Shown: positions 1-64,000 of the stretch, in pieces
How the letters are laid out: every line of letters starts with the position of its first letter
Position numbering within the stretch: the stretch's first letter is position 1
Source: an uncultured Gemmatimonadota bacterium
GTDB taxonomy: Bacteria > Gemmatimonadota > Gemmatimonadetes > Palauibacterales > Palauibacteraceae
Length of the DNA stretch: 64,000 nucleotides
NCBI GenBank assembly: GCA_964627425.1
Contig: CAZVIY010000008.1
Span: 2,586-66,585, forward strand
Direction of reading: 5' to 3'
Notes under the pieces: generated by a model
The model's database searches: none
What the model was told of the DNA's origin: nothing
The model's input: only the letters and a program-made list of their open reading frames with translations
Translations under genes and position numbers: made by a program

Positions 1-1842
1 CGGAGAGGTCCGGAGGAGTCGGTCCAGCAGCCGGGCCTTCTCGGCCAGCTCGCCCCGGCGGTCCAGGAGGACGGCCAGGTTGTTGGCGGCGTTCCGGTGA
101 TCGGGCTGCAGCTCCAGCGCCTTCCGGTAGGCCTCCACGGGAGCCTCCCCTCCCTCCAGGACCCACAGGGCGTCGCCGAGCTCCGCGTAGCCGTCGGCGA
201 GCTCCGGATCCAGCTCGATGGCCCGGCGGGCAGCACGGCGCCCCGAGTCCGCCCACCCCTCCGACCATTCCAGTCTCCAGGACCGACCCACGTAGGCGTC
301 CGCCAGCCCCGCCCAGGCCCCGGCGAAGGCGGAATCCAGCTCGATCGCCCGGCGATAGAGCTCGATCCGCTGACGGTTCGCCTCCTCCCTGGCTTCCCGG
401 CGATCGTCCAGCCGCTCCGCGTGCAGATAGAGCTCGTAGGCGGCCGTGTTCTGCGTGGGGACCGAGGCCACCCGACGCTCGTCCTCGGCGGTGAGCTCCA
501 CCTCCAGCGCCGCCACGATCCGTCGGGTGAGCTCCTCCTGGATCTCGAAGAGGTTCCGTGCAGTGAGCTCCCGTCGGTAGCTCTCCGCCCACAGGTGGCG
601 ATCGGCGCGCGCGTCGATGAGCTGGGCGTTCACCTGGACCTGGTCGCCGACCCGCTGGACCTCCCCCTCGAGGATCCATCCCACGCCCAGCGCTCCGGCG
701 ATCTCCGGCAGGGGCTCCCGAGCCTCCCGGTACCGACGGACCGAGGTCCCGGAAACGACCGTGAGACCGGTGATCCTGGCCAGCCGTGATATCAGATCGG
801 CGTGAATCCCCGCGGCGAAGTCGTCCCCCCGGTCCTCTCCCAGGGACTCGAAGGGGAGCACGGCGATGGAGCGGTCCCCCTCCCGGGCTCCGGGCATCCC
901 GCCGCGGTCGTCCATCGCGTCCGCGAGGAGCAGGCCGGCGGCGAGCAGCACGCCGGCGACGAGCGTGCCGTAGACGGCGCGGCGGGAGCCGCTCTTCTCC
1001 TCCTTCTCGCGAACCCGGCGTCCGGACCCGGCTTCCTCCCCGGTCGTGCCGGGAACCGACGATGGAGGCGCCCACGCGGTCTCCCCTGACGGTGGATCCC
1101 CGACTCGCGTCGGGACCTCCTCCGAGGGCGAGCGTGCCCGCAGCTCCTCCGCCAGCTCTCCCACCGTGGGATCCGGCGACGCCCCCAGCTCCTCCCTCAT
1201 CAGCCGTTCGTGAGCACGAGCGGCCCGGAGAGCCGCCGCGGGGTTGCCCGCCTCCGCCAGCGCCTCCATGAGCCTGCCTACGACGCGCGAGTCGTACGGG
1301 TCCTCGCCCGCCCGTGTCCGCCACCAGCCCGCCGCCGTCGAGGGGTCCCCCCGTTCCTCGGCCGCCTCGGCCAGCGCCTCCAGCGCGCTCCGGTAGTCCC
1401 GGGCCAATCGGTCCCTGACGGCGTCCACCCGCTTCTCGAAGGCGGGCGATCCGCCGAGCCGGAAGCCGTCGAGGAACGGGCCGGCGTAGCGGTCGACCGC
1501 CGCCCCGTAGTCCTCCTCTTCCAAGGATCGCTCGAACCGCCAGACGTCGCACGCGAGTGCGTCGTCGTTCAGCCGGAGCTCGTCGCCCGCGCTGATCAGC
1601 ACGTCCTCGCCCAGCTCGCCCCGGACGTTGTGGACGCACGTGTTCAGGCGACCCCGGGCCCTCTTTTCGGGCGAGTCGGTCCACAGGAGCCCTGCCAGCT
1701 TGCCTCGCGTCATCGTTCGTGACGGCGCCGTGGCCAGGAGGGCCAGGAGGGCGAGAGGATGGCGCCGGGCGGCGACGCCGGTCAGGGGAGAACCGGAATC
1801 GTCCTCGAGGAGGGCGCCTCCGAGGAGCTTCAGCCGTGCCAT
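1..1842 (-). CDS. SARP/BTAD-type transcriptional regulator fused to TM segment, TolB-N-like region and TPR repeats (partial; C-terminus runs off window start)
   Basis: Absent from the ORF track because there is no stop inside the window. I checked all 614 reverse-frame codons from the ATG (plus-strand cat 1840-1842) down to base 1 and found no stop. Translation starts MARLKLLGGALLEDDSGSPLTGVAARRHPLALLALLA and contains BTAD-like DVWRFERSLEEEDYGAAVDRYAGPFLDGF. The C-terminal half aligns with the 36991-38823 product (VQVNAQLIDARADRHLWAESYRREL vs IQVNAQLIDPRTETHAWADTYRRDL). Confidence 0.75.
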   Translation of the reverse strand, partial: MARLKLLGGALLEDDSGSPLTGVAARRHPLALLALLATAPSRTMTRGKLAGLLWTDSPEKRARGRLNTCVHNVRGELGEDVLISAGDELRLNDDALACDVWRFERSLEEEDYGAAVDRYAGPFLDGFRLGGSPAFEKRVDAVRDRLARDYRSALEALAEAAEERGDPSTAAGWWRTRAGEDPYDSRVVGRLMEALAEAGNPAAALRAARAHERLMREELGASPDPTVGELAEELRARSPSEEVPTRVGDPPSGETAWAPPSSVPGTTGEEAGSGRRVREKEEKSGSRRAVYGTLVAGVLLAAGLLLADAMDDRGGMPGAREGDRSIAVLPFESLGEDRGDDFAAGIHADLISRLARITGLTVVSGTSVRRYREAREPLPEIAGALGVGWILEGEVQRVGDQVQVNAQLIDARADRHLWAESYRRELTARNLFEIQEELTRRIVAALEVELTAEDERRVASVPTQNTAAYELYLHAERLDDRREAREEANRQRIELYRRAIELDSAFAGAWAGLADAYVGRSWRLEWSEGWADSGRRAARRAIELDPELADGYAELGDALWVLEGGEAPVEAYRKALELQPDHRNAANNLAVLLDRRGELAEKARLLDRLLRTSP

Positions 1843-1869
1843 GCCCACCGAGTTGACGGAGAGTTGACC

Positions 1870-3417
1870 ATGGGTCCACCGGGCGTTGACCGGTCGACAA
1901 CCAATTTAGCCGCGCTTCAGCACGTAAACCACAGTGGCGCCCGAGCGCGCCGGGAGGTCCCCATCGACGAGCACCGGCTCCTGTATGTGCTGCTGGCGCT
2001 GCCGGCGGCAGGGCTCGTGGCCTGCGGCGGGGACGGCGGCGGCTCCACCGGGCCCGACGATCCGGACGACGACCCGGGCCGGACCGTCGCCTCCGTGGAG
2101 GTGAGCCCGGACACGGCCGCCGCCTCGGAGCCGGGCGAGACCGTCCGGTTCGAGGCCGAGGCCCGGGACGCGGACGGGAGGGCCGTCTCCGGCGTCTCCT
2201 TCACCTGGTCCAGCTCCGACGGCTCGGTGGCCACCGTGGACGGCGGGGGCACGGCGGCCGCGGAGGCGAACGGCGCCGCCGACATCGAGGCCACGGCGTC
2301 GGGGGTCACCGGGAGCGCCCACCTGGCCGTGCGCGCCGGGGAGCTGCGCTGGCACCGCGTCACGGCGGGTCCCTTCAACAGCTGCGGCGTGACCACCCAC
2401 GGCACGGTCTACTGCTGGGGCTCGAACCGGCACGGCGAGCTCGGCGACGACGGACCCGGCCGATCGAGTCCCGTGCATACCGAGAGCGGGCTGTATTTCA
2501 CCGACGTGCGGAGCAGCGGCCAGACCTGTGCCCTCGCCTTCGACGGCAGTCCCTACTGCTGGGGATCGAGCGCCGCCGGAGAGCGGGGCGACGGCACCAC
2601 GGGGGACAGTCCCACCCACTCGCCGGTGAGCACGACGGAGCCGTTCGACGGACTCACCACCGGCGGCAACCATACGTGCGGCGTGGCGGCCGACGGCACC
2701 GCCTACTGCTGGGGCCTGAACGGAAGTGGACAGCTCGGCGACGGGACCACGACCGACCGCCACGAGCCCGTCCCCGTCGAGGGAGATCTGAGATTCCGGC
2801 AGGTGAGCGCCGGCCGGGCCCCCATCGACAACCACACGTGCGGGACGACCACCGGTGGCGAAGCCTACTGCTGGGGCCCCAACGGGAACGGCGAGCTGGG
2901 CGACGGGACCACCCAGGACCGACACGAACCCGTCCCGGTCGAGGGTGATCTCACCTTCGACCAGATCAGCACCGGCGGCGGCCACACCTGCGCGGTGACG
3001 GCCGAGGGGACCGCCTACTGCTGGGGCGCGAACTCCACCGGGCAACTCGGCGACGGAGCGAACACCGAACGACACGAACCCGTCCCGGTGGATGGCGACC
3101 TCACCTTCAGCGTGATCGGCGCCGGGGCCGATCACACCTGCGGGCTCACCACCGACGGGGTGGCCTACTGCTGGGGCGAGAACGGCACAGGGCAGGTCGG
3201 GGACGGGACCACGCAGCGTCGGTCGGCTCCGACCGAAGTGGCCGGGGGGCACGCCTTCGCCCGGCTCCACGTGGGCAACGACCACAGCTGCGGCGTGACG
3301 ACCGGTGGCACCGCCTACTGCTGGGGAAACAACTCGGACGGTCAGCTCGGAGACGGGACGAGCGAAAGGTTCCAGAGCGAGCCCAGCAGGGTGCCGGATC
3401 CCGGAGAGATCGACTGA
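1870..3417 (+). CDS. Lipoprotein with Big_2 (Ig-like) domain followed by RCC1-type beta-propeller repeats
   Basis: ORF 1759-3417. Lipobox-like LLALPAAGLVAC. Repeated YCWGxNxxGQLGDGTT motifs (RCC1-like). Start uncertain: ATG 1870 was chosen because 1759 would overlap the divergent regulator. Confidence 0.8.
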   Translation: MGPPGVDRSTTNLAALQHVNHSGARARREVPIDEHRLLYVLLALPAAGLVACGGDGGGSTGPDDPDDDPGRTVASVEVSPDTAAASEPGETVRFEAEARDADGRAVSGVSFTWSSSDGSVATVDGGGTAAAEANGAADIEATASGVTGSAHLAVRAGELRWHRVTAGPFNSCGVTTHGTVYCWGSNRHGELGDDGPGRSSPVHTESGLYFTDVRSSGQTCALAFDGSPYCWGSSAAGERGDGTTGDSPTHSPVSTTEPFDGLTTGGNHTCGVAADGTAYCWGLNGSGQLGDGTTTDRHEPVPVEGDLRFRQVSAGRAPIDNHTCGTTTGGEAYCWGPNGNGELGDGTTQDRHEPVPVEGDLTFDQISTGGGHTCAVTAEGTAYCWGANSTGQLGDGANTERHEPVPVDGDLTFSVIGAGADHTCGLTTDGVAYCWGENGTGQVGDGTTQRRSAPTEVAGGHAFARLHVGNDHSCGVTTGGTAYCWGNNSDGQLGDGTSERFQSEPSRVPDPGEID

Positions 3418-3449
3418 CCTCGCGAGCCTTTCACGTCGAGGAGTCCTCC

Positions 3450-4970
3450 ATGACGGATGTCGACACGTCGCGCCACCCTGCCATGAGTGTCCCCTGGGGC
3501 CCCGCACCGGGACACCTCCTCACATCCGCCGCCGCCCTCCTGGCCCTCCCCCTGCTCTCAGCCTGCGGTGGAGATGGCGGCGGCTCCACCGGGCCCGACG
3601 ATCCGGACGACGACCCGGGCCGGACCGTCGCCTCCGTGGAGGTGAGCCCGGACACGGCCGCCGCCTCGGAGCCGGGCGAGACCGTCCGGTTCGAGGCCGA
3701 GGCCCGGGACGCGGACGGGAGGGCCGTCTCCGGCGTCTCCTTCACCTGGTCCAGCTCCGACGGCTCGGTGGCCACCGTGGACGGCGGGGGCACGGCGGCC
3801 GCGGAGGCGAACGGCGCCGCCGACATCGAGGCCACGGCGGCGGGCGTCACCGGGAGCGCCTACCTGGCCGTGCGCGCCGGGGAGCTTACCTGGCACCGGA
3901 TCCGGGCGGGCAACGTCTTCGGCTGCGGGCTCACCACCCACGGAACGGCGTTCTGCTGGGGCGACAACGTCCACGGCGAGCTCGGAAACGGGGAGACTAC
4001 CCAGACACAGCTCACGCCCGTCCGGGTCCGTGCTCGCCTGTACTTCCGGCAGCTCACCCTCGGCGGCGGCCACATCTGTGCCCTCTCCTGGGACCGCACC
4101 GCCTTCTGCTGGGGCGCCACCGGCTTCGGGGAGGGAGGCTACGGCGAAGAGAAGGGCGTCCAGACCGATCCCGTGGAGGTGAGCGGGGGACACACCTTCC
4201 GCCAGATCGTCGCCAGCGGAAGCCACACCTGCGCCGTTCGGACCGACGGCGCGGCATACTGCTGGGGAATCAACACCCGCGGGGGGCTCGGCGACGGAAC
4301 GACCCGGAACCGGTCCACGCCGGTCCAGGTGAGCGGCGGGCACACCTTCGAGAGCATCAGGGCGCCCGCCGTTCCTGCCAAGAACTTCACCTGCGGCACC
4401 ACCGACGCAGGAGAGATCTACTGCTGGGGTGCGAACTCCAGCGGCCAGCTCGGCGACGGGACCACCGAGGACCGCCACGAGCCCGTCAGGGTGGCGAGCG
4501 ACCTCACCTTCTCGGGGGTGGCCACGGGCGGCGGACACACCTGCGCCGTGACCGACGACGGAGCTGCCTTCTGCTGGGGCGCGAATTCCAGCGGCCAGCT
4601 CGGCGACGGGACCACCGAGGATCGGCTCGAGCCGGTCGAGGTGAGCGGCGGGCACGACTGGCAGCTCCTCACCGCCGGGGCCAGCCACACCTGCGGACTG
4701 GCCGTCGACGGGGCCGCCTACTGCTGGGGTTCCAACGGTCGGGGCCAGCTCGGCGACGGGACCACCCGGGTCCGCGCCACCCCCGTCGAGGTGGTCGGCG
4801 GACTCGACTTCCGGCACATCGAGGTGGGCGAGACGCACACCTGCGGGACCACGACCGCCGGCGCAGGCTACTGCTGGGGTCACAACCGCCAGGGGAAGCT
4901 CGGCACCGGCGACGGGGAGAACCGGACGGAGGCGGCTCGCCTCGCCGATCCCGCCGACCTGGGCGGCTGA
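3450..4970 (+). CDS. Lipoprotein with Big_2 domain and RCC1-type repeats (tandem paralog of 1870-3417)
   Basis: ORF 3450-4970. Lipobox LLALPLLSAC. Its N-terminal 88 aa are identical to the neighbouring gene. Repeated (Y/F)CWGxNxxGQLGDGTT motifs. Alternative start at the internal MSVPWG (3483). Confidence 0.8.
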   Translation: MTDVDTSRHPAMSVPWGPAPGHLLTSAAALLALPLLSACGGDGGGSTGPDDPDDDPGRTVASVEVSPDTAAASEPGETVRFEAEARDADGRAVSGVSFTWSSSDGSVATVDGGGTAAAEANGAADIEATAAGVTGSAYLAVRAGELTWHRIRAGNVFGCGLTTHGTAFCWGDNVHGELGNGETTQTQLTPVRVRARLYFRQLTLGGGHICALSWDRTAFCWGATGFGEGGYGEEKGVQTDPVEVSGGHTFRQIVASGSHTCAVRTDGAAYCWGINTRGGLGDGTTRNRSTPVQVSGGHTFESIRAPAVPAKNFTCGTTDAGEIYCWGANSSGQLGDGTTEDRHEPVRVASDLTFSGVATGGGHTCAVTDDGAAFCWGANSSGQLGDGTTEDRLEPVEVSGGHDWQLLTAGASHTCGLAVDGAAYCWGSNGRGQLGDGTTRVRATPVEVVGGLDFRHIEVGETHTCGTTTAGAGYCWGHNRQGKLGTGDGENRTEAARLADPADLGG

Positions 4971-5085
4971 GACCGCCGGAGCCGGTGACGCGGCGACTCC
5001 CCCCGTCTGGCGTCAGCCGCTGGCGTAAAGGTATGTTCGCCCCCGTCGCGCGCACGACGTCTCCCTCCCGGGCCCCGGAGGCCAC

Positions 5086-8000
5086 ATGGAACCACTTCGC
5101 CGGCTCCAGACGGCCCTCGAGTCACTCGACCGGGGGCAGGTCTTCCGGCTGGCGTCCCTGACCGGCCTCTTCTTCCTCATCATCTGCGCGGTGGGCATCC
5201 TCCGGCCCATCAAGAACGCCCTGGCACTGGAGGGGCTCGCCGAAGGTCAGTTCTACCGGGTCTACCTGGTGAGCGCCGGCGTGGTGCTCTTCGTGCCCCT
5301 GTTCAACCGGCTCGCCGACCGGATCCCCTGGCGCCGGCTCCTGCCGCTCACCGCGATCTTCTTCGCCGTCCTGCTGCTGGGGTTCCGCGCCCGGTACGAC
5401 GCGGGGAGCGCGGCCTTCGGACTGCTCTTCTACGGATGGTACGACCTGATCGCCGCCGTCCTGGTCACCCAGTTCTTCATGGCCACCCAGCTGGTGTTCG
5501 ACGCCCGGGAGGCGAAGAAGTTCTATCCGGTGGTCATCGCCGGGGGCTCGCTGGGCGCCACCCTCGGCGGCGCCGTCACCGGCTTCACCGCCGAACGGGT
5601 GGGGCTGCCGAACCTCATGCTGGTGGCGGCGGTCCTGATCGTGGCCTTCGCCGTCATCCTGCCGCTCCTGTGGCGGGAGGAGCCGCCCGTGGCCGAGGGG
5701 ATCGAGGTCCTCGGCTCCGAGGACGAGCGGAGCTTTCCGGGGCTCCGGGAGCTCGCCCGGGTGTTCGGGAACCGTCAGGTCCGCCTCATCACCTTCGCCG
5801 TGCTCCTCACGGTGATGATCAAGCAACTCGTGGACTACCAGTTCAACACGATCACCGAACAGGTCTACGTGACCGCCGGCGGGATCAGCGAGTTCCAGGG
5901 CTGGTTCAACGCCGCCACCCAGTGGCTCCCCCTGCTGGTGCTCGGGGCCCTCGGCCCGGTCCTGCGCCGGTGGGGCGTGGGCGTGGTGCTCTTCATGTTC
6001 CCCGTCTTCATGGTGCTGGCCAACGTCGGTCTGGCGGCCACCTGGTCCCTGGCGGCGGCGGTGGTGGCCAAGGGCGGGGACACGGGCATACGCTACGCGG
6101 CCGAGCGCACCTCCCGGGAGATCCTCTACGTGCCCATCCCCGAGGACCTCAAGCTCCGGGCGAAGGGCTGGATCGACGTGGCCGTGGAGAAGGGCCTGGG
6201 GAAGGCCCTCTCGGCCTTCGCCATCTTCGGCCTCCTCCAGGTCATCGATTTCCGGCAGGTGGGCTGGGTGGCCGCGGGCCTCGCCGCCGGGGCCGTCGCT
6301 CTCTCCCGGATGCTCCGTGCGGAATACGTGGAGAGCCTGGCCAGCTCCCTGGAGACCGGAGTGGCGAGCGTCCGAGGTGTCTACGCCTCTCTCACCGGGG
6401 CCGAGGGGCTCCCGGCGCTCCGCCGCATCCTCCGCGAGGGCGACGTCGGCCGGACCGCCTTCGTCCTGGAGCTCCTGGGGAAGAGCGCGCCCGAGGACCG
6501 CCGTGCGCTGCGCGAGGAGGTGACGGAGCTCCTGTCCCACCCGGAACCCTCGATCCGACGCAAAGCGCTGGAGCTCCTGGCCGCCGAGCCGGACAACCTG
6601 GAGGAGAGTGCACTCGCTCCCCTCCTCCGGGACGAGGAGGACTCGGTCCGCGAGGCCGCCGTGGTGGCGCTGGCCACCCTCGTCCCGGACCGCGAGCTCC
6701 CGGGCCGGCTCCGCGAGCTCCTGGAAGACCACGACCCCCGCGTCCGCCGTGCCCTCCTCTCCCGACTCGCCCGGGGGCGGCTGCCCGTCCATCCCGACGC
6801 GGTGCTCGGCGACGACTACCTCCGGGAGCTCGATCCCGGGGCGGACGCCCCCCCGGAGGCCCGGCTGGAGTCGGCCCTGGCGGCGGGCGCCCTGACCCAC
6901 GAGCCAGCCGAGGCGCGCCGGAGGCTGTCGGAGCTCATGGAGGACCCCGATCCCCGAGTGGCGGCGGCGGCGCTGCGGAGCGCCGGCTGGCTGGGCGACC
7001 CGGAGCTGGATCGGAGGATCGTGGCGGCCCTGGCTCGCCCACGAGCGCGAGCGGCCGCCGCCGACGCCCTGGTGGACCGCGGGCGGGAGGTGCTGGGGCT
7101 CCTGTCCAGCCGGCTGGCCGACGTGGGCGAGGATCCCGCCGTCCGGCGGCACCTCCCTTCGGTCATGGCCCGGATCCCGTCGCAGGAGACCGTGGACGCG
7201 CTCCTCGCCTCCTACGCCGCGCCCGAGACCGACCAGCTCCTGGACTACCGGACGCTCAAGGCGCTCAACAAGCTCCGGGACCGGCGGGCGGAGGACTACC
7301 GGTTCCCTCGGGAGATCGTGGTCGAGGTCCTGGACCGGGAGGTGGGGGCCTACCGCGAGTACGGCCGGGCGGAACGAGCACTGGAGGAGGTCGCCTCCGG
7401 GGGCGAAGGCACGCGTCTGCTGCACCGCTCCGTCGGGGAGGCCCGGGCGAAGCGGAGGGAATCGGCCTTCCGCTGCCTGGGGCTGATCCTCCCTCCCCGC
7501 GACGTCTACCGCTGTTTCCTCGCCGTGACCCGGGGAGACCGGAAGGCGCGGGCCAACGCCCTGGAGTGGGTGGAATACGAGGGCGACCGCGATCTCTACC
7601 GACGGCTCCGCCCCGTCCTGGAGGATGGCCGGGGGCGAGCCCCCGGCGGCGAGGGCGATTCCCTGGAGCACCTCCTCCGGCTGGCCTGGGACAAGGACCG
7701 CTGGATCGCCCGGTGCGCCCTCTGGTCCATGGGGGAGCTCGTCCCCGACCGCACGGACGACGTCCTGGATGACTTTCGGAACCCCGACCCCCATCTTGAA
7801 AAGCTGGCCGACCGGCTCCGACGAGGGGCCTGGGGACCGGCCGCATCCCGAAGCGAGGGAGAGAGCTCCATGGAGACCATCGAGAAGGTGTTCCTCCTCA
7901 AGGACGTGGACGTCCTGGCGGGCGCGGACGCCTCGCACCTGGCCCTGGTGGCCGAGCTCGCCGAGGAGGTGAGGGCCGAGGAGGAGGCGCGGCTCCTGCA

Positions 8001-8283
8001 GCGCGGGCGTCCTTCCTCCGCCATGTACGTGCTGCTCGACGGCGCGGTGGAGCTGGAGGGCGAGTCGCAGGAGCTCCGCCTGGACCGGCGGGGCGACGCC
8101 TTCGGCACATGGGCCCTGATCGACGCGGAGCCCAGCCTGGTGGACGCCCGCGCCGCCGAGGTCACCCGGCTCCTCCGGGTCCGCCGCGCCCGCTTCGAGG
8201 ACCTCCTGGCCGACAACCCGGAGCTGGCGCTGGACCTCCTGAGCGGGCTCTCCCGACGTGTGCGCCGGGTCCTGACGGGATGA
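5086..8283 (+). CDS. Multidomain membrane protein: N-terminal MFS/TLC(Npt1)-like transporter domain, HEAT-repeat region, C-terminal cyclic-nucleotide-binding domain
   Basis: 1065-aa ORF. About 400 aa of multi-TM N-terminus (LRPIKNALAL..., typical of ATP/ADP-translocase-like MFS). Repeated DPxVRxAA HEAT-like units (DSVREAAVVALA, DPRVRRALLSRL, DPRVAAAALRSAG). C-terminal cNMP-binding beta-roll (AMYVLLDGAVELEG...GDAFGTWALID). Confidence 0.8.
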   Translation: MEPLRRLQTALESLDRGQVFRLASLTGLFFLIICAVGILRPIKNALALEGLAEGQFYRVYLVSAGVVLFVPLFNRLADRIPWRRLLPLTAIFFAVLLLGFRARYDAGSAAFGLLFYGWYDLIAAVLVTQFFMATQLVFDAREAKKFYPVVIAGGSLGATLGGAVTGFTAERVGLPNLMLVAAVLIVAFAVILPLLWREEPPVAEGIEVLGSEDERSFPGLRELARVFGNRQVRLITFAVLLTVMIKQLVDYQFNTITEQVYVTAGGISEFQGWFNAATQWLPLLVLGALGPVLRRWGVGVVLFMFPVFMVLANVGLAATWSLAAAVVAKGGDTGIRYAAERTSREILYVPIPEDLKLRAKGWIDVAVEKGLGKALSAFAIFGLLQVIDFRQVGWVAAGLAAGAVALSRMLRAEYVESLASSLETGVASVRGVYASLTGAEGLPALRRILREGDVGRTAFVLELLGKSAPEDRRALREEVTELLSHPEPSIRRKALELLAAEPDNLEESALAPLLRDEEDSVREAAVVALATLVPDRELPGRLRELLEDHDPRVRRALLSRLARGRLPVHPDAVLGDDYLRELDPGADAPPEARLESALAAGALTHEPAEARRRLSELMEDPDPRVAAAALRSAGWLGDPELDRRIVAALARPRARAAAADALVDRGREVLGLLSSRLADVGEDPAVRRHLPSVMARIPSQETVDALLASYAAPETDQLLDYRTLKALNKLRDRRAEDYRFPREIVVEVLDREVGAYREYGRAERALEEVASGGEGTRLLHRSVGEARAKRRESAFRCLGLILPPRDVYRCFLAVTRGDRKARANALEWVEYEGDRDLYRRLRPVLEDGRGRAPGGEGDSLEHLLRLAWDKDRWIARCALWSMGELVPDRTDDVLDDFRNPDPHLEKLADRLRRGAWGPAASRSEGESSMETIEKVFLLKDVDVLAGADASHLALVAELAEEVRAEEEARLLQRGRPSSAMYVLLDGAVELEGESQELRLDRRGDAFGTWALIDAEPSLVDARAAEVTRLLRVRRARFEDLLADNPELALDLLSGLSRRVRRVLTG

Positions 8284-8313
8284 CGGGGCCGAGGCCATGA
8301 CGTCTCCGAGGCC

Positions 8314-8796
8314 ATGACGTCGCCGGAGGAGCGCCCCACGGTGGGAATCGTCGACGACGAGGAGATGGTCGTCACCTCGCTGGAGAGCTTCCTCCAGCTC
8401 GAGACCGACTACCGGATCATCGGCAGCACCTCCCCCGCCGAGGCCCTCGAGCGGCTCGGCGAGGCGCCGCCCAACGTGGTGGTGGCCGACTTCCTCATGC
8501 CCGCCATGGACGGAATCCAGTTCCTGTCCGAGGTCAAGGACCGCTTCCCCACCGCCACCCGCATCCTCCTCACCGGCTACGCCGACAAGCAGAACGCCAT
8601 CCGGGCCATCAACGAGGTGGGCATCTACCAGTACATGGAGAAGCCCTGGGACAACGAGCAGATCCGCCTCGCCATCCGGAACGGCGTGGAGCGGTCCCGC
8701 CTGCTCCGGGACCTGCAGCAGCATATCACCCGACTCGAGGCGGCGAACGAGGAGGTCTCGGAGCTGCGGGAGCGGATGCTCCGGGCCTTTCTGTGA
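8314..8796 (+). CDS. Stand-alone response regulator receiver protein with C-terminal coiled coil
   Basis: VGIVDDEEMV...VVVADFLMPAMDGIQFL...ILLTGYAD...KPW is a CheY-like receiver signature (DD, phospho-accepting D, T, K). No output domain. Confidence 0.9.
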   Translation: MTSPEERPTVGIVDDEEMVVTSLESFLQLETDYRIIGSTSPAEALERLGEAPPNVVVADFLMPAMDGIQFLSEVKDRFPTATRILLTGYADKQNAIRAINEVGIYQYMEKPWDNEQIRLAIRNGVERSRLLRDLQQHITRLEAANEEVSELRERMLRAFL

Positions 8797-9842
8797 ACGC
8801 CGATACGGCGGGTGCGATCCGATCCGCCGGGGCGGGCGTGCTCCTCGGCGGCGGGCTGGGACTGGCGCTCGTGGGAGGGATCGGCCCCGCGGTGCCGGCG
8901 GTGGGGCTGACCGTGGCCGCCGCCGGGGCCGTGTGGCTGGGCGTCGAGTGGTGGAGGGCCCGGCGGGAGGCCCGGGCGCTGCGGCAGGTGGCCCGGGGGC
9001 TCCGGTCCCGGCTGGAGAAGCTGGAATCGTCTCGCGACGAGCTGGAACACGACTTCGACGACCTCCGGGATCACCAGGCCGAGGTGGTGAATTCGGCCCG
9101 TCTGGCCACCCTGGGCTCGCTCACCGCGGGAATCGCCCACGAGCTGGACACCCCGCTGGGCTCCCTCCGCAGCAACCTGGACACCCTCCGGCGCTCGCTG
9201 AACCGGCTCCAGGATATCCTGGCCGACGAGCGGGTGGACGAGTCCGAGCTGGACGACGTCCGGCGGATCGTGCGGGCCGTGGACGGAATCATGGACACGA
9301 ACGAGCTGGCCGTGGACCGGCTGGTGGAGCTGGTGGGGAGCCTCCGGACCTTCGCCCGTCCCGATCGATCCGAGCGGGACCGGGTGGACCTCCACGAGGC
9401 CCTGGAGGAGACCCTCGCCCTCCTGCAGCACGAGCTCAGGGACGGCATCCGGGTGACGAAGGAGTTCGGCGACCTCCCCCGCGTGGAGTGCTATCCGGCG
9501 AAGCTGAACCAGGCCTTCATGAACCTGCTGGTGAACGCGTGCCACGCCATCGAGGACGAGGGCGAGATCGCGGTCCGCACCTCCGCGGCCGACGGCCGGG
9601 TCGAGATCCGGATCGAGGACACCGGCCACGGGATCTCACCGGAGCACCTGGAGCGGATCTTCGAGCCCGGATTCACCACCAAGGGCTCGCGGGTTGGGAT
9701 GGGCCTGGGTCTTCCCATCACCCGTCAGGTGGTGGAGGAGGAGCACCGGGGCGAGATCTCCGTGGAGAGCGAGCCCGGAGAGGGGACCCGGTTCACCCTC
9801 CGGCTCCCCGTGGAGCTCACGTCGTCGGGGTCCGGCGGATGA
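8793..9842 (+). CDS. Sensor histidine kinase (two N-terminal TM helices with no evident periplasmic loop)
   Basis: GTG start overlaps the upstream stop by 4 nt. H-box LTAGIAHELDTPLG, N-box NLLVNACHA, G-boxes DTGHGI and GMGLGL. Confidence 0.9.
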   Translation: MNADTAGAIRSAGAGVLLGGGLGLALVGGIGPAVPAVGLTVAAAGAVWLGVEWWRARREARALRQVARGLRSRLEKLESSRDELEHDFDDLRDHQAEVVNSARLATLGSLTAGIAHELDTPLGSLRSNLDTLRRSLNRLQDILADERVDESELDDVRRIVRAVDGIMDTNELAVDRLVELVGSLRTFARPDRSERDRVDLHEALEETLALLQHELRDGIRVTKEFGDLPRVECYPAKLNQAFMNLLVNACHAIEDEGEIAVRTSAADGRVEIRIEDTGHGISPEHLERIFEPGFTTKGSRVGMGLGLPITRQVVEEEHRGEISVESEPGEGTRFTLRLPVELTSSGSGG

Positions 9843-10822
9843 TCGCCCGGGAGCGGACCGCGGGTGTCGCACGGATCGGGGGGCTCCTGAGCGTCGTCCT
9901 CGCCCTGACCCTCCCTCCCGTCCCTGCCCTCGCCCAGGACGCGAATCTCCGCATGCATCCCGACACGGCGGAGCGCTACCTGGCCGAGGAGTCCTTCGAG
10001 ATCGACGCCTGGCGCGGGGCCCGCTTCCCCGACGACAGGACCCGCCAGGTCATGCTCAGCTTCGGAGACGGCGTCTCCATCCTGGCCAAGTGGCTCCCGG
10101 CGCCGGAGGGCGGGAGCGAGTTCAACAACGTGCCCCGCTACGAGGCGGCCGCCTACCAGCTCCAGAAGCTCTTCCTGGAGCCGGCCGAGTACGTGGTCCC
10201 GCCCACGGCGTGCCGGTGCGTGTCCCTGGAGCAGGTGCGGCGCCACGACGACCGGGCCCGCGCCACCTTCCGGCGGTTCCCCTGCGCGCTGGTCACCCTC
10301 CAGTACTGGCTCTGGTCGGTGACCGACGAGGGCGTCTTCGACGAGGATCGGTTCCGCCGGGACACGGCCTACGCCCGACACCTGGCGAACGCCGACGTCC
10401 TCACCTACCTGATCGACCACAAGGACGCCAACGTGGGTAACGTCCTGATCTCCACCGAGGCCGAGAGCCCCCGGGTCTTCGTGGTGGACAACAGCGTGGC
10501 GTTCGACTCCGAGCGAAGCGACCGGGGCACCGACTGGGGCAGGCTCCGCGTGGAGCGGCTCCCCCGGACGACCGTCGAGCGCCTCCGACGCATCGACCGG
10601 ACGGAGCTCCACCGCCGGCTCACCGTGGTGGCCCAGTTCGAGGCCGGCGAGGAAGGCGTCCGTCCCGCCGAGCCCACCCCGCCCCTGGACCGGTACATCG
10701 GGATCCGGCGTGAGGACGGGATCCTCCAGCTCGGGCTGGACCGGGACGAGATCGAGAAGGTCTACGAGCGTATCCAGGAGCTGCTGGAGCGCGTGGACCG
10801 GGGCGACCTCGGGACCTTCTGA
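9839..10822 (+). CDS. Secreted hypothetical protein with lipid/protein-kinase-like catalytic-loop motifs
   Basis: ATGA overlap with the kinase stop. In frame within ORF 8933-10822. Signal peptide MIARERTAGVARIGGLLSVVLALTLPPVPALAQD. LIDHKDANVGNVLIS and VVDNSVAFD resemble the DRHxxN / DFG-like elements of PI3/4-kinase-like or HipA-like folds (by eye only). Confidence 0.6.
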   Translation: MIARERTAGVARIGGLLSVVLALTLPPVPALAQDANLRMHPDTAERYLAEESFEIDAWRGARFPDDRTRQVMLSFGDGVSILAKWLPAPEGGSEFNNVPRYEAAAYQLQKLFLEPAEYVVPPTACRCVSLEQVRRHDDRARATFRRFPCALVTLQYWLWSVTDEGVFDEDRFRRDTAYARHLANADVLTYLIDHKDANVGNVLISTEAESPRVFVVDNSVAFDSERSDRGTDWGRLRVERLPRTTVERLRRIDRTELHRRLTVVAQFEAGEEGVRPAEPTPPLDRYIGIRREDGILQLGLDRDEIEKVYERIQELLERVDRGDLGTF

Positions 10823-10890
10823 ACGGTATCAGGAGGGGCACGAGTCGGAGCGGATCCGGGCGAGGCCGAACCACACCCCAGCCCCGAGCG

Positions 10891-12168
10891 TTGCAGGAGA
10901 TGAGACGACATCCGATCCAGTGGGCGGGAATCCTCGCCCTGATCGTCGGGATGACGGGCTTCGGGACGTCCCACCAGGCCGGTCGTGCAGGTGGAACGTC
11001 CGCCGCCCAGGAGGGGACCCGGTACGCGGGCGAACACGGCCTGTGGATCTCTCTCCACGGGGATTCGGTCACCGTCCGGTGGCTCACCTCGGGACGGAGC
11101 CCGGGCCGGCTGGAGGCGGTGGCGGACGGCCGGACCGTCCGTGAGGCCACCACCCCGAAGAGCCGGGGCCACCGGGTCGCCCTGCCGCGGCCCGAGGCCC
11201 GGCGGTTGCGGCTCCGGTACGGGGCCGACGGGGGGAGGATCCACGAGACGGAGATCCGCCTGGAGGAACCCGACCCCGACTGCTCCCGGGCCGAGGGGAT
11301 CGTGGAGGGAGTCGACAGCCTCTACGTGGTGGGCGACGTCCACGGACAGTACGAGCGACTCGTGCGCCTCCTGCGGAACGCCGGCCTCGTGGACGGCGAC
11401 GCACGCTGGGCCGGAGGCCGGAGCCACCTGGTCTTCCTGGGGGACCTGATGGACCGGGGGCCGGACGTCCGGCGGACCCTCTGGTTCGCCTACCGGCTCC
11501 AGGAACAGGCCGCCCGGGCCGGCGGCCGGGTCCACATGGTGCTCGGGAACCACGAGGTCATGGTACTGACCGGCGACCACCGGTACGCAGCACCGAAGGA
11601 GCAGCTCCTGGCGCGGCTCCACGGCGTCCCCTACCGGGAGCTGTACCATCCCGACCGCTCGGTCCTGGGGCGCTGGATCGCCTCGTGGCCGGCCGCCCTG
11701 AAGGTGGACCGGATCCTCCTGGCCCACGGCGGGATCGGCCCGGCATACGGCGGCTGGAGCGTGGAGGCGCTGAACGACTCCGCCCGGGCGTGGATGGCCG
11801 AGCCGCTCTTCCGCTACTTCGCCGACACCACCGTGGCCGTCGAGCCCATGGATTCGGCGGCCGTGGCCCGGCGCCTCCGGTTCTTCTTCGAAGAGCCGAG
11901 CCCCCTCTGGTTCCGCGGCTACGCGCGGACCGATACCCTGGGCGAGGTCCTCCGGGAGACCCTGGAGCACCACGACGCCAGGCTCCACGCCATCGCCCAC
12001 ACGCCGGTGCCCGAGATCCGGCACAACTACGGGGACTCGGTGGCCCTGGTGGACCTGCGGGAGCCGGCCTCGGAGCTCCTGCTGCTGGCCCGTTCCGGCG
12101 ACGGCTACCGGCGGTGGGCCTTCCCGATGGAGGGGGAGGCTCGGAAGGTGCCGCCGGAGCGCAGGTAG
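10891..12168 (+). CDS. Calcineurin-like metallophosphoesterase (PPP/ApaH-type phosphatase) with N-terminal signal/anchor
   Basis: Motifs YVVGDVHG, FLGDLMDRG and VLGNHE (GDxHG / GDxxDRG / GNHE). N-terminal hydrophobic segment WAGILALIVGMTGFG. Start is either TTG 10891 or ATG 10900. Confidence 0.85.
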   Translation: MQEMRRHPIQWAGILALIVGMTGFGTSHQAGRAGGTSAAQEGTRYAGEHGLWISLHGDSVTVRWLTSGRSPGRLEAVADGRTVREATTPKSRGHRVALPRPEARRLRLRYGADGGRIHETEIRLEEPDPDCSRAEGIVEGVDSLYVVGDVHGQYERLVRLLRNAGLVDGDARWAGGRSHLVFLGDLMDRGPDVRRTLWFAYRLQEQAARAGGRVHMVLGNHEVMVLTGDHRYAAPKEQLLARLHGVPYRELYHPDRSVLGRWIASWPAALKVDRILLAHGGIGPAYGGWSVEALNDSARAWMAEPLFRYFADTTVAVEPMDSAAVARRLRFFFEEPSPLWFRGYARTDTLGEVLRETLEHHDARLHAIAHTPVPEIRHNYGDSVALVDLREPASELLLLARSGDGYRRWAFPMEGEARKVPPERR

Positions 12169-12238
12169 CCGGCAGGCACGGTCGCGAGATACCTCGCGGA
12201 GGTCACCGCCCCTCGCGAGGGGCCGGTGGTCGGCCTCC

Positions 12239-12364
12239 TCAGCCCGCCGCTGCCGCGGCGCCTCCCGTCTTCGGATTGGGACCGTACTGGTTCGTCCCCT
12301 CCTCGCTGTCCAGCACCATGAAGACCAGGAGGACGATGACGCCGATCACGGGGAGGAAGCCCAC
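12239..12364 (-). pseudogene. DUF805-like C-terminal remnant (or 41-aa TM micro-ORF)
   Basis: Reverse frame reads ...GRSHDRGWWLPVGFLPVIGVIVLLVFMVLDSEEGTNQYGPNPKTGGAAAAAG*, which resembles the DUF805/YhaH C-terminus (RLHD..SxWW..IP.IG...G.NRFGPDPK). The frame is open only from 12463. The only start codon is the GTG at 12364. The upstream part overlaps the 3' end of the BNR gene. Confidence 0.35.
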
Positions 12365-12398
12365 CGGGAGCCACCACCCTCGGTCATGGCTCCTCCCG

Positions 12399-13811
12399 TC
12401 AGCGGGGAACGCGCCCGTGCACCAGGAGGATCCGGCTCGCGGACAGGGGCTCGAATCCGCTGTTCACCACGGCCACCTCGCCCTCCGGGTTCACCGCGAG
12501 CTTCGCCGTGAGCCGTCCCTGAAGGCTGCCGTTCAGCGTGAAGGCCGGCTCGCCGGTCCCCGGCACGGTGCTCCACCCCGCGAAGGACCGGCCGCCGTCG
12601 GTGGAGAGGGCGAGGCCCAGGCCGCGAGGGTGCTCGGATCCCTCGGCGTAGAGCTCCCAGAGGAGCAGGGGGTCGCCCTGGCCGTCCAGGGCCAGGGAGG
12701 GAAAGCGGAAGGCCGCGTGGTCGGCCCCGGGCGCCGCGACCTCCACGGGAGGAGCGAAGCCGGGGTCCGGACCGGAGGCGGGACCGGCGTCCGACCCGGG
12801 GCCCGGGCCGGGATCGGAGGCGGAGCGGGCACCCGGGCCGGGGGAACGCGCGTACAGGATGCGGTCCGCACCCACGACGCCGGCCGGGCTCTCGTGCCAC
12901 GCCAGGTGGAGGGCCCCGTCCGCGAACACGGCCAGCTCCGGCGCGTCGGCCTGGCCGTCCCCCTCGAAGAGGACCCGGGTCTCCCCGTACGACCTCCCGC
13001 CGTCGGCGGACGTGGCGTACCGGAGGTCGGCCGACGCCTCCTGGCCCACCGCCCACGCCAGGTGGACGGCCCCCTCGGGCCCCACCGCCACGGAGGGGGC
13101 CCGGGCCGGCTCGTGCCGTCCTCCGCCCGTCACCCGGACCGGCGCCGAGAAGCTCGTGCCCCCGTCTCCGGACCGGCTCGCGAAGAGGCCACCCTCGTAG
13201 ACCGTCCAGACGGCGATCAGCTCGCCCTCCGGACCCGGAGCGAGGTCGAGGCTCCCGTTGTGCCACCGGTCCGGGCTCATCCGCCCCTTCCCCGCCCCGG
13301 CGGCCGTGTTCGACAGGTTGACCGGCTCCCCGAAGCTCCGCCCGCCGTCGGTCGACCGGGCGAAGAAGGCCTCGCCCCCGTGGGTGCCGCCGGAGAAGAC
13401 GATCTCCTGCCACAGCAGGTAGATCTCTTCGCCGTCGACCGAGGTCACGACCCGGGGGAGCCAGGAGAAGACGTCGGGGCTGCGGGAGACGTTCACGGGC
13501 TCCTCCAGGAGCGGCTCCCCGTCGGGACCGTATCGCCGGAAGAGGACGTCCTTCCGGCTCTGGTCCACCCAGGCCACCGCGGCCCGGCCGGACGTGTCCA
13601 GCGCCACCGCGGGGTCGTCCACGTAGCGCCAGACCGACCGGTTCATCCGCCAGGGCCCCACGAAGCCGCCGCCGGAGTCGACGACGACGCTCCATTCCCA
13701 GGCGACCGGCGAGGAGACCTCCTCCGGCTCCTCATCCATCAGCGTCACCGTCAGGGCCGCTGCCCCGGCCAGCAGGCCGATCAGGCCAGCGCCGATCCAG
13801 CCCTTCCGCAC
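12399..13811 (-). CDS. BNR/Asp-box repeat protein (sialidase-like beta-propeller), membrane-anchored or secreted
   Basis: Asp-box repeats STDGGRSFGEP, SGDGGTSFSAP, SADGGRSYGE, STDGGRSFAGW. N-terminal hydrophobic anchor GWIGAGLIGLLAGAAAL. Confidence 0.8.
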   Translation of the reverse strand: MRKGWIGAGLIGLLAGAAALTVTLMDEEPEEVSSPVAWEWSVVVDSGGGFVGPWRMNRSVWRYVDDPAVALDTSGRAAVAWVDQSRKDVLFRRYGPDGEPLLEEPVNVSRSPDVFSWLPRVVTSVDGEEIYLLWQEIVFSGGTHGGEAFFARSTDGGRSFGEPVNLSNTAAGAGKGRMSPDRWHNGSLDLAPGPEGELIAVWTVYEGGLFASRSGDGGTSFSAPVRVTGGGRHEPARAPSVAVGPEGAVHLAWAVGQEASADLRYATSADGGRSYGETRVLFEGDGQADAPELAVFADGALHLAWHESPAGVVGADRILYARSPGPGARSASDPGPGPGSDAGPASGPDPGFAPPVEVAAPGADHAAFRFPSLALDGQGDPLLLWELYAEGSEHPRGLGLALSTDGGRSFAGWSTVPGTGEPAFTLNGSLQGRLTAKLAVNPEGEVAVVNSGFEPLSASRILLVHGRVPR

Positions 13812-13839
13812 GCTCCCGACGCGGGCGACGCTCCGCGGC

Positions 13840-15975
13840 TCACCCCCCGTCCACGCGACGCTCCTCCATCCGCTCCCGCATCCCGTCGGTCATGTGGTCG
13901 GTGAACCACTTCCGGACGTAGAGCTGGGTCCGCATGAAGTTCGAGGGGTTCGAGCCCGTGCCGTGCCACTCGTCGGCCACCTGGATGAGCTTGGCCGGGA
14001 CCTTCCGGATCTTGAGCGCCTGGTAGTACTCGATGGTCTGGGACATGGGCGTGCGGAGGTCCTTCACCCCCGTCATGAGGAGGGTCGGCGTGGAGACGTT
14101 GCCCACGTGCATGAGGGGCGAGCGCTCCAGGTGCTCGGTGGGGTCCTCCCAGGGATACTCCCGGAAGTTGTGGTACCAGTAGGCGCCGTCGGTCGTCCCG
14201 ACGAAGGAGAACCAGTCCACCACGGGGCAGCGGACCACGGCCGCGGCGAAGCGGTCGGTCTGCCCGATGACCCAGGAGGAGAGCACGCCCCCGCCGCTGC
14301 AGCCGGTGACCAGCATGTTCTCCTCGTCCACGTAGCCCCGGGACAGCACCTCGTCCACGCCGGCCATCAGGTCGTCGTAGTCCCGGCCGGGGTAGGCGTG
14401 GTTTATCTCGTCCACGAACTCCGTGCCGTAGCCCGTTGAGCCCCGGGGGTTCGTGTAGAGCACCACGTAGCCGTTGGCCGCGTGGTTCTGGAAGGAGTAG
14501 CTGAACCCCACGTCGTACATGGCCCACGGGCCGCCGTGGATCCGGAGGATGAGGGGGTACTCCTCGGAGGGATCGAAATCGGGCGGCTTCACCACCCAGC
14601 CCTGGATCTCCAGCCCGCCGGCCGACTCGTAGGTGATCTCCTCCACCTGGCCCAGCTCCACGCCCTCCAGGACGTCGGCGTTCACGGCGGTGAGCCACCG
14701 GAGCCCGGCCGGCCGGTCACCGTCCACCGGGAAGGAGACCACGTCCTCGGGCCGGTGGGGCGTGGAGACCACGGCCACGGCCGTGCCGTCCCGGTTCACG
14801 TCCGAGAGGTAGAGCACGTGCCGGCCCTCGGTGACCCGCCGGACCTCGCCGTCGGTGGAGGCGAACCAGGCGTTCCGCCGGCCGTGGTCGCCGACCGTGT
14901 AATAGACCCCCGAGCCGTCGGGGGCCCAGGTCACGTTTCCGGGCGACCGGTCCTGTCCCGCCTGGACGGGCCGGGGGTTCGAGCCGTCGGCCTCCATCAG
15001 GTACAGCTCGTCCACCAGGTACGTTTTCCCGGTGGAATCGGCGCCGGTGTAGGCGATGTACCGGCCGTCGGGCGAGACGGCGGGGTCGCCGTCCGGGCCG
15101 TTCCGGTCGGTGAGCTGCCGGATCTCCCGGGTGGCCACGTCCAGGGCGTAGATCTCCGACTCCCACATCTCGTACTCGGCGTCCTCCCGCCGCAGGCCGT
15201 CGAAGTAGATGGTGCTCCCGTCGGGGCTCCAGACGGGGTCGCCGTGGTCGTAGTCGCCGTGGGTGAGCTGCCGCGGCGTGCCTCCCTCGGCGGGGACGAC
15301 GAAGACGTGGACGTGGCCCTCGGGCACCACCCCGCGGCCGTCCTGCCGCCAGTCCAGGCGGTCCACCACCAGCGGGCTCTCCGTCCACTCCGCCCCCTCG
15401 GGCCGGTCCGGGAGGTCCACGGAGTAGGTGTCCTCGTCCTCCACCAGCATGTTGAAGGCGATGGACCCGCCGTCGGGCGACCAGGCGATGTCCGAGGCCC
15501 CCTCGGTGAGGCGCGTCACCTGGGTCACGCTCCCCGCGCCCTCGCCCTCCATGATCCGGACCCAGATCTGGCGCTCGCTCCCCTCCGGGCAGTCCTGGAG
15601 CGCCGAGCGGTCGCCCCCCGGCGTGCCGCAGGCCAGGAACGCGATCCGGTCGCCCGAGGGGGACCACCGGGGCGAACTCCCCTCCACCAGGTGGCGGTTC
15701 CGGCTCCCGTCGGCGTTCATGATCCACAGCGCCGACTTCCGGCCGTCGTTCATGGGATCCATCCACTGGCGGGCGTAGACGATCCGCCCGCCGTCGGGGG
15801 AGATCCGCGGGTCGCCCACCCCCTCCATGTCGAAGTACCGATCCAGGGTCAGCCGCGTCTCCGACGGGTCCTCCGGCGGGGCGTCCGCCGGCTGCTGCGC
15901 GGCGGCGGGGCCGGCGGGGAGCAGGAGGAGCGAGGCCAGGGCGGCGGAGATCGGAAGGGAGAGGGCGAGACGCAT
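13840..15975 (-). CDS. S9 family serine peptidase (prolyl oligopeptidase / acylaminoacyl-peptidase type) with TolB-like beta-propeller
   Basis: Within ORF 13840-16266. Start at the internal ATG 15975 gives signal peptide MRLALSLPISAALASLLLLPAGPAAAQ. Repeated SPDG propeller motifs. Catalytic GCSGGG (GxSxGG) and a C-terminal Asp/His region. Confidence 0.85.
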   Translation of the reverse strand: MRLALSLPISAALASLLLLPAGPAAAQQPADAPPEDPSETRLTLDRYFDMEGVGDPRISPDGGRIVYARQWMDPMNDGRKSALWIMNADGSRNRHLVEGSSPRWSPSGDRIAFLACGTPGGDRSALQDCPEGSERQIWVRIMEGEGAGSVTQVTRLTEGASDIAWSPDGGSIAFNMLVEDEDTYSVDLPDRPEGAEWTESPLVVDRLDWRQDGRGVVPEGHVHVFVVPAEGGTPRQLTHGDYDHGDPVWSPDGSTIYFDGLRREDAEYEMWESEIYALDVATREIRQLTDRNGPDGDPAVSPDGRYIAYTGADSTGKTYLVDELYLMEADGSNPRPVQAGQDRSPGNVTWAPDGSGVYYTVGDHGRRNAWFASTDGEVRRVTEGRHVLYLSDVNRDGTAVAVVSTPHRPEDVVSFPVDGDRPAGLRWLTAVNADVLEGVELGQVEEITYESAGGLEIQGWVVKPPDFDPSEEYPLILRIHGGPWAMYDVGFSYSFQNHAANGYVVLYTNPRGSTGYGTEFVDEINHAYPGRDYDDLMAGVDEVLSRGYVDEENMLVTGCSGGGVLSSWVIGQTDRFAAAVVRCPVVDWFSFVGTTDGAYWYHNFREYPWEDPTEHLERSPLMHVGNVSTPTLLMTGVKDLRTPMSQTIEYYQALKIRKVPAKLIQVADEWHGTGSNPSNFMRTQLYVRKWFTDHMTDGMRERMEERRVDGG

Positions 15976-16259
15976 GGGAACTCCCCGTGATGGAGGATCC
16001 TGATCGACGGGACCCGCCGGCGGCGGGCCCGAGCCCGCTCGCGGGGCGGCTCGCGACGCCAGCCGCGAGAGGCTACGCCTCCTGATCGTAGGGGCCCGCC
16101 ACGGGGAAGGAAAGATTCGCGGGGGCCGGGGGCGAGGGGACCGCGACGCCCGAACCCTGTGCCGGCGAGGAGGCCCCGATAGGTTGTCCGGTCGATGCGT
16201 CCTCCGACCGTCCCAGCCCGTGCCGCCCCGCCAGGGGCGTCCCCCCGGGGAGCGAGAGC

Positions 16260-17171
16260 ATGACACCGTCCCTCCCGAAGCTGCTCCTCCGACTGATCAA
16301 CCCGGTGCGGCTCTATCGGGCGCTCCGGGCCGGCCGGCGGGCGGAGCGGACCGAGCGGACCGACCTGGATCCGCAGCTCCGGCTCTACGCCCGGATCCTG
16401 GACCACGGGCACCTCCACTACGGCTACTTCGAGGACAACGACCTGGAGGGCGCGGCCATCTCCCTGGCCGACCTCCGCGAGGCCCAGCGCGCCTACGCCC
16501 GCCTGCTGCTGGACCACCTCCCCGACGACGACCGACCGGTGCTGGACTGCGGCTGCGGCATGGGAGGCCTCCTCCGCCTCCTCGCCGAGCGGGGCCGCGC
16601 GGCCGTGGGCGTCACCCCGGACGCGGCCCAGGTGGAGTACCTCGAGCGGACCCTGGAGGAGGTCCCCGTCCACCGGACCACCTTCGAGGCGCTGGACACC
16701 CGCCGACACGCCGCCGCCTACGGGGCCGTGGTGTGCTCCGAATCCCTCCAGTACCTGGACCTGGAGCGCGCCGTCCAGGTCGCCGGCGAGATCCTGGCCC
16801 CCGGGGGACGGTGGATCATCTCCGACTACTTCCGGCTCCACGAGGCGACCCACGAGGACTCCGGTCACCTGCTGGAGGCGTTCCGGGAGGCGGTGGCAGA
16901 GGGGGGCTGGTCGGTCCGGGAGGAGAGGGACATCACGGAGCACGTCATCGGCACGCTGGACTACGCCCACGCCCTGGCCGACGGGATCGGGAGGCCGCTG
17001 GTGGACTTCCTCGTGGGAAAGCTCCGCGCGAAGAAGCCGACGCTGTACCACCTCTACCGGGAGGAGATCCGGCGGCTGGACGGACGGCTCCGCCGGGAGA
17101 TGGGGACCATCGATCCGGAGCAGTTCCGACGGGACAAGAGCTACCGGCTGTTCGTCCTGGAGAGGGACTGA
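16260..17171 (+). CDS. Class I SAM-dependent methyltransferase
   Basis: Motif I VLDCGCGMGG. Typical length and layout. Confidence 0.8.
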   Translation: MTPSLPKLLLRLINPVRLYRALRAGRRAERTERTDLDPQLRLYARILDHGHLHYGYFEDNDLEGAAISLADLREAQRAYARLLLDHLPDDDRPVLDCGCGMGGLLRLLAERGRAAVGVTPDAAQVEYLERTLEEVPVHRTTFEALDTRRHAAAYGAVVCSESLQYLDLERAVQVAGEILAPGGRWIISDYFRLHEATHEDSGHLLEAFREAVAEGGWSVREERDITEHVIGTLDYAHALADGIGRPLVDFLVGKLRAKKPTLYHLYREEIRRLDGRLRREMGTIDPEQFRRDKSYRLFVLERD

Positions 17172-17278
17172 GAGGAGCCGAGGGAGGCCGGCACGAGCGG
17201 GCGCCGTTTGCGCCCGGGACCCCCTGTGGTGACACTGTCCATCGGGACGCTCGACCTCACACCGGCCAGGCCCCTGCC

Positions 17279-18163
17279 ATGCAGATCTACCTGGAGTACC
17301 TGCAGGACATCCTCGACCACGGCCGGCCCCACCGGGACCGCACGGGGACGGGCACGATCCGCGTGTTCGGACGCCGGATGCGGTTCGATCTCTCCGAGGG
17401 ATTCCCGCTCCTGACCACCAAGCGCGTCTGGTTCAGGGGGGTGGCGGCGGAGCTGCTGTGGTTCCTCTCCGGGGAGACCAGCATCCGGCCCCTGGTGGCC
17501 CGGGGCGTGTCCATCTGGACCGACTGGCCCCTGGAGCGATACCGCCGGGAGACGGGCCGGGAGATCTCCCGGGAGGAGTTCGAGCGGCGGATCCTGGACG
17601 ACGAGGCCTTCGCCCGGGAGTGGGGCGACCTGGGGCCCGTGTACGGAAAGCAGTGGCGCGATTTCCGGGGGCCCGAGGGGCGGGTCGACCAGATCGCGCG
17701 GCTCGTGGAGTCCCTGCGGGAGGATCCCGGATCGCGCAGGCACCTGGTGAGCGCGTGGCACCCGGCCCAGCTCGGCGAGATGGCCCTGCCGCCGTGCCAC
17801 TACGCGTTCCAGTGCTTCGTGGAGGGCGAACCGGGTGACGGCCACCTGTCCCTCATGTGGCAGCAGCGATCGGTGGACTCCTTCCTGGGCCTCCCGTTCA
17901 ACATCGCCAGCTACGCGCTGCTCACCCACCTGCTGGCCCGGCAGGCCGACCTGACGCCCCACGAGCTGATCTTCAGCGGCGGCGACTGCCACGTCTACCG
18001 GAACCACCTGGAGCAGGTGCGGGAGCAGCTCTCCCGGGACCCCCTCCCCCTGCCCCGCCTCCGGCTCCGGGACGTCCCGTCCATCTTCGAGTACGGGTCC
18101 GAGGACATCGTCCTTGAGGACTACGAGCACCACCCCGCCCTCCGCGCCCCCATCGCGGTGTAG
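17279..18163 (+). CDS. thyA: Thymidylate synthase
   Basis: In frame within ORF 16184-18163, starting MQIYLEYLQDILDHG. Motifs DRTGTGT, DLGPVYGKQWR, ALPPCH (catalytic Cys), DCHVY, C-terminal APIAV. Confidence 0.95.
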   Translation: MQIYLEYLQDILDHGRPHRDRTGTGTIRVFGRRMRFDLSEGFPLLTTKRVWFRGVAAELLWFLSGETSIRPLVARGVSIWTDWPLERYRRETGREISREEFERRILDDEAFAREWGDLGPVYGKQWRDFRGPEGRVDQIARLVESLREDPGSRRHLVSAWHPAQLGEMALPPCHYAFQCFVEGEPGDGHLSLMWQQRSVDSFLGLPFNIASYALLTHLLARQADLTPHELIFSGGDCHVYRNHLEQVREQLSRDPLPLPRLRLRDVPSIFEYGSEDIVLEDYEHHPALRAPIAV

Positions 18164-18165
18164 CC

Positions 18166-18663
18166 GTGCCCGAGATCGTGCTCATCGCCGCCGTGGCGGA
18201 GGAGAACCGGGTCATCGGGAAGGACGGTGGCCTGCCCTGGCACCTCCCCGAGGACATGAAGCGGTACAAACGGCTCACCACCGGGAGCGCGGTGCTCATG
18301 GGCCGGCGGACCTTCCAGTCCGTCCTCCGGCGGCTGGGAGGCCCCCTCCCGGATCGACGGAACGTCGTCCTCACCTCCCGGGGGGAGCTCCCGGAGCACC
18401 CGGAGGTGGAGGCCCACGCGTCGGTCGAGGACGCCCTGGCGGCGCTGGAGGACGAGGACGTGGTCTACGTCTCGGGCGGCGAGTCCGTCTACCGACGGCT
18501 CCTGCCGGAGGCGGACCGGCTGGAGCTCACGCTGGTGGAGGGCGCCTGGGAGGGAGACACCTTCTTCCCCCCGTGGAAGCACCTGGTGGACGGCACCTTC
18601 CGGGTGGCCGCCGAGGAACCCCGGGACGGCTACCGGTTCCTCACGCTCGAGCGGCAGGAGTAG
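18166..18663 (+). CDS. folA: Dihydrofolate reductase
   Basis: VIGKDGGLPWHLPEDMKRYKRLTTGSAVLMGRRTF. Lies immediately downstream of thyA. Confidence 0.9.
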   Translation: MPEIVLIAAVAEENRVIGKDGGLPWHLPEDMKRYKRLTTGSAVLMGRRTFQSVLRRLGGPLPDRRNVVLTSRGELPEHPEVEAHASVEDALAALEDEDVVYVSGGESVYRRLLPEADRLELTLVEGAWEGDTFFPPWKHLVDGTFRVAAEEPRDGYRFLTLERQE

Positions 18664-18682
18664 TCTTCAGCAGCCCTCCGGC

Positions 18683-20149
18683 TCAGTCCCGCTTCCCGAA
18701 CCAGACGCCCTCCGTCCGGCCCGTGGCGGCGTAGAACCCGGTGACCATCCCCACCCGGTTCCGCTCGAACTGGATCCGGAAGCGCTCGCCCAGCCGGAAG
18801 CTGCCCTCCTCCTCCATCGGCTCGGCCTCGAGGCGCCCGTGCCAGCGGTGCTCGGCCACCAGCCCGTCGTCGGTGGCCCGGAGGGTGTAGACGGTCTCCA
18901 GCTCCGGACTCACGTACCTGCCGGCGAAGGCACGGAGCTCCCCGGCCGTGGGCTCCCAGGCGTCCGGCTCCTCCTCTTCGGACGCCCGCTCCGGGGAGCC
19001 CTCCTCCCCGGACTCCTCCTCCGGCTCCATGTGCTCGGCGAAGGCGAACTCGGCCACCTCGTCGGCCGTGCTCCCGGCGCTCACGTCGTCGTAGTTGCTC
19101 ATGACCACGACGCCCGCGTCCAGCTCCGGGTAATAGCTGAGCTGGGCCCGGTATCCCGCGTGGGACCCACCGTGCTGGATCCGACGGAGGCCCCGGTGCT
19201 CGTCGATCCGGAGACCCAGGGCGTAGTCGGTGGTGTCGCCGGAGGCGAGGACGAACCGGTGGCGCATCCGGTCCCGGACGGCGTCACCCCCCACCTCCCC
19301 CGTCCGGAAGTTCCCGAACCACCGGGCCACGTCCCCCACGGTGGTGTAGACCTCCGCCGCCCCGTAGATAGACCGGTTGCTGAACTCCAGACGGTAGCCA
19401 TCCTCGCGGTCGCCCGTGTAGGAATAGGCGGCCCCGGGGATCACCTGACCCACGGCGTCCTCGATGGAGGTGTCGTCCATCCCCAGGGGGTCGAAGACGT
19501 TCTCCTCCATCCATGCCGGCGAGTCCTCTCCCGTCACCCGGCGGGCGATCTCGTCCAGGATGACGAAGGCCGTGCTGTTGTACTTCCAGTCCGAGCCGGC
19601 CGGGAACTCCAGCGCCGGCTGCCGGCGCACCACCTCCAGGGCCTCCTCCCTCGGGAGGTGGTCCCGGCCGGTGATGCGACCCGCCAGGGCCAGGGTCCCG
19701 TAGGCTTCCCGGTAACCGCTGGTGTGGGTGAGAAGATGCCGGAGGGTCACGGTGCGGTCGAAGGTGGGCCAGTCGGGCAGGTGCTCGGCCACCGGCTCCT
19801 CCAGGGAGAGAGCGCCCCGGCTCTCCAGGAGCGCGAAGGCGAAAGCCATGAACTGCTTGGCCCCCGAGCCGAGGTTGAAGCTCGTCTCCGGGGTGATGGG
19901 GACCCCGTGGGCCAGGTCCGCCATGCCGTAGCCCTCGGCGAAGGCCACCTCCCCGCCCCGGATCACGCCCACCACGGCCCCGGGGGAATCGTCCCGGTCG
20001 TACTCGGCCATGAGGGAGTCCACGTGGGCTTCCAGGGAATCGGCGGCTCCGGCGCTCACGTCGGCCGGGTCGCCGGCGAGCTGGCCCGTCCAGAGGGCGA
20101 AGGCCACGAGGGCGGCGCCGACGGCGGAGAGGGATCGGGGACGGATCAT
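18683..20149 (-). CDS. Serine hydrolase, beta-lactamase/transpeptidase-like (class C fold), secreted
   Basis: Signal peptide. SxxK motif SGAKQF. YxN-type region. 488 aa with a C-terminal extension. Confidence 0.8.
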   Translation of the reverse strand: MIRPRSLSAVGAALVAFALWTGQLAGDPADVSAGAADSLEAHVDSLMAEYDRDDSPGAVVGVIRGGEVAFAEGYGMADLAHGVPITPETSFNLGSGAKQFMAFAFALLESRGALSLEEPVAEHLPDWPTFDRTVTLRHLLTHTSGYREAYGTLALAGRITGRDHLPREEALEVVRRQPALEFPAGSDWKYNSTAFVILDEIARRVTGEDSPAWMEENVFDPLGMDDTSIEDAVGQVIPGAAYSYTGDREDGYRLEFSNRSIYGAAEVYTTVGDVARWFGNFRTGEVGGDAVRDRMRHRFVLASGDTTDYALGLRIDEHRGLRRIQHGGSHAGYRAQLSYYPELDAGVVVMSNYDDVSAGSTADEVAEFAFAEHMEPEEESGEEGSPERASEEEEPDAWEPTAGELRAFAGRYVSPELETVYTLRATDDGLVAEHRWHGRLEAEPMEEEGSFRLGERFRIQFERNRVGMVTGFYAATGRTEGVWFGKRD

Positions 20150-20257
20150 GGGAACGTTCCTGCCGGTCGAGGTGGTGATGGGAGGGCCCGCGCCTCCGGG
20201 CCCGTTACGAACGTGGTGGTCCCGACGGGAAGACGATGGGGAGCGGGTCCCTCCACC

Positions 20258-23125
20258 TCAACCCGGGAAGCGGGTCCCGTCCCGAAGGTAGTCGCCGAAG
20301 GCCGCGGCGGACACCGCGGGGGAGAAGAGGAAGCCCTGGGCGTGACGGCACCCCCGCTCCCGGAGCCAGGCCCGCTGCTCCCCGGTCTCGACCCCCTCGG
20401 CCACCGGAGCGAGCCCCATGGCCTCGGCCAGGGTGAGGCTCGCCTCCAGCACCGCCTCGTGCCGGCTGGAGATCCCGATGCGCTCCACGAAGAGCCGGTC
20501 GAGCTTCAGGCTGTCCAGCCGCAGGGTGGCCAGCCGCTCCAGGGTGGCGTACTGGGTGCCGAAGTCGTCGACGGCCACCGGGGAGCCGTGGGCCCGGATC
20601 GTCTCCAGCACGCCGGAGCTCTCCACGGCCACGCTCTCGGTGACCTCGAACGTCACCTGCTCCGGCTCCACGCCGGCCTCCCGGAACAGGGCGTCCAGGA
20701 CCTCCACGATGTCGGGACGGTCGAGCTCCCTCGCCGACAGGTTCACGTGGAGCCGGAACCCCTCGGGGAGCACCCCCTCCTCGGCCCACCGGGAGAGCTG
20801 GAAGCAGGCGGCACGGCAGATCTGCCGGCCCAGGTCCACGATGAGCCCGGTCTCCTCGGCCAGCGGGATGAACTCGGAGGGGGAGACGTGGCCCCGCTCG
20901 GGATGGATCCATCGGGCCAGGGCCTCGCCCCCGACGATCCGGCCGTCCTCGATGTCCACGATGGGCTGGAAGTGGGGCTCCACCTCCTCCCTCTCCAGGG
21001 CCTCCTTCAGCTCGATCTCCCGGCGGAGGCGGCCCGTGGCCCGGCCTTCGATCTCGGGATCGGAGACACGGTACGACGAGCCCGGCTCCTCCTTGGCCTC
21101 GTACATGGCCCGGTCGGCCCGGTGAACCAGCTCGTCGGCGGTCATCCCCTCCGGCCCGCCCTCGCCGCCGGCGAAGGCGATCCCGCAGCTCACCCGGACC
21201 AGGGCTTCCTCGCCCGCCACCGACACCGGGATCCGGAACTGGTCGGTCAGACGCCGGGCCGCCTCCTCGGCGTCGGCCTCCCGGTCCAGGTCCTCCAGGA
21301 GCACGCCGAACTCGTCCCCCCCGAGCCTGGCCACCGTATCCGCCTCCCGGACCGACGAGGCCAGGCGTCCCGCGATCTCCCGGAGGACGCTGTCGCCGGC
21401 GCCGTGGCCGTGCTCGTCGTTGATACGCTTGAACCGGTCCAGGTCCACGAAGAAGACGGCGATCCGCTCGCCCGTACGCTGGCTCCGCTCCAGGGCATGA
21501 TTCAGGCGGTCCCAGAACAGCGTCCGGTTCGGGAGGCCCGTGAGGGGATCGTGGAGCGACCGGTGCTCCAGCTCCCGCTCCACGGCCTTCAGGTGGGAGA
21601 TGTCCTGGAGGGCGGCCACCAGGAACCCCTCGCCGTCCAGCCGGAGCTCCGAAGCGGAGAACAGGGCGTGGAAGACCTCGCCGTTCTTCCGGCGGAGGCG
21701 GACCTCGGCGCTCCGGACCGTCTCCCCCTCCTGCACCCGGCGGTAGACGCGCCGGCGCTCGCCCGGGTCCTCCCAGAGGGCGTCGCTGGTCACCGGGCCC
21801 TCCACCAGCTCCCGGCGGCCGTAACCGAACATCTCCTGGAAGCTCTCGTTCACGTCCAGGTACTCGTCGGTCTCCGCGTGGACGATCTTCAGGGCCACCG
21901 GGCTGATGTCGAACACGCCCCGGAACTTGTCCCGGGCGCGCTCCAGCGCCTGCCGGGCCCGGACCCGGCCGGTGATGTCGAACAGGAGTCCCTCGACGAG
22001 CCTCCCCCCGTCGGACTCTTCCACGAGCTGGGAGTTGGCCAGCACCCAGATCGGGGTGCCGTCACGCCGCTGGAGGCGGAGCTCGTACTCGATGGACATC
22101 CCCGTGTCCCGGAGCGCCTCGAAGGTCTCCATCCGCTCCTCGTCTCCCCCGGGATAGAACCGGCCGGCGGGGACGCCCACGATCTCGTCGGGGGATTCGT
22201 ACCCGAACATGTCGGCGATGGCCTGGTTGCACTCCACGATCCGGCCGCCCGGTCCCGGACGGGAGCGGAACACTCCGATGAGGTCCTGCTCGAACAAGCG
22301 GCGGTACCGCTCCCGTGAGAGCCTGAGGTCCAGCTCCATGCGCCTGCGGTCCGAGATGTCCACCACCGTCCCCACCAGGGCCTCGGGCTCCCGGTCGGCG
22401 GGGTCGTCGACCCACACGGCGTTCACCAGACTCCACTGGACGGAGCCGTCGGCCCGCCGGAGTTCCAGCTCGCGATTCCGGACCTGCCGGTGCTCCTCCA
22501 GGGCCCGCCGGAGCTCCTCCCGGGACGCGTCCGCCTCGAACAGGTCGGTCACGGTTCGGCCCAGGATCTCCTCCGGCGCCTCGTGGCCGACCATCCGGGC
22601 CAGGGCCCCGTTGGCGGCCAGGATCCGGCCCTCCGGCGCGGCACGGAAGACGGCGGCCACGTCGTTCTCGAACAGGGCACGGTAGCTCCGGGCCAGGATC
22701 CGGCGCTCCTCCTCCGGCCCTTCGGCGGCCGTGACGTCCCGGATGGTTCCGGCGAAGAGCCGTTCGTCCCAACGGCTGAACTCGGAGAAGGAGATCCGGA
22801 GATCGAGCTCGTGCCCGCTCCGATGGAGACCGGGGAGCGCGACCTCCGACCAGGGTCGGGTCCGGGTCCCCGTGGCCAGGTACCGCCGGAGCGCCTCGCG
22901 ATGCCGCGCCCGGAACTCCTCGGGCATGAGGATGGTCAGGGATTCGCCCTCCAGCTCCTCCCGACCGTAGCCGAAGATCCGGGTCATGGCGGGGTTGGCG
23001 TATCGGATCCGGCTCTCCCCGTCGATCACCACCAGTCCCTCGGTGAGATCGTCGGCCAGGACCAGGGGGAGGAGGTACCGGCGCGCATCGCCTTCCACTT
23101 CGGCGCGTCCGGTGGGTGGTTCCAT
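20258..23125 (-). CDS. Multi-PAS sensor GGDEF/EAL protein (c-di-GMP turnover)
   Basis: 955 aa. Several PAS units. RxxD I-site plus intact GGDEF (READTVARLGGDEFGVLL). EAL domain (GGEALARW, DDFGTQY). Confidence 0.9.
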   Translation of the reverse strand: MEPPTGRAEVEGDARRYLLPLVLADDLTEGLVVIDGESRIRYANPAMTRIFGYGREELEGESLTILMPEEFRARHREALRRYLATGTRTRPWSEVALPGLHRSGHELDLRISFSEFSRWDERLFAGTIRDVTAAEGPEEERRILARSYRALFENDVAAVFRAAPEGRILAANGALARMVGHEAPEEILGRTVTDLFEADASREELRRALEEHRQVRNRELELRRADGSVQWSLVNAVWVDDPADREPEALVGTVVDISDRRRMELDLRLSRERYRRLFEQDLIGVFRSRPGPGGRIVECNQAIADMFGYESPDEIVGVPAGRFYPGGDEERMETFEALRDTGMSIEYELRLQRRDGTPIWVLANSQLVEESDGGRLVEGLLFDITGRVRARQALERARDKFRGVFDISPVALKIVHAETDEYLDVNESFQEMFGYGRRELVEGPVTSDALWEDPGERRRVYRRVQEGETVRSAEVRLRRKNGEVFHALFSASELRLDGEGFLVAALQDISHLKAVERELEHRSLHDPLTGLPNRTLFWDRLNHALERSQRTGERIAVFFVDLDRFKRINDEHGHGAGDSVLREIAGRLASSVREADTVARLGGDEFGVLLEDLDREADAEEAARRLTDQFRIPVSVAGEEALVRVSCGIAFAGGEGGPEGMTADELVHRADRAMYEAKEEPGSSYRVSDPEIEGRATGRLRREIELKEALEREEVEPHFQPIVDIEDGRIVGGEALARWIHPERGHVSPSEFIPLAEETGLIVDLGRQICRAACFQLSRWAEEGVLPEGFRLHVNLSARELDRPDIVEVLDALFREAGVEPEQVTFEVTESVAVESSGVLETIRAHGSPVAVDDFGTQYATLERLATLRLDSLKLDRLFVERIGISSRHEAVLEASLTLAEAMGLAPVAEGVETGEQRAWLRERGCRHAQGFLFSPAVSAAAFGDYLRDGTRFPG

Positions 23126-23464
23126 GTGAGGACGGGAGATGGTGGGTCAGGGAAGTGCCGGCGACGGAGGCCGGGTCCGGACGAGGCCAGAATCTACGTT
23201 GTCTATGATACGCTTCGGGTTAGGCGCGTACAAGCAAACACGAGGGCGGGGTGACCGGCTCCAACACCTGAATGCCCGGAGCGCCCGTTTTGTTCCCGAG
23301 CGCCCCGGAGGATCCCGGGATCCGCGACGGAAGGTCCGGAACCGCGCCGGCGCCTCCGCTTGCTCCGGGAGGCGGCGCGGGGTCATCCTGTTTCCGGCGG
23401 TGCCCACCCGGCGGGGCGGCCGACGTCGCTCCCGCGCCAGCGCTCACCGTAGCCCTCTGCCACC

Positions 23465-25273
23465 ATGAGCCACCGACTCCTCTCCCGCTCCGCGCTCCTC
23501 GTCGGACTCGCCGTCCTCGCCTCGCCCGCGGCCCTGGCCGCCCAGGAGGGCCACGGAGGCGGGGACCGGCTCACGGGCGCCGACTATGCCCGGAGTCCCG
23601 TGATCGCCTCCCACGGCATGGCCGCCACCAGCCAGCCGCTGGCCTCCCAGATCGCCGTGGACGTCCTGAAGGACGGGGGGAGCGCCGTGGACGCCGCCAT
23701 CGCCGCCAACGCGGCCCTGGGGCTCATGGAGCCCACCGGCAACGGGATCGGCGGGGACCTGTTCGCCATCGTCTACGACCCGGCCACCGACTCCGTGTAC
23801 GGCCTGAACGCCAGCGGTCGCTCGCCCCGGGGGCTCTCCTACGATGAGATGCGAGCCGAGCTCGGCGACCGGGACCGGATCCCGCTGCTGGGGCACCTGC
23901 CGGTGAGCGTTCCCGGCGCGGTGAGCGGCTGGTACGCCCTGCACGAGCGGTTCGGCGAGCGGTCCATGGCCGAGAACCTGGCGCCGGCCATCCGATACGC
24001 CCGGGAGGGCTTCCCCGTCTCCCAGGTCATCGCCTACTACTGGGACGAATACAACGTCCAGGACTTCCGCGCGGCCGACCTCCCGGACGACAACTGGCGG
24101 GAGACGTACCTGGTGGAGGGCGAGGACGGGGAGATGCGGGCACCCCGTGAGGGCGAGATCTTCCGGAACCCCGATCTGGCCGGCACCCTGGAGGCCATCG
24201 CCGAAGGGGGGGAGGAGGCGTTCTACGAGGGGGAGATCGCCGAGACCATCGACGCCTACATGCGGCGCATCGGCGGGCACCTGCGCCACGAGGACCTGGC
24301 CTCCCACGAGGCCGAGTGGGTGGACCCGGTGAGCGTGGACTACCGGGGCGTCCGCGTCTACGAGCTCCCGCCCAACGGCCAGGGGATCGCGGCCCTCCAG
24401 ATGCTGCAGATCCTGGAGGGGTTCGACGTGGCCGGGATGGGCCACAACTCCACCGACTACCTGCACGTCCAGGCCGAGGCCAAGAAGCTGGTCTTCGAGG
24501 ACCGGGCCCGCTTCTACGCCGACCCGGACTTCGCCGACGTGCCGGTCCGGGAGCTGGTCTCCCAGGACTACGCCGACCGGCGGCGGGAGCTCATCGAGAT
24601 GGACGGCGTCCTGTCGGCGCCGCCCGCGGGGGATCCGGAGTCGGCGACGGCGGCGGCCATGAGCCCGGAGATGCGGGAGCGCCTGGACGAAGGCGACACC
24701 ATCTACCTGACGGTGGCCGACTCCGACGGCATGATGGTCTCGCTCATCCAGAGCAACTACGCGGGCATGGGGAGCGGGCTGGTGCCCGACGGCCTCGGCT
24801 TCATGCTCCAGAACCGGGGTGCCCTCTTCGCCATGGAGGAGGGCCATCCCAACGTCTATGAGCCGGGCAAGCGCCCCTTCCACACCATCATCCCCGCCTT
24901 CGCCACCAGGGACGGCGAGCCGTTCCTGAGCTTCGGCGTCATGGGGGGCGGCATGCAGCCCCAGGGTCACGCCCAGGTCCTCATGAACATCGTGGACTTC
25001 GGGATGGACGTGCAGGAGGCCGGCGACGCGGCCCGCTACCGGCACTACGGGAGCAGCTCGCCCACCGGCGGGGAGATGGACGGGCGGGGCGTGCTGCGGC
25101 TGGAGAGCGGCGTCCGCCAGGACGTGGTCACCGCCCTCATCGGCCGCGGCCACGACGTGTCCGTGGGCGCCGGCGGCTACGGCGGCTACCAGGCCATCCT
25201 CTGGGACCCGGCCGAAGGCGTCTACTGGGGCGGCACCGAGATGCGCAAGGACGGGACGGTGGCGGGGTACTGA
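23465..25273 (+). CDS. ggt: Gamma-glutamyltransferase
   Basis: Signal peptide. ATSQPLASQIAVDVLKDGGSAVDAAIAA. Autoprocessing/nucleophile Thr context GDTIYLTVAD. MGGGMQPQGHAQ. Confidence 0.9.
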   Translation: MSHRLLSRSALLVGLAVLASPAALAAQEGHGGGDRLTGADYARSPVIASHGMAATSQPLASQIAVDVLKDGGSAVDAAIAANAALGLMEPTGNGIGGDLFAIVYDPATDSVYGLNASGRSPRGLSYDEMRAELGDRDRIPLLGHLPVSVPGAVSGWYALHERFGERSMAENLAPAIRYAREGFPVSQVIAYYWDEYNVQDFRAADLPDDNWRETYLVEGEDGEMRAPREGEIFRNPDLAGTLEAIAEGGEEAFYEGEIAETIDAYMRRIGGHLRHEDLASHEAEWVDPVSVDYRGVRVYELPPNGQGIAALQMLQILEGFDVAGMGHNSTDYLHVQAEAKKLVFEDRARFYADPDFADVPVRELVSQDYADRRRELIEMDGVLSAPPAGDPESATAAAMSPEMRERLDEGDTIYLTVADSDGMMVSLIQSNYAGMGSGLVPDGLGFMLQNRGALFAMEEGHPNVYEPGKRPFHTIIPAFATRDGEPFLSFGVMGGGMQPQGHAQVLMNIVDFGMDVQEAGDAARYRHYGSSSPTGGEMDGRGVLRLESGVRQDVVTALIGRGHDVSVGAGGYGGYQAILWDPAEGVYWGGTEMRKDGTVAGY

Positions 25274-25294
25274 AGGCTCCGGGCGGCGTCCTCC

Positions 25295-26560
25295 TCACCC
25301 CTCCACCCCGTGCCGTCGGGCCTCCTCCCGGAAGTCCTCCCGGAGGCCCGACCACTCGATCCGGATGCCCCCGCCCCCCGACCGCCGGTCCGGCTGACTG
25401 TAGAGCGAGGCGAACGCCTCCGCCCACCGGTCGTCCACGCCCAGGGCCACCGCGTAGGGCAGGTACGCCTCGAACTCGGCGGGGGACTCGATCATCCGCC
25501 GAAAGCGGTCCTCCTCCACCTGGTCCAGGAACTCCCGGAAGCCGCGGGCCTGGGCGAGCGCCCGGGCGCCCTTCAGGGTCCGGGCCGGCATCATCCAGCC
25601 CCCGATGGAGACCACCAGGCCGCTCAGGAGCCCGGCGAAGACGGAGACGGGCTCGCCCCCGAAGTACCACATGAGGCCGGCCGTGCCGACCCCGGCGAGG
25701 ACGTAGATACCCCGGCGGCCGCCGGGCAGGCCGTGATAGTAGCCCCGCTCGTCGAGGCGGGCGAGGAACCCCTCGTGGAGGACCCCCACGACGAGATAGA
25801 AGGAGTCCTCCAGCTCCGACATCCGGATCCGCTCGCGGCCCTCCCCGAAGAGCTCCCGGGCGAGCGCTCCCCCCTCCGCCCGCCCGCCGAGCAGGTGCCG
25901 GAACATCTCCTCCCTGCTCATCTCCTCGCGGTCGAGCTCGACGTCGGGACCCTGCTCCCTCCAGGCCCGGAGCAGGCCGCTCACCACGTCCGGACCGGTG
26001 ATCCCCGAGAGATCCTCGAACGTGAGGGACTCATCTCCGAAGAGCGCATAGAGGAGATCGGCCTCGTGGGAGGCGAGCTCCTCCTCCCAGCGTTCGGGCT
26101 CGGAGGTCCGCACGAAGACGTAGTCCCTCCGCTCCCCCTCCGCCGCGCCGTCCGACGCCTCGGCCCTGGGTGCCGTCGTCTCCTCGATCCGCAGGTATCC
26201 CCGGTGCGCCAGGTCGGCCAGGCAGGCGGTGACGTCGCGCATGTCCAGGGTGTGATCCACCAGGATCCCCACCTCGGCGGGGCTCAGCCCGTCGGGAGGC
26301 TCGTACCGGGGAGCGACGGTGCGCTTCTCGGGGTCCCGCCCCCGGCGCCACCACAGCCGCAGCATGACGGCGCCCATGAGCACCGGATGGAACAGGACCC
26401 ACCGGCCCGGGAGGAGGGCCAGTCCGGTCACCGCCACCGCCAGGATCACACCGGCCAGGCGCCAGTCCTCCGAGAAGGGGCCCCGATGGGCCGGGGCCTC
26501 CACGCGGCCGCTCCCGGCGGCGCGCCTCCCGTCGGTCGAGGGCTGGCGGTCCTCCGTCAT
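25295..26560 (-). CDS. DUF2207-like membrane protein
   Basis: YEPPDGLSPAEVGILVDHTLDMRDVTACLADLAHRGYLRIEE matches my recollection of the DUF2207 core. Multiple TM helices. Confidence 0.6.
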   Translation of the reverse strand: MTEDRQPSTDGRRAAGSGRVEAPAHRGPFSEDWRLAGVILAVAVTGLALLPGRWVLFHPVLMGAVMLRLWWRRGRDPEKRTVAPRYEPPDGLSPAEVGILVDHTLDMRDVTACLADLAHRGYLRIEETTAPRAEASDGAAEGERRDYVFVRTSEPERWEEELASHEADLLYALFGDESLTFEDLSGITGPDVVSGLLRAWREQGPDVELDREEMSREEMFRHLLGGRAEGGALARELFGEGRERIRMSELEDSFYLVVGVLHEGFLARLDERGYYHGLPGGRRGIYVLAGVGTAGLMWYFGGEPVSVFAGLLSGLVVSIGGWMMPARTLKGARALAQARGFREFLDQVEEDRFRRMIESPAEFEAYLPYAVALGVDDRWAEAFASLYSQPDRRSGGGGIRIEWSGLREDFREEARRHGVEG

Positions 26561-26902
26561 CCGATCCTCGCCTGCATACCGGAGTCGTCCAGCGAAGGAG
26601 GTGCCTCGAATGGACGAGACGGCCAGAACCTAAACGGTTCGCGGTCGGTTGACAGATCTCGCCGGCCGGTCCAACATCTCTCGCGTCGAGACCGGCCGGT
26701 TCGAGCTCATCCGGCAGCCGCCACGAGCCACCGACGGTGGGACGAGCGATGACGACCGGAACGATGCCCCGTTCCTTCCAGGAGCTGCGTGAGCGCGGGA
26801 GGCGACCGCCGGAGCCCGAGATGTGATCGGCGCGAGAACACGCTATGATGTCGCCCGGCGAGAGACGACGGCGCTGGACACCCCCTGACGGGAAGAGACG
26901 AT

Positions 26903-27640
26903 ATGACGACGAGCACCCTTGATCTGAAGCCGGTGGCGAAGGGAGTCGTGGCCGCGATCGCGCTCGCCGCGTGGGCCGGATGCGGTGGCGGAGCCGGGGA
27001 GGCCGGCAGCGAGGCCGAGGTCGCCGACGGCGAGACGGCCCGGGGGACGGAGAGGTCGGGCGCCTCGTGCGTGGCCGACTACCAGGAGTCGTCGTGCGAG
27101 CTCCTGACCCGGGAGCTCGTCCGCGGCGAGCTCCCCGACGCGCCCGCGGAGATGGAACAGGAGCGCAGGGGAGGGTCGTGCAGCTACTCGTGGCCCAGCG
27201 ACCGGACCGCGACGCGGGAGATCGGCCAGGGGACCATCGAGTACAACGAGAACGACCGGATCGGCCTGAGCTGGATCGAGACCTACGAGGAGGACGCGGC
27301 CGACCAGTTCCGCCGGTCCTATCTCCCCACCGACGAGGAGATGCAGCGGGGGCGGGAGATCATGCAGGAGGAATACGAGGAGCGGGCCCAGGAGGAAGGA
27401 CTCACCGGAGAGCAGCAGGAGATGGGCGAGAGCGTCGCCGAGGGAGCCGGACGGAACATGTCGTTCGAGAAGGTCGACGGCGTCGCCTCGAACGCGTCGT
27501 GGAACGCCGGTGACGCCACCCTCTACGTGCTCGACGGCAGCACCACGTTCCAGATCGAGGCCGTGGTCTCGGCCGACGACGCGGCCAACCGCGAGGCAGC
27601 CGTGGGAATCGCCGAAGCCGTCATGGAGGCATGCCGCTAA
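26903..27640 (+). CDS. Hypothetical acidic lipoprotein
   Basis: Lipobox ALAAWAGC. No recognisable domain. Confidence 0.6.
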   Translation: MTTSTLDLKPVAKGVVAAIALAAWAGCGGGAGEAGSEAEVADGETARGTERSGASCVADYQESSCELLTRELVRGELPDAPAEMEQERRGGSCSYSWPSDRTATREIGQGTIEYNENDRIGLSWIETYEEDAADQFRRSYLPTDEEMQRGREIMQEEYEERAQEEGLTGEQQEMGESVAEGAGRNMSFEKVDGVASNASWNAGDATLYVLDGSTTFQIEAVVSADDAANREAAVGIAEAVMEACR

Positions 27641-27674
27641 CGTCCAACCGTCAGGTCCGGCCCCGCTCAGGTCC

Positions 27675-28643
27675 ATGAGCCTGGACATCCGCCGTCCCTC
27701 CCTTCCACCGAACCCGGACCCGGCAGGCCCGGAGGCCGAGGGGCTCCGGCCGGACGGGTTCGCGGACCGTCTCGGAGGGCCCGTCGCCGGGATCTCCTCC
27801 CTCGGCTCCACCCGGTTCGATCACCGCGAGCCCTCCATGATCCTCGCGACCGCCCCGCACTGGAGCCACCGGATTCGCGACGGGATCGAGCCCAAGCTCC
27901 TCATCGACGAGACCACACGCCTCTACGACGAGGACCCGTACACGGAGCGCTTCCTGGGACCGTTCGCCACGGTCCTCGTGCCGAACCAGTCGCGGTACGA
28001 GGTGGACGTGAACCGTCCCCCGGACCTGGCCCTGTACACCCACCCGGACCGGGCCTGGGGCGAGAGGGTCTGGGGAGACGACCTCGACCGGTACGAGCGC
28101 GAGCGGTCGCTGGAGCTGTGGTACGAGTTCCACCGGTTCCTCGACGTCGCCGTGGAGGACGCCATCGAGCGCTTCGGCCGGGCCCTGCTGTTCGACATCC
28201 ACTCGTACAACTATCAGCGGGCCGGGGCGGTGGACTGGCGGGACGACCCCGATCCCACCATCAACCTGGGAACAGCCCACCTCCGGATGGACGCCGAGGG
28301 GGAGGAGATCCTGGACTGGATCCGCGAGCGGCTGCGCGCCTTCACCGTCCTCGGCGAGGAGGCCACCTTCGGCGAGAACGTCGTCTTCCACGGAGGCTAC
28401 ATCAGCCGGCGCATGAGCCGGACGTACGGTCCCCGGTGCATCACCGTGAGCGTCGAGTTCAAGAAGGTCTTCATGGAGGAGCTCACCGGCGAGCCCCACG
28501 AAGAGGTCCTCGAACATCTCGTCGAGCAGATGAACGCTCTGGTCCACGACCTGGGCCACCACCTGGATCAGGCCGTCCGCGAGCCCGCGGCCGTGCCGGA
28601 CGTGGTCAGCGACGGCTGGACGACGGGGCCTGAGAGCCCGTAG
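27675..28643 (+). CDS. N-formylglutamate amidohydrolase family protein
   Basis: In frame within ORF 27510-28643. RYEVDVNR, LLFDIHSY and FHGGYISR are FGase-family-like motifs. Start uncertain (ATG 27675 or 27837). Confidence 0.65.
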   Translation: MSLDIRRPSLPPNPDPAGPEAEGLRPDGFADRLGGPVAGISSLGSTRFDHREPSMILATAPHWSHRIRDGIEPKLLIDETTRLYDEDPYTERFLGPFATVLVPNQSRYEVDVNRPPDLALYTHPDRAWGERVWGDDLDRYERERSLELWYEFHRFLDVAVEDAIERFGRALLFDIHSYNYQRAGAVDWRDDPDPTINLGTAHLRMDAEGEEILDWIRERLRAFTVLGEEATFGENVVFHGGYISRRMSRTYGPRCITVSVEFKKVFMEELTGEPHEEVLEHLVEQMNALVHDLGHHLDQAVREPAAVPDVVSDGWTTGPESP

Positions 28644-28755
28644 GATGAGCCCGTCGCCGGGTCGCGCCCCGGCCTTCGGCCTCGGGGTGCGCCACCCGAT
28701 ACGAAGCGAACCCCTTGACCCGCAGCGAGCCGCCCGACCCGATGCCCGCCAGCCC

Positions 28756-29508
28756 ATGACACCAATCCGCGCCGCCCTCCTCCTGACGCTCGTCGCCGCG
28801 TGCTCCGGCGCGTCCGGCGACGCCGATCCCGCCCCCTCCGCCGAGGAGGCGGCACCGGCGCCCGGTGACACCGTGCCCCCTCCCAACACCCTGACCGAGG
28901 CCGAGCGCGCGGCGGGCTTCGAGCTGCTGTTCGACGGCGAGACGACCGCCGGCTGGCACGTCTTCCGGGGCGAGGGCACCCCCGGATGGGAGGTCCGCGA
29001 TGGCGCCCTGGTCCGGGTCGCCTCCGGAGGCGACCTCGTCACGGACCGCGTCTTCTCGGACTTCGAGCTCCGCCTCGAGTGGATGGTGGAGCCCGGGGGC
29101 AACAGCGGGATCCTCTACCGGATCCCCGACGGGGTGGAGCGGACCTTCCACGGCGGGCCCGAGATGCAGGTGCTGGACGACGCCGCCCATCCCGACGGCG
29201 GGTCCCGGCTCACCGCGGCGGGGGCCGTCTACGGGCTCTATCCGGCGCCGGAGGGCGCCGTCCGGCCGGCGGGCGAATGGAACCGGGTCCGGATCGTGGC
29301 GGACTCGGCCCACGTGGAGCACTGGCTCAACGGCGTGAAGGTGGCGGAGTACGAGCTGTGGTCCGACGACTGGGAGCGCCGGGTGGCCGGGGGCAAGTTC
29401 GACCAGTGGCCCGAGTACGGCCGCGCCCGGGAGGGATGGATCGGGCTCCAGGACCACGGTGACCTGGTGCGCTACCGGAACATCCGGATCCGCGAACTGG
29501 ACCGGTGA
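28756..29508 (+). CDS. DUF1080 (3-keto-disaccharide hydrolase-like) lipoprotein
   Basis: Internal ATG gives [18 protein letters not shown] (lipobox). [17 protein letters not shown]...GNSGILYR...[19 protein letters not shown] is a classic DUF1080 pattern. Confidence 0.85.
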
Positions 29509-30728
29509 CCGCCACCCGGGTCAAGCTCTCCACCATGATGTTCCTCCAGTACTTCATCTGGGGGAGCTGGTTCGTGACCATGGGGACCTACCTGAGCATG
29601 ACCCTGGGCTTCAGCGGCCAGCAGGTGGGCCTGGCCTACGGCGCGACGGCCATCGCGGCGCTGGTCTCCCCCTTCTTCCTGGGGATCGTGGCCGACCGCT
29701 TCTTCCCCTCGGAGAAGCTCCTGGCCGCCCTCCACCTGGGGGGCGCCGTCGTCATGTGGCTGGTCACCACCCGGACCGAGTTCGCCGAGTTCTACCCGCT
29801 CCTGATCCTGTACGCCCTCTTCTACATGCCCACCCTCAACCTCACCAACTCGGTGGCCTTCCACCACGTGGAGGACGCCAATCGGGACTTCCCCGTCATC
29901 AGGGTGCTGGGGACGGTGGGCTGGATCGTGGCGGGGGTCATCGTGGGCAGGGTGCTCCGGGCCGACGCCCTGGTGCTGCCGCTGCAGCTCGCCGCCGGGG
30001 CCTCGGCCGTCATGGCGCTGTTCTGCCTCTGGCTGCCCCACACGCCGCCCCCCGACGCGGGCGAGCCCTTCAGCGTCCGCGACGCCCTGGGGCTCGACGC
30101 CCTCTCCCTGCTGAAGGAAACGCCCTTCCTGGTCTTCATCGTGGGCTCCTTTCTGCTGTGCATCCCGCTGCAGTTCTACTACGCTTTCACCAACCCCTTC
30201 CTGAACGAGATCGGCGCCCCCGACCCCGCCTTCATCCAGACGTTCGGGCAGGTGAGCGAGATCGCGTTCATGCTGCTCCTCCCCCTGCTGCTCCCCCGGT
30301 TCGGCATCAAGAAGGTCCTGCTCCTGGGCATGGCGGCGTGGGGGGTGCGCTACCTGGCCTTCGGCGCCGGCGACGCGGGCTCGGGGATGTGGCTCCTCTA
30401 CCTGGGGATCGTGCTCCACGGCGTCTGCTACGACTTCTTCTTCGTGGCCGGCCAGATCTACACCGACGAGAAGGCGGGCGAGAAGCTCCGCGGGGCCGCC
30501 CAGGGATTCCTCAACTTCGTCACCAACGGCGTGGGCTACTTCATCGGCGCCTTCGTGTCGGGCCAGGTGGTGGACATGTTCGTGCTCCCCGACGGCACCC
30601 ACGACTGGGCGAGCATCTGGCTGGTCCCGGCGGTGGGCGCCCTGGTCATCGCCGTGCTGTTCGCCCTCTTCTTCCATCCCCGCGAGGAGTCGTCCTCGCC
30701 GGAGCCGGCCGTGGCCGAGGCGGCATGA
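29505..30728 (+). CDS. MFS transporter, nucleoside:H+ symporter-like family
   Basis: GTG start overlaps the upstream stop. [20 protein letters not shown] is a typical Nuc_H_symport/YegT-like N-terminus. About 12 TM helices. Confidence 0.8.
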
Positions 30729-30816
30729 CGCGCCAGGGGCCCGCGCGACGCGGCATGATTGTCCTCGCGGACGGCGATCCCGCAGTGCAGGAGCGAACCG
30801 GAACCGGAGCGTACCC

Positions 30817-32190
30817 ATGACCCACCGAGACACCTCGCGCCACATCTCCCGCAGGGACTTCGTCACCGGCGCCGCCGCCATCGGCGCCGCCTCCATCGTC
30901 CCCTCCGGGGGCGTCCGACCCGCGCCGCTCCAGGGGGCGGATCGGGGAGGACAGGAAGACGAGGAGCCGGTGGACGTGGCGTGCATCGGGGTGGGCGGCA
31001 TGGGCCTGAACGACGTGAAGGGCGTGGACGAGGCCGGCTTCAACGTCGTCGCGCTCTGCGACGTGGACGAGGCGCGGGCCGAGGAGGCCTACACTCTCCA
31101 TCCCGACGCCCGGCGCTACACGGACTGGCGGGAGCTGTTGGAGGCCGAGACCGACGTGCCCGCCGTCACCGTCTCCACCCCCGACCACACCCACGCCGTG
31201 ATCACCATGGCGGCCCTGGAGGCGGGCAAGCACGTCTACACCCAGAAGCCGCTGGTCCGGACCCTGGCCGAGGCGCGGGCGGTGCGGGCCGAGGCGGGCC
31301 GCCGGCCCGGCCAGGTCACCCAGATGGGCAACCAGGGCCACGCACAGGACGGCGTGCGCCTCATGCGGGAGTGGGTGGAGGCGGGTCTCATCGGCGAGGT
31401 CCGCGAGGTGCACTACTGGACGAACCGGCCCATCTGGCCCCAGGGGATGCAGCGCCCCACCGACCTGCACGTGCCCCGGCCCTCCTTCGACTGGGACCTG
31501 TGGCTCGGCCCGGCCCGGGAGCGGCCCTACAACCCGGCCTACGCCCCCTTCAGCTGGCGCGGCTGGTGGGACTTCGGCACCGGGGCCCTGGGCGACATGG
31601 CGTGCCACCTCATGGACGCCGCCTACTGGATCCTGGAGCTGGGCTACCCCGAGTGGGTGGAGGCCGAGTGCAGCCAGGTGTACGACGAGACCGCGCCCGA
31701 GGCCTCCCGGGTGGTCTACCGGTACCCGGCCCGGGGCGGCCGGCGGTCCGTCCGCATCGTCTGGCGGGACGGCGGCATGATCCCCCGGGAGCCGGAGGAG
31801 TGGCCCGAGGAGGAGCCGTGGCCTCCGTCGTCCACGGGAGGGCAGCTCTGGGTGGGGACCGACGGGAAGATGGTCGCGGGCACCTACGCCCAGGACCCCC
31901 GGCTGCTGGACGCCGACCTCATGGAGAAGCTGGAGGAGGAGCCCCTGGAGGAGCGCTACCCGCGCACCGACGGCGTCTACTCGGAGTGGATCGAGGCCAT
32001 CCGCGCCGGCGAGAAGGCCGGCAGCGACTTCGCCACCTACGCGGCGGGCTTCACCGAGATGGTCCTGCTGGGCTGCCTGGCCCAGCGCCTCAGGACGCGG
32101 CTCGAGGTGAACCCGGACTCCGGCGCGATCCTCAGCGACGTCCCCGAGGAGTACGTGGATCCTCCCTACCGGGAGGGCTGGAGCCTGTGA
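30817..32190 (+). CDS. Gfo/Idh/MocA family oxidoreductase with Tat signal
   Basis: Twin-arginine signal SRRDFVTGAAAIGAA. Rossmann motif VACIGVGGMG. 457 aa. Confidence 0.85.
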   Translation: MTHRDTSRHISRRDFVTGAAAIGAASIVPSGGVRPAPLQGADRGGQEDEEPVDVACIGVGGMGLNDVKGVDEAGFNVVALCDVDEARAEEAYTLHPDARRYTDWRELLEAETDVPAVTVSTPDHTHAVITMAALEAGKHVYTQKPLVRTLAEARAVRAEAGRRPGQVTQMGNQGHAQDGVRLMREWVEAGLIGEVREVHYWTNRPIWPQGMQRPTDLHVPRPSFDWDLWLGPARERPYNPAYAPFSWRGWWDFGTGALGDMACHLMDAAYWILELGYPEWVEAECSQVYDETAPEASRVVYRYPARGGRRSVRIVWRDGGMIPREPEEWPEEEPWPPSSTGGQLWVGTDGKMVAGTYAQDPRLLDADLMEKLEEEPLEERYPRTDGVYSEWIEAIRAGEKAGSDFATYAAGFTEMVLLGCLAQRLRTRLEVNPDSGAILSDVPEEYVDPPYREGWSL

Positions 32191-32252
32191 GGGGGGACTT
32201 CAGCCTCTGAAGCGCGGCCTGGGGCGGCGGAGCGGAGGACGGCGCTCCGGCC

Positions 32253-33515
32253 TCACGGCGACCACTCCCCCCGGGCCACCGCGGGCACGAAGTCGTCGAT
32301 CCCCTCCGGCGGATACTCCAGGGTCCGGCCCTCCTCGGCGCTCCGGTAGGCGGTCATGAGGAGGCGCACCACCTCCACCCCGTCGTCGAAGGTGAGCCGC
32401 GGCTCCTCCTTGCCCAGGAAGGCCCGGCAGAAGTGCCGGTCCTCGGCGCTGTAGCCGTAGGCGGCCCACTCCTCGGCCACCACGGGCATCTGCCCCGTCT
32501 CGGCGTTCTGCTTCTCCACCAGGTCCTCGCCGGCCTCGCCCCGCACCTCCCGGCTGAAGAAGAGGTCCAGCCCCGACTCCAGGGAGTTCCACTCCATGGC
32601 GTACTCGGGGCCCAGCAGCTCGGCCGAGAGCCGGAGCCCCGCGCCCACGTAGCACCAGCTGGTGGTGGCCTCGCCCAGGACGGTCCGGCCGTCCTCGGTC
32701 TCGAACTCGACGTTCACGCTGGCGAAGTCCTCGGCCGGGGCGTCCCGGTAGTCGGTCCCCGGCATCTCCCGGGACAGCGCGTCGGCGTAGTCGGGCCGCG
32801 TCCACTTGAGGGAGGCGATCTGCCCGGTCACGCGGACCGGACGGACGGTGGAGAGCGGGCGCCCGGGCTCGGTCAGCAGGTGGCGGACCACCAGCGCCGA
32901 ATGGCACATCATGTCGTTCAGCACGCCGCCGCCCTGGAGCTCGCCCTGCCAGAACCACGGCTCGTGGGGACCGGCGTGCTCCTCGGCCGCCCGCGCCAGG
33001 TAGGGCCGGCCCGTGTTCGCCGCGCCCCGGGCCCAGAGGAGCTCCCGGCCGCGCTCCACCTGGGGGGCGAAGACCTGGTTCTCCAGATAGCCGTGGGCCA
33101 GCCCGGTCTCCCGGATCAGGCGCCGGACCTCCAGGGCCTCGGCCACGTTTCGGGCCAGGGGCTTCTCGCAGGCCACGCCCCGGAGCTCGGCGCCCTCGGC
33201 GACGGCCGCCACGATCTCCCGGACGTTCTCCACCCGGGCGTGGTTGGGCCCGCAGATCCAGACGGCCTCCACCGCCGGATCGGAGACCATCTCGCCGATG
33301 GAGCCGAAGGCCCGGGCGTCGCCCACGTCCAGCTCCCGGGCCAGCGCCGCCGCCTCCTCCCGGTGCTCCGGCGTGGGGCTCCACACACCCCGCACGTCGC
33401 CGTCGCGCACCTTCTGCCAGGCCCGCAGGTGGAACCCGACGTTGAAGCCGCTCCCGATGAACCCGACCCCCAGCCGGTCCTGCGCGCTCACGACGTCCCT
33501 CCCATCACGATCCAT
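32253..33515 (-). CDS. Gfo/Idh/MocA family oxidoreductase (cytoplasmic)
   Basis: LGVGFIGSGFNVGFH Rossmann N-terminus. EKPLA motif (CEKPLARN). Confidence 0.85.
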   Translation of the reverse strand: MDRDGRDVVSAQDRLGVGFIGSGFNVGFHLRAWQKVRDGDVRGVWSPTPEHREEAAALARELDVGDARAFGSIGEMVSDPAVEAVWICGPNHARVENVREIVAAVAEGAELRGVACEKPLARNVAEALEVRRLIRETGLAHGYLENQVFAPQVERGRELLWARGAANTGRPYLARAAEEHAGPHEPWFWQGELQGGGVLNDMMCHSALVVRHLLTEPGRPLSTVRPVRVTGQIASLKWTRPDYADALSREMPGTDYRDAPAEDFASVNVEFETEDGRTVLGEATTSWCYVGAGLRLSAELLGPEYAMEWNSLESGLDLFFSREVRGEAGEDLVEKQNAETGQMPVVAEEWAAYGYSAEDRHFCRAFLGKEEPRLTFDDGVEVVRLLMTAYRSAEEGRTLEYPPEGIDDFVPAVARGEWSP

Positions 33516-34179
33516 CCCCGTACTTCCGGTCCCACGCCTCGTAGCTCAGCCCCAGCTCCTCCAGCGCCTCGGGCGGCGCGCCCTCCCAGCCGGGCCGCAT
33601 GACGTTCCCCTCGTAGCCGACGTCCTCCACGCCCATGCGGCTGGAGAAGAACCCCGCGCCCACCAGGTCCCGGACCCGGGTGAACCACTCGGCCCGGTCC
33701 TCCAGCTCCGGCGGCGCCTCCTCGGGCCACGCCACCTGGTCCAGGATCTCCTCGCGGACCTCCGGGGATGCCTCCGCGAACGCCCCGTCGTCGGACCGGG
33801 CGGATGCGGCGGCCGCGCCCCCTCCTTCCCCGGAGGCGCCCTCCTCCCGGCGCCGGAAGGCCTGGACGTCGAGCCAGCGGAGTCCCTCGCGCCACTCGAC
33901 CTGCTCCCGGCCGTCGGAGATGCTGAGGACGAAGTCCACGTATTCCACGGTACCGGCGTCGCTGGCGCCCCCGGAGCGCTCGTCGGCGGGGATCACCGTG
34001 TCGGCCAGCGCCGTCATGGTCTCCACCTCGCCGGGACGCAGGAACGCCCACTCGTACCCCCCTTCCTGCCGCCGGAGGAAGCTCGCCAGCACCGGCGACG
34101 GCAGGGCGTAGCCCGCGCCCAGCCCCAGGGCCCCGCCGCCCATCCGCCTGAGCGCCTCGCGCCGGGAGATGTCCGTCAC
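33505..34179 (-). CDS. Gluconate 2-dehydrogenase subunit 3-like small Tat-signal subunit
   Basis: GTG start at 34179 overlaps the GMC stop (GTGA). Tat signal (V)TDISRREALRRMGGGALGL. Sits downstream of a GMC oxidoreductase, as in FAD sugar dehydrogenase complexes. Confidence 0.7.
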   Translation of the reverse strand: MTDISRREALRRMGGGALGLGAGYALPSPVLASFLRRQEGGYEWAFLRPGEVETMTALADTVIPADERSGGASDAGTVEYVDFVLSISDGREQVEWREGLRWLDVQAFRRREEGASGEGGGAAAASARSDDGAFAEASPEVREEILDQVAWPEEAPPELEDRAEWFTRVRDLVGAGFFSSRMGVEDVGYEGNVMRPGWEGAPPEALEELGLSYEAWDRKYGDGS

Positions 34180-35879
34180 AGCCGCCCCCTCTTCATCTCC
34201 CGGACGATCCGCTCCGAGGTGCGCCACGCCAGCGCCATGATGGTCCAGGTCGGGTTCTTGTCGGGCTGGGAGACGAAGGGCGCGCCGTCCACCACGTACA
34301 GGTTCGGCACCTCGTGGACCCGGAGCCACGGGTCCACCACGCTCTCCGCGGGGTCCTCGCCCATGCGCGCGCCGCCCAGCTCGTGGATGATAGTGCCGCC
34401 GGTGGAGATCCCGTAATCCTCCTCCGGCCCCGGCATCTCGCCGAAGGGCTCGCCGCCCATCTCGCGGATCAGGCCGCGGAGGGTCTCCTGCATGTGCTTC
34501 ACCTGCAGGCGCTCCCGGTCGCTCCACGAGAAGTTGATCCTGAGGGACGGGATGCCCCACTCGTCGGTCACGTCGGGATCGATCTCCAGGTAGGAGTCGG
34601 CGTTGGGCACCATCTCGCCCCGGCCGTGGAAGCCCACCACGCTCCCGTAGTGCTCGCGGTACGCCTCCTTGAGGTCCCGGCCGTAGCCGCCGAAGTCGGG
34701 GTAGCGGTGGATCCCGCCCATGAACCCGGCGCCGGGCTGGCCGAAGCCGCCGAACACCTCCACGTGGTAGCCCCGTGGGAAGTCGAGGTCGGCGTCCTCG
34801 AGCCACCAGGGGATGTAGACGTGGCCGCTGCCGGCGCCGTCCTCGTTGTAGCGCATGCGCCCGGAGAGACGGGGCACGTGCCCCGCCACCGTGGTGCCCG
34901 TGGAGTCGGTGATCCCCCGGCCCAGGTTCCCGCCCGAGGCCCCGATCCCGTCGGGGAAGAGCGGCGAGGTGGAGTTCATCAGCAGCCGCACCGACTCGAA
35001 GGCGCTGGCCGCCAGGACCACCACACGCGCCTCGGCGTGGCGGTCCCGACCCGTGGTCTTGTCGACGTAGTGGACCCCGGTGGCCCGGCCCTCCCGGTCC
35101 ACCGTGACCTCCCGGACCATGGCGTCGGTGACCAGGGTCAGCCGGCCGCTCTCCACCGCCGGGTGGACGAAGACGTTGGTGCTGGAGAAGTTGGAGTTGG
35201 TGGCGCACCCCCGGTTGCACTGCCCGCAGTAGTGGCACGCCGGCCGGCCGTTCTTGGACTCGGTGAGGATGGACATCCGCGCCGGGATGCAGGGGATCCC
35301 CCTGGCCTCGGCGGCCTCCATGACCAGGAGCTCGTAGAGCCGGGGGCGGGGCGGAGGCTGGAAGATGCCGTCGGGATGGTTCCGCAGGCCCTCCTCGCTG
35401 CCGAAGATCCCCACGAAGCGGTCCAGCTCGTCGTAATACGGCTCCAGGTCCTCGTAGGAGATGGGCCAGCTCGGCGAGAGGCCGTCCAGCTCGCCCCGGC
35501 GGAAGTCGTCCGGGCCGAAGCGCAGCGAGATCCGTCCCCAGTGGTTCGTCCGGCCCCCGACCATGCGGGCGCGCCACCAGGAGAAGTCGTCGTCCTCGGC
35601 CACCGTGTACGGCTCGCCCTCCAGCCACCACCCGCCGATGCAGGCGTCGAACTCGCCGAAGTGCCGGCTGGGGATCCAGCCGCCCCGCCGCTTCGTCTCG
35701 TACGGCCAGGTGAACATGTCCGAGTCGGTGCGGTTGTCCCACGGCCCCCCGGCCTCCAGCATGAGGACGCTGGCACCGGCCCGGGTGAGCACGTGGGCGG
35801 CCGCCCCGCCGGCGGCGCCGGAGCCCACGATGAGGACGTCGTAGTCCTCGCGCTCCTGCGGGGCCCCGCGCGGGCTCAC
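34176..35879 (-). CDS. GMC family FAD-dependent oxidoreductase
   Basis: DYDVLIVGSGAAGGAAAHVL FAD-binding fold. Long GMC-like body. GTG 35879 chosen because it overlaps the upstream stop (GTGA). Confidence 0.85.
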   Translation of the reverse strand: MSPRGAPQEREDYDVLIVGSGAAGGAAAHVLTRAGASVLMLEAGGPWDNRTDSDMFTWPYETKRRGGWIPSRHFGEFDACIGGWWLEGEPYTVAEDDDFSWWRARMVGGRTNHWGRISLRFGPDDFRRGELDGLSPSWPISYEDLEPYYDELDRFVGIFGSEEGLRNHPDGIFQPPPRPRLYELLVMEAAEARGIPCIPARMSILTESKNGRPACHYCGQCNRGCATNSNFSSTNVFVHPAVESGRLTLVTDAMVREVTVDREGRATGVHYVDKTTGRDRHAEARVVVLAASAFESVRLLMNSTSPLFPDGIGASGGNLGRGITDSTGTTVAGHVPRLSGRMRYNEDGAGSGHVYIPWWLEDADLDFPRGYHVEVFGGFGQPGAGFMGGIHRYPDFGGYGRDLKEAYREHYGSVVGFHGRGEMVPNADSYLEIDPDVTDEWGIPSLRINFSWSDRERLQVKHMQETLRGLIREMGGEPFGEMPGPEEDYGISTGGTIIHELGGARMGEDPAESVVDPWLRVHEVPNLYVVDGAPFVSQPDKNPTWTIMALAWRTSERIVREMKRGRL

Positions 35880-36844
35880 GGCAGCTCCAGGCCGCTGAGG
35901 TAACGGTAGCTGGCCTCGGCCGAGGCGAAGGGATCCCGGGGCCGATCGTGCTCCACGAAGTGGTGATCCACGCCGGCCTCGAGCCCGGCCTCCAGGACGG
36001 CGGGCCAGTCGACGGTCCCGGCGCCCACGTCGGCCATGGATCCGTCGGCGGCCCGGTCCTTCACGTGGAGCGACGGGAGGCGGCCGGGCCACCGCTCCAG
36101 GAACGCGACCGGATCCGTGCCCCCCTCCAGCAGCCAGTAGACGTCGGCCTGCACCGACACGTGCTCCGGGGAGGTCTCCTGGAGCAGCAGGTCCAGGGGG
36201 ATCATCCCGTCCACGGGGCGGGCGGCCTCGGCGTGGTTGTGGAAGGCCAGCCCGATCCCCCGGTCGCGGGCCTCCTCGCCGGCGGCCTCGAAGCGCTCCG
36301 CCGTGCGGCGCCAGTCGTCGAGCGTGGCCCGCATCTCCGGGGGCAACGACGGCACCACCAGCCAGTCGTGGCCCATGACGGCGGCGGCGTCCAGGGTGGC
36401 CGTCCAGTCGTCGAATGCGTCCACGCCCACGTGGGCCGAGGGGGCGGCGAGCCCCGCCGCGTCCAGCGCCCGCCGGATCTCCTCCGGCGTACGGCCGAAG
36501 TACCCCGCGAACTCCACCTCCCGATAACCGATGGCCGCCACCCGCTCCAGCGTGGCCTCCACGCTCCCCGCCATGGCCCCCCGGAGCGTGTAGAGCTGGA
36601 GGCCCACGGGCGAGAGGGGCCCGGGCGGGCGGCCGACCCGCTCCCGGAGTGTGCGGGAGGACGCCCTCCCCCGCGGCAGCCTCGAGGCGCCGGAAAGCGC
36701 CGTCGGGGCCATCATCGCCCCCGCCGCCCCGCCGAGCAGGGCCAGGCCGGCCCGTCGAAGGGCCTCGCGCCGGCTCACCACGCCGTCGTCGTGGGCGTCG
36801 TGGGCGCCCCGCTCCGGATCGGGGCCGGTTTGGGCGTGGACCAT
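35876..36844 (-). CDS. Xylose isomerase-like TIM-barrel protein (sugar phosphate isomerase/epimerase family) with Tat signal
   Basis: SRREALRRAGLALLGGAAG Tat motif. AIGYREVEFAG and GLAFHNH are typical AP_endonuc_2/TIM-barrel motifs. Start is 36844 or 36895. Confidence 0.8.
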   Translation of the reverse strand: MVHAQTGPDPERGAHDAHDDGVVSRREALRRAGLALLGGAAGAMMAPTALSGASRLPRGRASSRTLRERVGRPPGPLSPVGLQLYTLRGAMAGSVEATLERVAAIGYREVEFAGYFGRTPEEIRRALDAAGLAAPSAHVGVDAFDDWTATLDAAAVMGHDWLVVPSLPPEMRATLDDWRRTAERFEAAGEEARDRGIGLAFHNHAEAARPVDGMIPLDLLLQETSPEHVSVQADVYWLLEGGTDPVAFLERWPGRLPSLHVKDRAADGSMADVGAGTVDWPAVLEAGLEAGVDHHFVEHDRPRDPFASAEASYRYLSGLELP

Positions 36845-36990
36845 GGGCTCGCGGCTCGTGGGGCTCGGGTGAGGACCGTCGAATCTCGGGCCCAAGCTAT
36901 TACGGCGGCGGCGGTTTTCGCGAGCCCCGGGAGCGGGCGCTCACGGCCCCGCGGAAACGGCCTCCCGGCTCCTCGGCGAATTCCGGCCGG

Positions 36991-38823
36991 CTATCCCCCG
37001 CCCTCCGGCAGGCTCCCGTCGGGCTCCAGGCCCCAGGAACCGTTCACCTCGCCGAGGAGCTCCCGGAACCGGGGATGGTCCCGGAGCGGATCGAACACCG
37101 GATCGTAGCGGAGGAAGACCGTGCGGACGTAGTCATAGTCCACCCGCGACAGGTGGGAGAGGGCGGCATCCCGATCACCCATCACCGTCCGGACGGCCCC
37201 GGCGACGAAGGGCGCGTCCTCCGCCTCCAGCTCCCGCAGGATCTCCCGCGCCGCCGCCTCGTCGCCCGACCTGTGCTGTGCGATGGCGAGCCAGCCCCAC
37301 GCCGCGCCCACGGCCAGCGACCCGGGATCCGTCTGCTCCAGGACCGTCCGGAGCGCGGAGATCGCCTCCTCCTGACGGCCGAGCCGCGAGAGGACGATCC
37401 CTTCGTAGAGAGGACCCGACGGATAGCCGGGAGACAGCTGCCGGCTCCGGCGCGCCTCCTCCAGTGCCCGCTCCAGGTCGCCCCTGCTGTAATACCAGCT
37501 CGCGAGGGCCACGTGGATCGGCGGGGACATCGGGTCCAGCTCCGCGGCCCGCTTCAGGGGAGTCCCGGCCTGTTCGAGCCGGCCCAGGGTCTCCAGCAGG
37601 TTGCCCAGCCAGTGATGGGCCCGGGCGTAGGAGGGCTTCAGCTCCACCGCCCGACGAAAGGCGCGGAGAGCTCCCGGCCCGTCGCGCTGGAGGTCCTGAC
37701 GGAGGAGACCCATCGACGCATGGGCCTCCGCCAGGTCGGGCCCGTGCTCCAGGGCCCGCTCCGCGGCATCCAGGGCCTCGGGGAGGAGGTCCTCGCGGGG
37801 CGCGTGGCCGTAGCTGGCGAGCACCGTCCGGGCGTCGGCCAGTCCCGCCCACGCCAGCGCATACGCCGAGTCCCGCTCGAGGGCCCGGCGGAAGGCATCC
37901 GCCCCCTTCCGCATCCCCTCTTCCGTGCGACGGTCCAGGTGGGTCCGTCCCCTCACGTAGAACCGGTAGGCCTCCAGGTCCCCGGTGGGTCGCCGCTCGA
38001 CCCGCTCCGCCTCGGCCGGGGTGAGCTCCGCCTCCAGCGACCGGGCGATCCTCTTCGTCAGCTCCGTCTGGATGGCGAAGAGGTTCCCGGTGGTCAGGTC
38101 CCGCCGGTAGGTGTCGGCCCAGGCGTGGGTCTCGGTCCGCGGATCGATGAGCTGGGCGTTCACCTGGATCTGGCCGCCCATCTGCTGGACGCCGCCCTCC
38201 ATCACCCACCGCACTCCCAGCTCGCCGGCGATCTCGCCGATGGTCTTCTCCGTCCCCCGGTACCCCTGGACGGCGGTCCGGGAGATGACCTTCAGGTCGG
38301 AGACGTTGGAGAGCCGGGCCAGGAGATCGTCGTGGATGCCCTCGACGAAGGGCCGGGCTCCCTCGGTGCCGCCGAGGTTCTCGAACGGGAGCACCGCGAT
38401 GGAGCGGTTCCCCGCCGGAGGCTCGGGCGCCTCGCCACCCCCCGTCAGATACCAGCCGCCGACGACGGCGGCCCCGACCAGGCCCAGGGCGAGCAGGAGC
38501 TTGTAGGCGGTACCCGCCCCTCCCCCCGAAGCTCCCACCTCCCCCCCGGCCTCCCGGGTCGTCTCCTCGTCCGGCGTCCGCCGCACGCCCTCCGGCGTCA
38601 GCTCGAAGGCCCACGCGATGACCAGCGCGATGGGAAAGCCGAGGAGGGCCGTCAGGACCACGGCCCGGTAGATCCAGTCCGGGAGGAGGAGCGCGGGAAC
38701 CAGCAGACGGGCGGCCTGGACCACGACGAACGCCGCCGCCGCGTAGGCGACCGCCACCCTGTACACGTTCCTCCGCCTCAGCTCGCGGAGGAAGCGGCGG
38801 AGCTCCTGGATCGGTCGGCCCAT
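36991..38823 (-). CDS. Membrane-anchored TolB-N-like/TPR repeat protein
   Basis: N-terminal FLRELRRRNVYRVAVAYAAAAFVVVQ plus TM helices. Central region and TPRs are paralogous to the C-terminal half of the 1-1842 product. Confidence 0.8.
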   Translation of the reverse strand: MGRPIQELRRFLRELRRRNVYRVAVAYAAAAFVVVQAARLLVPALLLPDWIYRAVVLTALLGFPIALVIAWAFELTPEGVRRTPDEETTREAGGEVGASGGGAGTAYKLLLALGLVGAAVVGGWYLTGGGEAPEPPAGNRSIAVLPFENLGGTEGARPFVEGIHDDLLARLSNVSDLKVISRTAVQGYRGTEKTIGEIAGELGVRWVMEGGVQQMGGQIQVNAQLIDPRTETHAWADTYRRDLTTGNLFAIQTELTKRIARSLEAELTPAEAERVERRPTGDLEAYRFYVRGRTHLDRRTEEGMRKGADAFRRALERDSAYALAWAGLADARTVLASYGHAPREDLLPEALDAAERALEHGPDLAEAHASMGLLRQDLQRDGPGALRAFRRAVELKPSYARAHHWLGNLLETLGRLEQAGTPLKRAAELDPMSPPIHVALASWYYSRGDLERALEEARRSRQLSPGYPSGPLYEGIVLSRLGRQEEAISALRTVLEQTDPGSLAVGAAWGWLAIAQHRSGDEAAAREILRELEAEDAPFVAGAVRTVMGDRDAALSHLSRVDYDYVRTVFLRYDPVFDPLRDHPRFRELLGEVNGSWGLEPDGSLPEGGG

Positions 38824-38915
38824 GGGCGTTCCCGATGGATGGATCGCGCGGGACTGGACTCACACGGCCTAAAGTTCGGTTCCGTCGGGAGCCTCTGGCA
38901 AGAGAGGAGAGGCGC

Positions 38916-41777
38916 CTACTCGAGCAACGACGGGACGTCCGTCCCCGGCACGGGCGCGGCGAAGAGGTAGCCCTGCCCCAGGTCGCATCCCATGGAACGG
39001 AGCCGCTCCCGCTGCTCCTCGGTCTCCACCCCTTCGGCCACGACCCGGAGGTCGAGGGTCTCCCCGAGGTTGAGCATGGTCTCCACCAGCGCCGCGTCCG
39101 TGGGACTCTCGGCCATCCGCTGGACGAAGCTCATGTCGATCTTGAGTCCGTCCAGGCGCAGGTCCCGCAGATAGGCGAACGTGGCGTACCCGGTCCCGAA
39201 GTCGTCGACGTAGACCTGGAAGCCCAGCTCCCGGAGCCGGTCGATCCTCCGGGGCTCCTGCATGATGGTGGTCTCGGTCACCTCGATGATCACCCGCTCG
39301 GGAGACAGGCCGGCCTCCCGGACCGCCCTCAGCAACCGGTCGGATACCTCCGGATCCTCGAACTGCTGACCCGAGAGATTGAAGCTCACGGTCGGGGTCG
39401 GCGGCGCGCCCCCGTTTCCCCGGGGCCACCCGGCCGCCTCCCGACAGCCCTTCCGGAGGATGGTCTCGCCGAGCTCCCCGATGAGCCCGAGCTCCTCGGC
39501 CAGCGGGATGAACTCCCCGGGCGAGACGATTCCCTCCCGGGGATGGTTCCACCGGGCCAGGGCCTCGAAGCCCACCAGCGACCCGTCCCCGAGGTGGACG
39601 ATGGGCTGATAGTAGGGCACGAACTCCCCGGCCTCGAGCCCCCGGCGGAGCTCCTGCTCCCGTCGGATCTGGCCGACCCCCTCCATCTCCTCGTCAGGAT
39701 CGAACAGGTAGAAGTCGGTGGTCGGCCGCTCCTTTGCCCGGTGGAGCGCCAGGTCCCCGAAGCGCACGAGCTCCTCGGGGTCAGCGGACTGGACCATGGG
39801 GTGCTCCCCGTCCCGCCCGTACAGCACCCCACCCACACAGAGGTCCAGGTGGAGGGACTCTCCCATGGCCTCGAAAGGTCGCTCCACCGCCTCCTGGATG
39901 CGCTCGTGGACGGCCCGGATCGCCTCGGGGGCCTCCAGCTCGGGAAGCACGACCACGAACTCGTCGCCTCCCCAGCGGGCCACCGTGTCCTCGTCGCGGA
40001 CCTTCTCCTGGAGCCGACGGGCGAGCGCCTCCAGCACACGGTCGCCGGCGGCGTGGCCGAGCCGGTCGTTGATCCGCTTGAAGCGGACCAGGTCGAGCAT
40101 GAGGAGGCCCAGGGGCTGCCCGCTGCGCTGGGAGCGGGCCACCCCCTGCTCCACCCGGTCCACCAGCAGCGCGCGGTTGGCAAGTCCGGTCAGGGGATCG
40201 TGGAGCGCCCGGTGTCGGAGCTCCTCCTCCAGCCGCTTCTGTTCGGTCACGTCCCGGGCCACGCCGGCGACACGGTAGACCTCCCCCTCCTGGTCGGTCA
40301 CCGGGAAGCCCTGGTCCCGGATCCAGCGGACCTCCCCGTCCGGCCGGATCAGACGATACTCGAACTGGAAGGAGGTGGTCGCCTCCTCGCGCACGGCCCT
40401 GGCCACCCGGTCCCGGTCCTCGGGATGGATCAGATCGATCCAGAGGCCGGGATCCGAATAGAGCTCCTCGACGGAGCGGCCCGTGACGTCCTCGAACGCC
40501 GGGCTCACGTACAGCATCTCCTCGCTCGTGGGATCCCGGAGCCAGAAGACCTCGTTGACGTTCTCGGCCATCTGCCGGAACCGCTCCTCGCTCTCCCGGA
40601 GCGCTTCCCGGGCCCGCTTCTCCACGGTGATGTCCCGGACGAACCCGACCTGCTGCTGGGCCTTCTCCCCCGGGAGCTCGACGGCCGCCACGCGGAGGTC
40701 GCCCCAGACCACCCGTTCGGAGCCGGTGACGAACCGCTTCTGGAGCTGATATTCCGAGATCTCCCCCGCGGCCAGCCGCTCGTAGAGTTCGACGTCCTCC
40801 TCCACGTCGTCCGGATGGGTGAAGTCGCGGAAGTGGGTGCCCTCCAGCTCCTCCGGCCGGTAGTCCAGCATGTCGGCCAGCGTCCGGTTGCACTCCACCA
40901 CCCGCCCATCCCCGGAGACCACGGCCACCCCCACGGGGCTCTCGGCGAAGAGCGTGCGGTAGCGCTGCTCCGCCCGCTCGGCCTGCCGGCGCTTCATCAC
41001 CTGCTCGGTGACGTCCACCCCGTGGGCGATGACGCCGGTGATCTCGCCGTCCTCCCGCCGGGGTTGGTAGACGAACGTGATGTACTTCTCCTGGACTCCT
41101 TCTTCCGTCTTCAGGGGACGAAACCGTTCCTGGGCGGTGATCCGCTCGCCGGACTCGTAGACCCGGTCGAGGAGCTCGAAGTAGCCCTCCTCCTCCAGCT
41201 CCGGGAAGACCTCCCGGACGGAACGTCCGATGACCTCGCGGTCGCCCACGAACTCCCGATAGGCCGGGTTGACCCTCGCGAAGACGTGCTCCGGCCCCTC
41301 GACCACGGCGATCCAGGACGGCGCCAGCCGGAACACCTCCTCCAGGCGCGACCGCTCGGTCTCGAGCTCCCGGATCAGCCCGTGCCGATCCACCGCCCAC
41401 CGGAGGGTGCGAGCGACGAGCCGCGGGTTGAGCTCGTCCTTCTCCAGGTAGTCGGCCGCGCCGGCCTCCAGCGCCTCGTGAGCCGTCTCGCGATCCTGGA
41501 GGCCGGTGAGCACGAGCACGGGGACGGCGGGACTGGATTCCGTGACCCGGCAGATCGTATCGGCCCCCTGGCTGTCCGGGAGGCCCAGATCCAGCACCAC
41601 CGCGTCCCACCGCTGCTCGCGGGTGGCCTCGAGCCCCCCCTCCAGCGACCGTTCCCACCGGGTCACCGCGTCCAGTCCGCCCTCCTCGAGGAGGGCCTCG
41701 AACAGACGCGCGTCGCCGGGGTTGTCCTCGATCAACAGGAGATCGAGCGGCTCCTCGATGGTCCGGGTCGAGCTCAT
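38916..41777 (-). CDS. Response-regulator receiver / multi-PAS / GGDEF / EAL protein
   Basis: Start at internal ATG 41777, preceded by GAGGAGG. LDLLLIEDNPGD receiver domain. Four PAS-like units. RDEDTVARWGGDEFVVVL (I-site plus GGDEF). GFEALARW and DDFGTGY (EAL). Confidence 0.9.
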   Translation of the reverse strand: MSSTRTIEEPLDLLLIEDNPGDARLFEALLEEGGLDAVTRWERSLEGGLEATREQRWDAVVLDLGLPDSQGADTICRVTESSPAVPVLVLTGLQDRETAHEALEAGAADYLEKDELNPRLVARTLRWAVDRHGLIRELETERSRLEEVFRLAPSWIAVVEGPEHVFARVNPAYREFVGDREVIGRSVREVFPELEEEGYFELLDRVYESGERITAQERFRPLKTEEGVQEKYITFVYQPRREDGEITGVIAHGVDVTEQVMKRRQAERAEQRYRTLFAESPVGVAVVSGDGRVVECNRTLADMLDYRPEELEGTHFRDFTHPDDVEEDVELYERLAAGEISEYQLQKRFVTGSERVVWGDLRVAAVELPGEKAQQQVGFVRDITVEKRAREALRESEERFRQMAENVNEVFWLRDPTSEEMLYVSPAFEDVTGRSVEELYSDPGLWIDLIHPEDRDRVARAVREEATTSFQFEYRLIRPDGEVRWIRDQGFPVTDQEGEVYRVAGVARDVTEQKRLEEELRHRALHDPLTGLANRALLVDRVEQGVARSQRSGQPLGLLMLDLVRFKRINDRLGHAAGDRVLEALARRLQEKVRDEDTVARWGGDEFVVVLPELEAPEAIRAVHERIQEAVERPFEAMGESLHLDLCVGGVLYGRDGEHPMVQSADPEELVRFGDLALHRAKERPTTDFYLFDPDEEMEGVGQIRREQELRRGLEAGEFVPYYQPIVHLGDGSLVGFEALARWNHPREGIVSPGEFIPLAEELGLIGELGETILRKGCREAAGWPRGNGGAPPTPTVSFNLSGQQFEDPEVSDRLLRAVREAGLSPERVIIEVTETTIMQEPRRIDRLRELGFQVYVDDFGTGYATFAYLRDLRLDGLKIDMSFVQRMAESPTDAALVETMLNLGETLDLRVVAEGVETEEQRERLRSMGCDLGQGYLFAAPVPGTDVPSLLE

Positions 41778-42195
41778 GGACAGCCTCCTCGTGGGATCGT
41801 GCGATCCCCTGAGAGACGACGATCTGGCTCGCACGGGCCATTCGCGCTCGGCCCCGAAGGGGAAGGCAACCCTTATTGGCAATCGAGCCGTACACCAGGG
41901 GACTCGGAATCGGTTCCCCCGGCCAGCACCGGCCGACGGCGATCCTACCGTACGACCTCGCCCTGGCGAATGCCCTGGACTCGCCCGGACCCTTTCCGGG
42001 CAAATCCCGAACCCGGAATCTCCGATGATCGTAAATCGTGGCAGGTCATGGACATCCGACGATACCCCACGCGAGGAGACGTCGGAAGCAAGATCCGGAT
42101 TCCGGAAAGATTCCCGGCCCGGCCCCCTGGACGGAGGGAAAGGTCTTCTCGAACGGAGGGCGACGCTTCGGGAGCCCCCGCAGCATCATACATCA

Positions 42196-42240
42196 TGGGC
42201 GCTGCTGGATTCGAACCAGCGACCTCCTGCTTGTAAGGCA
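42196..42240. repeat. 45-bp direct repeat: displaced copy of the 3' part of tRNA-Val (att-like site)
   Basis: tgggcgctgctggattcgaaccagcgacctcctgcttgtaaggca is identical to 50192-50236. Flanks diverge immediately on both sides. Confidence 0.9.
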
Positions 42241-42574
42241 AGGAGAGAAGCCCCCCTAGATTGGCTTAAGGTCATACCGAAAAAGCGATTAGTCTGCAAT
42301 GTGCAGAATCGGCCAGGGGCCGAAATGAGGCGCTGCTGAGGCCCAACGTTAGCACCGGCGTTAACATCTGGCCGGGAGCTCATCAGGTAGGATCCAGGGG
42401 CTTCCCAAACCACTACTCCGAGACACGAGGCCAGGCCAATGAGGGAGTCAAGCCCACTCCGGAATCACGTTGTCCCGAACGAGCACCTAAGCGACCACAT
42501 TCCTTCAGCTGTATGCCAGTGCCAACCCGAGAGCGTAGCGCGACGAACAGTATCCTCGCAAGGTTCGTTCGACT

Positions 42575-43213
42575 TCACCTACTACCTGCACCAGATCTTA
42601 TTGCTAGACGATTCACAAGCGAAAGAGAGAGCCCAATACCTAACCCCGCACCGGTCGAAATTGCTAAGGTTGAGCTTGGCGCGGGTCCTGATCTGACGGT
42701 GACGCCAATAAGGATTGTCGCACAGCCGAACAAGCCGGTCAGGGCAGAAGAGACTCGGTAGAAGCGCTTCTTTAAAAGTTTCCCCACGCAATAAACAGTA
42801 GGCGCGCTCCCTAATAATACGCCTCCAGCAAATACTATTAGTGGTCGTGGTTCATCGGAAACGACAACATCGAAAAGTTGCTCGTCTATCGCGAGCTGTA
42901 TAAAAAAAACAGCGACTGCCCCGAAGCCAATAATATGAGCCAGATAATTATCTATTCGCGACCACCGATCCTCACGTCTGGCAGGATGATGATGACGCCA
43001 CTCAATGGCGAAGCGGAACCCAAAATAAACCACCAACGCAAGTAGTACGAGCGGTGCTGCATCCGGGCTCTGTAAAGAGAAAGGTAGGTTCGAACTTTGA
43101 AGTTCGACTCCTACTAGCTCCCACGCTAGGAGAAGTCCTGCAACGAGACCGTAAGATTTCCGCGCCTTCTGATAGCTCTCTGAGCGCGGCGGGGGAAGGT
43201 TTGTCTCAGGCAC
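42575..43213 (-). CDS. Hypothetical multi-pass membrane protein (island)
   Basis: 212-aa ORF. GTG start preceded by GGAGGAG. About 5-6 hydrophobic helices (LVAGLLLAWELVGV, LVLLALVVYFGF, IIGFGAVAVFFIQLAI, LIVFAGGVLLG, LFGCATILIGV). Confidence 0.65.
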   Translation of the reverse strand: MPETNLPPPRSESYQKARKSYGLVAGLLLAWELVGVELQSSNLPFSLQSPDAAPLVLLALVVYFGFRFAIEWRHHHPARREDRWSRIDNYLAHIIGFGAVAVFFIQLAIDEQLFDVVVSDEPRPLIVFAGGVLLGSAPTVYCVGKLLKKRFYRVSSALTGLFGCATILIGVTVRSGPAPSSTLAISTGAGLGIGLSLSLVNRLAIRSGAGSR

Positions 43214-43693
43214 GCCTGCTCCTCCAGTAGGCTATGATCGGCCTTCCTCCGAAACTTCGTCAGGATTCTATCTTAATCCATCCCGCTTTACTCATCTTAA
43301 CGTGACGCTGGGCACGCTAGCCAGACATTCGCAAACCGCCATCGCTCAGTTTCTATAGGCATATTTATCAAGCGGTTCAATCTCAAGCTAAAAGACCTAG
43401 CGTATTCCGGATATCCGGCGGCCACGCGCTCAGAATGCGGGTCAGTGCCAGTCTCACTCGCCCGCTGGGTCATAGCGTTGATGTTATACCAGATGCCGGG
43501 TTTTTCGCGGACCGGTTCCGAATAGCATTAGGTCAATAGCGGGCCGATTCAGAGGGCTTTTTACTGAAGATGGCCGGAGTTTTACTATATGCTTGAGGTC
43601 TTGCGCTTAAAGTCCACGTGCGTGGAGAGAACAGGGAATAAGTTGTTGTCCGGATCCCCGCCGCATACATCCGATCGGGAGGGAGGGAAGCGA

Positions 43694-44260
43694 GTGTCTG
43701 AGTTCTTCGAAGGCCTAGCAGGTTTTGTGTCTGGACTCTCCGCGAGGGGATGGGTCACGCTCGTGGCTCTGGTCGTCCTCGCAGGAGTCGTATTTTTCGG
43801 TGTACGAGCCTACTCTGGTGGCTTCACGTATGATCGAATAGAACGAGAAATTGACCTGCTATCGGAACTTCAAGAGATACGACGTGACACAGTGATGAGG
43901 CGAGACACGGGTCTAGTAAGAGTTTACCAAGGAATCCGTACAAAACTAGATTCAACTGTCCGTCGAGATCGTGGTTTAAGCCTACCCACCATCTCAGTCG
44001 GTCCCCGCTTCTGGCAACTGGTAGTAGCATTCATTCCCTGGATTCTCTTGGCGCTAGCATTCTGGAGAATTGAGGCATTTCATCCAAAAGAGGGTGATCT
44101 CGTTTCTGCAGTCACCGGTACTCTCTTTGTCGGATTCCTGTTTGCACTCGTCGGAAGCTTACTTTTCCCAGATTGGCCCGCCTGGGTGCGATACCTTCTG
44201 TATCCGATCGGAGGGACGATTCTGATTATGATCGTCCTCGCAAAGAAAGGAGGATCGTAA
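43694..44260 (+). CDS. Hypothetical membrane protein (island)
   Basis: Internal GTG at 43694 sits 6 nt after GGGAGGGAGGG. The ORF-track start 43589 has no RBS. TM helices WVTLVALVVLAGVVFFGV, LVVAFIPWILLALAFW, VTGTLFVGFLFALVGSLLF, LLYPIGGTILIMIVLA. Confidence 0.65.
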   Translation: MSEFFEGLAGFVSGLSARGWVTLVALVVLAGVVFFGVRAYSGGFTYDRIEREIDLLSELQEIRRDTVMRRDTGLVRVYQGIRTKLDSTVRRDRGLSLPTISVGPRFWQLVVAFIPWILLALAFWRIEAFHPKEGDLVSAVTGTLFVGFLFALVGSLLFPDWPAWVRYLLYPIGGTILIMIVLAKKGGS

Positions 44261-44510
44261 CTTCGGTCGGCCAGTTCATCCTTGCAGTTTGCAACCGCCT
44301 CCCTCCCCGGAAGGGTGGACTACGTAGAGGGGCGTATAATGCTACTCTCGGGCAGGAAGCAATCATTTCGCGCATCTATAAGAGGGCTTGCGACGCAGCC
44401 GCCGAGGACGGGCGCACCGAGGACGAGCTTCAGGCCACCGAGCGGACGGGCTCAAATGGAGGAGTCACCAAGACTGAGGTGGAGGTGCACCTGCGGGAGG
44501 CGCTCATATC

Positions 44511-44645
44511 ATGAACTGCTTCGCAGGGACCCGGGCCGAACGGGAGTGGCTGTCGGCGCTGCGGAGGATCGCCGATGCGCTGGAGCGGATTTCGCAGGTG
44601 TTAGAATCCCCACCTTCGGATAAGCCACCGAATGGAGAAGCTTAG
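44511..44645 (+). CDS. Possible 44-aa small protein (island)
   Basis: Manual translation: MNCFAGTRAEREWLSALRRIADALERISQVLESPPSDKPPNGEA*. GGGAGG lies about 10 nt upstream. Balanced helical composition. Below the ORF-track length cutoff. Confidence 0.3.
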   Translation: MNCFAGTRAEREWLSALRRIADALERISQVLESPPSDKPPNGEA

Positions 44646-44647
44646 TT

Positions 44648-45250
44648 TCAACCTACCATCTGCTGAAGAAGTTCTCTCGCCCATTCAACTCCTGGCTTCG
44701 ACAGCCTGTAGTTTTTTGCCTTTGAGCCTGGCATCCCTTCAACCAAAAGATACGCTGTCTCCTTTAGGTAGGTAGAAAAATTGTGATCGAGGCAACCGTC
44801 CCGTTCGCACAACTCTCTGAGAGTCGCCGCTTGAGTGGTTTTCTGTCCGCGTGCCTTCTCGTTCAGATAGCAGCCAATTACCGAGAGGTCGATCATCCGG
44901 CCCTTCTTTCCCTCGGCTTCCAACTCCCCGAAAACCCGGATCGCGTTCTCGTCGAGTTCAACCACTCGCTCCAACTCAGCTAGGGTCACATCCGCGTCCT
45001 CGACTACGGCCCGTAGGCCAGACCCAATCGGCGCTCGCCGGGTTGATTCGTCATTTGGAGAATCCGATCCGTCCCGCTCCCGGGGGGCACTCGCCGGTTC
45101 TTCGGTCGCCGGCTTTACCCTCTGCGGAGACAGCATTTGCTGCAGTAGCTGCTCAACAATTACTGCTTGGAGATGTTCCGGGTGATTACTGGCGATCGAT
45201 ACAACTTCATCCACCAGTTCTCGCCACTCCTTGACCTTTTCCTCATCCAT
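44648..45250 (-). CDS. Hypothetical protein with helical N-terminus, acidic linker and C-terminal wHTH-like module (island)
   Basis: 200-aa ORF, 15 nt downstream of 45266-46048 on the same strand. C-terminus NFSTYLKETAYLLVEGMPGSKAKNYRLSKPGVEWAREL is winged-helix-like. Confidence 0.7.
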   Translation of the reverse strand: MDEEKVKEWRELVDEVVSIASNHPEHLQAVIVEQLLQQMLSPQRVKPATEEPASAPRERDGSDSPNDESTRRAPIGSGLRAVVEDADVTLAELERVVELDENAIRVFGELEAEGKKGRMIDLSVIGCYLNEKARGQKTTQAATLRELCERDGCLDHNFSTYLKETAYLLVEGMPGSKAKNYRLSKPGVEWARELLQQMVG

Positions 45251-45265
45251 GAATGGGCCTGTTCC

Positions 45266-46048
45266 CTATAGTTCCCAGTCGTGTTCGGCTAGCAGCTCCT
45301 CCGCTCCCTCTCTGCCCTTGGGTGAAAGGTGCACGAGGCCAGCGTCCGAATCGTACTCGATAAGCCTCTCGCCGTGAAGAGGTTCGAGGTTGCGGGTACG
45401 GTAATCATAGAATCGGGGAACCTCACACCACTCTTGTAATTGCCTGTCACCCACGGGATCAGGATAAGCATGATAGAGGAGGACTAGGGTCGCCTCGTCA
45501 TTGGTAAGGTACGTCTCCAAAACACGCTTCTTTCCAGCTACCTCCCACACCAAGGGGATTCGTTTCTCTACCAGTGCGTCCACTAGCGACTGAGCTTCCT
45601 CAATACTCGTCCCGTGAAAGATCCGGACGAGTTCCGCCATCACCCAGTTTGCGGTTCCTACAACTGCTTCCGCGTCCATGTGGTTGGGATCCACGTCACC
45701 ACCCACATGTCCTACGCTCCGCTTGTTGCGGACGGTATAGAGGAAGTCCAGCGCGTTTGGAATATGGAACCGGACTGAGTCTGGGAACGAACTCTTGTTT
45801 TCGAACCGGCGGAGGGCTTGACCGAAATCCCGAATGGAATCCGAGAGATCCATGTAGTCATTGTCTGGGTCGGTGTGCCATTCCAGGATTCGATATACAA
45901 CCTCCCCAAGCTTCCCACCATTCAGTTCGGAGGGCTCCCAACGCCGTTCTGCGTAGTTTCGTCGGATTCGGTTGAAGGCCCCCAGAAGTTCCTTCCGTAA
46001 CTCATCAGGGAGACTCGAAAGCCCTTCTTCCGGTTTGAGTATAGTCAT
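45266..46048 (-). CDS. Hypothetical protein with HEPN-like RNx5H motif and C-terminal wHTH-like module (island)
   Basis: 260-aa ORF. FLYTVRNKRSVGHVGGDVDPNHMD fits the HEPN Rx4-6H signature in a helical context. C-terminus ERLIEYDSDAGLVHLSPKGREGAEELL is winged-helix-like. Assignment made by eye only. Confidence 0.7.
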   Translation of the reverse strand: MTILKPEEGLSSLPDELRKELLGAFNRIRRNYAERRWEPSELNGGKLGEVVYRILEWHTDPDNDYMDLSDSIRDFGQALRRFENKSSFPDSVRFHIPNALDFLYTVRNKRSVGHVGGDVDPNHMDAEAVVGTANWVMAELVRIFHGTSIEEAQSLVDALVEKRIPLVWEVAGKKRVLETYLTNDEATLVLLYHAYPDPVGDRQLQEWCEVPRFYDYRTRNLEPLHGERLIEYDSDAGLVHLSPKGREGAEELLAEHDWEL

Positions 46049-46131
46049 CGGCTCATTCGGAGGACTGGACTGTCGACTCGATTCATCAATACTATCTTAC
46101 GATGGTACACTCACAAAACTAGGGGGTCAAT

Positions 46132-46623
46132 TTGCCTAACGAGGACGATGATCAGGAGAAGGGGACGAAAAACTACAAGATATCAATCGACGGTCCAGGT
46201 GTTGAGATCTCAAAGGAGGTCTCAGGGGATACCTTCGCCACGGTAATCGCAGTGCTCTTTGGAAGCGGAGAGGGCGCGAGAATTCCCGGCTTTGCCGGCG
46301 CCGCAGATCCAACGGAATCTTCGGATCAGAGGACGTCGCGACCTAATCTGTCTCCTGCAGAGTTCCTCCAGCAGACGAATGCTTCTACCAATCGAGAACG
46401 AATCGCGGCTTTCGCTTGGTACGCGTCTGAGCATCTTGAGCAGGACGGCATCCTACAGGACGATCTACCTGATCTATTCCGTCGGGCCCATCAGAGCGTT
46501 CCCAAGAACATGCGTCGTGATGTTAGACAGGCTAAGCGAGATGGTCTCGTGGATGAACATCCCGAAGACTCTGATCAGCTCTACGTTACGCAGACCGGCC
46601 GGGAGACGCTCCGTTCGGAGTAA
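46132..46623 (+). CDS. Hypothetical protein with C-terminal wHTH-like module (island)
   Basis: 163-aa ORF. TTG start 5 nt after AGGGGG. Divergent from 46048. C-terminus NMRRDVRQAKRDGLVDEHPEDSDQLYVTQTGRETL parallels the C-termini of the two minus-strand genes. Confidence 0.65.
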   Translation: MPNEDDDQEKGTKNYKISIDGPGVEISKEVSGDTFATVIAVLFGSGEGARIPGFAGAADPTESSDQRTSRPNLSPAEFLQQTNASTNRERIAAFAWYASEHLEQDGILQDDLPDLFRRAHQSVPKNMRRDVRQAKRDGLVDEHPEDSDQLYVTQTGRETLRSE

Positions 46624-46703
46624 CTTCGAATTAGCGGAACCTATTGAGACGTCGGTGAGAGTCCGTCCCAAGTTGCTCCTGGACTCGAACCTGGGAGTAA
46701 TCC

Positions 46704-46886
46704 ATGGACGACGACACCCTGTTCCGCTGCCAGCTCGAACGTCACGGGAACGGCATCCGAGAATTGAAGGTCTTGGAGATCTGGTACGACTGGCCCGGGA
46801 CGGCTCGCCGGGAAGCCGAGGCCGTGGATGGAGGCTGGCAGGTGGTGGGCGTGTCGGCGGACTTCGGGGCTAGCAAGCCTTTCTAG
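46704..46886 (+). CDS. Hypothetical 60-aa protein (island)
   Basis: ATG 6 nt after GGGAG. MDDDTLFRCQLERHGNGIRELKVLEIWYDWPG... has protein-like composition. Confidence 0.5.
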   Translation: MDDDTLFRCQLERHGNGIRELKVLEIWYDWPGTARREAEAVDGGWQVVGVSADFGASKPF

Positions 46887-46980
46887 TTCAGCCAGTCATC
46901 TCGCCCGAACCGCTCTAACCTGTTAATCGTAGGAGACTGGGCGGATAAGATTCTGGCTGCTCCCGTACACTCGGAGGCGA

Positions 46981-47307
46981 ATGATGACCAACTTTCCCCA
47001 AATCAAGGCCGAGTTGGATCTTAGCGAGGCAGAGCGGGAGCTTTTGGAACAAGCTCATACTGGTAGCACAGGCGTCATAAACGAATCCCGAGTGCTGTCG
47101 GACATTTACCTTGCGCATCACCTTCGGTCTGCTACCGGATCGTTGGTCGGGGCCACAGATGGCCTTCAAGTAGCAATCAAGAAGTCGACGAAGAAGATCA
47201 TAGAAAGCAATGAAAATCTAGCCGAGTCGAACCGGCGGTACGCCCTCGGATTAAACATTCTCACGGGCGCGCTCGTGCTTGTCACCTTCGCTCAACTCAT
47301 TTTCTAG
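46981..47307 (+). CDS. Hypothetical tail-anchored membrane protein (island)
   Basis: GGAGG just upstream of tandem ATGs (46981/46984). Helical N-terminal part and a C-terminal TM helix LNILTGALVLVTFAQLIF. Confidence 0.6.
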   Translation: MMTNFPQIKAELDLSEAERELLEQAHTGSTGVINESRVLSDIYLAHHLRSATGSLVGATDGLQVAIKKSTKKIIESNENLAESNRRYALGLNILTGALVLVTFAQLIF

Positions 47308-47498
47308 TAAGCAGTTGTTGTAGCCCCCGCCGCCTACCGGCCCTCCTCGGTGGCCCGGCAGAGGCGTTCATCCACTTCCTCGTTCAGACTGCGGGCCTCC
47401 CACGGGTGTCCGGGGGTTTTCTCATACCCGGGGGGACGTAGATTAGTCTTGGCTCATCATGCGATGGGTCAAGATCTATCTACATCTGGAGGAAGACT

Positions 47499-47750
47499 AT
47501 GAGCTATCACACAGCAGTGGTGTGCCCCAACTGGGAGGCCGACCAAGACCACGTGGCCATCGGCGCCGGCGAACTGATGGACAATCTGCCCACATTCTGC
47601 GAGGGCTGTGGAACGGAACTCATCGCTGCCTGCCCCTCCTGCGGAGAAGCTCTCCGGGGAAGGCTTGAGGACGGTCCCATCACAACGAGACCCTTCCAGC
47701 CGAAGAGCCACTGCGGGGACTGCGGCGAAGCGCTCCCCTGGGCCGGGTAG
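47499..47750 (+). CDS. Zinc-ribbon protein with three CxxC pairs (DUF2321-like by recollection) (island)
   Basis: GGAGG 6 nt upstream of the ATG. FCEGCGTELIAACPSCGEALRG...HCGDCGEALPW. Confidence 0.65.
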   Translation: MSYHTAVVCPNWEADQDHVAIGAGELMDNLPTFCEGCGTELIAACPSCGEALRGRLEDGPITTRPFQPKSHCGDCGEALPWAG

Positions 47751-47764
47751 GGAATTGGGACAAC

Positions 47765-48052
47765 ATGAAGCTGAGCGACTTCATCCCCGTCCGGGGGATC
47801 TGGATGTACCCCTTTTGGTTTGGGGCATTCATCTTCGCGCTGATGCTTCTGTTCATCGGGTCTCTGCCCGATCCGGTCCGGAGGTGGACGTTGCCTTCTT
47901 TTGCGGTCTACCTCCTTGGGCTGGGCAACTTGATCTTTCTAAAGGAGCTCAAGCACCGGCGATACATTGCCGACCGTCGGCATGACAGGGATCTAGGGCC
48001 GACCGAATCGCTATCTGCATCGGAGAAAAACCTCCCCGACGGCTGGGTTTGA
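47765..48052 (+). CDS. Hypothetical 2-TM membrane protein (island)
   Basis: 95-aa ORF, 14 nt after the previous stop. TM helices WMYPFWFGAFIFALMLLFIG and LPSFAVYLLGLGNLIFL. Confidence 0.6.
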   Translation: MKLSDFIPVRGIWMYPFWFGAFIFALMLLFIGSLPDPVRRWTLPSFAVYLLGLGNLIFLKELKHRRYIADRRHDRDLGPTESLSASEKNLPDGWV

Positions 48053-48178
48053 AGCTTTTGGGTTCTCCAAGCGGTATGGCTGGTCCTCTTCGTGGCCTAC
48101 AACTTCGGCAAGGACGTTCTCTGATCGCAGGAACGGGCGTTGTAAAACTGGAATGTTAACCCATCGCCGCGCTGAATC

Positions 48179-48292
48179 TCAGCCGACCACGTCCCGGATG
48201 ACCTCGGCCACCCGGTCGGAAATCTGGTAGACCATCTCCCCGGCGTCCTGGTCCCAGCGCCGCTCGAAGGGGGCTCCTCCCCCTATTCTCAC
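48179..48292 (-). CDS. Possible 37-aa small ORF translationally coupled to 48289-48681 (island)
   Basis: GTGA overlap with the upstream stop. Manual translation: (V)RIGGGAPFERRWDQDAGEMVYQISDRVAEVIRDVVG*. Confidence 0.25.
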   Translation of the reverse strand: MRIGGGAPFERRWDQDAGEMVYQISDRVAEVIRDVVG

Positions 48293-48681
48293 CGGTGCTC
48301 CTGGAGCTTACGGATCTTCTTTTGGAGGTCCCGAATCTTTGCCTCAAGCTTGGCCTCCTTCTTCTCCTCCTGGAGGGCCTTCAGGGTGGTATCCATCCCC
48401 TTCCGAAGCTCGTTGTAGGCCTTCTCGCTCATCCGCCCCCCAATCAGTTCGGCCGTCGCCCAGGACAGGTACCGACGAACCTCTCCAGCCGTTTGCGGCG
48501 CGGGGAAGGGTGGCTCCGCCGGGGAGTCGTTCCGGGGGCTCCTGGAGCCACCCAGGGATCTCCCGTGAGACTTCTTCTCCTGGGCGTACGGAGACTCATC
48601 GTGCAGAAGGCAGAGGTCCTCGGACCCCTTCCAGACGTACCCGGAACAATTCTCCTCAGAGCAGGGGCGTGCCTTACCCAT
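48289..48681 (-). CDS. Hypothetical CCCH zinc-finger-like / coiled-coil protein (island)
   Basis: Internal ATG 48681 preceded by GGAGG. CSEENCSGYVWKGSEDLCLLH (Cx4C...Cx2H). C-terminal heptad-like KALQEEKKEAKLEAKIRDLQKKIRKLQE. Confidence 0.6.
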   Translation of the reverse strand: MGKARPCSEENCSGYVWKGSEDLCLLHDESPYAQEKKSHGRSLGGSRSPRNDSPAEPPFPAPQTAGEVRRYLSWATAELIGGRMSEKAYNELRKGMDTTLKALQEEKKEAKLEAKIRDLQKKIRKLQEHR

Positions 48682-48724
48682 CGTCGCCTCCGCCCGTGAC
48701 CACCATGCGCTCCCGGATTCGGTC

Positions 48725-49615
48725 CTAGCGGGACTTCTGGGGGTCCAGGAGGGTGGGGTCATCCGTCGGCAGGGACTCGGCCCAGTCAGCGAAGCCTTGG
48801 CGGTCGTCCTCAGTGCCGCGTACCGAAATCTCGGCTGGGCCTGCAGGGGGGAAGTCGGGCGTGCTCCTGGGCTCCATCGTTGCCATCGGGCCCGTCCACC
48901 GGCCACGGTCCTCAACCGTACGGATTACTCGCTCCAGCTGGTGCCGGTGGCTCTGGGCCCGCTCGGCAGCCAGTTCGTTGGCCACGGTCTGATGGTTGGC
49001 GTGGGCGAGAGCCACCGCCTCCTGGGCGACGGCCAACGGATGAGACTCGGGGAGGGACTCAAACCGCTCCTTCCGGATCCGGCGCGTCACCTCATCCGAG
49101 AGGGTCTGGGCAGTGGCACGGTCACCGGCGGTGACCGCCGTGACCACCTTCTCCATGAGTTCCTCATCCTCCATGCGGTCCAGCTGGGCTACCAGGAGGA
49201 GGAGGTGTTTGGAGTCCGAGATCGGCTCCTTAGGGAGGGTGGCCGGCCCGAACCGCTGGTTGACGGCCTCCACGAGGAGATCCGCCTTCTTCCGTGCTTG
49301 AGCGGTTAGGTTCCGTCGGTCCTCCTGGAAGTTCTCCTCGGCCTCAGGGCTCAGCTGGCCCGCCCGGGCGAAGCGCCGGATCTTCTGCTCATTCCGCCAG
49401 TCGGCCTCGGCCTGGCGAACCAGTTCCACCTTCAGATTGCCGAACCGCTTCCAGTGGGGGGCCGTCTCTAGCTCCCTTCGGGCGGCCTCTTCGTATCGCT
49501 GTCTGAGCGCGTCGAGTTGAGCGCGGGCGTCCTGGGGTGTCATCGGGGCTCCTGGGGGGGCTTCTGGGAGGGATTTTTCTGAAAAAATGTCGCCGGTGGG
49601 TTTGGGAATTTTCAC
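48725..49615 (-). CDS. Hypothetical all-helical protein (island)
   Basis: 296-aa ORF from GTG 49615. ATG 49543 (MTPQDARAQ...), preceded by AGGAG, is a more likely start. No recognisable motifs, and no tyrosine- or serine-recombinase signature. Confidence 0.6.
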   Translation of the reverse strand: MKIPKPTGDIFSEKSLPEAPPGAPMTPQDARAQLDALRQRYEEAARRELETAPHWKRFGNLKVELVRQAEADWRNEQKIRRFARAGQLSPEAEENFQEDRRNLTAQARKKADLLVEAVNQRFGPATLPKEPISDSKHLLLLVAQLDRMEDEELMEKVVTAVTAGDRATAQTLSDEVTRRIRKERFESLPESHPLAVAQEAVALAHANHQTVANELAAERAQSHRHQLERVIRTVEDRGRWTGPMATMEPRSTPDFPPAGPAEISVRGTEDDRQGFADWAESLPTDDPTLLDPQKSR

Positions 49616-49808
49616 CGGAATAGCGCGAGGGCCCGCCCTACCGCCCCACAGCCCGTTACCGGGGGGTGGGGTCTGGTTTCGAGGGGGGCCCCAACTGCCG
49701 CACCCGCCGATGTAGCAGGGGAGATGGCACGGTGGGCGGCTAAGGAGTAGCGAGGGTCAGAAGTACCGTGTCTGCCCTCATGATCTAAGATACCCGGCGG
49801 GTAGCTGA

Positions 49809-49857
49809 GGTGTGTTCAGGGCAAACACACCCGGCAGACGCCTGCTAAGGTAGCAGG
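49809..49857. other. Two adjacent perfect hairpins in the island arm next to the tRNA
   Basis: ggtgtgtt-cagggca-aacacacc (49809-49831) and cctgcta-agg-tagcagg (49841-49857). Confidence 0.5.
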
Positions 49858-49918
49858 AGTTTAACCGCCGACACCCCTTGTCATGCCTAAAGGTTGGGCA
49901 ACGGTGTTAACGCAAGCG

Positions 49919-49928
49919 AACGTTAACA
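49919..49928 (+). repeat. AACGTTAACA motif copy (also at 50148-50157; variants at 42345-42354 and 42357-42366)
   Basis: Exact 10-mer AACGTTAACA at 49919 and 50148. AACGTTAgCA at 42345. ggCGTTAACA at 42357. A further GTTAAC at 49906. All lie in the non-coding island ends. Confidence 0.55.
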
Positions 49929-50191
49929 CGCCTGTCAGGAGAAAACCGCCGCAGCCCATCGGTACTGGGGACGGGGTGGGGAGGAGAGCCCTACTCCTCT
50001 CTGAAGCACCGTTCTATCCCGTGACGGCCGAGGATCCAGATGCCCTTCCCTCCGCCCACACGGATCCCGGTGAGTTCTTCCGATTCATTATCCCGGCAAA
50101 CCCCGAAAGGCCGGCCAGGAAGGAGCCTATCGGTTACATCAACACTCAACGTTAACAGAACAGCGGGCCCCCTCAGGATCCCTATGAACAG

Positions 50192-50267
50192 TGGGCGCTG
50201 CTGGATTCGAACCAGCGACCTCCTGCTTGTAAGGCAGGCGCTCTCGACCAGGCTGAGCTAAGCGCCC
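50192..50267 (-). tRNA. tRNA-Val (anticodon TAC)
   Basis: The reverse complement GGGCGCTTAGCTCAGCCTGGTCGAGAGCGCCTGCCTTACAAGCAGGAGGTCGCTGGTTCGAATCCAGCAGCGCCCA folds as a cloverleaf. Acceptor GGGCGCT/AGCGCCC, anticodon arm CCTGC-CTTACAA-GCAGG, T-arm GCTGG-TTCGAAT-CCAGC. 76 nt; CCA not encoded. Confidence 0.9.
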
Positions 50268-50408
50268 CTGGGAACCGGGCGTGCCGTCCCCAATATAGGG
50301 TGCCGGTCCTCCCGTGCATCCGAACCGGAGTACGGACTCCCACCGGGCGCGTGCGTGGAGGCGCGAAGACAGGCGGACCCGACGAGCGCCGGCTCGGGGC
50401 CCGCCCCC

Positions 50409-51038
50409 TCAGGACCCGCCGGAACGGGAGGGCCGCGGCGTCGCCTCCGTGGTCTCCCCGTGGTAGGCGGGCTCGTCGGTGCCGCACCGGAACGCCCGGG
50501 CCACCTCGTCGGCCACCCGGCGGGCCAGCTCCTCGGGCTCCTGGTTGACCTCCGCGTCGACGTACCCCACGACGCAGCCCTCTCCGTCGTCGGGCTGGGC
50601 GACCCGGCTCACCACCAGCACCGCCCGGTCGCCCTCCTCGCCGTGGCCGCTCCCGTCGCCGGCGTACACGAACCAGCGCTGGATGGCCGCGAAGGGCCGG
50701 GTGCCGGTCTCCGTCATCTCCCGGCGCCATTCGACGACGGAATCCACGTGGTTGAAGCTGGCGAAGCTCTCCCATCCCGGACCGTCGCCGTCGGCGCCCG
50801 GAAAACCGTAGGCCAGGGAGACCCGAAGGTCGCCCTCCGAATAGAAGACCGGATACCCCCGGTATCCGCCGCAGACCATCCGAACCCAGGAACCCGGCTC
50901 CCCTTCGGGGACCCGGTCCAGGACGGTACAGTCCCGCTCCAGATCCAGCGTCGTGTACGCGCCCTCGACGGTGTCCGGGGGAGCGGTGTCCCCCAGGCTC
51001 GCGGCCGTGAGCAACAGGACGGACAGGCTCTCCAGCAT
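50409..51038 (-). CDS. Hypothetical secreted protein
   Basis: 209-aa ORF with an N-terminal hydrophobic leader MLESLSVLLLTAASLG. No motif recognised. Confidence 0.55.
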   Translation of the reverse strand: MLESLSVLLLTAASLGDTAPPDTVEGAYTTLDLERDCTVLDRVPEGEPGSWVRMVCGGYRGYPVFYSEGDLRVSLAYGFPGADGDGPGWESFASFNHVDSVVEWRREMTETGTRPFAAIQRWFVYAGDGSGHGEEGDRAVLVVSRVAQPDDGEGCVVGYVDAEVNQEPEELARRVADEVARAFRCGTDEPAYHGETTEATPRPSRSGGS

Positions 51039-51154
51039 CTCCTCCTCCGGGTCATCGGATTCCCCCCGGAGCTGGTCACCTTCCGGGAGCGGACGTATCT
51101 TGGTTGTCGCCTCTGGAGCCCTTTTCAGATTCCCGAACCGAGGGAGATACGACC

Positions 51155-51358
51155 ATGAGCATCGCCAAGGTCACGGAGATCACCGCCACGTCCACCGAGA
51201 ACTTCGAGGACGCCATCCAGAAGGGGATCAAGCGCGCCTCGAAGACCCTCGACCAGGTTCAGGGCGCGTGGATCAAGGAGCAGAAGGTGGAGGTGAAGGG
51301 CGGGAAGATCTCGAACTACCGCGTCGTCATGAAGGTCACCTTCCTCCTGAAGGAATAG
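51155..51358 (+). CDS. Dodecin family flavin-binding protein
   Basis: Internal ATG after GAGGGAG. MSIAKVTEITATSTENFEDAIQKGIKRASKTLDQVQGAWIKEQKVEVKGGKISNYRVVMKVTFLL matches the dodecin pattern. Confidence 0.85.
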   Translation: MSIAKVTEITATSTENFEDAIQKGIKRASKTLDQVQGAWIKEQKVEVKGGKISNYRVVMKVTFLLKE

Positions 51359-51429
51359 CCTCCTGAAGGACTGAAGCGGGCCGGCAGGGGCCAGCCCGGG
51401 GAATCGCCGGAGGAGAGCGCGGGTGGAGG

Positions 51430-51690
51430 TCAGCGCCTCGGCGCGCTCCCCCGGTCCTCCCCGCCGCCACGGCCCAGCAGCAGTCCCGCCGGGAAGAGGA
51501 CGGCGTAGCCCAGCACCAGCAGGATGGGCGCGGCGGTCACCGAGCCCCGGTCCAGGAACCAGTAGCCGACCACGATGGCCACGACGGCCGCCCCGAACAG
51601 GGCGAAGTTCACCGGTCCCAGGCCGAACCACGGGTCCCGGGTCCCGCCGTCGTCCATCTCCCCTCCGCGCTGGCGCTCTTGCGATGGCAT
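51430..51690 (-). CDS. Small 2-TM membrane protein
   Basis: 86-aa ORF. NFALFGAAVVAIVVGYWFL and AAPILLVLGYAVLFPAGLLLG. Confidence 0.55.
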   Translation of the reverse strand: MPSQERQRGGEMDDGGTRDPWFGLGPVNFALFGAAVVAIVVGYWFLDRGSVTAAPILLVLGYAVLFPAGLLLGRGGGEDRGSAPRR

Positions 51691-51748
51691 GGGCGAATGC
51701 TAGACGGGCCCCCGCGGCCGGTCAACCGCCCGGGCCGGATCGCGCGCG

Positions 51749-52840
51749 TCAGCCGCGCCCATCGCCCGGCTCCTCCGGCCCCTCCCCTCGCCGTCGCCAG
51801 GGCCCCGACTCCAGGTCCTCCCATCGCCAGGTGTCGATCCACGGGCGGTCGCGGGGAGTCTCTTCCCGCCGCTCCCGGGCCCGAAGCTCCTCCATGCGCG
51901 CCCGGTCGTAGCGCCGCCGGTTCCAGTAGGCGAAGATCACGAACAGGGAGATGGCGATCCAGAAGATCCCGGCCCGGGTCAGGAGGTAGAGCCAGCCGTA
52001 CCGGTCGCTCACGGCCTTCCGCCACCGGTCCTCGAACTGACCCAGCGTGATCCCGTAGGTCAGGCGCATGGACCCGTCCACGTCCTCGCCGGCGGCCAGC
52101 CGGGAGAAGAAGGCCCGGAGGCCGCGCTCTCCGGACAGCGACACGAGGTGGTTCACCGCCGTATAGGAGAGCAGGTAGGCGGTCCGGGCCGCCGGCTCGG
52201 CACGGGGAAACTCCAGGGTGAGCTGCTCCAGCGACGGGCCCTCGCCCCGGAGGAAGGAGAGCCGCAGGGTCCAGGCCCGGTCCCATCCCCAGCTCCCCTC
52301 GGCCATCTGGGCGTAGCCCTCGTGGAGCCATCGGGGGACCCGCGGGCCGGCCACCGCATCCAGGGCAAGGTGGGCCAGCTCGTGTCGGAGGAGGGAGGAC
52401 AGGGCCCCCGGGCCGCGCTCGGCCTCGCCCGGTCCCACCACGATGAGCCCCTGCTCGCCCAGGGCGAAGCCCGCCACCCAGGGCTCCACCCCGGCGGCCT
52501 CCGCCCCCGGCCGTGCGCGGCGGGCGGCCCGGTCCAGGTCCTCCACCACCCAGACCCGCACCGTGTCCCCGAGGACCCGGCCGGGGGGCCCCAGCCCCGG
52601 CAGCGGCGCCAGCCAGCTCCCCTCCTCGACGACCCGCCGCGCCAGGGCGGCGAGCCCGGGATCGGCCTCCCAGCACACCACCGGTTCCCCGGCGTCGAAG
52701 CACGACCGGACCCGCTCCCCGGATCCCGGCCCGGCGGCGGTCTGGGCCGGGGAGCCGGATGCCGGCCCGGGTCCTCCGGAGGGGAGGGACAGGAGGAGCG
52801 AGAGGAGCAGTCCCCCGGTCAGGAGGTGGCGCGGGCCCAT
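51749..52840 (-). CDS. Putative zinc metallopeptidase (HExxH) with signal peptide and C-terminal TM anchor
   Basis: Internal ATG 52840 gives MGPRHLLTGGLLLSLLLSL. HELAHLAL...WLHEGYAQ (HExxH plus downstream E). C-terminal TM helix LYLLTRAGIFWIAISLFVIFAYW. Confidence 0.65.
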   Translation of the reverse strand: MGPRHLLTGGLLLSLLLSLPSGGPGPASGSPAQTAAGPGSGERVRSCFDAGEPVVCWEADPGLAALARRVVEEGSWLAPLPGLGPPGRVLGDTVRVWVVEDLDRAARRARPGAEAAGVEPWVAGFALGEQGLIVVGPGEAERGPGALSSLLRHELAHLALDAVAGPRVPRWLHEGYAQMAEGSWGWDRAWTLRLSFLRGEGPSLEQLTLEFPRAEPAARTAYLLSYTAVNHLVSLSGERGLRAFFSRLAAGEDVDGSMRLTYGITLGQFEDRWRKAVSDRYGWLYLLTRAGIFWIAISLFVIFAYWNRRRYDRARMEELRARERREETPRDRPWIDTWRWEDLESGPWRRRGEGPEEPGDGRG

Positions 52841-53799
52841 CGGAGGGCACCGGAGAGGGGCTCGGGGAGCTCGGAGACGAACTTCATCCGCTCGCCGGTC
52901 CTGGGGTGCTCGAAGGCCAGCTTGGCCGCGTGCAGGAACATGCGGCCGCAGCGGCCGGCGAACTCCTCGGCCCAGCGGCCGCCGGCACCCACGAAGCCCT
53001 TCTCCCAGTCCTCGGCGTAGGTGGGATCGCAGGCCACCGGATGGCCGATGTCCCGGAGGTGGACGCGGATCTGGTGGGTCCGGCCGGTGTCCAGCTTGAG
53101 GGCCAGCAGGTCGGCCGAGCGCCATCGCTCCAGGCGGAGCACGTGGGTCCGGGCGTCCTTGCCGTCCTCCACCACCGCCATCCGGGTCCGGTCGTTGGGA
53201 TCCCGGCCGATGGGCCGATCCAGGACCAGCCGGTCCTCGTCCAGGTGCCCCCAGGAGGCGGCCAGGTAGCCCCGGTCGAACTCCCGCCGGGCCAGGGCCT
53301 CCGAGAGCCGGTGATGGGCCCCGTCGGTCTTGGCCACCACCAGGAGCCCGCTGGTGTCCATGTCCAGCCGGTGGACGATGCCGGGACGGGTGGGGGCGCC
53401 CACGCTGGACAGGCCGTCCAGGTGGTGCAGCAGCGCGTTCACCAGGGTCCCGTCGGGGTGGCCCGGGGCGGGATGGACCACCATGCCGGCGGGCTTGTCC
53501 ACCACCGCCAGGTCCTCGTCCTCGTGGAGGACCTCCAGCTCCAGGGGCTGGGCGGTGACCTCCAGGGGCTCGGGCGCGGGGATCCGGACGGCGATCTCGT
53601 CGCCGGCCTCGGGCGTGTAGCTCTTCTTCTCCGGCGAGCCGTTCACCTCCACCTCGCCCTCGCCGATGAGCTCGGCCACCTTCGTCCGGCTGAGCTCCAG
53701 CCGGTCCGCCAGGAAGCGGTCCAGCCGGTCCGCCGACGCCGCGGTCTCCTGGTCCACCCGGAACGTCCGGCGCTCAGCCTCCCGCTCGGATTCCGGCAT
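52819..53799 (-). CDS. rluD: 23S rRNA pseudouridine synthase, RluA/RluD family
   Basis: S4-like RLDRFLADRL...SRTKVAELI. Catalytic HRLDMDTSGLLVVAKT. Start at internal ATG 53799. Confidence 0.85.
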   Translation of the reverse strand: MPESEREAERRTFRVDQETAASADRLDRFLADRLELSRTKVAELIGEGEVEVNGSPEKKSYTPEAGDEIAVRIPAPEPLEVTAQPLELEVLHEDEDLAVVDKPAGMVVHPAPGHPDGTLVNALLHHLDGLSSVGAPTRPGIVHRLDMDTSGLLVVAKTDGAHHRLSEALARREFDRGYLAASWGHLDEDRLVLDRPIGRDPNDRTRMAVVEDGKDARTHVLRLERWRSADLLALKLDTGRTHQIRVHLRDIGHPVACDPTYAEDWEKGFVGAGGRWAEEFAGRCGRMFLHAAKLAFEHPRTGERMKFVSELPEPLSGALRWARATS

Positions 53800-54391
53800 C
53801 GGCCTCCCCGGCTTCGGCGCCGTCGCCTCCCGTCTCCCGGACCTCCCCGCCGTGCCGGGCCGCCCGCGTCTCCTCCTGGTAGAAGGAGACGATGAGCAGC
53901 ACGGCACCGGCGCTCACCGCCATGTCCGCCACGTTGAAGACGTACCAGCGGTGGGCTCCCAGCCCCACGTCCAGGAAGTCCACCACGCCCCGCTCGTAGC
54001 GGATCCGGTCCAGGATGTTGCCCACCGCTCCGCCGCAGATGAGCGCCACGGCCGTCAGTCTCAGACGGTCGGTGGCGGGGGTCTCCCGGTACAGGTAGCC
54101 CAGCACCAGCAGGGCCACCAGGGCCAGGGTGAGGAAGAACGGCCGGCTGTGCTCCCCGATGGAGATGCCGAAGGCGGCGCCCACGTTGTGGGTGTAGGTG
54201 ATCCGGACCACGTCCCCCAGCACGGGCACGGACTGGTGGAGGGGAAACGTCTGGACCACCCAGAGCTTGGTCGCCACGTCCACGGCCAGCACCAGGCCGC
54301 CCAGGCCCAGCAGGAGGGCCGTCTTGCTCACCCCCCGGCGCGCCTCCGCCCCGCCCGGGTCCCCGGGGGAGATCTCCTCAGCCGCGGGCAC
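53774..54391 (-). CDS. lspA: Lipoprotein signal peptidase II
   Basis: ITYTHNVGAAFGI, VGNILDR and FNVADMAVSAG motifs. 4 TM helices. Confidence 0.85.
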   Translation of the reverse strand: MPAAEEISPGDPGGAEARRGVSKTALLLGLGGLVLAVDVATKLWVVQTFPLHQSVPVLGDVVRITYTHNVGAAFGISIGEHSRPFFLTLALVALLVLGYLYRETPATDRLRLTAVALICGGAVGNILDRIRYERGVVDFLDVGLGAHRWYVFNVADMAVSAGAVLLIVSFYQEETRAARHGGEVRETGGDGAEAGEADAGIRAGG

Positions 54392-54758
54392 CGCTCTCTT
54401 CTTCCTCCTTGCACCGGATGCACAGCCGGGCGTGGGGGAGGGCGTCGAGCCGCTCGTGGACGATGTCCTCGTCGCACTCCTGACAGACGCCGAACTGCTC
54501 GGGTGTCCGGTACAGTCGCCGGAGCGCCTCGTCGATGTGGTAGAGGAGCCGCCCCTCCTTGCTGGCGAACAGGAACGCCTTCTCGCGCTCCATGGCGTCG
54601 GTTCCCTTGTCCGCCATGTGGAAGCTGTAGGCGGAATCCTCGGCGTCGGCGTCGCTGGATGCCTGGATGGACTCGTCGTACTGACCGATCTTCTTCAGCA
54701 CCCTGGCCCGCTCCTCCAGCAGGCGCTCCTCGAAATACTCCCGATCTTCCTTCTTCAT
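54378..54758 (-). CDS. DksA/TraR family C4-type zinc-finger protein
   Basis: In frame within ORF 54378-57965. MKKEDREYFEERLLEERARV... C4 finger CQECDEDI...CIRC. ATGA overlap with the ileS stop. Confidence 0.8.
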   Translation of the reverse strand: MKKEDREYFEERLLEERARVLKKIGQYDESIQASSDADAEDSAYSFHMADKGTDAMEREKAFLFASKEGRLLYHIDEALRRLYRTPEQFGVCQECDEDIVHERLDALPHARLCIRCKEEEESGARG

Positions 54759-57700
54759 GGTCCCGTTGGGTGGGTGGTCGTTGCGTTCGCGCGGTCCCGC
54801 CGCTCCAGGGCGATGCGGGCCCGATGGTCGTCGATGTCCAGCTCGGCCACGTGGGCCAGCTCCAGCGGCCGGTCCACCACGAGCTCCGTGGCCAGGGTCT
54901 CCCCCGCCACGTACCCCCGGTGGGCCTCCACGGCCCGCCGCAGGGCCTCGTCTCCCGTCACCGCCAGGCGGATCCGGTCGTCCACCTCGAGGCCGGCGTC
55001 GCGGCGGAGGCGCTGGATGCGGCTCACCACCTCCCGGGCCAGCCCCTCGGCCCGGAGCTCCGCGTCCAGGCCCCGGTCCAGGGCGGCCAGGTAGCCGCCC
55101 TCGCTCTCCACCGCCACGTCGTCCCGTCCCTCCTCGAGAACGGTCACTTCGTCGGGGCGGACCTCCACCGGCTCGCCCTCCACACGGACCTCCACCGGCT
55201 CGCCCTCCCGGAGGCGGCGGGCCGCCTCGTCGTCCAGCGCCTCCACCGCCGCCGCCACCGCCGGGGTGCGGTCCCGGAATCGGGGACCCAGCTCCCCGTA
55301 GTCGGGGCGTGCCGAGAGGGACACGATCTCGTCGGCCCGGTCGGGGAAGGCCACCTCCTTCACGTTCAGCTCCTCGGCCAGCACCCGGCAGGTCTCCTCG
55401 GAGAGCCGGCGCCCCGCCGGCAGCACGGCCCGCACGCGCCGCAGCGGCTGCCGGACCTTCAGGCCGGCGGCCTCCCGGGCCGCCCGACCGAGCTGGGCCA
55501 GCTTCCGGACGTCCTCCATCTCCCGCTCCAGCTCCGGGTCCCTCCGATCCCCGGGTACGGGGAAGTCGCGGAGGTGCACCGACGTTCCGTCGCCCAGCTC
55601 CCGGTGGATCCAGTCCGGGAGGAAGGGGGCTAAGGGCGCCAGGAGCCGGCTCGTGGCCTCCAGCGCCTCGTGGAGCGTGGCGAAGGCCTCGGGCGTGGCC
55701 AGCTCCCCGGACGCCGGGCCCGTGGCCCAGAACCGGTCCCGGGTCCGACGAACGTACCAGTTCGAGAGGTCGTCCACCACGAACGAGGAGATCCGGCGGG
55801 CCGCACGGGTGACGTCGTAGCCGTCCAGGTCCTCCCGGACGGCCTCCACCACCCCGTCCAGCCGCGCCAGGAGCCAGCGGTCCATGACCGGGCGCTCGGC
55901 GGGGGGGCGGGCCCGCTCGCCGTCCGGGCCCTCGCCGTCGCCGCCCGGCGTCCATCCCTCCAGGTTCGCGTACATGGCGAAGAAGCGGTACGTGTTCCGG
56001 AGGGTGTCCAGCAGCTTCCGGTTCACCTCGCCGATGGCGTCGGCGTCCCACCGCTTCGGGATCCACGGGTTCGACGAGGAGACCAGATAGAAGCGGATGG
56101 CGTCGGCCCCGTGGCGCTCGATGGACTCCCAGGGATCCACCGTGTTCCCCCGGGACTTGGACATCTTCCGGCCCTCGGCGTCCAGCACCAGGTCGTTCAC
56201 CACCACCGACCGGTAGGCCGACCGGTCGAAGAGGATCACCGACAGCGCCAGCAGCGAGTAGAACCAACCCCGGGTCTGGTCCACGCCCTCGGCGATGACG
56301 TCGGCCGGGAAGTGCTCCCGGAACCGGTCCTCGTTCTCGAAGGGGTAGTGCCACTGGGCGAACGGCATGGAGCCCGAGTCGAACCAGGCGTCCAGGACCT
56401 CCGGCGTCCGGCGCATGGTGCCGCCGCAGCCCTCCTCCCTGCACGGCCACTCCACCTCGTCGATGAGGGGGCGGTGGGGGTCGAAGTCCTCCGGCAGCCC
56501 GCCGGCGCGCTCGGCCAGGGCCTCGTAGGAACCCAGCACCTCCCGGTGCTCCTCGTCGGCCGTGCACTCCCACACCGGGAGCGGGGTGCCCCAGAAGCGG
56601 TCCCGGGACAGCGCCCAGTCCACGTTGTTCTCCAGCCACTCGCCCATGCGGCCGCTGCCCACCTCCGGCGGGTGCCAGTCCACCGAGGCGTTCTCCTCCA
56701 GCAGCCGGTCCTTCAGCGCGGTGGTCTCCACGTACCAGGAGTCCCGGGCCAGGTAGATGAGGGGCGTCTCGCAGCGCCAGCAGTGGGGATAGGTGTGGCG
56801 GGCGGTGCGGACGTCGAAGAGCAGCCCCTCCTCCCGGAGGATCTCCACGATCCGGGGGTCGGCCTCCTTCACCCGGAGGCCGCCCACCTCGTCCACCTCG
56901 GAGGCGAACCGGCCGTCGTCGTCCACCGGTCGGACCACCGGCAGGTCGCGCTCGCGGCCCAGCTCGTGGTCCTCCGCCCCGAAGGCGGGGGCGATGTGGA
57001 CGAGCCCCGTCCCCTCCTCGTCGCTCACGAAGTCGGCGGCGTACAGCCGGCCCGTGGTCTCGTCGTAGCCGGGGTAGAGCCGGAGGGGCCGCCGGTAGGT
57101 CAGGCCCTCGAGCTCCTCCGTCGGGACGGTGCGGATCAGGCGGGCGTCGGATCCCTCCAGGTCGAACAGCTCCTCGGCCCGGCCGCGGCTCAGCACCATC
57201 CGCGCGGGCCCGGCGCCGGGCTCCGCCGCCGGGGGGACCGCCTCCACCTCCACGTACTCCAGCTCGGGGCTGAAGGCCACGGCCACGTTGGAGACCAGGG
57301 TCCACGGCGTGGTCGTCCAGACGAGCAGGTGGCGGTCCCCGCGGCCCGCGACCCGGGCGTCCGCATCGCCGGCGGCGCCCTCCTCCTCCACCACGGGAAA
57401 CAGCGTGTACAGGGAGGGGTCCTCCCGCTCGGCGTAGCCCTGGGCCACCTCGTGGCTGGAGAGGCCCGTCCCGCAGCGGGGGCAGTAGGGGACCACCTTG
57501 TGGCCCCTGTAGAGGAGCCCCTCCTCGTGGATCCGGCGCACCGCCCACCAGACGCTCTCCACGTACTCCGGCGAGCAGGTGATGTACGGGTCGTCGTAGT
57601 CCAGCCAGTAGCCGATGCGCTCGGAGAGCCGCTCCCAGTCCTGGGTGTAGGTGAAGAGGTTCTCCCGGCAGACCTCGTTGAACCGGCCCACCCCGAGCTC

Positions 57701-58024
57701 CTCGATCTCCGGCTTGCCCGAGATCCCCAGCTGCTTCTCGGCCTCGATCTCCACGGGCAGGCCGTGGGTGTCCCAGCCGGCGATCCGGGTCACGTGGCGG
57801 CCCTTCATGGTCCAGTAGCGGGCCACCAGGTCCTTGAGCGTCCGGGCCAGGATGTGGTGGACGCCGGGACGGCCGTTGGCGGTGGGCGGACCCTCGTAGA
57901 ACACGAACTCGGGCTCCCCGGACCGGGCCTCCAGGGTGCGGCGGAAGGTGTCCTCCTCCCGCCACCGGCCCAGCACCTCGGCCTCCAGCTCCTCGACCCC
58001 GTCGGGCAGCTCGCGGTAGGGCAT
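54755..58024 (-). CDS. ileS: Isoleucine--tRNA ligase
   Basis: In frame within ORF 54755-58573, starting at MPYRELPDG. PTANGRPGVHH (HIGH-type motif), KMSKSRGN, and WTTTPWTL in the editing region. 1089 aa. Confidence 0.95.
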   Translation of the reverse strand: MPYRELPDGVEELEAEVLGRWREEDTFRRTLEARSGEPEFVFYEGPPTANGRPGVHHILARTLKDLVARYWTMKGRHVTRIAGWDTHGLPVEIEAEKQLGISGKPEIEELGVGRFNEVCRENLFTYTQDWERLSERIGYWLDYDDPYITCSPEYVESVWWAVRRIHEEGLLYRGHKVVPYCPRCGTGLSSHEVAQGYAEREDPSLYTLFPVVEEEGAAGDADARVAGRGDRHLLVWTTTPWTLVSNVAVAFSPELEYVEVEAVPPAAEPGAGPARMVLSRGRAEELFDLEGSDARLIRTVPTEELEGLTYRRPLRLYPGYDETTGRLYAADFVSDEEGTGLVHIAPAFGAEDHELGRERDLPVVRPVDDDGRFASEVDEVGGLRVKEADPRIVEILREEGLLFDVRTARHTYPHCWRCETPLIYLARDSWYVETTALKDRLLEENASVDWHPPEVGSGRMGEWLENNVDWALSRDRFWGTPLPVWECTADEEHREVLGSYEALAERAGGLPEDFDPHRPLIDEVEWPCREEGCGGTMRRTPEVLDAWFDSGSMPFAQWHYPFENEDRFREHFPADVIAEGVDQTRGWFYSLLALSVILFDRSAYRSVVVNDLVLDAEGRKMSKSRGNTVDPWESIERHGADAIRFYLVSSSNPWIPKRWDADAIGEVNRKLLDTLRNTYRFFAMYANLEGWTPGGDGEGPDGERARPPAERPVMDRWLLARLDGVVEAVREDLDGYDVTRAARRISSFVVDDLSNWYVRRTRDRFWATGPASGELATPEAFATLHEALEATSRLLAPLAPFLPDWIHRELGDGTSVHLRDFPVPGDRRDPELEREMEDVRKLAQLGRAAREAAGLKVRQPLRRVRAVLPAGRRLSEETCRVLAEELNVKEVAFPDRADEIVSLSARPDYGELGPRFRDRTPAVAAAVEALDDEAARRLREGEPVEVRVEGEPVEVRPDEVTVLEEGRDDVAVESEGGYLAALDRGLDAELRAEGLAREVVSRIQRLRRDAGLEVDDRIRLAVTGDEALRRAVEAHRGYVAGETLATELVVDRPLELAHVAELDIDDHRARIALERRDRANATTTHPTGP

Positions 58025-58029
58025 GCCCT

Positions 58030-58944
58030 CTACCCGTCCTCTCCCGTCTGGCCGACGCCCGCCGGGGCGGGGCCCGTGGCGGTCCGATCCCCCTCCTCCT
58101 CCAGGCCGGCCACCAGCGACCGGACCAGGCGGCGGAGGCCGGGGCCGGCGGCGGCGGCGTGGCCCATGATCTCGTCGATGTCCACCGGCTCCAGGGCGTC
58201 GGGCAGGGCCATGTCGGTGATCACCGCCAGGCCCGCCACCCGCATCCCGCAGTGGTTGGCCACGATCACCTCGGGCACGGTGGACATCCCCACCACGTCG
58301 GCCCCCATGCGGCGCAGCATCCGGTATTCCGCCGCCGTCTCCAGGTTGGGCCCGGTGACCCCGACGTAGACGCCCTCCCGGAGCACCTGGCCCTTCTCCA
58401 CCGCCAGCGACCGGAGGCGCCGCCGGAGCCCGGCGTCGTAGGCGTCGGACATGTCGGGGAAGCGCGGGCCCTGCTCGCCGACGTTCTCCCCCACCAGGGG
58501 GTTGTCGCCCATGAGGTTGATGTGATCGGAGATGAGCACCAGGTCGCCGGCCTCCCACCGGGGGTTCATGCATCCGCAGGCCCCCGAGGTCACCAGCACC
58601 TCGGCCCCCAGCGCCCGGCCGGTCCGTACCGGGAGCGTCACGTCCTTCAGGGAGTGGCCCTCGTAGCGGTGAAAGCGGCCGGACATGGCGGCCACCGGCA
58701 CGCCCTCCAGCCGGCCCAGGAGCAGCCGTCCCTCCTGGAGCTCCATGGTGGGCTCGGGGAAGCCCGGGATCTCCGCGCAGGGGAGCTCGGCCTGGACCTC
58801 CACGTCCTCGGCCAGGGCGTCCAGGCCGGTGCCCAGGATCAGGAGGGCGCGGGGGCTCCCGTCCCAGCGCTCCCGGACGGCGGCGGCCGCCCGCTCCACC
58901 CGCTCCATCTCTCCGCTCACGGTCCCGTCTCCCTCGCCGGTCAT
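58030..58944 (-). CDS. Purine nucleoside phosphorylase (PNP/MTAP family I)
   Basis: In frame within ORF 58030-59628, from MTGEGDG. GRFHRYEG, GVTGPNLETAAE and VGMSTVPEV motifs. Confidence 0.85.
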   Translation of the reverse strand: MTGEGDGTVSGEMERVERAAAAVRERWDGSPRALLILGTGLDALAEDVEVQAELPCAEIPGFPEPTMELQEGRLLLGRLEGVPVAAMSGRFHRYEGHSLKDVTLPVRTGRALGAEVLVTSGACGCMNPRWEAGDLVLISDHINLMGDNPLVGENVGEQGPRFPDMSDAYDAGLRRRLRSLAVEKGQVLREGVYVGVTGPNLETAAEYRMLRRMGADVVGMSTVPEVIVANHCGMRVAGLAVITDMALPDALEPVDIDEIMGHAAAAGPGLRRLVRSLVAGLEEEGDRTATGPAPAGVGQTGEDG

Positions 58945-59654
58945 GGTCTCGGTCCCAGAAGGGCGGTCCCCAGCCGGAGGCGGGTGCTCCCCTCCTCCAC
59001 CGCCAGCTCGTAGTCGTTGCTCATCCCCATGGAGAGCACCTCTCCGCTGAATCCGTCGTGCTCGTCCCGACAGCGGTCCCGGAGCTCCCGGAGGCGCCGG
59101 AACGTGGACCGGATGGCCCCCTCGTCGTCGGTGAGGGGGGCCATGGTCATGAGTCCGTCCACCCGGAGCCGGGGAAGCTCCAGGATCCGGCCCACCGCCT
59201 CCACGGTCTCCCCGGGGGCAAAGCCGTGCTTCGCCTCCTCGCCGGAGCAGTTCACCTGCACCAGCACGGGGAGCGTCGCCCGATCCGCCTCCCCGGCCTC
59301 CCGCTGGAGCTTCCGGGCCAGGCGGAGGGAGTCCACCGACTCCACCACGTCGAACAGGTGGACCGCCCGCAGGGCCTTGTTCCGCTGGAGGTGGCCCACC
59401 ATGTGCCACCGGAGCCGCCCCTCCTCCAGCCCCCGGCGGCGCAGGCGCTGCCGCTTCTCCTCGGCCTCGCCCACGCGGTTCTCGCCCACGGCCCCGAAGC
59501 CGGCGGCCAGGGCCGCCTCCACGGCCCCGGGGGGATGACCCTTGGTCACCGGGAGGACCTCGATCTCCCCGGGATCCCGCCCGGCCCGCTCGGCGGCCCG
59601 GGCCACGGACCCGCGGATCTCCTCCCATCGCTGCTGGACGTTCATCTCCTCCAT
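58941..59654 (-). CDS. yggS: YggS family pyridoxal-phosphate homeostasis protein
   Basis: VLPVTKGH (PLP Lys), GENRVGE, WHMVGHLQRNK, LSMGMSNDYE. ATGA overlap with the downstream PNP start. Confidence 0.85.
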   Translation of the reverse strand: MEEMNVQQRWEEIRGSVARAAERAGRDPGEIEVLPVTKGHPPGAVEAALAAGFGAVGENRVGEAEEKRQRLRRRGLEEGRLRWHMVGHLQRNKALRAVHLFDVVESVDSLRLARKLQREAGEADRATLPVLVQVNCSGEEAKHGFAPGETVEAVGRILELPRLRVDGLMTMAPLTDDEGAIRSTFRRLRELRDRCRDEHDGFSGEVLSMGMSNDYELAVEEGSTRLRLGTALLGPRP

Positions 59655-59781
59655 GGCGAACCGTGAGGGTGACCGTACGGGTGACAAAAAAGGAGCCCCC
59701 TGGCCGGGGGCTCCCTCGGGCTCCACGTCGCTCACGGCGCGCGCCCCGGAGCCGCGGCCCCGGGCGACGCCGGGACCGCCG

Positions 59782-60462
59782 CTACTGGACCTCGAACGTG
59801 ATGGGCTGCTGGACCCAGACCGCCGTGGTCTTGTCCCGGTTCTGAGCCGGCGTGAACTCCATCTGCGCAGCCACCTTCCGGGCCGCCTCGTCCAGGGCGG
59901 CGTAGCCGCTCCCCTCCTGGACCCGGGCCTGGGTGACCTCGCCCTGCTCGCTGACGAACACCCACAGGACCACGCGCCCGCCGATCCCCTGGTTCTTCAG
60001 GTTGCGGGGATAGAAGCGTTCCAGCGCCTGCTGGACCTGCCCGGGGTTCTGGAGCTTCGGCGGCACGTCGTAGGGAATGAACGACGGCCGGTCCGAGGCG
60101 TCCCCGCCCTTCGGGGGCGGCGGCAGGTTCTCCACCGGGTTCGACTCGAAGGTGGTGGGGGCGATGGTCACGTCCTCGCTGATGTCCGCCGCCGAGACCT
60201 TCGGGGTGGCCGGCCGCGCGATCTGCTGGGGCGGCGGCGGGATCTCCACCTGCGGCGGGAGCTCCACCGACTCCAGCTCGCTGGCCGCGCTGCCCATGTC
60301 CTCGGCCCGCAGCTGCGGGAAGAAGTTGAACAGGCAGAAGTGGACCACCACGGCGGCGATGAGGCCGCCCGCGAACCAGCTCGCGTAGCTGTCCTTGAAG
60401 CGGTCGTTGGCGGTCTCCTGCACCGCCGTGTTCGGATCGTTGTACGGATTCTCCGGGGTCAT
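59782..60462 (-). CDS. tonB: Energy transducer TonB
   Basis: N-terminal TM anchor, Pro-rich spacer (PPQVEIPPPPQQ), C-terminal TonB_C (GRVVLWVFVSEQGEVTQARVQEGSGYAALDEAA). Confidence 0.85.
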   Translation of the reverse strand: MTPENPYNDPNTAVQETANDRFKDSYASWFAGGLIAAVVVHFCLFNFFPQLRAEDMGSAASELESVELPPQVEIPPPPQQIARPATPKVSAADISEDVTIAPTTFESNPVENLPPPPKGGDASDRPSFIPYDVPPKLQNPGQVQQALERFYPRNLKNQGIGGRVVLWVFVSEQGEVTQARVQEGSGYAALDEAARKVAAQMEFTPAQNRDKTTAVWVQQPITFEVQ

Positions 60463-60475
60463 GGTCGTCCCCCCT

Positions 60476-60922
60476 CTACCGTCTGGGTTGCTGCACCCGC
60501 TGCTCCAGCCGGGTGGCGAAGGTCACGCGGACCGCCCCTGCCGCCTGGAGCTCCTTGGTGATGGCGTTGATGCGCTGGTAGGGGAGCTCACGGTCGGCCC
60601 GGACGGCCACCACGAGCTCGCGGTTGTCCGCGTAGATCGGTCGGACCACGTCCGCCACGTCGTCCACCGGGATCAGCTTGTCGTTGATCCAGATGTCGCC
60701 GTTCTGCTCCACCCACACGTGGAGGATGTCCTTGCGCTTGGCGTCGATCTTCTCCGTGGCCTCGGCCTCCGACCAGTCGATGTCCCGCGGCTTCTCCTTC
60801 CGGAACACCGTGGTGACCATGAAGAAGATCAGGAGCAGGAAGGCGATGTCGGCGAGCGAGGACGTGGGGATCTCGCTCTCCGAACCGGAACTCCGCTCGA
60901 AGCCTGAATCTCTCGCGGACAT
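60476..60922 (-). CDS. exbD: ExbD/TolR family biopolymer transport protein
   Basis: SSLADIAFLLLIFFMVTT TM helix plus a periplasmic domain typical of ExbD. Confidence 0.85.
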   Translation of the reverse strand: MSARDSGFERSSGSESEIPTSSLADIAFLLLIFFMVTTVFRKEKPRDIDWSEAEATEKIDAKRKDILHVWVEQNGDIWINDKLIPVDDVADVVRPIYADNRELVVAVRADRELPYQRINAITKELQAAGAVRVTFATRLEQRVQQPRR

Positions 60923-60923
60923 C

Positions 60924-61346
60924 CTATTCTCCCAGCATCTGCAGCGAGATCCTCTCGGCTCCCGCCTGCTTCACCTCGTCCAGCACCGCGATCATACGCC
61001 GATAGGCCGCTCCGGGATCCGTCTTCACGGCGGCGATGAGCTCGGGATTGGCCGCGAGCTCCTGCCGGAGGATCCCCTCCACCTGCCGCGGGGCCACGAC
61101 CTGCTCCTCCTCGCTCTCGCCCCGCCGGACCACCACCTGGCCGTTGGGCTGGACGATGAAGAAGATGATGTTCTGGGCCGAGATCTCCTGCTCCTCCTGG
61201 GCCTCGGGCAGCACGATGGGCAGGCCCTTCTCCTCGTTGAACACGGTGGTGGTGAGGAAGAAGATCAGCAGCAGGAAGGCGATGTCCGCCAGCGAGGCGG
61301 TGGGGATGTCGTCGTCGACGGTCGAGCTTCGCTCGATGATCGGCAT
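60924..61346 (-). CDS. exbD: ExbD/TolR family biopolymer transport protein
   Basis: ASLADIAFLLLIFFLTTT. Second ExbD paralog. Confidence 0.85.
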   Translation of the reverse strand: MPIIERSSTVDDDIPTASLADIAFLLLIFFLTTTVFNEEKGLPIVLPEAQEEQEISAQNIIFFIVQPNGQVVVRRGESEEEQVVAPRQVEGILRQELAANPELIAAVKTDPGAAYRRMIAVLDEVKQAGAERISLQMLGE

Positions 61347-61362
61347 GGTCTCGTGATCCTCT

Positions 61363-62052
61363 CTAGTTCGAGGGCGTGCCGGAGGTCGGCGCGGAGGTCG
61401 GCGCGGATCCGCCGCCGTGCTCCAGCTCGTAGACCAGGTCGAGCACCGCCTGGGTCCCCTCCTCCATCTCCTGGATCAGCATGTCCACCCGGGTGACGAA
61501 GAAGTTGTACGCCAGGCTCACCGGGATGGCGATGGCGAGCCCGCTGGCCGTGGTGATGAGGGCCACCTTGATCCCGCCGGCCACCAGGGACGGCTCCACC
61601 TGGCCGGCGGCCTCGATGGCGGCGAAGGCGGCGATCATCCCGATGACGGTCCCGAGGAAGCCCAGCATGGGCGCCACGTTGGCGATGGTCGCCAGCACCG
61701 GCAGGCCACGCTCCAGGAAGTCCAGCTCCAGCTTGCCCGTGGTGCTGATGGCCTTCTCCAGGTCCTGGCCCGTGTGCTCCTCCCGGAGGCGCAGGAGGCC
61801 GGACAGGAGGATGGCCGCCACGGGTCCGGGGGTGGTCTCGGCCACCTGGATCGCTTCCTCCAGGTTCCCCCGGCGGCTCAGCTCCTCGACCTCCTCCAGG
61901 AGGCCGGAGCTCTCCCTGTGGGCCACCCAGAGGGTCCACGCCTTGGCGAGGATGACCCCCAGGGCCAGCAGGGAACACAGGACGAGGGGATACATCATGA
62001 ACCCTCCGTCCTTGAAGAGCGTCAGGAGCTCGTAGTTCAGCTGACTCTGCAC
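61363..62052 (-). CDS. exbB: MotA/TolQ/ExbB proton channel protein
   Basis: Three TM helices. LATIANVAPMLGFLGTVIGMI signature. Confidence 0.85.
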   Translation of the reverse strand: MQSQLNYELLTLFKDGGFMMYPLVLCSLLALGVILAKAWTLWVAHRESSGLLEEVEELSRRGNLEEAIQVAETTPGPVAAILLSGLLRLREEHTGQDLEKAISTTGKLELDFLERGLPVLATIANVAPMLGFLGTVIGMIAAFAAIEAAGQVEPSLVAGGIKVALITTASGLAIAIPVSLAYNFFVTRVDMLIQEMEEGTQAVLDLVYELEHGGGSAPTSAPTSGTPSN

Positions 62053-62271
62053 CGCGCCTCCCGATTCAGTCGTGGCTCGTCGAGGACCGGGCTATTCTAT
62101 TCCCGCGCACCGTGGGCGTCAACGAACGACCGCCCCCCGGCACTCGCCGCGCTCCCGGAACCGCCCCGCCTCGCATGGCCGCCTCACGCTGCTGTCATAC
62201 ACGCCCGTACGCGCTCGGCTCCACCGGCGGCGGTCCGGCGTCGAGGCGCCGCCAGTTCCATGCCGCCGGGC

Positions 62272-63129
62272 TCACCCTCCGCCGTCGGCCGCCGGGGCCG
62301 GCGCGGGACCCGGCTCGCCCGGCGATCCGCCGCCCTCCGGCACGCCCGCGCCGCCGCCGAAGATCGCCTCCTTCTCGGCGGCCAGGATGGACCGCAGCTG
62401 CTCCGGCTCCACGTCCCGCTTCAGGTGGCCCCGGTGGGCCACCGAGATCTGGCTCGTCTCCTCGCTGATCACCACCACCACGGCGTCGGTCTCCTCGGAC
62501 AGCCCCAGGGCCGCCCGGTGCCGGGTCCCCAGGCTCTTGTCCTTCACCGGGAACTGGGTGAGGGGGAGGATGCAGCCCGCCGCGGCGATCCTGTCGCCCT
62601 GGACGATCACCGCCCCGTCGTGGAGGGGCGAATACGGGGTGAAGATGGTGGTGAGGAGCTCGGGGGAGACGTCGGCGCCCACCGAGGTGCCGGACTCCAC
62701 GTACTCGCCGAGCCCCACCTCCCGCTCCACCGCCACGATGCCGCCGATCTTGGCCCGGGAGAGGCGCTCGGCCGCCGTGGCGATGACGGCGGCCACCTCG
62801 CTCTCCTCCATCTCGGCGAACAGGCGCCAGAAGCGGCTGCGGCCGAGCTGGGCCAGGGCGTTCCGGAGCTCCGGCTGGAGCACCACGATGAGGGCGAAGG
62901 CGCCGTAGGTGAAGATCTGGGACAGGATGTAGGTGATGAGCCGGAGCTGGAGCACCCGGGCCAGGGCGTATCCCGCCACCAACAGGACCAGCCCGAAGAG
63001 GATCTGGAACGCCCGGGTCCCGGTCCACAGCAGGAGGATCCGGTAGATGAGGTAGGAGACCAGGAGGATCTCCAGGACGTCCTTCCATCCCGGGGCGAGA
63101 AAGCTCAGATAGTCGAGGATCGCCTGCAT
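62272..63129 (-). CDS. cdaA: Diadenylate cyclase CdaA (c-di-AMP synthase)
   Basis: Three N-terminal TM helices. DisA_N motifs HDGAVIV and LGTRHRAALG. Confidence 0.9.
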   Translation of the reverse strand: MQAILDYLSFLAPGWKDVLEILLVSYLIYRILLLWTGTRAFQILFGLVLLVAGYALARVLQLRLITYILSQIFTYGAFALIVVLQPELRNALAQLGRSRFWRLFAEMEESEVAAVIATAAERLSRAKIGGIVAVEREVGLGEYVESGTSVGADVSPELLTTIFTPYSPLHDGAVIVQGDRIAAAGCILPLTQFPVKDKSLGTRHRAALGLSEETDAVVVVISEETSQISVAHRGHLKRDVEPEQLRSILAAEKEAIFGGGAGVPEGGGSPGEPGPAPAPAADGGG

Positions 63130-63144
63130 GGAGCTCCGCTGGCC

Positions 63145-63999
63145 TCAGTCGCTCGCTCGAATGGCCGCCGCCAGGTCCAGGGCCCGGCGGACCGGCTCCA
63201 CGTCGTGGACCCGAAAGATTCGTGCGCCACGCTCGTAGGCCATGACGCAGGCCGCCACCGTGCCCTCCACCCGCTCCTCCACCGGCACGCCCAGGGTCCG
63301 CCCGATGAACGACTTCCTCGACGGCCCCACCAGCACGGGTCGGCCCAGGGCGGACAGCTCCCCCAGCCGGGCGATGAGCTCCCGGCTCCCGGCGGCCGAC
63401 TTGCCGAACCCGATCCCCGGATCCACGGCCAGGGACTCGCGCCCGCACCCGGCGTCCAGGGCGATCCGGACCGACCCCTCCAGGGCCCGGCGGACCTCGC
63501 CCATGACGTCGTCGTAGTCGGTGTCGTCCTGCATGGTGGCGGGGGTGCCCCGCATGTGCATGAGGACGAGCCCGACGCCGGTCCGGGCGGCCACCCCGGG
63601 CATCTCCCCGTCGTGGCGGAGGCCCGAGACGTCGTTCACGACCGCCGCCCCGGCCTCCACGGCCCGGCGGGCCACCTCGGCCTTCCGGGTGTCCACCGAG
63701 ACGGGCACGGGGAGGTCCGCCAGCGCCTCCAGCACCGGCGCCAGCCGCTCCCACTCCTCGTCGGCCGGGACCCGCCGGGCTCCGGGGCGGGTGGACTCGG
63801 CCCCCACGTCCACCAGGTCCGCCCCCCGCTCCACCATGACCCGGGCCCGCTCCGCCGCCCGCCCGGGGTCCAGGTGCCGTCCGCCGTCGGAGAAGGAGTC
63901 GGGGGTCACGTTCAGGATCCCCATGATGCGCGGACGATCCAGGGAGAGGGATCCACCGCGGATCCGCCACTCGGTGGCGGCCGGAGCGTCGCGGTCCAC
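63145..63999 (-). CDS. folP: Dihydropteroate synthase
   Basis: IMGILNVTPDSFSDGG, DVGAESTRPG and DPGIGFGK motifs. The ORF start lies 1 nt from the window end, so the true start could be the internal MGILNV or lie upstream. Confidence 0.9.
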   Translation of the reverse strand: MDRDAPAATEWRIRGGSLSLDRPRIMGILNVTPDSFSDGGRHLDPGRAAERARVMVERGADLVDVGAESTRPGARRVPADEEWERLAPVLEALADLPVPVSVDTRKAEVARRAVEAGAAVVNDVSGLRHDGEMPGVAARTGVGLVLMHMRGTPATMQDDTDYDDVMGEVRRALEGSVRIALDAGCGRESLAVDPGIGFGKSAAGSRELIARLGELSALGRPVLVGPSRKSFIGRTLGVPVEERVEGTVAACVMAYERGARIFRVHDVEPVRRALDLAAAIRASD

Positions 64000-64000
64000 G

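Follow-up and report, generated by a model that had tools for sequence, protein, structure and literature searches.

An 8-kb stretch of foreign DNA has, in all probability, been integrated at a tRNA-Val gene of an uncultured, Longimicrobiales-like member of the Gemmatimonadota. It has no integrase and looks like a stranded mosaic remnant that resembles a cis-mobilizable element (CIME). In kind it is ordinary: islands of this sort are a common class of genomic island. The window, that is, the whole stretch of 64 kb that we analysed, is part of a metagenome-assembled contig.

The tRNA-Val gene and the island downstream of it

The only tRNA that ARAGORN finds in the window is a tRNA-Val(TAC). Its intact gene occupies positions 50192-50267 on the minus strand (Rfam RF00005, 73.8 bits; ARAGORN, 50191-50267). 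The last 45 nt of the gene (50192-50236), which begin at the third base of the anticodon stem's 5' strand and end with the discriminator base, recur with 45/45 identity at 42196-42240, again on the minus strand. Counting exact repeats, we find the 45-mer TGGGCGCTGCTGGATTCGAACCAGCGACCTCCTGCTTGTAAGGCA exactly twice, with a spacing of 7,996 bp. There is no third copy in the window even if three mismatches are allowed, and none in 100 shuffles; the best degenerate match to the core within the island (23/45) is at chance level. Identity breaks off immediately on both sides of the repeat, and the adjoining 60-nt flanks agree at 20/60 and 11/60 positions, as expected by chance. The complete tRNA gene, the perfect recurrence of its 3' part and the abrupt divergence of the flanks had all been reported in a preliminary description of this DNA, and all of them hold.

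Between the two copies lie 7,951 bp (42241-50191) with a GC content of 57.4%, against 72.0% for the host (whole-segment values of 0.574 and 0.720). In windows, the GC content is 0.52-0.58 at 42.0-48.0 kb, 0.64-0.67 at 48-50 kb and 0.69-0.76 elsewhere. The GC3 of the island ORFs ranges from 0.61 to 0.79 and that of host genes from 0.84 to 0.98; ordinary high GC3 is found directly in the left flank, with a response-regulator/PAS/GGDEF/EAL gene, and in the right flank, with a dodecin gene and a peptidase gene. The tetranucleotide profile of the island correlates with the host profile at 0.63, compared with 0.93-0.97 for eleven host windows of equal length. Since the breaks in GC, GC3 and tetranucleotide usage coincide with the repeats, both the lower GC and the assignment of the segment to accessory DNA, as first proposed, are confirmed. 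The island itself is a mosaic of two parts, namely the 2 kb next to the tRNA, with 64% GC, and the other 6 kb, with 55% GC.

Ten ORFs, 83-296 aa long, lie in the island. Just one of them, the 83-aa ORF, reaches a curated family threshold, with a match to DUF2321 and a zinc ribbon; the initial impression of small proteins of unknown function was thus correct. Searches of the ten ORFs against Pfam, PHROGs, PADLOC and NCBIfam gave no integrase, excisionase, primase, replication or structural gene, and no structural PHROG. We also translated six gaps, among them both terminal arms and all gaps of more than 230 bp, in six frames and compared them with Pfam, which gave no match to such genes either; positive controls for this integrase search scored 1e-9 and 1e-17. 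A tblastn search of the whole window with two Longimicrobiales integrases gave nothing below E = 0.8. As no PF00589 tyrosine integrase or other recombination gene is present, the island is unable to move itself as it stands. It had been called a classic footprint of integration; this is true of the att-type repeats, but not of the recombination genes, which are absent from ORFs, gaps and tblastn results alike. Pseudogene remnants of an integrase or of TerL, the large terminase subunit, are undetectable in the island. The missing genes were presumably lost rather than never present, while it may also be that the element never carried integrase or TerL genes.

From these data we infer the following course of events. 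The attP site of a circular foreign element would have included a copy of the final 45 nt of tRNA-Val(TAC). A tyrosine integrase, from the class whose crossover falls around the anticodon arm, would have recombined this site with the chromosomal gene. The recombination would have regenerated the tRNA at 50192-50267 and pushed the original 3' fragment to 42196-42240. The genes for integrase, excisionase, replication and packaging would subsequently have gone, which would have stranded the element. It could then move only by means of a recombinase of matching specificity acting in trans, or with an incoming element that integrates alongside.

Several described classes come close to this reading. 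Islander maps islands by a 3' tDNA piece that lies downstream of an intact tRNA or tmRNA gene in the same orientation (Hudson, Lau & Williams 2015, PMC4383910), and this is the layout that we see: the tRNA-Val(tac) gene is intact at one end, and the displaced cognate fragment lies downstream with the same orientation, 7,996 bp from the tRNA 3' end. With the islands of the anticodon-centred attP class 'A' it shares the regenerated tRNA and displaced 3' fragment at its ends, the identity block from the anticodon arm to the 3' end, the foreign composition and, with 8 kb, a usual size. However, a tyrosine integrase gene is obligatory in Islander, so that the method would discard the island and class it as inactive. 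CIMEs, defined in PMC5704250 and described in streptococci, likewise retain attL and attR (here two perfect 45-bp copies and arms with a repeated 8-mer) and lack genes for integration and transfer; in principle, they are mobilised only by the recombinase of another element that uses the same site. On the other hand, CIMEs are described as decay products of ICEs or IMEs in Firmicutes, whereas here the host belongs to the Gemmatimonadota and the backbone fragment is related to phages or satellites, and there is no observation of accretion or of mobilisation for the tRNA-Val island.

A gene pair related to phage and satellite modules

The 2 kb next to the tRNA carries a pair of minus-strand genes, I10 and, second, I9. 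I10 (48725-49615, 272-296 aa; 272 aa, or 48725-49543, from the likely start) is all-helical; its AF2 model (pLDDT 84.5) is a helical bundle with no fold match. A word-indexed search finds only the protein itself, whereas an exhaustive HMMER search finds 10 remote homologues. In I9 (48289-48681, 130 aa), a Cys/His knuckle at the N-terminus is followed by a basic linker and, at the C-terminus, a coiled coil. Its homologues, seen by tblastn and by alignment, are neighbours of I10 homologues in L044, L045, L046 and L047. In L045 and L047 an I10-like gene is followed by an I9-like gene and then by TerL; the TerL of L045 matches phrog_2 at 1e-37, and that of L047 is 47% identical to it. The position directly before TerL is the usual place of the small terminase subunit (TerS), and some satellites carry a TerS of their own, with a position pattern similar to that of I9. 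In the 9.2-kb contig L048, genes resembling I10 and I9 stand beside a PF00589 integrase, an AEP primase and HTH_17, and in L044 and L043 the same pair is accompanied by a primase and HTH_17. The company of an integrase and a primase in L048 lends some indirect support to an origin of the island by decay from an autonomous integrative element. The I10-I9 pair is a distant relative of phage and satellite modules.

Downstream of I9 we could detect no similarity to TerL in the window. Where TerL would start there is a 37-aa ORF (48179-48292, minus strand; a Logan gene call) that overlaps the I9 stop codon. In the fine profile the GC content falls here from ~0.65 to ~0.56, so that both parts of the mosaic probably join at this point, and TerL may have been truncated. 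The tRNA-proximal 2 kb is best read as a piece of backbone from an element of the phage or satellite type. Remnants of cryptic or defective prophages also combine a phage-related fragment at a tRNA attachment site with the loss of most functions; they differ in that here only 2 of the 10 genes have a link to phages, no pseudogene debris was detected, and the other 6 kb is compositionally distinct and has no phage homologues.

The island ends in two non-coding arms, a tRNA-proximal one of 576 bp (49616-50191) and a distal one (42241-42574), neither of which has a Pfam match in six frames. The 8-mer CGTTAACA has four exact copies in the 64-kb window, all of them in these arms: three are tRNA-proximal (49905-49912, minus; 49921-49928, plus; 50150-50157, plus) and one is distal (42359-42366, plus, with a one-mismatch copy at 42347-42354). 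The first two proximal copies form the inverted repeat GTGTTAACG-N8-CGTTAACAC. An 8-mer with four occurrences and a presence in both arms was seen in 6 of 2000 shuffles. Judging by their placement, the repeats are candidate arm-type or operator sites, i.e. sites for protein binding.

The perfect att copies and the 8-mer shared by both arms would also be compatible with an element still functional in trans. The island might be an intact, non-autonomous element of satellite type, excised, packaged and re-integrated by the integrase and terminase of a helper phage or of a sibling of the L048 type. Both att copies are perfect, the 8-mers are arranged as arm-type sites would be, the size is close to that of L048, which has an integrase and the same gene pair, and in phage-like contigs the I10-I9 homologues immediately precede TerL. 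Furthermore, the island forms a contig of its own in SRR9010616 (Logan contig SRR9010616_971899, 8,007 bp, 100% identical to window positions 42211-50217), but the ends of this contig reflect the behaviour of a k=31 graph at a 45-bp repeat and are thus uninformative on circles. Like the PICI, cfPICI and P4-like satellites (PMC10085698, PMC13376191), which have sizes of 7-20 kb, flanking att sites and no virion structural genes, the island has 7,951 bp, att sites at both ends, no structural genes and a gene pair whose homologues adjoin a terminase gene. In the described families, however, the element itself encodes an integrase and, as a rule, AlpA and a primase (PMC10085698, PMC13376191). An integrase, an AlpA-type regulator or excisionase (HTH_17) and a primase or replicase are all present in L048 and all missing here, and no satellite marker family is matched. 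In addition, neither sequence nor profile comparison links I9 to any TerS family, although its homologues directly precede TerL; no helper was identified, and neither a circular junction nor a second copy of the island was found in any collection searched. We therefore regard an intact satellite as unlikely.

Still less likely is a reading in which Gemmatimonadota harbour a so far undescribed class of minimal phage satellites that lack an integrase, with the island as one of its functioning members and a helper phage, or a sibling of the L048 type, as its support. If so, the element would have retained only attP arms with CGTTAACA as arm-type sites and the I10-I9 pair, would obtain integrase, replication and terminase from the helper or sibling, and would carry orphan cargo, including a winged-helix family (I4, see below), that is possibly a new defence or regulatory module.

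Integration at tRNA-Val in related genomes

In Longimicrobiales, tRNA-Val is a hot spot of integration. PF00589 tyrosine integrases abut the same tRNA-Val at loci L035, L010, L003 and L024 of related MAGs, and in the tDNA fragments of L008, L015 and L023 the identity to the tRNA ends at nt 45-46, as it does in the island. With integrase elements at the same tRNA-Val and the same fragment end in these MAGs, the footprint of integration is well supported. The preliminary description had interpreted the repeats as attL and attR of a site-specific integration into the tRNA gene, and the fragment configuration, the abrupt break, the composition and the integrase elements of the MAGs all argue for this. 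We compared 34 loci of related MAGs and found none syntenic enough with the island site, and the genome collection contains no close relative, which is why no empty site or circular form was found; patterns for the empty site and for the attL arm had no match in metagenome contigs either. Without an empty site, a circular junction or a second copy, the insertion is inferred from one genome only.

That there was no insertion at all, and that the distal copy is instead a decayed second tRNA, a chance or local duplication, or the result of an assembler threading through the 45-bp repeat, seems to us very improbable. Rfam does score 42196-42255 as a tRNA, and its 35.1 bits exceed the gathering score of 29, but the score is due to the 45 perfect nucleotides. 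We rejected a second, degraded tRNA gene at 42196, which had been named as a case that would overturn the integration, because the D arm is missing, ARAGORN is silent and perfect identity drops to chance level with no graded decay. Orientation and configuration are exactly those predicted by integration (PMC4383910), and the repeat pattern appeared in none of the shuffles. The origin of the sequence from a MAG, and a Logan contig of the island alone with both its ends within the repeats, could point to a chimera. In that case, however, both junctions would have to be false, and there is an NCBI record of a 132-kb contig with identical island proteins; and if the contig were chimeric, an element whose attP suits this tRNA would still be implied.

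The remaining 6 kb

The 6-kb part is best read as orphan cargo unrelated to the backbone fragment. Accessory segments of this kind had been proposed as a place for defence systems, but we found no known system with PADLOC-DB 2.0, only two sub-threshold matches (E = 0.012 and 0.026). I1 (42575-43213, minus, 212 aa) and I2 (43589-44260, plus, 223 aa) are hydrophobic, look like membrane proteins and have no family match. I3 (44648-45250, minus, 200 aa), also with no family match, lies 15 nt downstream of I4 (45266-46048, minus, 260 aa), which consists of a helical N-domain and a C-terminal MarR-like winged helix and contains a strictly conserved polar motif. I4 is a member of a very widespread uncharacterised winged-helix family, with 3,154 homologues at ~50% identity in Bacteria and Archaea and no Pfam domain. 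Its AF2 model has a pLDDT of 91, with Foldseek matches confined to the winged-helix part, and there is no match in PADLOC, NCBIfam or PDB sequences. Most homologues have ordinary chromosomal surroundings, and none of the loci examined shows an att-like setting.

Least probable of all is a self-moving element whose recombinase is hidden among its proteins (I10, or the winged-helix I3, I4 and I5): none of the ten has an assigned function, I10 lies 0.6 kb from the tRNA, a frequent integrase position, and I4 combines a predicted DNA-binding winged helix with the conserved motif, but homologues of I10 accompany a conventional PF00589 integrase (L048) and TerL in phage-like contigs, its helical bundle matches no catalytic fold, the I4 homologues have the chromosomal contexts just described, and tDNA targeting is known for tyrosine integrases only (PMC4383910).

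The remaining four genes are on the plus strand. I5 (46132-46623, 163 aa) is transcribed divergently from I4, and tblastn finds a homologue of it in L045 (29% identity over 170 aa, E = 3e-20), where it lies upstream of I10, I9 and TerL. I6 (46981-47307) has 108 aa and I8 (47765-48052), which is hydrophobic, has 95 aa. Between them, I7 (47499-47750, 83 aa) corresponds to the zinc-ribbon N-terminal half of DUF2321, with matches to the Pfam family at 1e-11 and to phrog_16447 at 4e-10.

The tRNA-Val(TAC) repeat and the composition of the island

The only tRNA gene of the window is a tRNA-Val(tac) at 50192-50267 on the minus strand, where the preliminary description had placed it. It is called by ARAGORN, which puts one end at 50191 (that is, one base more), and by Rfam with a score of 73.8 bits. 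The 45 nt at its 3' end, TGGGCGCTGCTGGATTCGAACCAGCGACCTCCTGCTTGTAAGGCA on the plus strand, reach from the third base of the 5' strand of the anticodon stem to the discriminator base. They occur in exactly two copies, at 50192-50236 and 42196-42240, and the perfect recurrence claimed earlier is thereby confirmed. We were not able to find a third copy with up to three mismatches in the window, nor did one appear in 100 shuffles. We ruled out that two islands stand in tandem around an internal attachment site (att), since no third, degenerate copy of the core lies inside the island.

The two copies had also been said to diverge immediately at their borders, and this holds: in the 60-nt flanks, 20/60 and 11/60 positions are identical, which corresponds to chance. 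This makes the repeat a block with sharp borders and not a better-kept piece of a decayed duplicate gene. On the minus strand of 42196-42255, the displaced fragment scores 35.1 bits with the Rfam tRNA model (gathering score 29), though it has no D arm; this score is due to the 45 perfect nucleotides. ARAGORN makes no call on the fragment. In automated annotation it could pass for a second tRNA gene.

Breaks in composition fall at the repeats. The GC content is 0.52-0.58 at 42.0-48.0 kb, 0.64-0.67 at 48-50.2 kb and 0.69-0.76 elsewhere in the window, and the lower GC of the island that was first counted by hand is seen over its full length (0.574 vs 0.720 for the host). GC3 is 0.61-0.79 in the ORFs of the island and 0.84-0.98 in host genes. 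Tetranucleotide usage correlates with the host profile at 0.63 for the island, compared with 0.93-0.97 for eleven host windows of the same length; for the sub-parts of the island the values are 0.60 and 0.56, and those of size-matched host controls are higher (0.81-0.94). On both sides we find ordinary host genes, namely a response-regulator/PAS/GGDEF/EAL gene on the left and a dodecin gene and a peptidase-MA gene on the right. A second, shallower GC dip (0.66-0.67 at 60.0-61.5 kb) belongs to an ExbB-ExbD-ExbD-TonB operon of the host at 59782-62052 on the minus strand, with a GC3 of 0.93-0.97, and is not foreign.

The tRNA-Val(TAC) site in related genomes

Next, we looked for the exact 45-mer in a collection of species-representative genomes and found it at 34 loci, which do not include the genome of the window itself. 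Nearly all of these loci come from metagenome-assembled genomes (MAGs) of Longimicrobiales or other Gemmatimonadota, and we therefore assign the host to this clade. The genomes are too divergent for synteny, which is nearly absent: only two genes of the right flank have matches, in the loci L017 and L022. The majority of the 45-mer matches are intact tRNA-Val genes. At L010, L003, L024 and, in two copies, L035, tRNA-Val(TAC) is adjoined by a tyrosine integrase (PF00589, 402-414 aa), and remnants are found at L030 and L015. The two integrases of L035, within 2237-4859, are 72% identical and flank the tRNA on either side.

Three of the loci (L008, L015 and L023) hold a fragment copy that is not a tRNA gene, and in all of them the identity to the tRNA ends at nt 45-46, as it does in the window. 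The abutting integrases and the shared end of identity indicate that tRNA-Val(TAC) is an integration hot spot of the clade, documented here for the little-studied Longimicrobiales, and that the 45-mer is a recurrent identity block, measuring 45-46 nt in the island and in the three MAG copies that were checked. The layout is the same as in the tDNA islands that Islander maps to the single nucleotide: the 3' fragment lies downstream of the gene and shares its orientation, and the block extends from the anticodon arm up to the 3' end (PMC4383910); the island belongs to the anticodon-centred class.

The copies of L008 and L015 lie on one contig (CBDCEQ010000003.1, at 2.54 Mb and 1.98 Mb), 1.7-2.3 Mb away from the intact tRNA at 0.23 Mb (L004). 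Each is preceded, on the side where L024, L035 and L030 have element DNA, by the same arm of the type CGTAA(C/G)TTCAA. These extra copies resemble an attP more than a displaced fragment.

The I10-I9 gene pair and the origin of the island

Between the repeat copies (42241-50191) there are ten plausible ORFs of 83-296 aa, numbered I1 to I10 from left to right. None of them matches an integrase, serine recombinase, transposase, excisionase, primase/replicase or virion protein in Pfam, PHROGs, PADLOC or NCBIfam, and PADLOC finds no known defence system in the island. The gaps between the ORFs, of which the longest has 576 bp, are too short to hold an integrase. Six-frame translations of six gaps, including every gap >230 bp, have no match in Pfam; in one gap search, two integrases from related loci served as positive controls and were recovered at 1e-9 and 1e-17. 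A tblastn search of the whole 64 kb with the two L035 integrases gave nothing below E = 0.8. The earlier proposal of integration into a tRNA gene is supported by the repeat layout and the composition, except that the island itself carries no integrase.

The island is mosaic, with two parts that differ in GC. Part 1 (about 48.18-50.19 kb, 64% GC) carries I10 (48725-49543/49615) and I9 (48289-48681), both on the minus strand. A word-indexed protein search with either protein gave only self-matches, and an exhaustive HMMER search with I10 gave ten remote homologues. In all six contigs that could be read, the I10 homologue is followed by a homologue of I9, in which a Cys/His knuckle is combined with a coiled coil. 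In L045, one of these contigs, a gene for the large terminase subunit (TerL) comes directly after the pair (phrog_2, 1e-37). In L047 the pair is followed by an ORF of 72 aa and then by a TerL gene with 47% identity to that of L045. In L044 and L043 the pair faces a phage-type primase and an HTH_17 gene, and on the 9.2-kb contig L048 (1-9181, Logan SRR26668061_214971) the pair comes after a PF00589 integrase, an HTH_17 gene and an AEP primase. These contexts indicate that I10-I9 is part of a phage or satellite backbone. Through the pair, the island is linked with a small group of undescribed integrase/HTH_17/primase elements and with phage-like contigs that have TerL; together these look like a possible satellite/helper relationship in high-GC bacteria. 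We know of no described satellites in the phylum Gemmatimonadota.

I9 occupies the usual slot of the small terminase subunit (TerS); its sequence matches no TerS family. In the window, I9 is followed only by an ORF of 37 aa and then by the drop in GC, with no detectable similarity to TerL. I10 has no match among phages or in IMG/VR. We also tried to derive its function from structure; the AF2 model is good, but has no fold match, and profile searches with I9 and I10 against PDB sequences returned only coiled-coil noise. A C-rich motif of 17 nt, ACCCCACCCCCCGGTAA (49656-49672, minus strand), precedes I10 by about 40 nt. The same sequence stands in front of the I10 homologue of L043, and L047 and L044 share part of it.

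All four exact copies of CGTTAACA in the 64-kb window fall within the non-coding arms of the island: one, at 42359 (+), in the distal arm (42241-42574), and three, at 49905 (-), 49921 (+) and 50150 (+), in the arm next to the tRNA (49616-50191). The distal arm also has a copy with one mismatch, at 42347. Two copies make the inverted repeat GTGTTAACG-N8-CGTTAACAC. Among 2,000 dinucleotide-preserving shuffles of the arms, some 8-mer with four copies came up 45 times, and one that in addition occurred in both arms came up 6 times. The copies are plausible candidates for arm-type or operator sites.

The best-supported reading is an ordinary insertion of the tyrosine-integrase type into tRNA-Val, with the resident DNA now being a non-autonomous mosaic. 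Judging from the relatives, genes for integrase, excisionase, primase and TerL would have been lost; pseudogene traces of them are not seen. So understood, this is one more tRNA-borne genomic island, and its value is modest, as integrase-less remnants of this type are common. The main alternative is a minimal satellite that still functions in trans. This would fit the size of the island, its intact att copies, its arm repeats and a gene pair that elsewhere stands beside a packaging module. On the other hand, neither a helper nor a second copy of the island is known, and the island differs from the described P4-like, PICI, cfPICI and PLE satellites, which all typically include an integrase (PMC10085698, PMC13376191).

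Searches for mobility gave no match: neither the gapped empty-site pattern nor the attL-arm pattern was found in JGI metagenome contigs, the 45-mer is absent from the viral contigs of IMG/VR, and the DNA of the island matches neither GenBank phages nor PLSDB plasmids. The island does exist as a separate Logan contig of 8,007 bp (SRR9010616_971899, L001), with 100% identity to 42211-50217. Its left end is 15 nt inside the left repeat and its right end 26 nt inside the right one, which leaves a terminal overlap of 11 nt; for a simple k=31 branch point, the right end would have to lie 4 nt further on. We rejected this contig as a sign of a circle, because a k=31 graph breaks at a 45-bp repeat and integrated and circular forms look alike.

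A novel recombinase might be sought among the orphan proteins of the island; we regard it as unlikely. An assembly or duplication artefact is unlikely too.

I4 and other cargo genes

Part 2 of the mosaic (42.24-48.18 kb, 55% GC) holds the other eight ORFs. I4 (45266-46048, minus strand) belongs to an uncharacterised family of >3,000 proteins with about 50% identity across Bacteria and Archaea, including Woesearchaeota, Nitrososphaerota and Patescibacteria; further members are found, for example, at L036 (5001-5777) and L040 (5001-5774). The family has no match in Pfam, NCBIfam, PADLOC or PHROGs, is nearly missing from IMG/VR, and may merit study for its own sake. AF2 models I4 well (pLDDT 91), as a helical N-domain joined to a MarR-like winged helix at the C-terminus, and in Foldseek the winged helix alone finds matches. 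The motif RNKRxVGHVGGDxxPNHMDA of the N-domain is almost invariant in the family. A HEPN domain, considered for the R-x6-H pattern in RNKRSVGH, was dropped as unproven, with no support from Foldseek. In three other genomes the I4 homologue has an uncharacterised ORF of 154-196 aa immediately upstream. I5 or I3 was considered as its counterpart in the island, and gained no support: BLASTP showed no similarity, and the hhalign E was 0.3.

A homologue of I5 lies upstream of the I10-I9 pair in L045 (E = 3e-20). I7, within 47499-48052 (+), matches DUF2321 only over the N-terminal half of the profile (positions 2-80 of 157), a zinc ribbon. I8 starts 14 nt past I7 in another frame and is hydrophobic, and the two may be a split or variant DUF2321 gene. 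By appearance, I1, I2 and I8 look like hydrophobic membrane proteins.

What the first reader, a model, noticed from the sequence alone, without database searches (positions are those of the whole stretch)
44648..46048. Two-gene cassette with a HEPN-like (RNx5H) wHTH protein: candidate abortive-infection or defence module
Two minus-strand genes lie 15 nt apart in the middle of the island. The first (260 aa) has a helical N-terminal domain containing FLYTVRNKRSVGHVGGDVDPNHMD. This matches the Rx4-6H signature (with the frequent RN start) of HEPN RNase domains, which are common in Abi, toxin-antitoxin and CRISPR-accessory proteins. It is followed by a winged-helix-like C-terminus (ERLIEYDSDAGLVHLSPKGREGAEELL). 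The second (200 aa) has a helical N-terminus, an acidic low-complexity linker and a similar wHTH-like C-terminus. I do not recognise either protein as a named family. A HEPN effector paired with a partner in a tRNA-linked island is a reasonable candidate for an undescribed defence or toxin system. The HEPN call rests on one motif read by eye.
Basis: inference. Interest (0 to 1): 0.65.

Follow-up and report, generated by a model that had tools for sequence, protein, structure and literature searches.

The report
Unnamed HEPN RNase with winged-helix partners
A small foreign DNA island carries a gene for a probable RNA-cutting toxin-like enzyme, flanked by two fast-evolving DNA-binding partner genes; it belongs to a large, unnamed family found across bacteria and archaea that looks like a new kind of toxin-antitoxin or anti-phage module, though this is untested.

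Summary
ORF A (45266-46048, minus strand, 260 aa) and ORF B (44648-45250, minus strand, 200 aa) lie 15 nt apart in an ~8-kb, 55%-GC island bounded by perfect 45-nt repeats of tRNA-Val.

A belongs to a family of more than 3,000 protein clusters, all unnamed and without a Pfam domain. Several lines support the HEPN call:
- R107, N108, H114 and E49 are conserved in 193-196 of 196 sequences.
- In a confident AlphaFold model they sit where HEPN catalytic residues should.
- The RNx5H spacing matches the tested Abi_C RNase SadR.
- 16 of 47 members weakly hit Pfam Abi_C on exactly this segment.
- The best structural matches by TM-score are all HEPN proteins.

No single fold or profile hit is statistically significant.

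The C-terminus is a MarR-like winged helix. In 90% of 146 other loci one such hypervariable partner lies directly upstream of A. The window's layout is a rare variant.

Neighbouring genes vary and are only loosely defence- or TA-associated. The most likely reading is a new HEPN toxin/partner (TA or Abi-like) module. Function is inferred, not shown.

The parts
45266..46048 (-). Gene A, 260 aa: an N-terminal HEPN-like domain fused to a C-terminal MarR-like winged helix. The public NCBI gene call (195 aa, starting at M66) is too short.
   Evidence: ORF. More than 3,000 homolog clusters, all unnamed. AlphaFold pLDDT 90.4. The conserved N-terminus lies upstream of M66.
45569..46048 (-). HEPN-like domain of A (residues about 1-160). 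Helix 1 is 15-33 and helix 2 is 44-59, with invariant E49. An insert with a helix spans 75-84. Helix 3 is 90-109, helix 4 is 121-145, and an extra helix is 149-160.
   Evidence: N-domain model has pLDDT 88.6 and pTM 0.85. All Foldseek hits with TMq of 0.29 or more are HEPN proteins: 2hsb, 7ae9, 4nqf, 9bj5-7. The HEPN criteria come from PMC3710099.
45707..45730 (-). [quoted passage not shown]
   Evidence: Conservation is R107 196/196, N108 193/196, R110 195/196 and H114 195/196. Pfam Abi_C weak hits map here. It has the same register as SadR's RNEYGDAH, whose R, N and H are essential.
45284..45556 (-). C-terminal winged helix-turn-helix of A (residues about 165-255).
   Evidence: Foldseek matches MarR, MepR and AspA with probability about 1.0 over 78-84 residues.
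44648..45250 (-). Gene B, 200 aa: a partner-family protein with a helical N-terminus, a low-complexity linker and a C-terminal MarR-like winged helix (about 44666-44908). It lies 15 nt downstream of A.
   Evidence: The partner HMM hits B at E 2e-9. It has a full-length ortholog downstream of A in L084 (37% identity, E 7e-44). There are 106 divergent relatives. The partner profile hits MepR/MarR at E 2e-4. It aligns to A's wHTH at E 1.9e-4.
46132..46623 (+).
   Evidence: The partner HMM hits C at E 3e-9. Orthologs lie divergently upstream of A in L085 (31% identity, E 8e-28) and L090 (E 2e-24).
46049..46131 (.). 83-bp divergent intergenic region between A and C. It is the presumed shared promoter/operator region, with one sigma-70-like match on the minus strand at 46130-46102.
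   Evidence: Sequence. One promoter-like site was found against 0.8 expected, which is not significant. No inverted repeat was found.
42196..42240 (.). Distal att-like direct repeat: a partial copy of the 3' part of tRNA-Val, marking one end of the ~8-kb island.
   Evidence: 100% identical 45-nt repeat. Rfam tRNA partial hit of 35 bits.
50191..50267 (-). tRNA-Val(tac). It holds the proximal 45-nt repeat (50192-50236) and marks the other end of the island.
   Evidence: ARAGORN, Rfam 73.8 bits, repeat.

Best explanation
Gene A encodes a previously unclassified HEPN-superfamily ribonuclease. Its catalytic core (E49, R107, N108, H114) is closest to the Abi_C/AbiJ type (RNx5H). It is fused to a C-terminal MarR-like winged helix.

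A works as a module with one or two small, very fast-evolving partner proteins that carry a related winged helix. In the window these are B (downstream) and C (divergent). In most genomes there is a single partner immediately upstream, often overlapping A by 4 nt.

The most likely mechanism is toxin-antitoxin or abortive-infection-like:
1. The partner binds A and/or the shared promoter and keeps the RNase silent.
2. Loss, titration or displacement of the labile partner, for example during phage infection or loss of the element, frees a HEPN dimer.
3. The free dimer cleaves cellular RNA and arrests growth.

Shown here: the gene anatomy, residue conservation, domain folds and pairing statistics. 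Inferred: RNase activity, toxicity, neutralisation by the partner and any defence role.
For: **HEPN call**
- Conservation in 196 sequences at a median 46% identity: R107 196/196, N108 193, H114 195, E49 196.
- In the AF2 models (pLDDT 90.4 and 88.6), R107-N108 end helix 3, H114 opens the loop to helix 4, and E49 sits in helix 2 as E-x3-R. There is a helical insert between helices 2 and 3. These are the criteria given in PMC3710099.
- 16 of 47 members weakly hit Pfam Abi_C (best E 0.0033). The next most frequent family is hit by only 4 members. The hits cover residues about 96-136, which is the motif region.
- SadR, an Abi_C RNase, uses RNEYGDAH with essential R, N and H. The x5 spacer is the commonest in Abi_C proteins.
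- All Foldseek PDB hits with TMq of 0.29 or more are HEPN proteins from four independent structure families.

**Module**
- The partner is upstream on the same strand in 132 of 146 loci. Called genes show 4-nt overlaps or 8-nt gaps.
- The partner is hypervariable: mean column identity 13% against 55% for A. Partners are only about 42% identical where A proteins are 60-70% identical.
- The partner has a low-complexity linker, a MarR-type wHTH and a wHTH related to A's own.

**Context**
- The window copy sits in a tRNA-linked foreign island.
- Other copies lie beside TA or defence genes: MNT/HepT, ParE/Phd, PIN/MazE, HicA, TIR-SIR2, SoFic, AbiE and R-M genes, and integrases.

**Precedent**
- In retron type IX, a WH protein alone neutralises a HEPN toxin.
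Against: - No fold or profile match to HEPN is statistically significant. The best HEPN Foldseek E-value is 2.5 and the best TM-score is 0.43/0.55.
- The Abi_C scores shown for individual members are about 13 bits against a cut-off of 24, and the window protein itself gives no Abi_C hit.
- PADLOC's Abi models are not hit.
- Many loci sit among housekeeping genes and there is no conserved third gene.
- The family is absent from PLSDB plasmids, INPHARED phages and IMG/VR, apart from one edge fragment. This is unusual for TA or defence modules.
- In the window the gene order is atypical.
- B-like proteins also pair with a small non-HEPN wHTH protein X, so the partner family is not exclusive to the RNase.
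- No operator-like inverted repeat was found in the A/C intergenic region.
- There are no experimental data.
Confidence: 0.55

Rival explanations
1. This is a sensor-effector Abi of the AbiJ/SadR type, split over two or three polypeptides. A is an RNase that is inactive by default. The hypervariable winged-helix partners are not antitoxins. They act as specificity or sensor subunits that recognise phage DNA or proteins and switch A on.
For: - The motif is of the Abi_C type.
- In AbiJ-family proteins, variable N-terminal domains are proposed to be sensors.
- The partner's extreme divergence and alternative N-terminal types, and tandem partner duplications in 16 of 80 loci, fit an arms-race sensor.
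- SadR is non-toxic without a partner.
Against: - Partner-first order with 4-nt overlap is the classic antitoxin-toxin layout.
- A WH protein acts as an antitoxin in retron IX.
- No data distinguish activation from inhibition.
Confidence: 0.2
2. A, B and C are DNA-binding regulators of the integrated element or of host genes. The helical N-domain of A is a non-catalytic ligand-binding or dimerisation domain that only resembles HEPN.
For: - All three proteins carry MarR-like winged helices.
- B-like proteins pair with a small wHTH protein X, with no HEPN gene, next to an integrase.
- HEPN fold matches are not significant.
- Many loci lie in ordinary chromosomal contexts, and there are none on plasmids or phages.
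Against: - Near-absolute conservation of exactly the HEPN catalytic set (E49, R107, N108, H114), plus a 16-residue invariant loop, across bacteria and archaea argues for an enzyme.
- Non-catalytic HEPN domains typically lose the motif.
Confidence: 0.15
3. The N-domain of A is a different helical enzyme, for example a Fic/Doc-like or other phosphate-binding fold acting on nucleotides or proteins, and the RNx5H match to HEPN is coincidental.
For: - With the full-length model, two Fic+wHTH proteins appear among weak whole-length Foldseek hits (4rgl, 7xux; E 0.5-0.7).
- One member weakly hits Fic-like_C.
- The conserved loop GHxGGDVDPN sits at a helix N-terminus and could form an anion-binding site (inference).
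Against: - The Fic hits have TM about 0.2 and disappear when the N-domain is searched alone.
- The Fic-like_C hit lies on the wHTH (residues 189-225).
- There is no HxFx[DE]GNGRxxR motif in the sequence.
- HEPN structures are the only consistent N-domain matches.
Confidence: 0.07

Closest known systems
Abi_C (PF14355) / AbiJ-family HEPN RNases, e.g. Staphylococcus aureus SadR and Lactococcus AbiJ
   Same: It shares the R-N-x5-H catalytic register, with a G in the middle (SadR RNEYGDAH against RNKRSVGH here). Weak Abi_C profile hits in 16 of 47 members fall on the motif segment. A nucleic-acid-binding HTH-type module is fused in the same polypeptide.
   Different: - Scores are far below the Pfam cut-off, and the window protein has no hit.
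- Domain order is reversed: HEPN is N-terminal and the winged helix C-terminal, whereas Abi_C is C-terminal behind AbiJ-NTDs.
- AbiJ and SadR act as single genes, whereas this family has a partner in about 90% of loci.
- The conserved loop is much longer (RNxRGVGHxGGDVDPN).
Retron type IX (Retron-Kva2) HEPN + WH effector pair
   Same: It has a HEPN toxin encoded next to a protein made of a helical region plus a winged helix. That protein binds the toxin and can neutralise it on its own. It is the closest functional analogue for how the partner may work.
   Different: - No reverse transcriptase or ncRNA is associated here. None appeared among the 283 neighbour ORFs in the top Pfam families, and PADLOC retron models were not hit.
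- The retron HEPN lacks Rx4-6H, whereas A has it.
- A carries its own winged helix.
HEPN-MNT (HepT-MntA) type II/VII toxin-antitoxin
   Same: It is a two-gene module with a small HEPN RNase toxin and an adjacent neutralising partner, often overlapping. HepT (7ae9) is among the best structural matches.
   Different: - The partner here is a winged-helix protein, not a nucleotidyltransferase.
- The motif is Rx6H, not Rx4HxY.
- A profile comparison with a real HepT found nothing.
MarR/MepR-family winged-helix regulators
   Same: The C-terminal domains of A, B and the partner family match MarR/MepR by fold (probability about 1.0) and by profile (E 2e-4).
   Different: They lack the MarR dimerisation helices and overall MarR architecture. 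The winged helix is attached to a HEPN domain in A, and to a variable N-terminus plus disordered linker in the partners.

Membership tests
HEPN superfamily | Conserved Rx4-6H motif with a polar residue (N/D/H) right after the R | tested here: met
   R107-N108-x5-H114. Conservation is R 196/196, N 193/196 and H 195/196. The criterion is from PMC3710099.
HEPN superfamily | [quoted passage not shown] | tested here: met
   In the AF2 models helix 90-109 ends at R107-N108-K109, H114 lies in loop 110-120, and helix 4 starts at 121.
HEPN superfamily | Conserved acidic residue in helix 2, typically Ex3[KR] | tested here: met
   E49 is 196/196 and lies in helix 44-59 as E49-VVY-R53. R53 is kept in only 82 of 196 sequences.
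HEPN superfamily | Four-helix up-down bundle superimposable on solved HEPN structures | tested here: inconclusive
   The best TM-scores are all to HEPN proteins: 2hsb 0.43/0.55, 7ae9 0.39/0.43, 4nqf 0.33/0.35 and AbiV about 0.3. Foldseek E-values are 2.5-5 and probabilities are 0.38 or less. Model coordinates could not be inspected.
HEPN superfamily | Metal-independent endoribonuclease activity dependent on R and H | not testable with these tools
   Needs biochemistry.
Pfam Abi_C (PF14355) / AbiJ | Profile score at or above the curated cut-off (24 bits) | tested here: not met
   The window protein has no hit. Members whose scores were shown reach about 12-13 bits, and the best E among the 47 members is 0.0033.
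Pfam Abi_C (PF14355) / AbiJ | R-polar-x5-H spacing typical of Abi_C RNases | tested here: met
   RNKRSVGH here against SadR's RNEYGDAH. The x5 spacer is the commonest.
Pfam Abi_C (PF14355) / AbiJ | HEPN domain at the C-terminus, behind an AbiJ-NTD or no NTD, in a single-gene system | tested here: not met
   HEPN is N-terminal and the wHTH C-terminal. A partner gene is present in about 90% of loci.
Type II toxin-antitoxin module | Two adjacent co-oriented small genes, typically overlapping, with a DNA-binding labile antitoxin | tested here: met
   132 of 146 loci have partner-then-A on one strand. Called genes show 4-nt overlaps or 8-nt gaps. The partner has a wHTH and a low-complexity linker. 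The window itself is a variant, with A-then-B plus a divergent C.
Type II toxin-antitoxin module | Toxin arrests growth and the cognate partner neutralises it | not testable with these tools
   Needs expression experiments.
HEPN-MNT (HepT/MntA) | Adjacent minimal nucleotidyltransferase partner | tested here: not met
   The partners have no NTase domain. Pfam on 71 partners found none.
Retron type IX | Reverse transcriptase and ncRNA next to the HEPN and WH genes | tested here: not met
   No RT family appears among the top families of the neighbours. There is no PADLOC hit and no Rfam hit in the island.
Type III TA (AbiF/AbiV-like, RNA antitoxin) | Tandem direct repeats encoding an RNA antitoxin upstream of the toxin | tested here: not met
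   There are no tandem repeats near A, B or C.
Any PADLOC-DB v2 defence system | Profile match to a component model | tested here: not met
   No hit for A or B at E up to 1. Only scattered weak CARF/CasR hits occur in 1-2 of 47 members.

The most novel reading that the evidence does not exclude
This is the founding example of a widespread, undescribed two-component immune or addiction system of bacteria and archaea, with at least 3,000 clusters that include CPR bacteria and DPANN archaea. An Abi_C-like HEPN RNase and its hypervariable partner share a paralogous winged helix. The partner, or two partners of different sub-types as in this island, acts both as inhibitor and as an arms-race sensor of invading nucleic acid or protein. 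The same partner family can also dock onto a HEPN-less winged-helix protein (X), which would imply a modular 'winged-helix handshake' for attaching effectors.
Probability: 0.35. Interest if true: 0.65.

Novelty: new variant of a known kind. Interest (0 to 1): 0.5.

Why it matters
HEPN RNases are the effectors of many immune and addiction systems, including Cas13, Csm6, HepT, AbiJ/SadR, RnlA and retron IX.

This family matters for several reasons:
- It is large, with more than 3,000 clusters at 90% identity.
- It is strongly conserved and spans both prokaryotic domains.
- It is invisible to Pfam, NCBIfam, PADLOC and PHROGs, so it is currently annotated everywhere as "hypothetical". In the window's own public gene call it is truncated.

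If the pair proves to be a toxin/partner or anti-phage module, it would add a new HEPN architecture (HEPN-wHTH with a paralogous wHTH partner) to defence and TA catalogues. It would also give a compact two-gene system, with clear point mutants (R107, N108, H114, E49), for studying how winged-helix proteins gate HEPN nucleases.

Tried and rejected
- **Direct family searches.** A and B were searched against Pfam, PADLOC, NCBIfam and PHROGs with no result. PDB sequence searches with A and with the A profile also found nothing.
- **Full-length Foldseek.** It was dominated by the winged helix and by "helical + WH" proteins (PCI subunits, two Fic+wHTH proteins) at TM about 0.2. These were rejected as domain-arrangement noise. 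The Fic idea was dropped because there is no Fic motif, the Fic hits vanish with the N-domain alone, and the Fic-like_C hit lies on the wHTH.
- **Viral fold library.** Nothing was found.
- **hhalign of the A profile against one real HepT sequence.** Uninformative.
- **PADLOC at E up to 10 on 47 members.** No convergence on AbiJ or any other Abi model.
- **Plasmids, phages and IMG/VR.** No homologs were found apart from one edge fragment.
- **A third conserved gene.** None was found among 283 first and second neighbours.
- **RNA antitoxin or known ncRNA.** None was found.
- **Operator-like inverted repeats** in the A/C intergenic region and the A/B spacer. None was found. The single promoter-like match is at chance level.
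- **L083 as an excised circle.** Rejected. The contig ends fall inside the two att copies, as expected from an assembly break.
- **B as an orphan.** The word-indexed search suggested this. It was rejected after exhaustive phmmer found 106 relatives.
- **X protein as a homolog of A's C-terminal module.** It aligns in register but is not significant (E 0.15).
- **Source organism.** It could not be identified. P0001 is not on record for contig look-up and carries no name or accession.
Full report
**1. Observation**

The two ORFs are real and sit exactly where stated. A is 45266..46048 (-), 260 aa. B is 44648..45250 (-), 200 aa. They are 15 nt apart.

They lie in a stretch of about 55% GC within a host of about 72% GC. 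The stretch is bounded by a perfect 45-nt direct repeat at 42196-42240 and 50192-50236. This repeat is the 3' part of tRNA-Val(tac) at 50191-50267. It is therefore a classic tRNA-integrated element of about 8 kb. No integrase could be recognised in it.

An 8,007-bp metagenomic contig (L083) is 100% identical to the island. Its ends fall inside the two repeat copies, so it says nothing about excision.

91% of shuffles of A contain an Rx4-6H match, and A has three. Its meaning comes only from comparative data.

**2. Protein A is a member of a large, unnamed family**

A has no match in Pfam, PADLOC, NCBIfam or PHROGs, nor in PDB sequences. It does have more than 3,000 homolog clusters, all labelled "hypothetical" and without a Pfam domain.

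The genome collection holds 387 hits. They span Actinomycetota (Solirubrobacterales, Streptomyces), Chloroflexota, Pseudomonadota, Planctomycetota, Patescibacteria and Cyanobacteria. They also include Woesearchaeota, Aenigmarchaeota, Iainarchaeota and Nitrososphaerota.

Median pairwise identity is 46%. That is high for such a spread and implies strong constraint together with horizontal transfer.

The public NCBI gene call for this very gene (P0001, 195 aa) starts at M66. It removes two conserved helices, including invariant E49.

**3. Is the N-domain HEPN?**

The AlphaFold models are confident: pLDDT 90.4 for the full protein, and 88.6 with pTM 0.85 for the N-domain alone. The published definition of HEPN (PMC3710099) lists several features. 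A fulfils all of them.

| HEPN criterion | Finding in A |
|---|---|
| A polar residue after the R | N108 |
| A conserved acidic residue in helix 2, typically Ex3[KR] | Invariant E49 lies in helix 44-59 as E-VVY-R |
| Frequent inserts between helices 2 and 3 | Residues 60-89 form a helical insert |

Conservation across 196 sequences is as follows:
- R107 196/196
- N108 193/196
- R110 195/196
- H114 195/196
- E49 196/196
- D125 196/196
- R142 196/196

Three further lines point the same way:
- Scanning 47 members at a permissive threshold, 16 hit Pfam Abi_C (PF14355). This is the AbiJ-type abortive-infection HEPN domain. No other family is hit by more than 4 members. The matched stretch is residues about 96-136, which is the motif region.
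- SadR is an Abi_C RNase with experimental data. Its catalytic motif is RNEYGDAH, its R, N and H are essential, and the x5 spacer is the commonest in Abi_C proteins (PMC13590631). A has RNKRSVGH, the identical register.
- In a Foldseek search with the N-domain alone, every hit with TMq of 0.29 or more is a HEPN protein. These are AF_0298 (2hsb, 0.43/0.55), HepT (7ae9, 0.39/0.43), 4nqf and AbiV.

Against this, none of these matches is statistically significant. Foldseek E-values are 2.5 or higher, and Abi_C scores are about half the curated cut-off. PADLOC's models are not hit.

I put the HEPN assignment at about 0.8. I file A as HEPN-like of the Abi_C type, not as a member of Pfam Abi_C.

**4. 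The winged helices and the partners**

Residues about 165-255 of A are a MarR/MepR/AspA-like winged helix (Foldseek probability about 1.0).

In 80 genomic loci, a gene of about 190 aa lies immediately upstream of A on the same strand. With 80 further metagenomic loci, 132 of 146 loci with enough flank show this arrangement. Called genes overlap by 4 nt or are 8 nt apart.

A profile built from these upstream genes hits B at E 2e-9. It also hits the divergent ORF C (46132-46623, +) at E 3e-9.

B has a full-length ortholog downstream of A in L084 (37% identity, E 7e-44). C has orthologs divergently upstream of A in L085 and L090. These three loci carry the closest relatives of the window's A, at 57-60% identity.

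The window therefore holds a rare three-gene variant (C <-> A -> B) of a module whose canonical form is partner -> A. Tandem double partners also occur, in 16 of 80 loci.

The partner family is extremely divergent. Its mean column identity is 13%, against 55% for A. Where A proteins are 60-70% identical, partners are only about 42% identical.

Partners consist of a variable N-terminus of two types, a low-complexity linker and a C-terminal winged helix. That winged helix matches MepR/MarR (E 2e-4). It also aligns with A's own winged helix (hhalign E 1.9e-4, 77 columns).

B looked like an orphan in the word-indexed search. An exhaustive search found 106 divergent relatives.

**5. Context**

No third gene is conserved. 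Among 283 first and second neighbours there are housekeeping genes. There is also a scatter of Fic/SoFic, type I/II methyltransferases, AbiEi/AbiEii, HepT, ResIII, integrases and transposases.

Annotated contigs show the pair beside several defence or TA genes:
- TIR-SIR2 plus MNT/HepT plus HicB (L081)
- MNT/HepT (L085)
- ParE/Phd plus PIN/MazE (L088)
- HicA plus DUF433/DUF5615 (L090)

One locus is purely metabolic.

The family is absent from PLSDB plasmids and INPHARED phages. It is essentially absent from IMG/VR.

The pair thus behaves as an autonomous small cassette with a loose association to TA-rich or mobile regions. It is not a fixed component of defence islands. There is no RNA-antitoxin repeat and no known ncRNA.

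**6. Mechanism**

The best-supported reading has A as a HEPN RNase toxin or effector and the winged-helix partner(s) keeping it in check. This could work by binding A, plausibly through the paralogous winged helices or by covering the HEPN dimer cleft, and/or by repressing the operon. RNA cleavage would follow when the partner is lost or displaced.

The closest functional precedent is retron type IX. There, a helical-plus-WH protein encircles the HEPN active site and can neutralise the toxin on its own.

An AbiJ/SadR-like alternative, in which the partners are activating sensors, cannot be excluded. A purely regulatory, non-catalytic role is made unlikely by the invariance of the catalytic set.

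**7. An unexplained twist**

B-like proteins also occur without any HEPN gene. In these cases they lie directly downstream of, and overlap by 8 nt, a 132-138-aa winged-helix-like protein X. In one case the pair sits next to an integrase.

X aligns in register with A's C-terminal module, but not significantly (E 0.15 from only three sequences). If the relationship is real, A would be "HEPN + X". The A -> B order in the window would then mirror X -> B.

**8. Verdict**

The finding is real and the HEPN-wHTH reading is largely right. The cassette needs re-drawing to include C, and to note that the canonical order is partner-first.

It is a new variant of a known kind: HEPN toxin/partner modules. 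It belongs to a large family that no current database names. Function is inferred.

Interest is moderate (0.5). Nothing here overturns expectations, but it is a well-defined, widely distributed and readily testable candidate system.

Noticed in passing
window 42196-50236: This ~8.0-kb low-GC island is bounded by perfect 45-nt repeats of the tRNA-Val 3' end. It has no recognisable integrase or recombinase, and almost all of its ORFs lack any Pfam match.
   Followed up: partly
window 47499-47750 (+) and 47765-48052 (+): An 83-aa zinc-ribbon ORF matches the N-terminal half of DUF2321 (E 1e-11). It is followed 14 nt later by a 95-aa ORF that looks like a membrane protein. The function of this possible second small cassette in the island is unknown.
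   Followed up: no
window 45266-46048 (-); protein P0001: The public (NCBI) gene call for A is 195 aa and starts at M66. It cuts off two conserved helices, including invariant E49. The Logan call (P0122) has the full 260 aa.
   Followed up: yes
L092 550-1537, L094 297-1305, L095 3442-4474: B-like partner proteins also pair with a 132-138-aa winged-helix-like protein 'X', overlapping it by 8 nt, with no HEPN gene. In L092 the pair lies next to a phage-type integrase. X may be related to A's C-terminal module, but this is not significant.
   Followed up: partly
L081 8856-10343; L082 3494-4981: A 495-aa SEFIR/TIR_2 + SIR2_2 protein lies 79 nt downstream of the partner-A pair on the same strand. 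In L081, MNT/HepT and HicB genes are a few kb away. This is a defence-island-like context for that copy.
   Followed up: no
L006, L007, L022, L023, L030, L033, L035, L038, L051, L055, L064, L066, L075, L079 (upstream of A): Some loci carry two partner-family genes in tandem upstream of A, often of different sub-types. This suggests partner duplication and diversification.
   Followed up: partly
L083 (Logan SRR9010616, 8007 bp): This independent metagenomic contig is 100% identical to the island. It ends 26 and 30 nt inside the two att copies, which is an assembly-graph break at the repeat and not evidence of a circular form.
   Followed up: yes
L095 4632-5958: On this 2x-coverage contig the gene calls are broken. 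A 292-aa 'B-like' product and a 158-aa product together probably represent a partner and a frameshifted or mis-called A-family gene.
   Followed up: partly
window 38835-42236: Very long overlapping ORFs lie on both strands (1133 aa on + and 740 aa on -) in the high-GC host flank. At most one can be real. This is typical high-GC ORF noise and is worth remembering when reading ORF lists here.
   Followed up: no
partner alignment A4 and family alignment A1: One partner (E 7e-4) and one A-family member (E 0.039) weakly hit Pfam AbiJ_NTD4. This is another faint link to the AbiJ world and is too weak to interpret.
   Followed up: no
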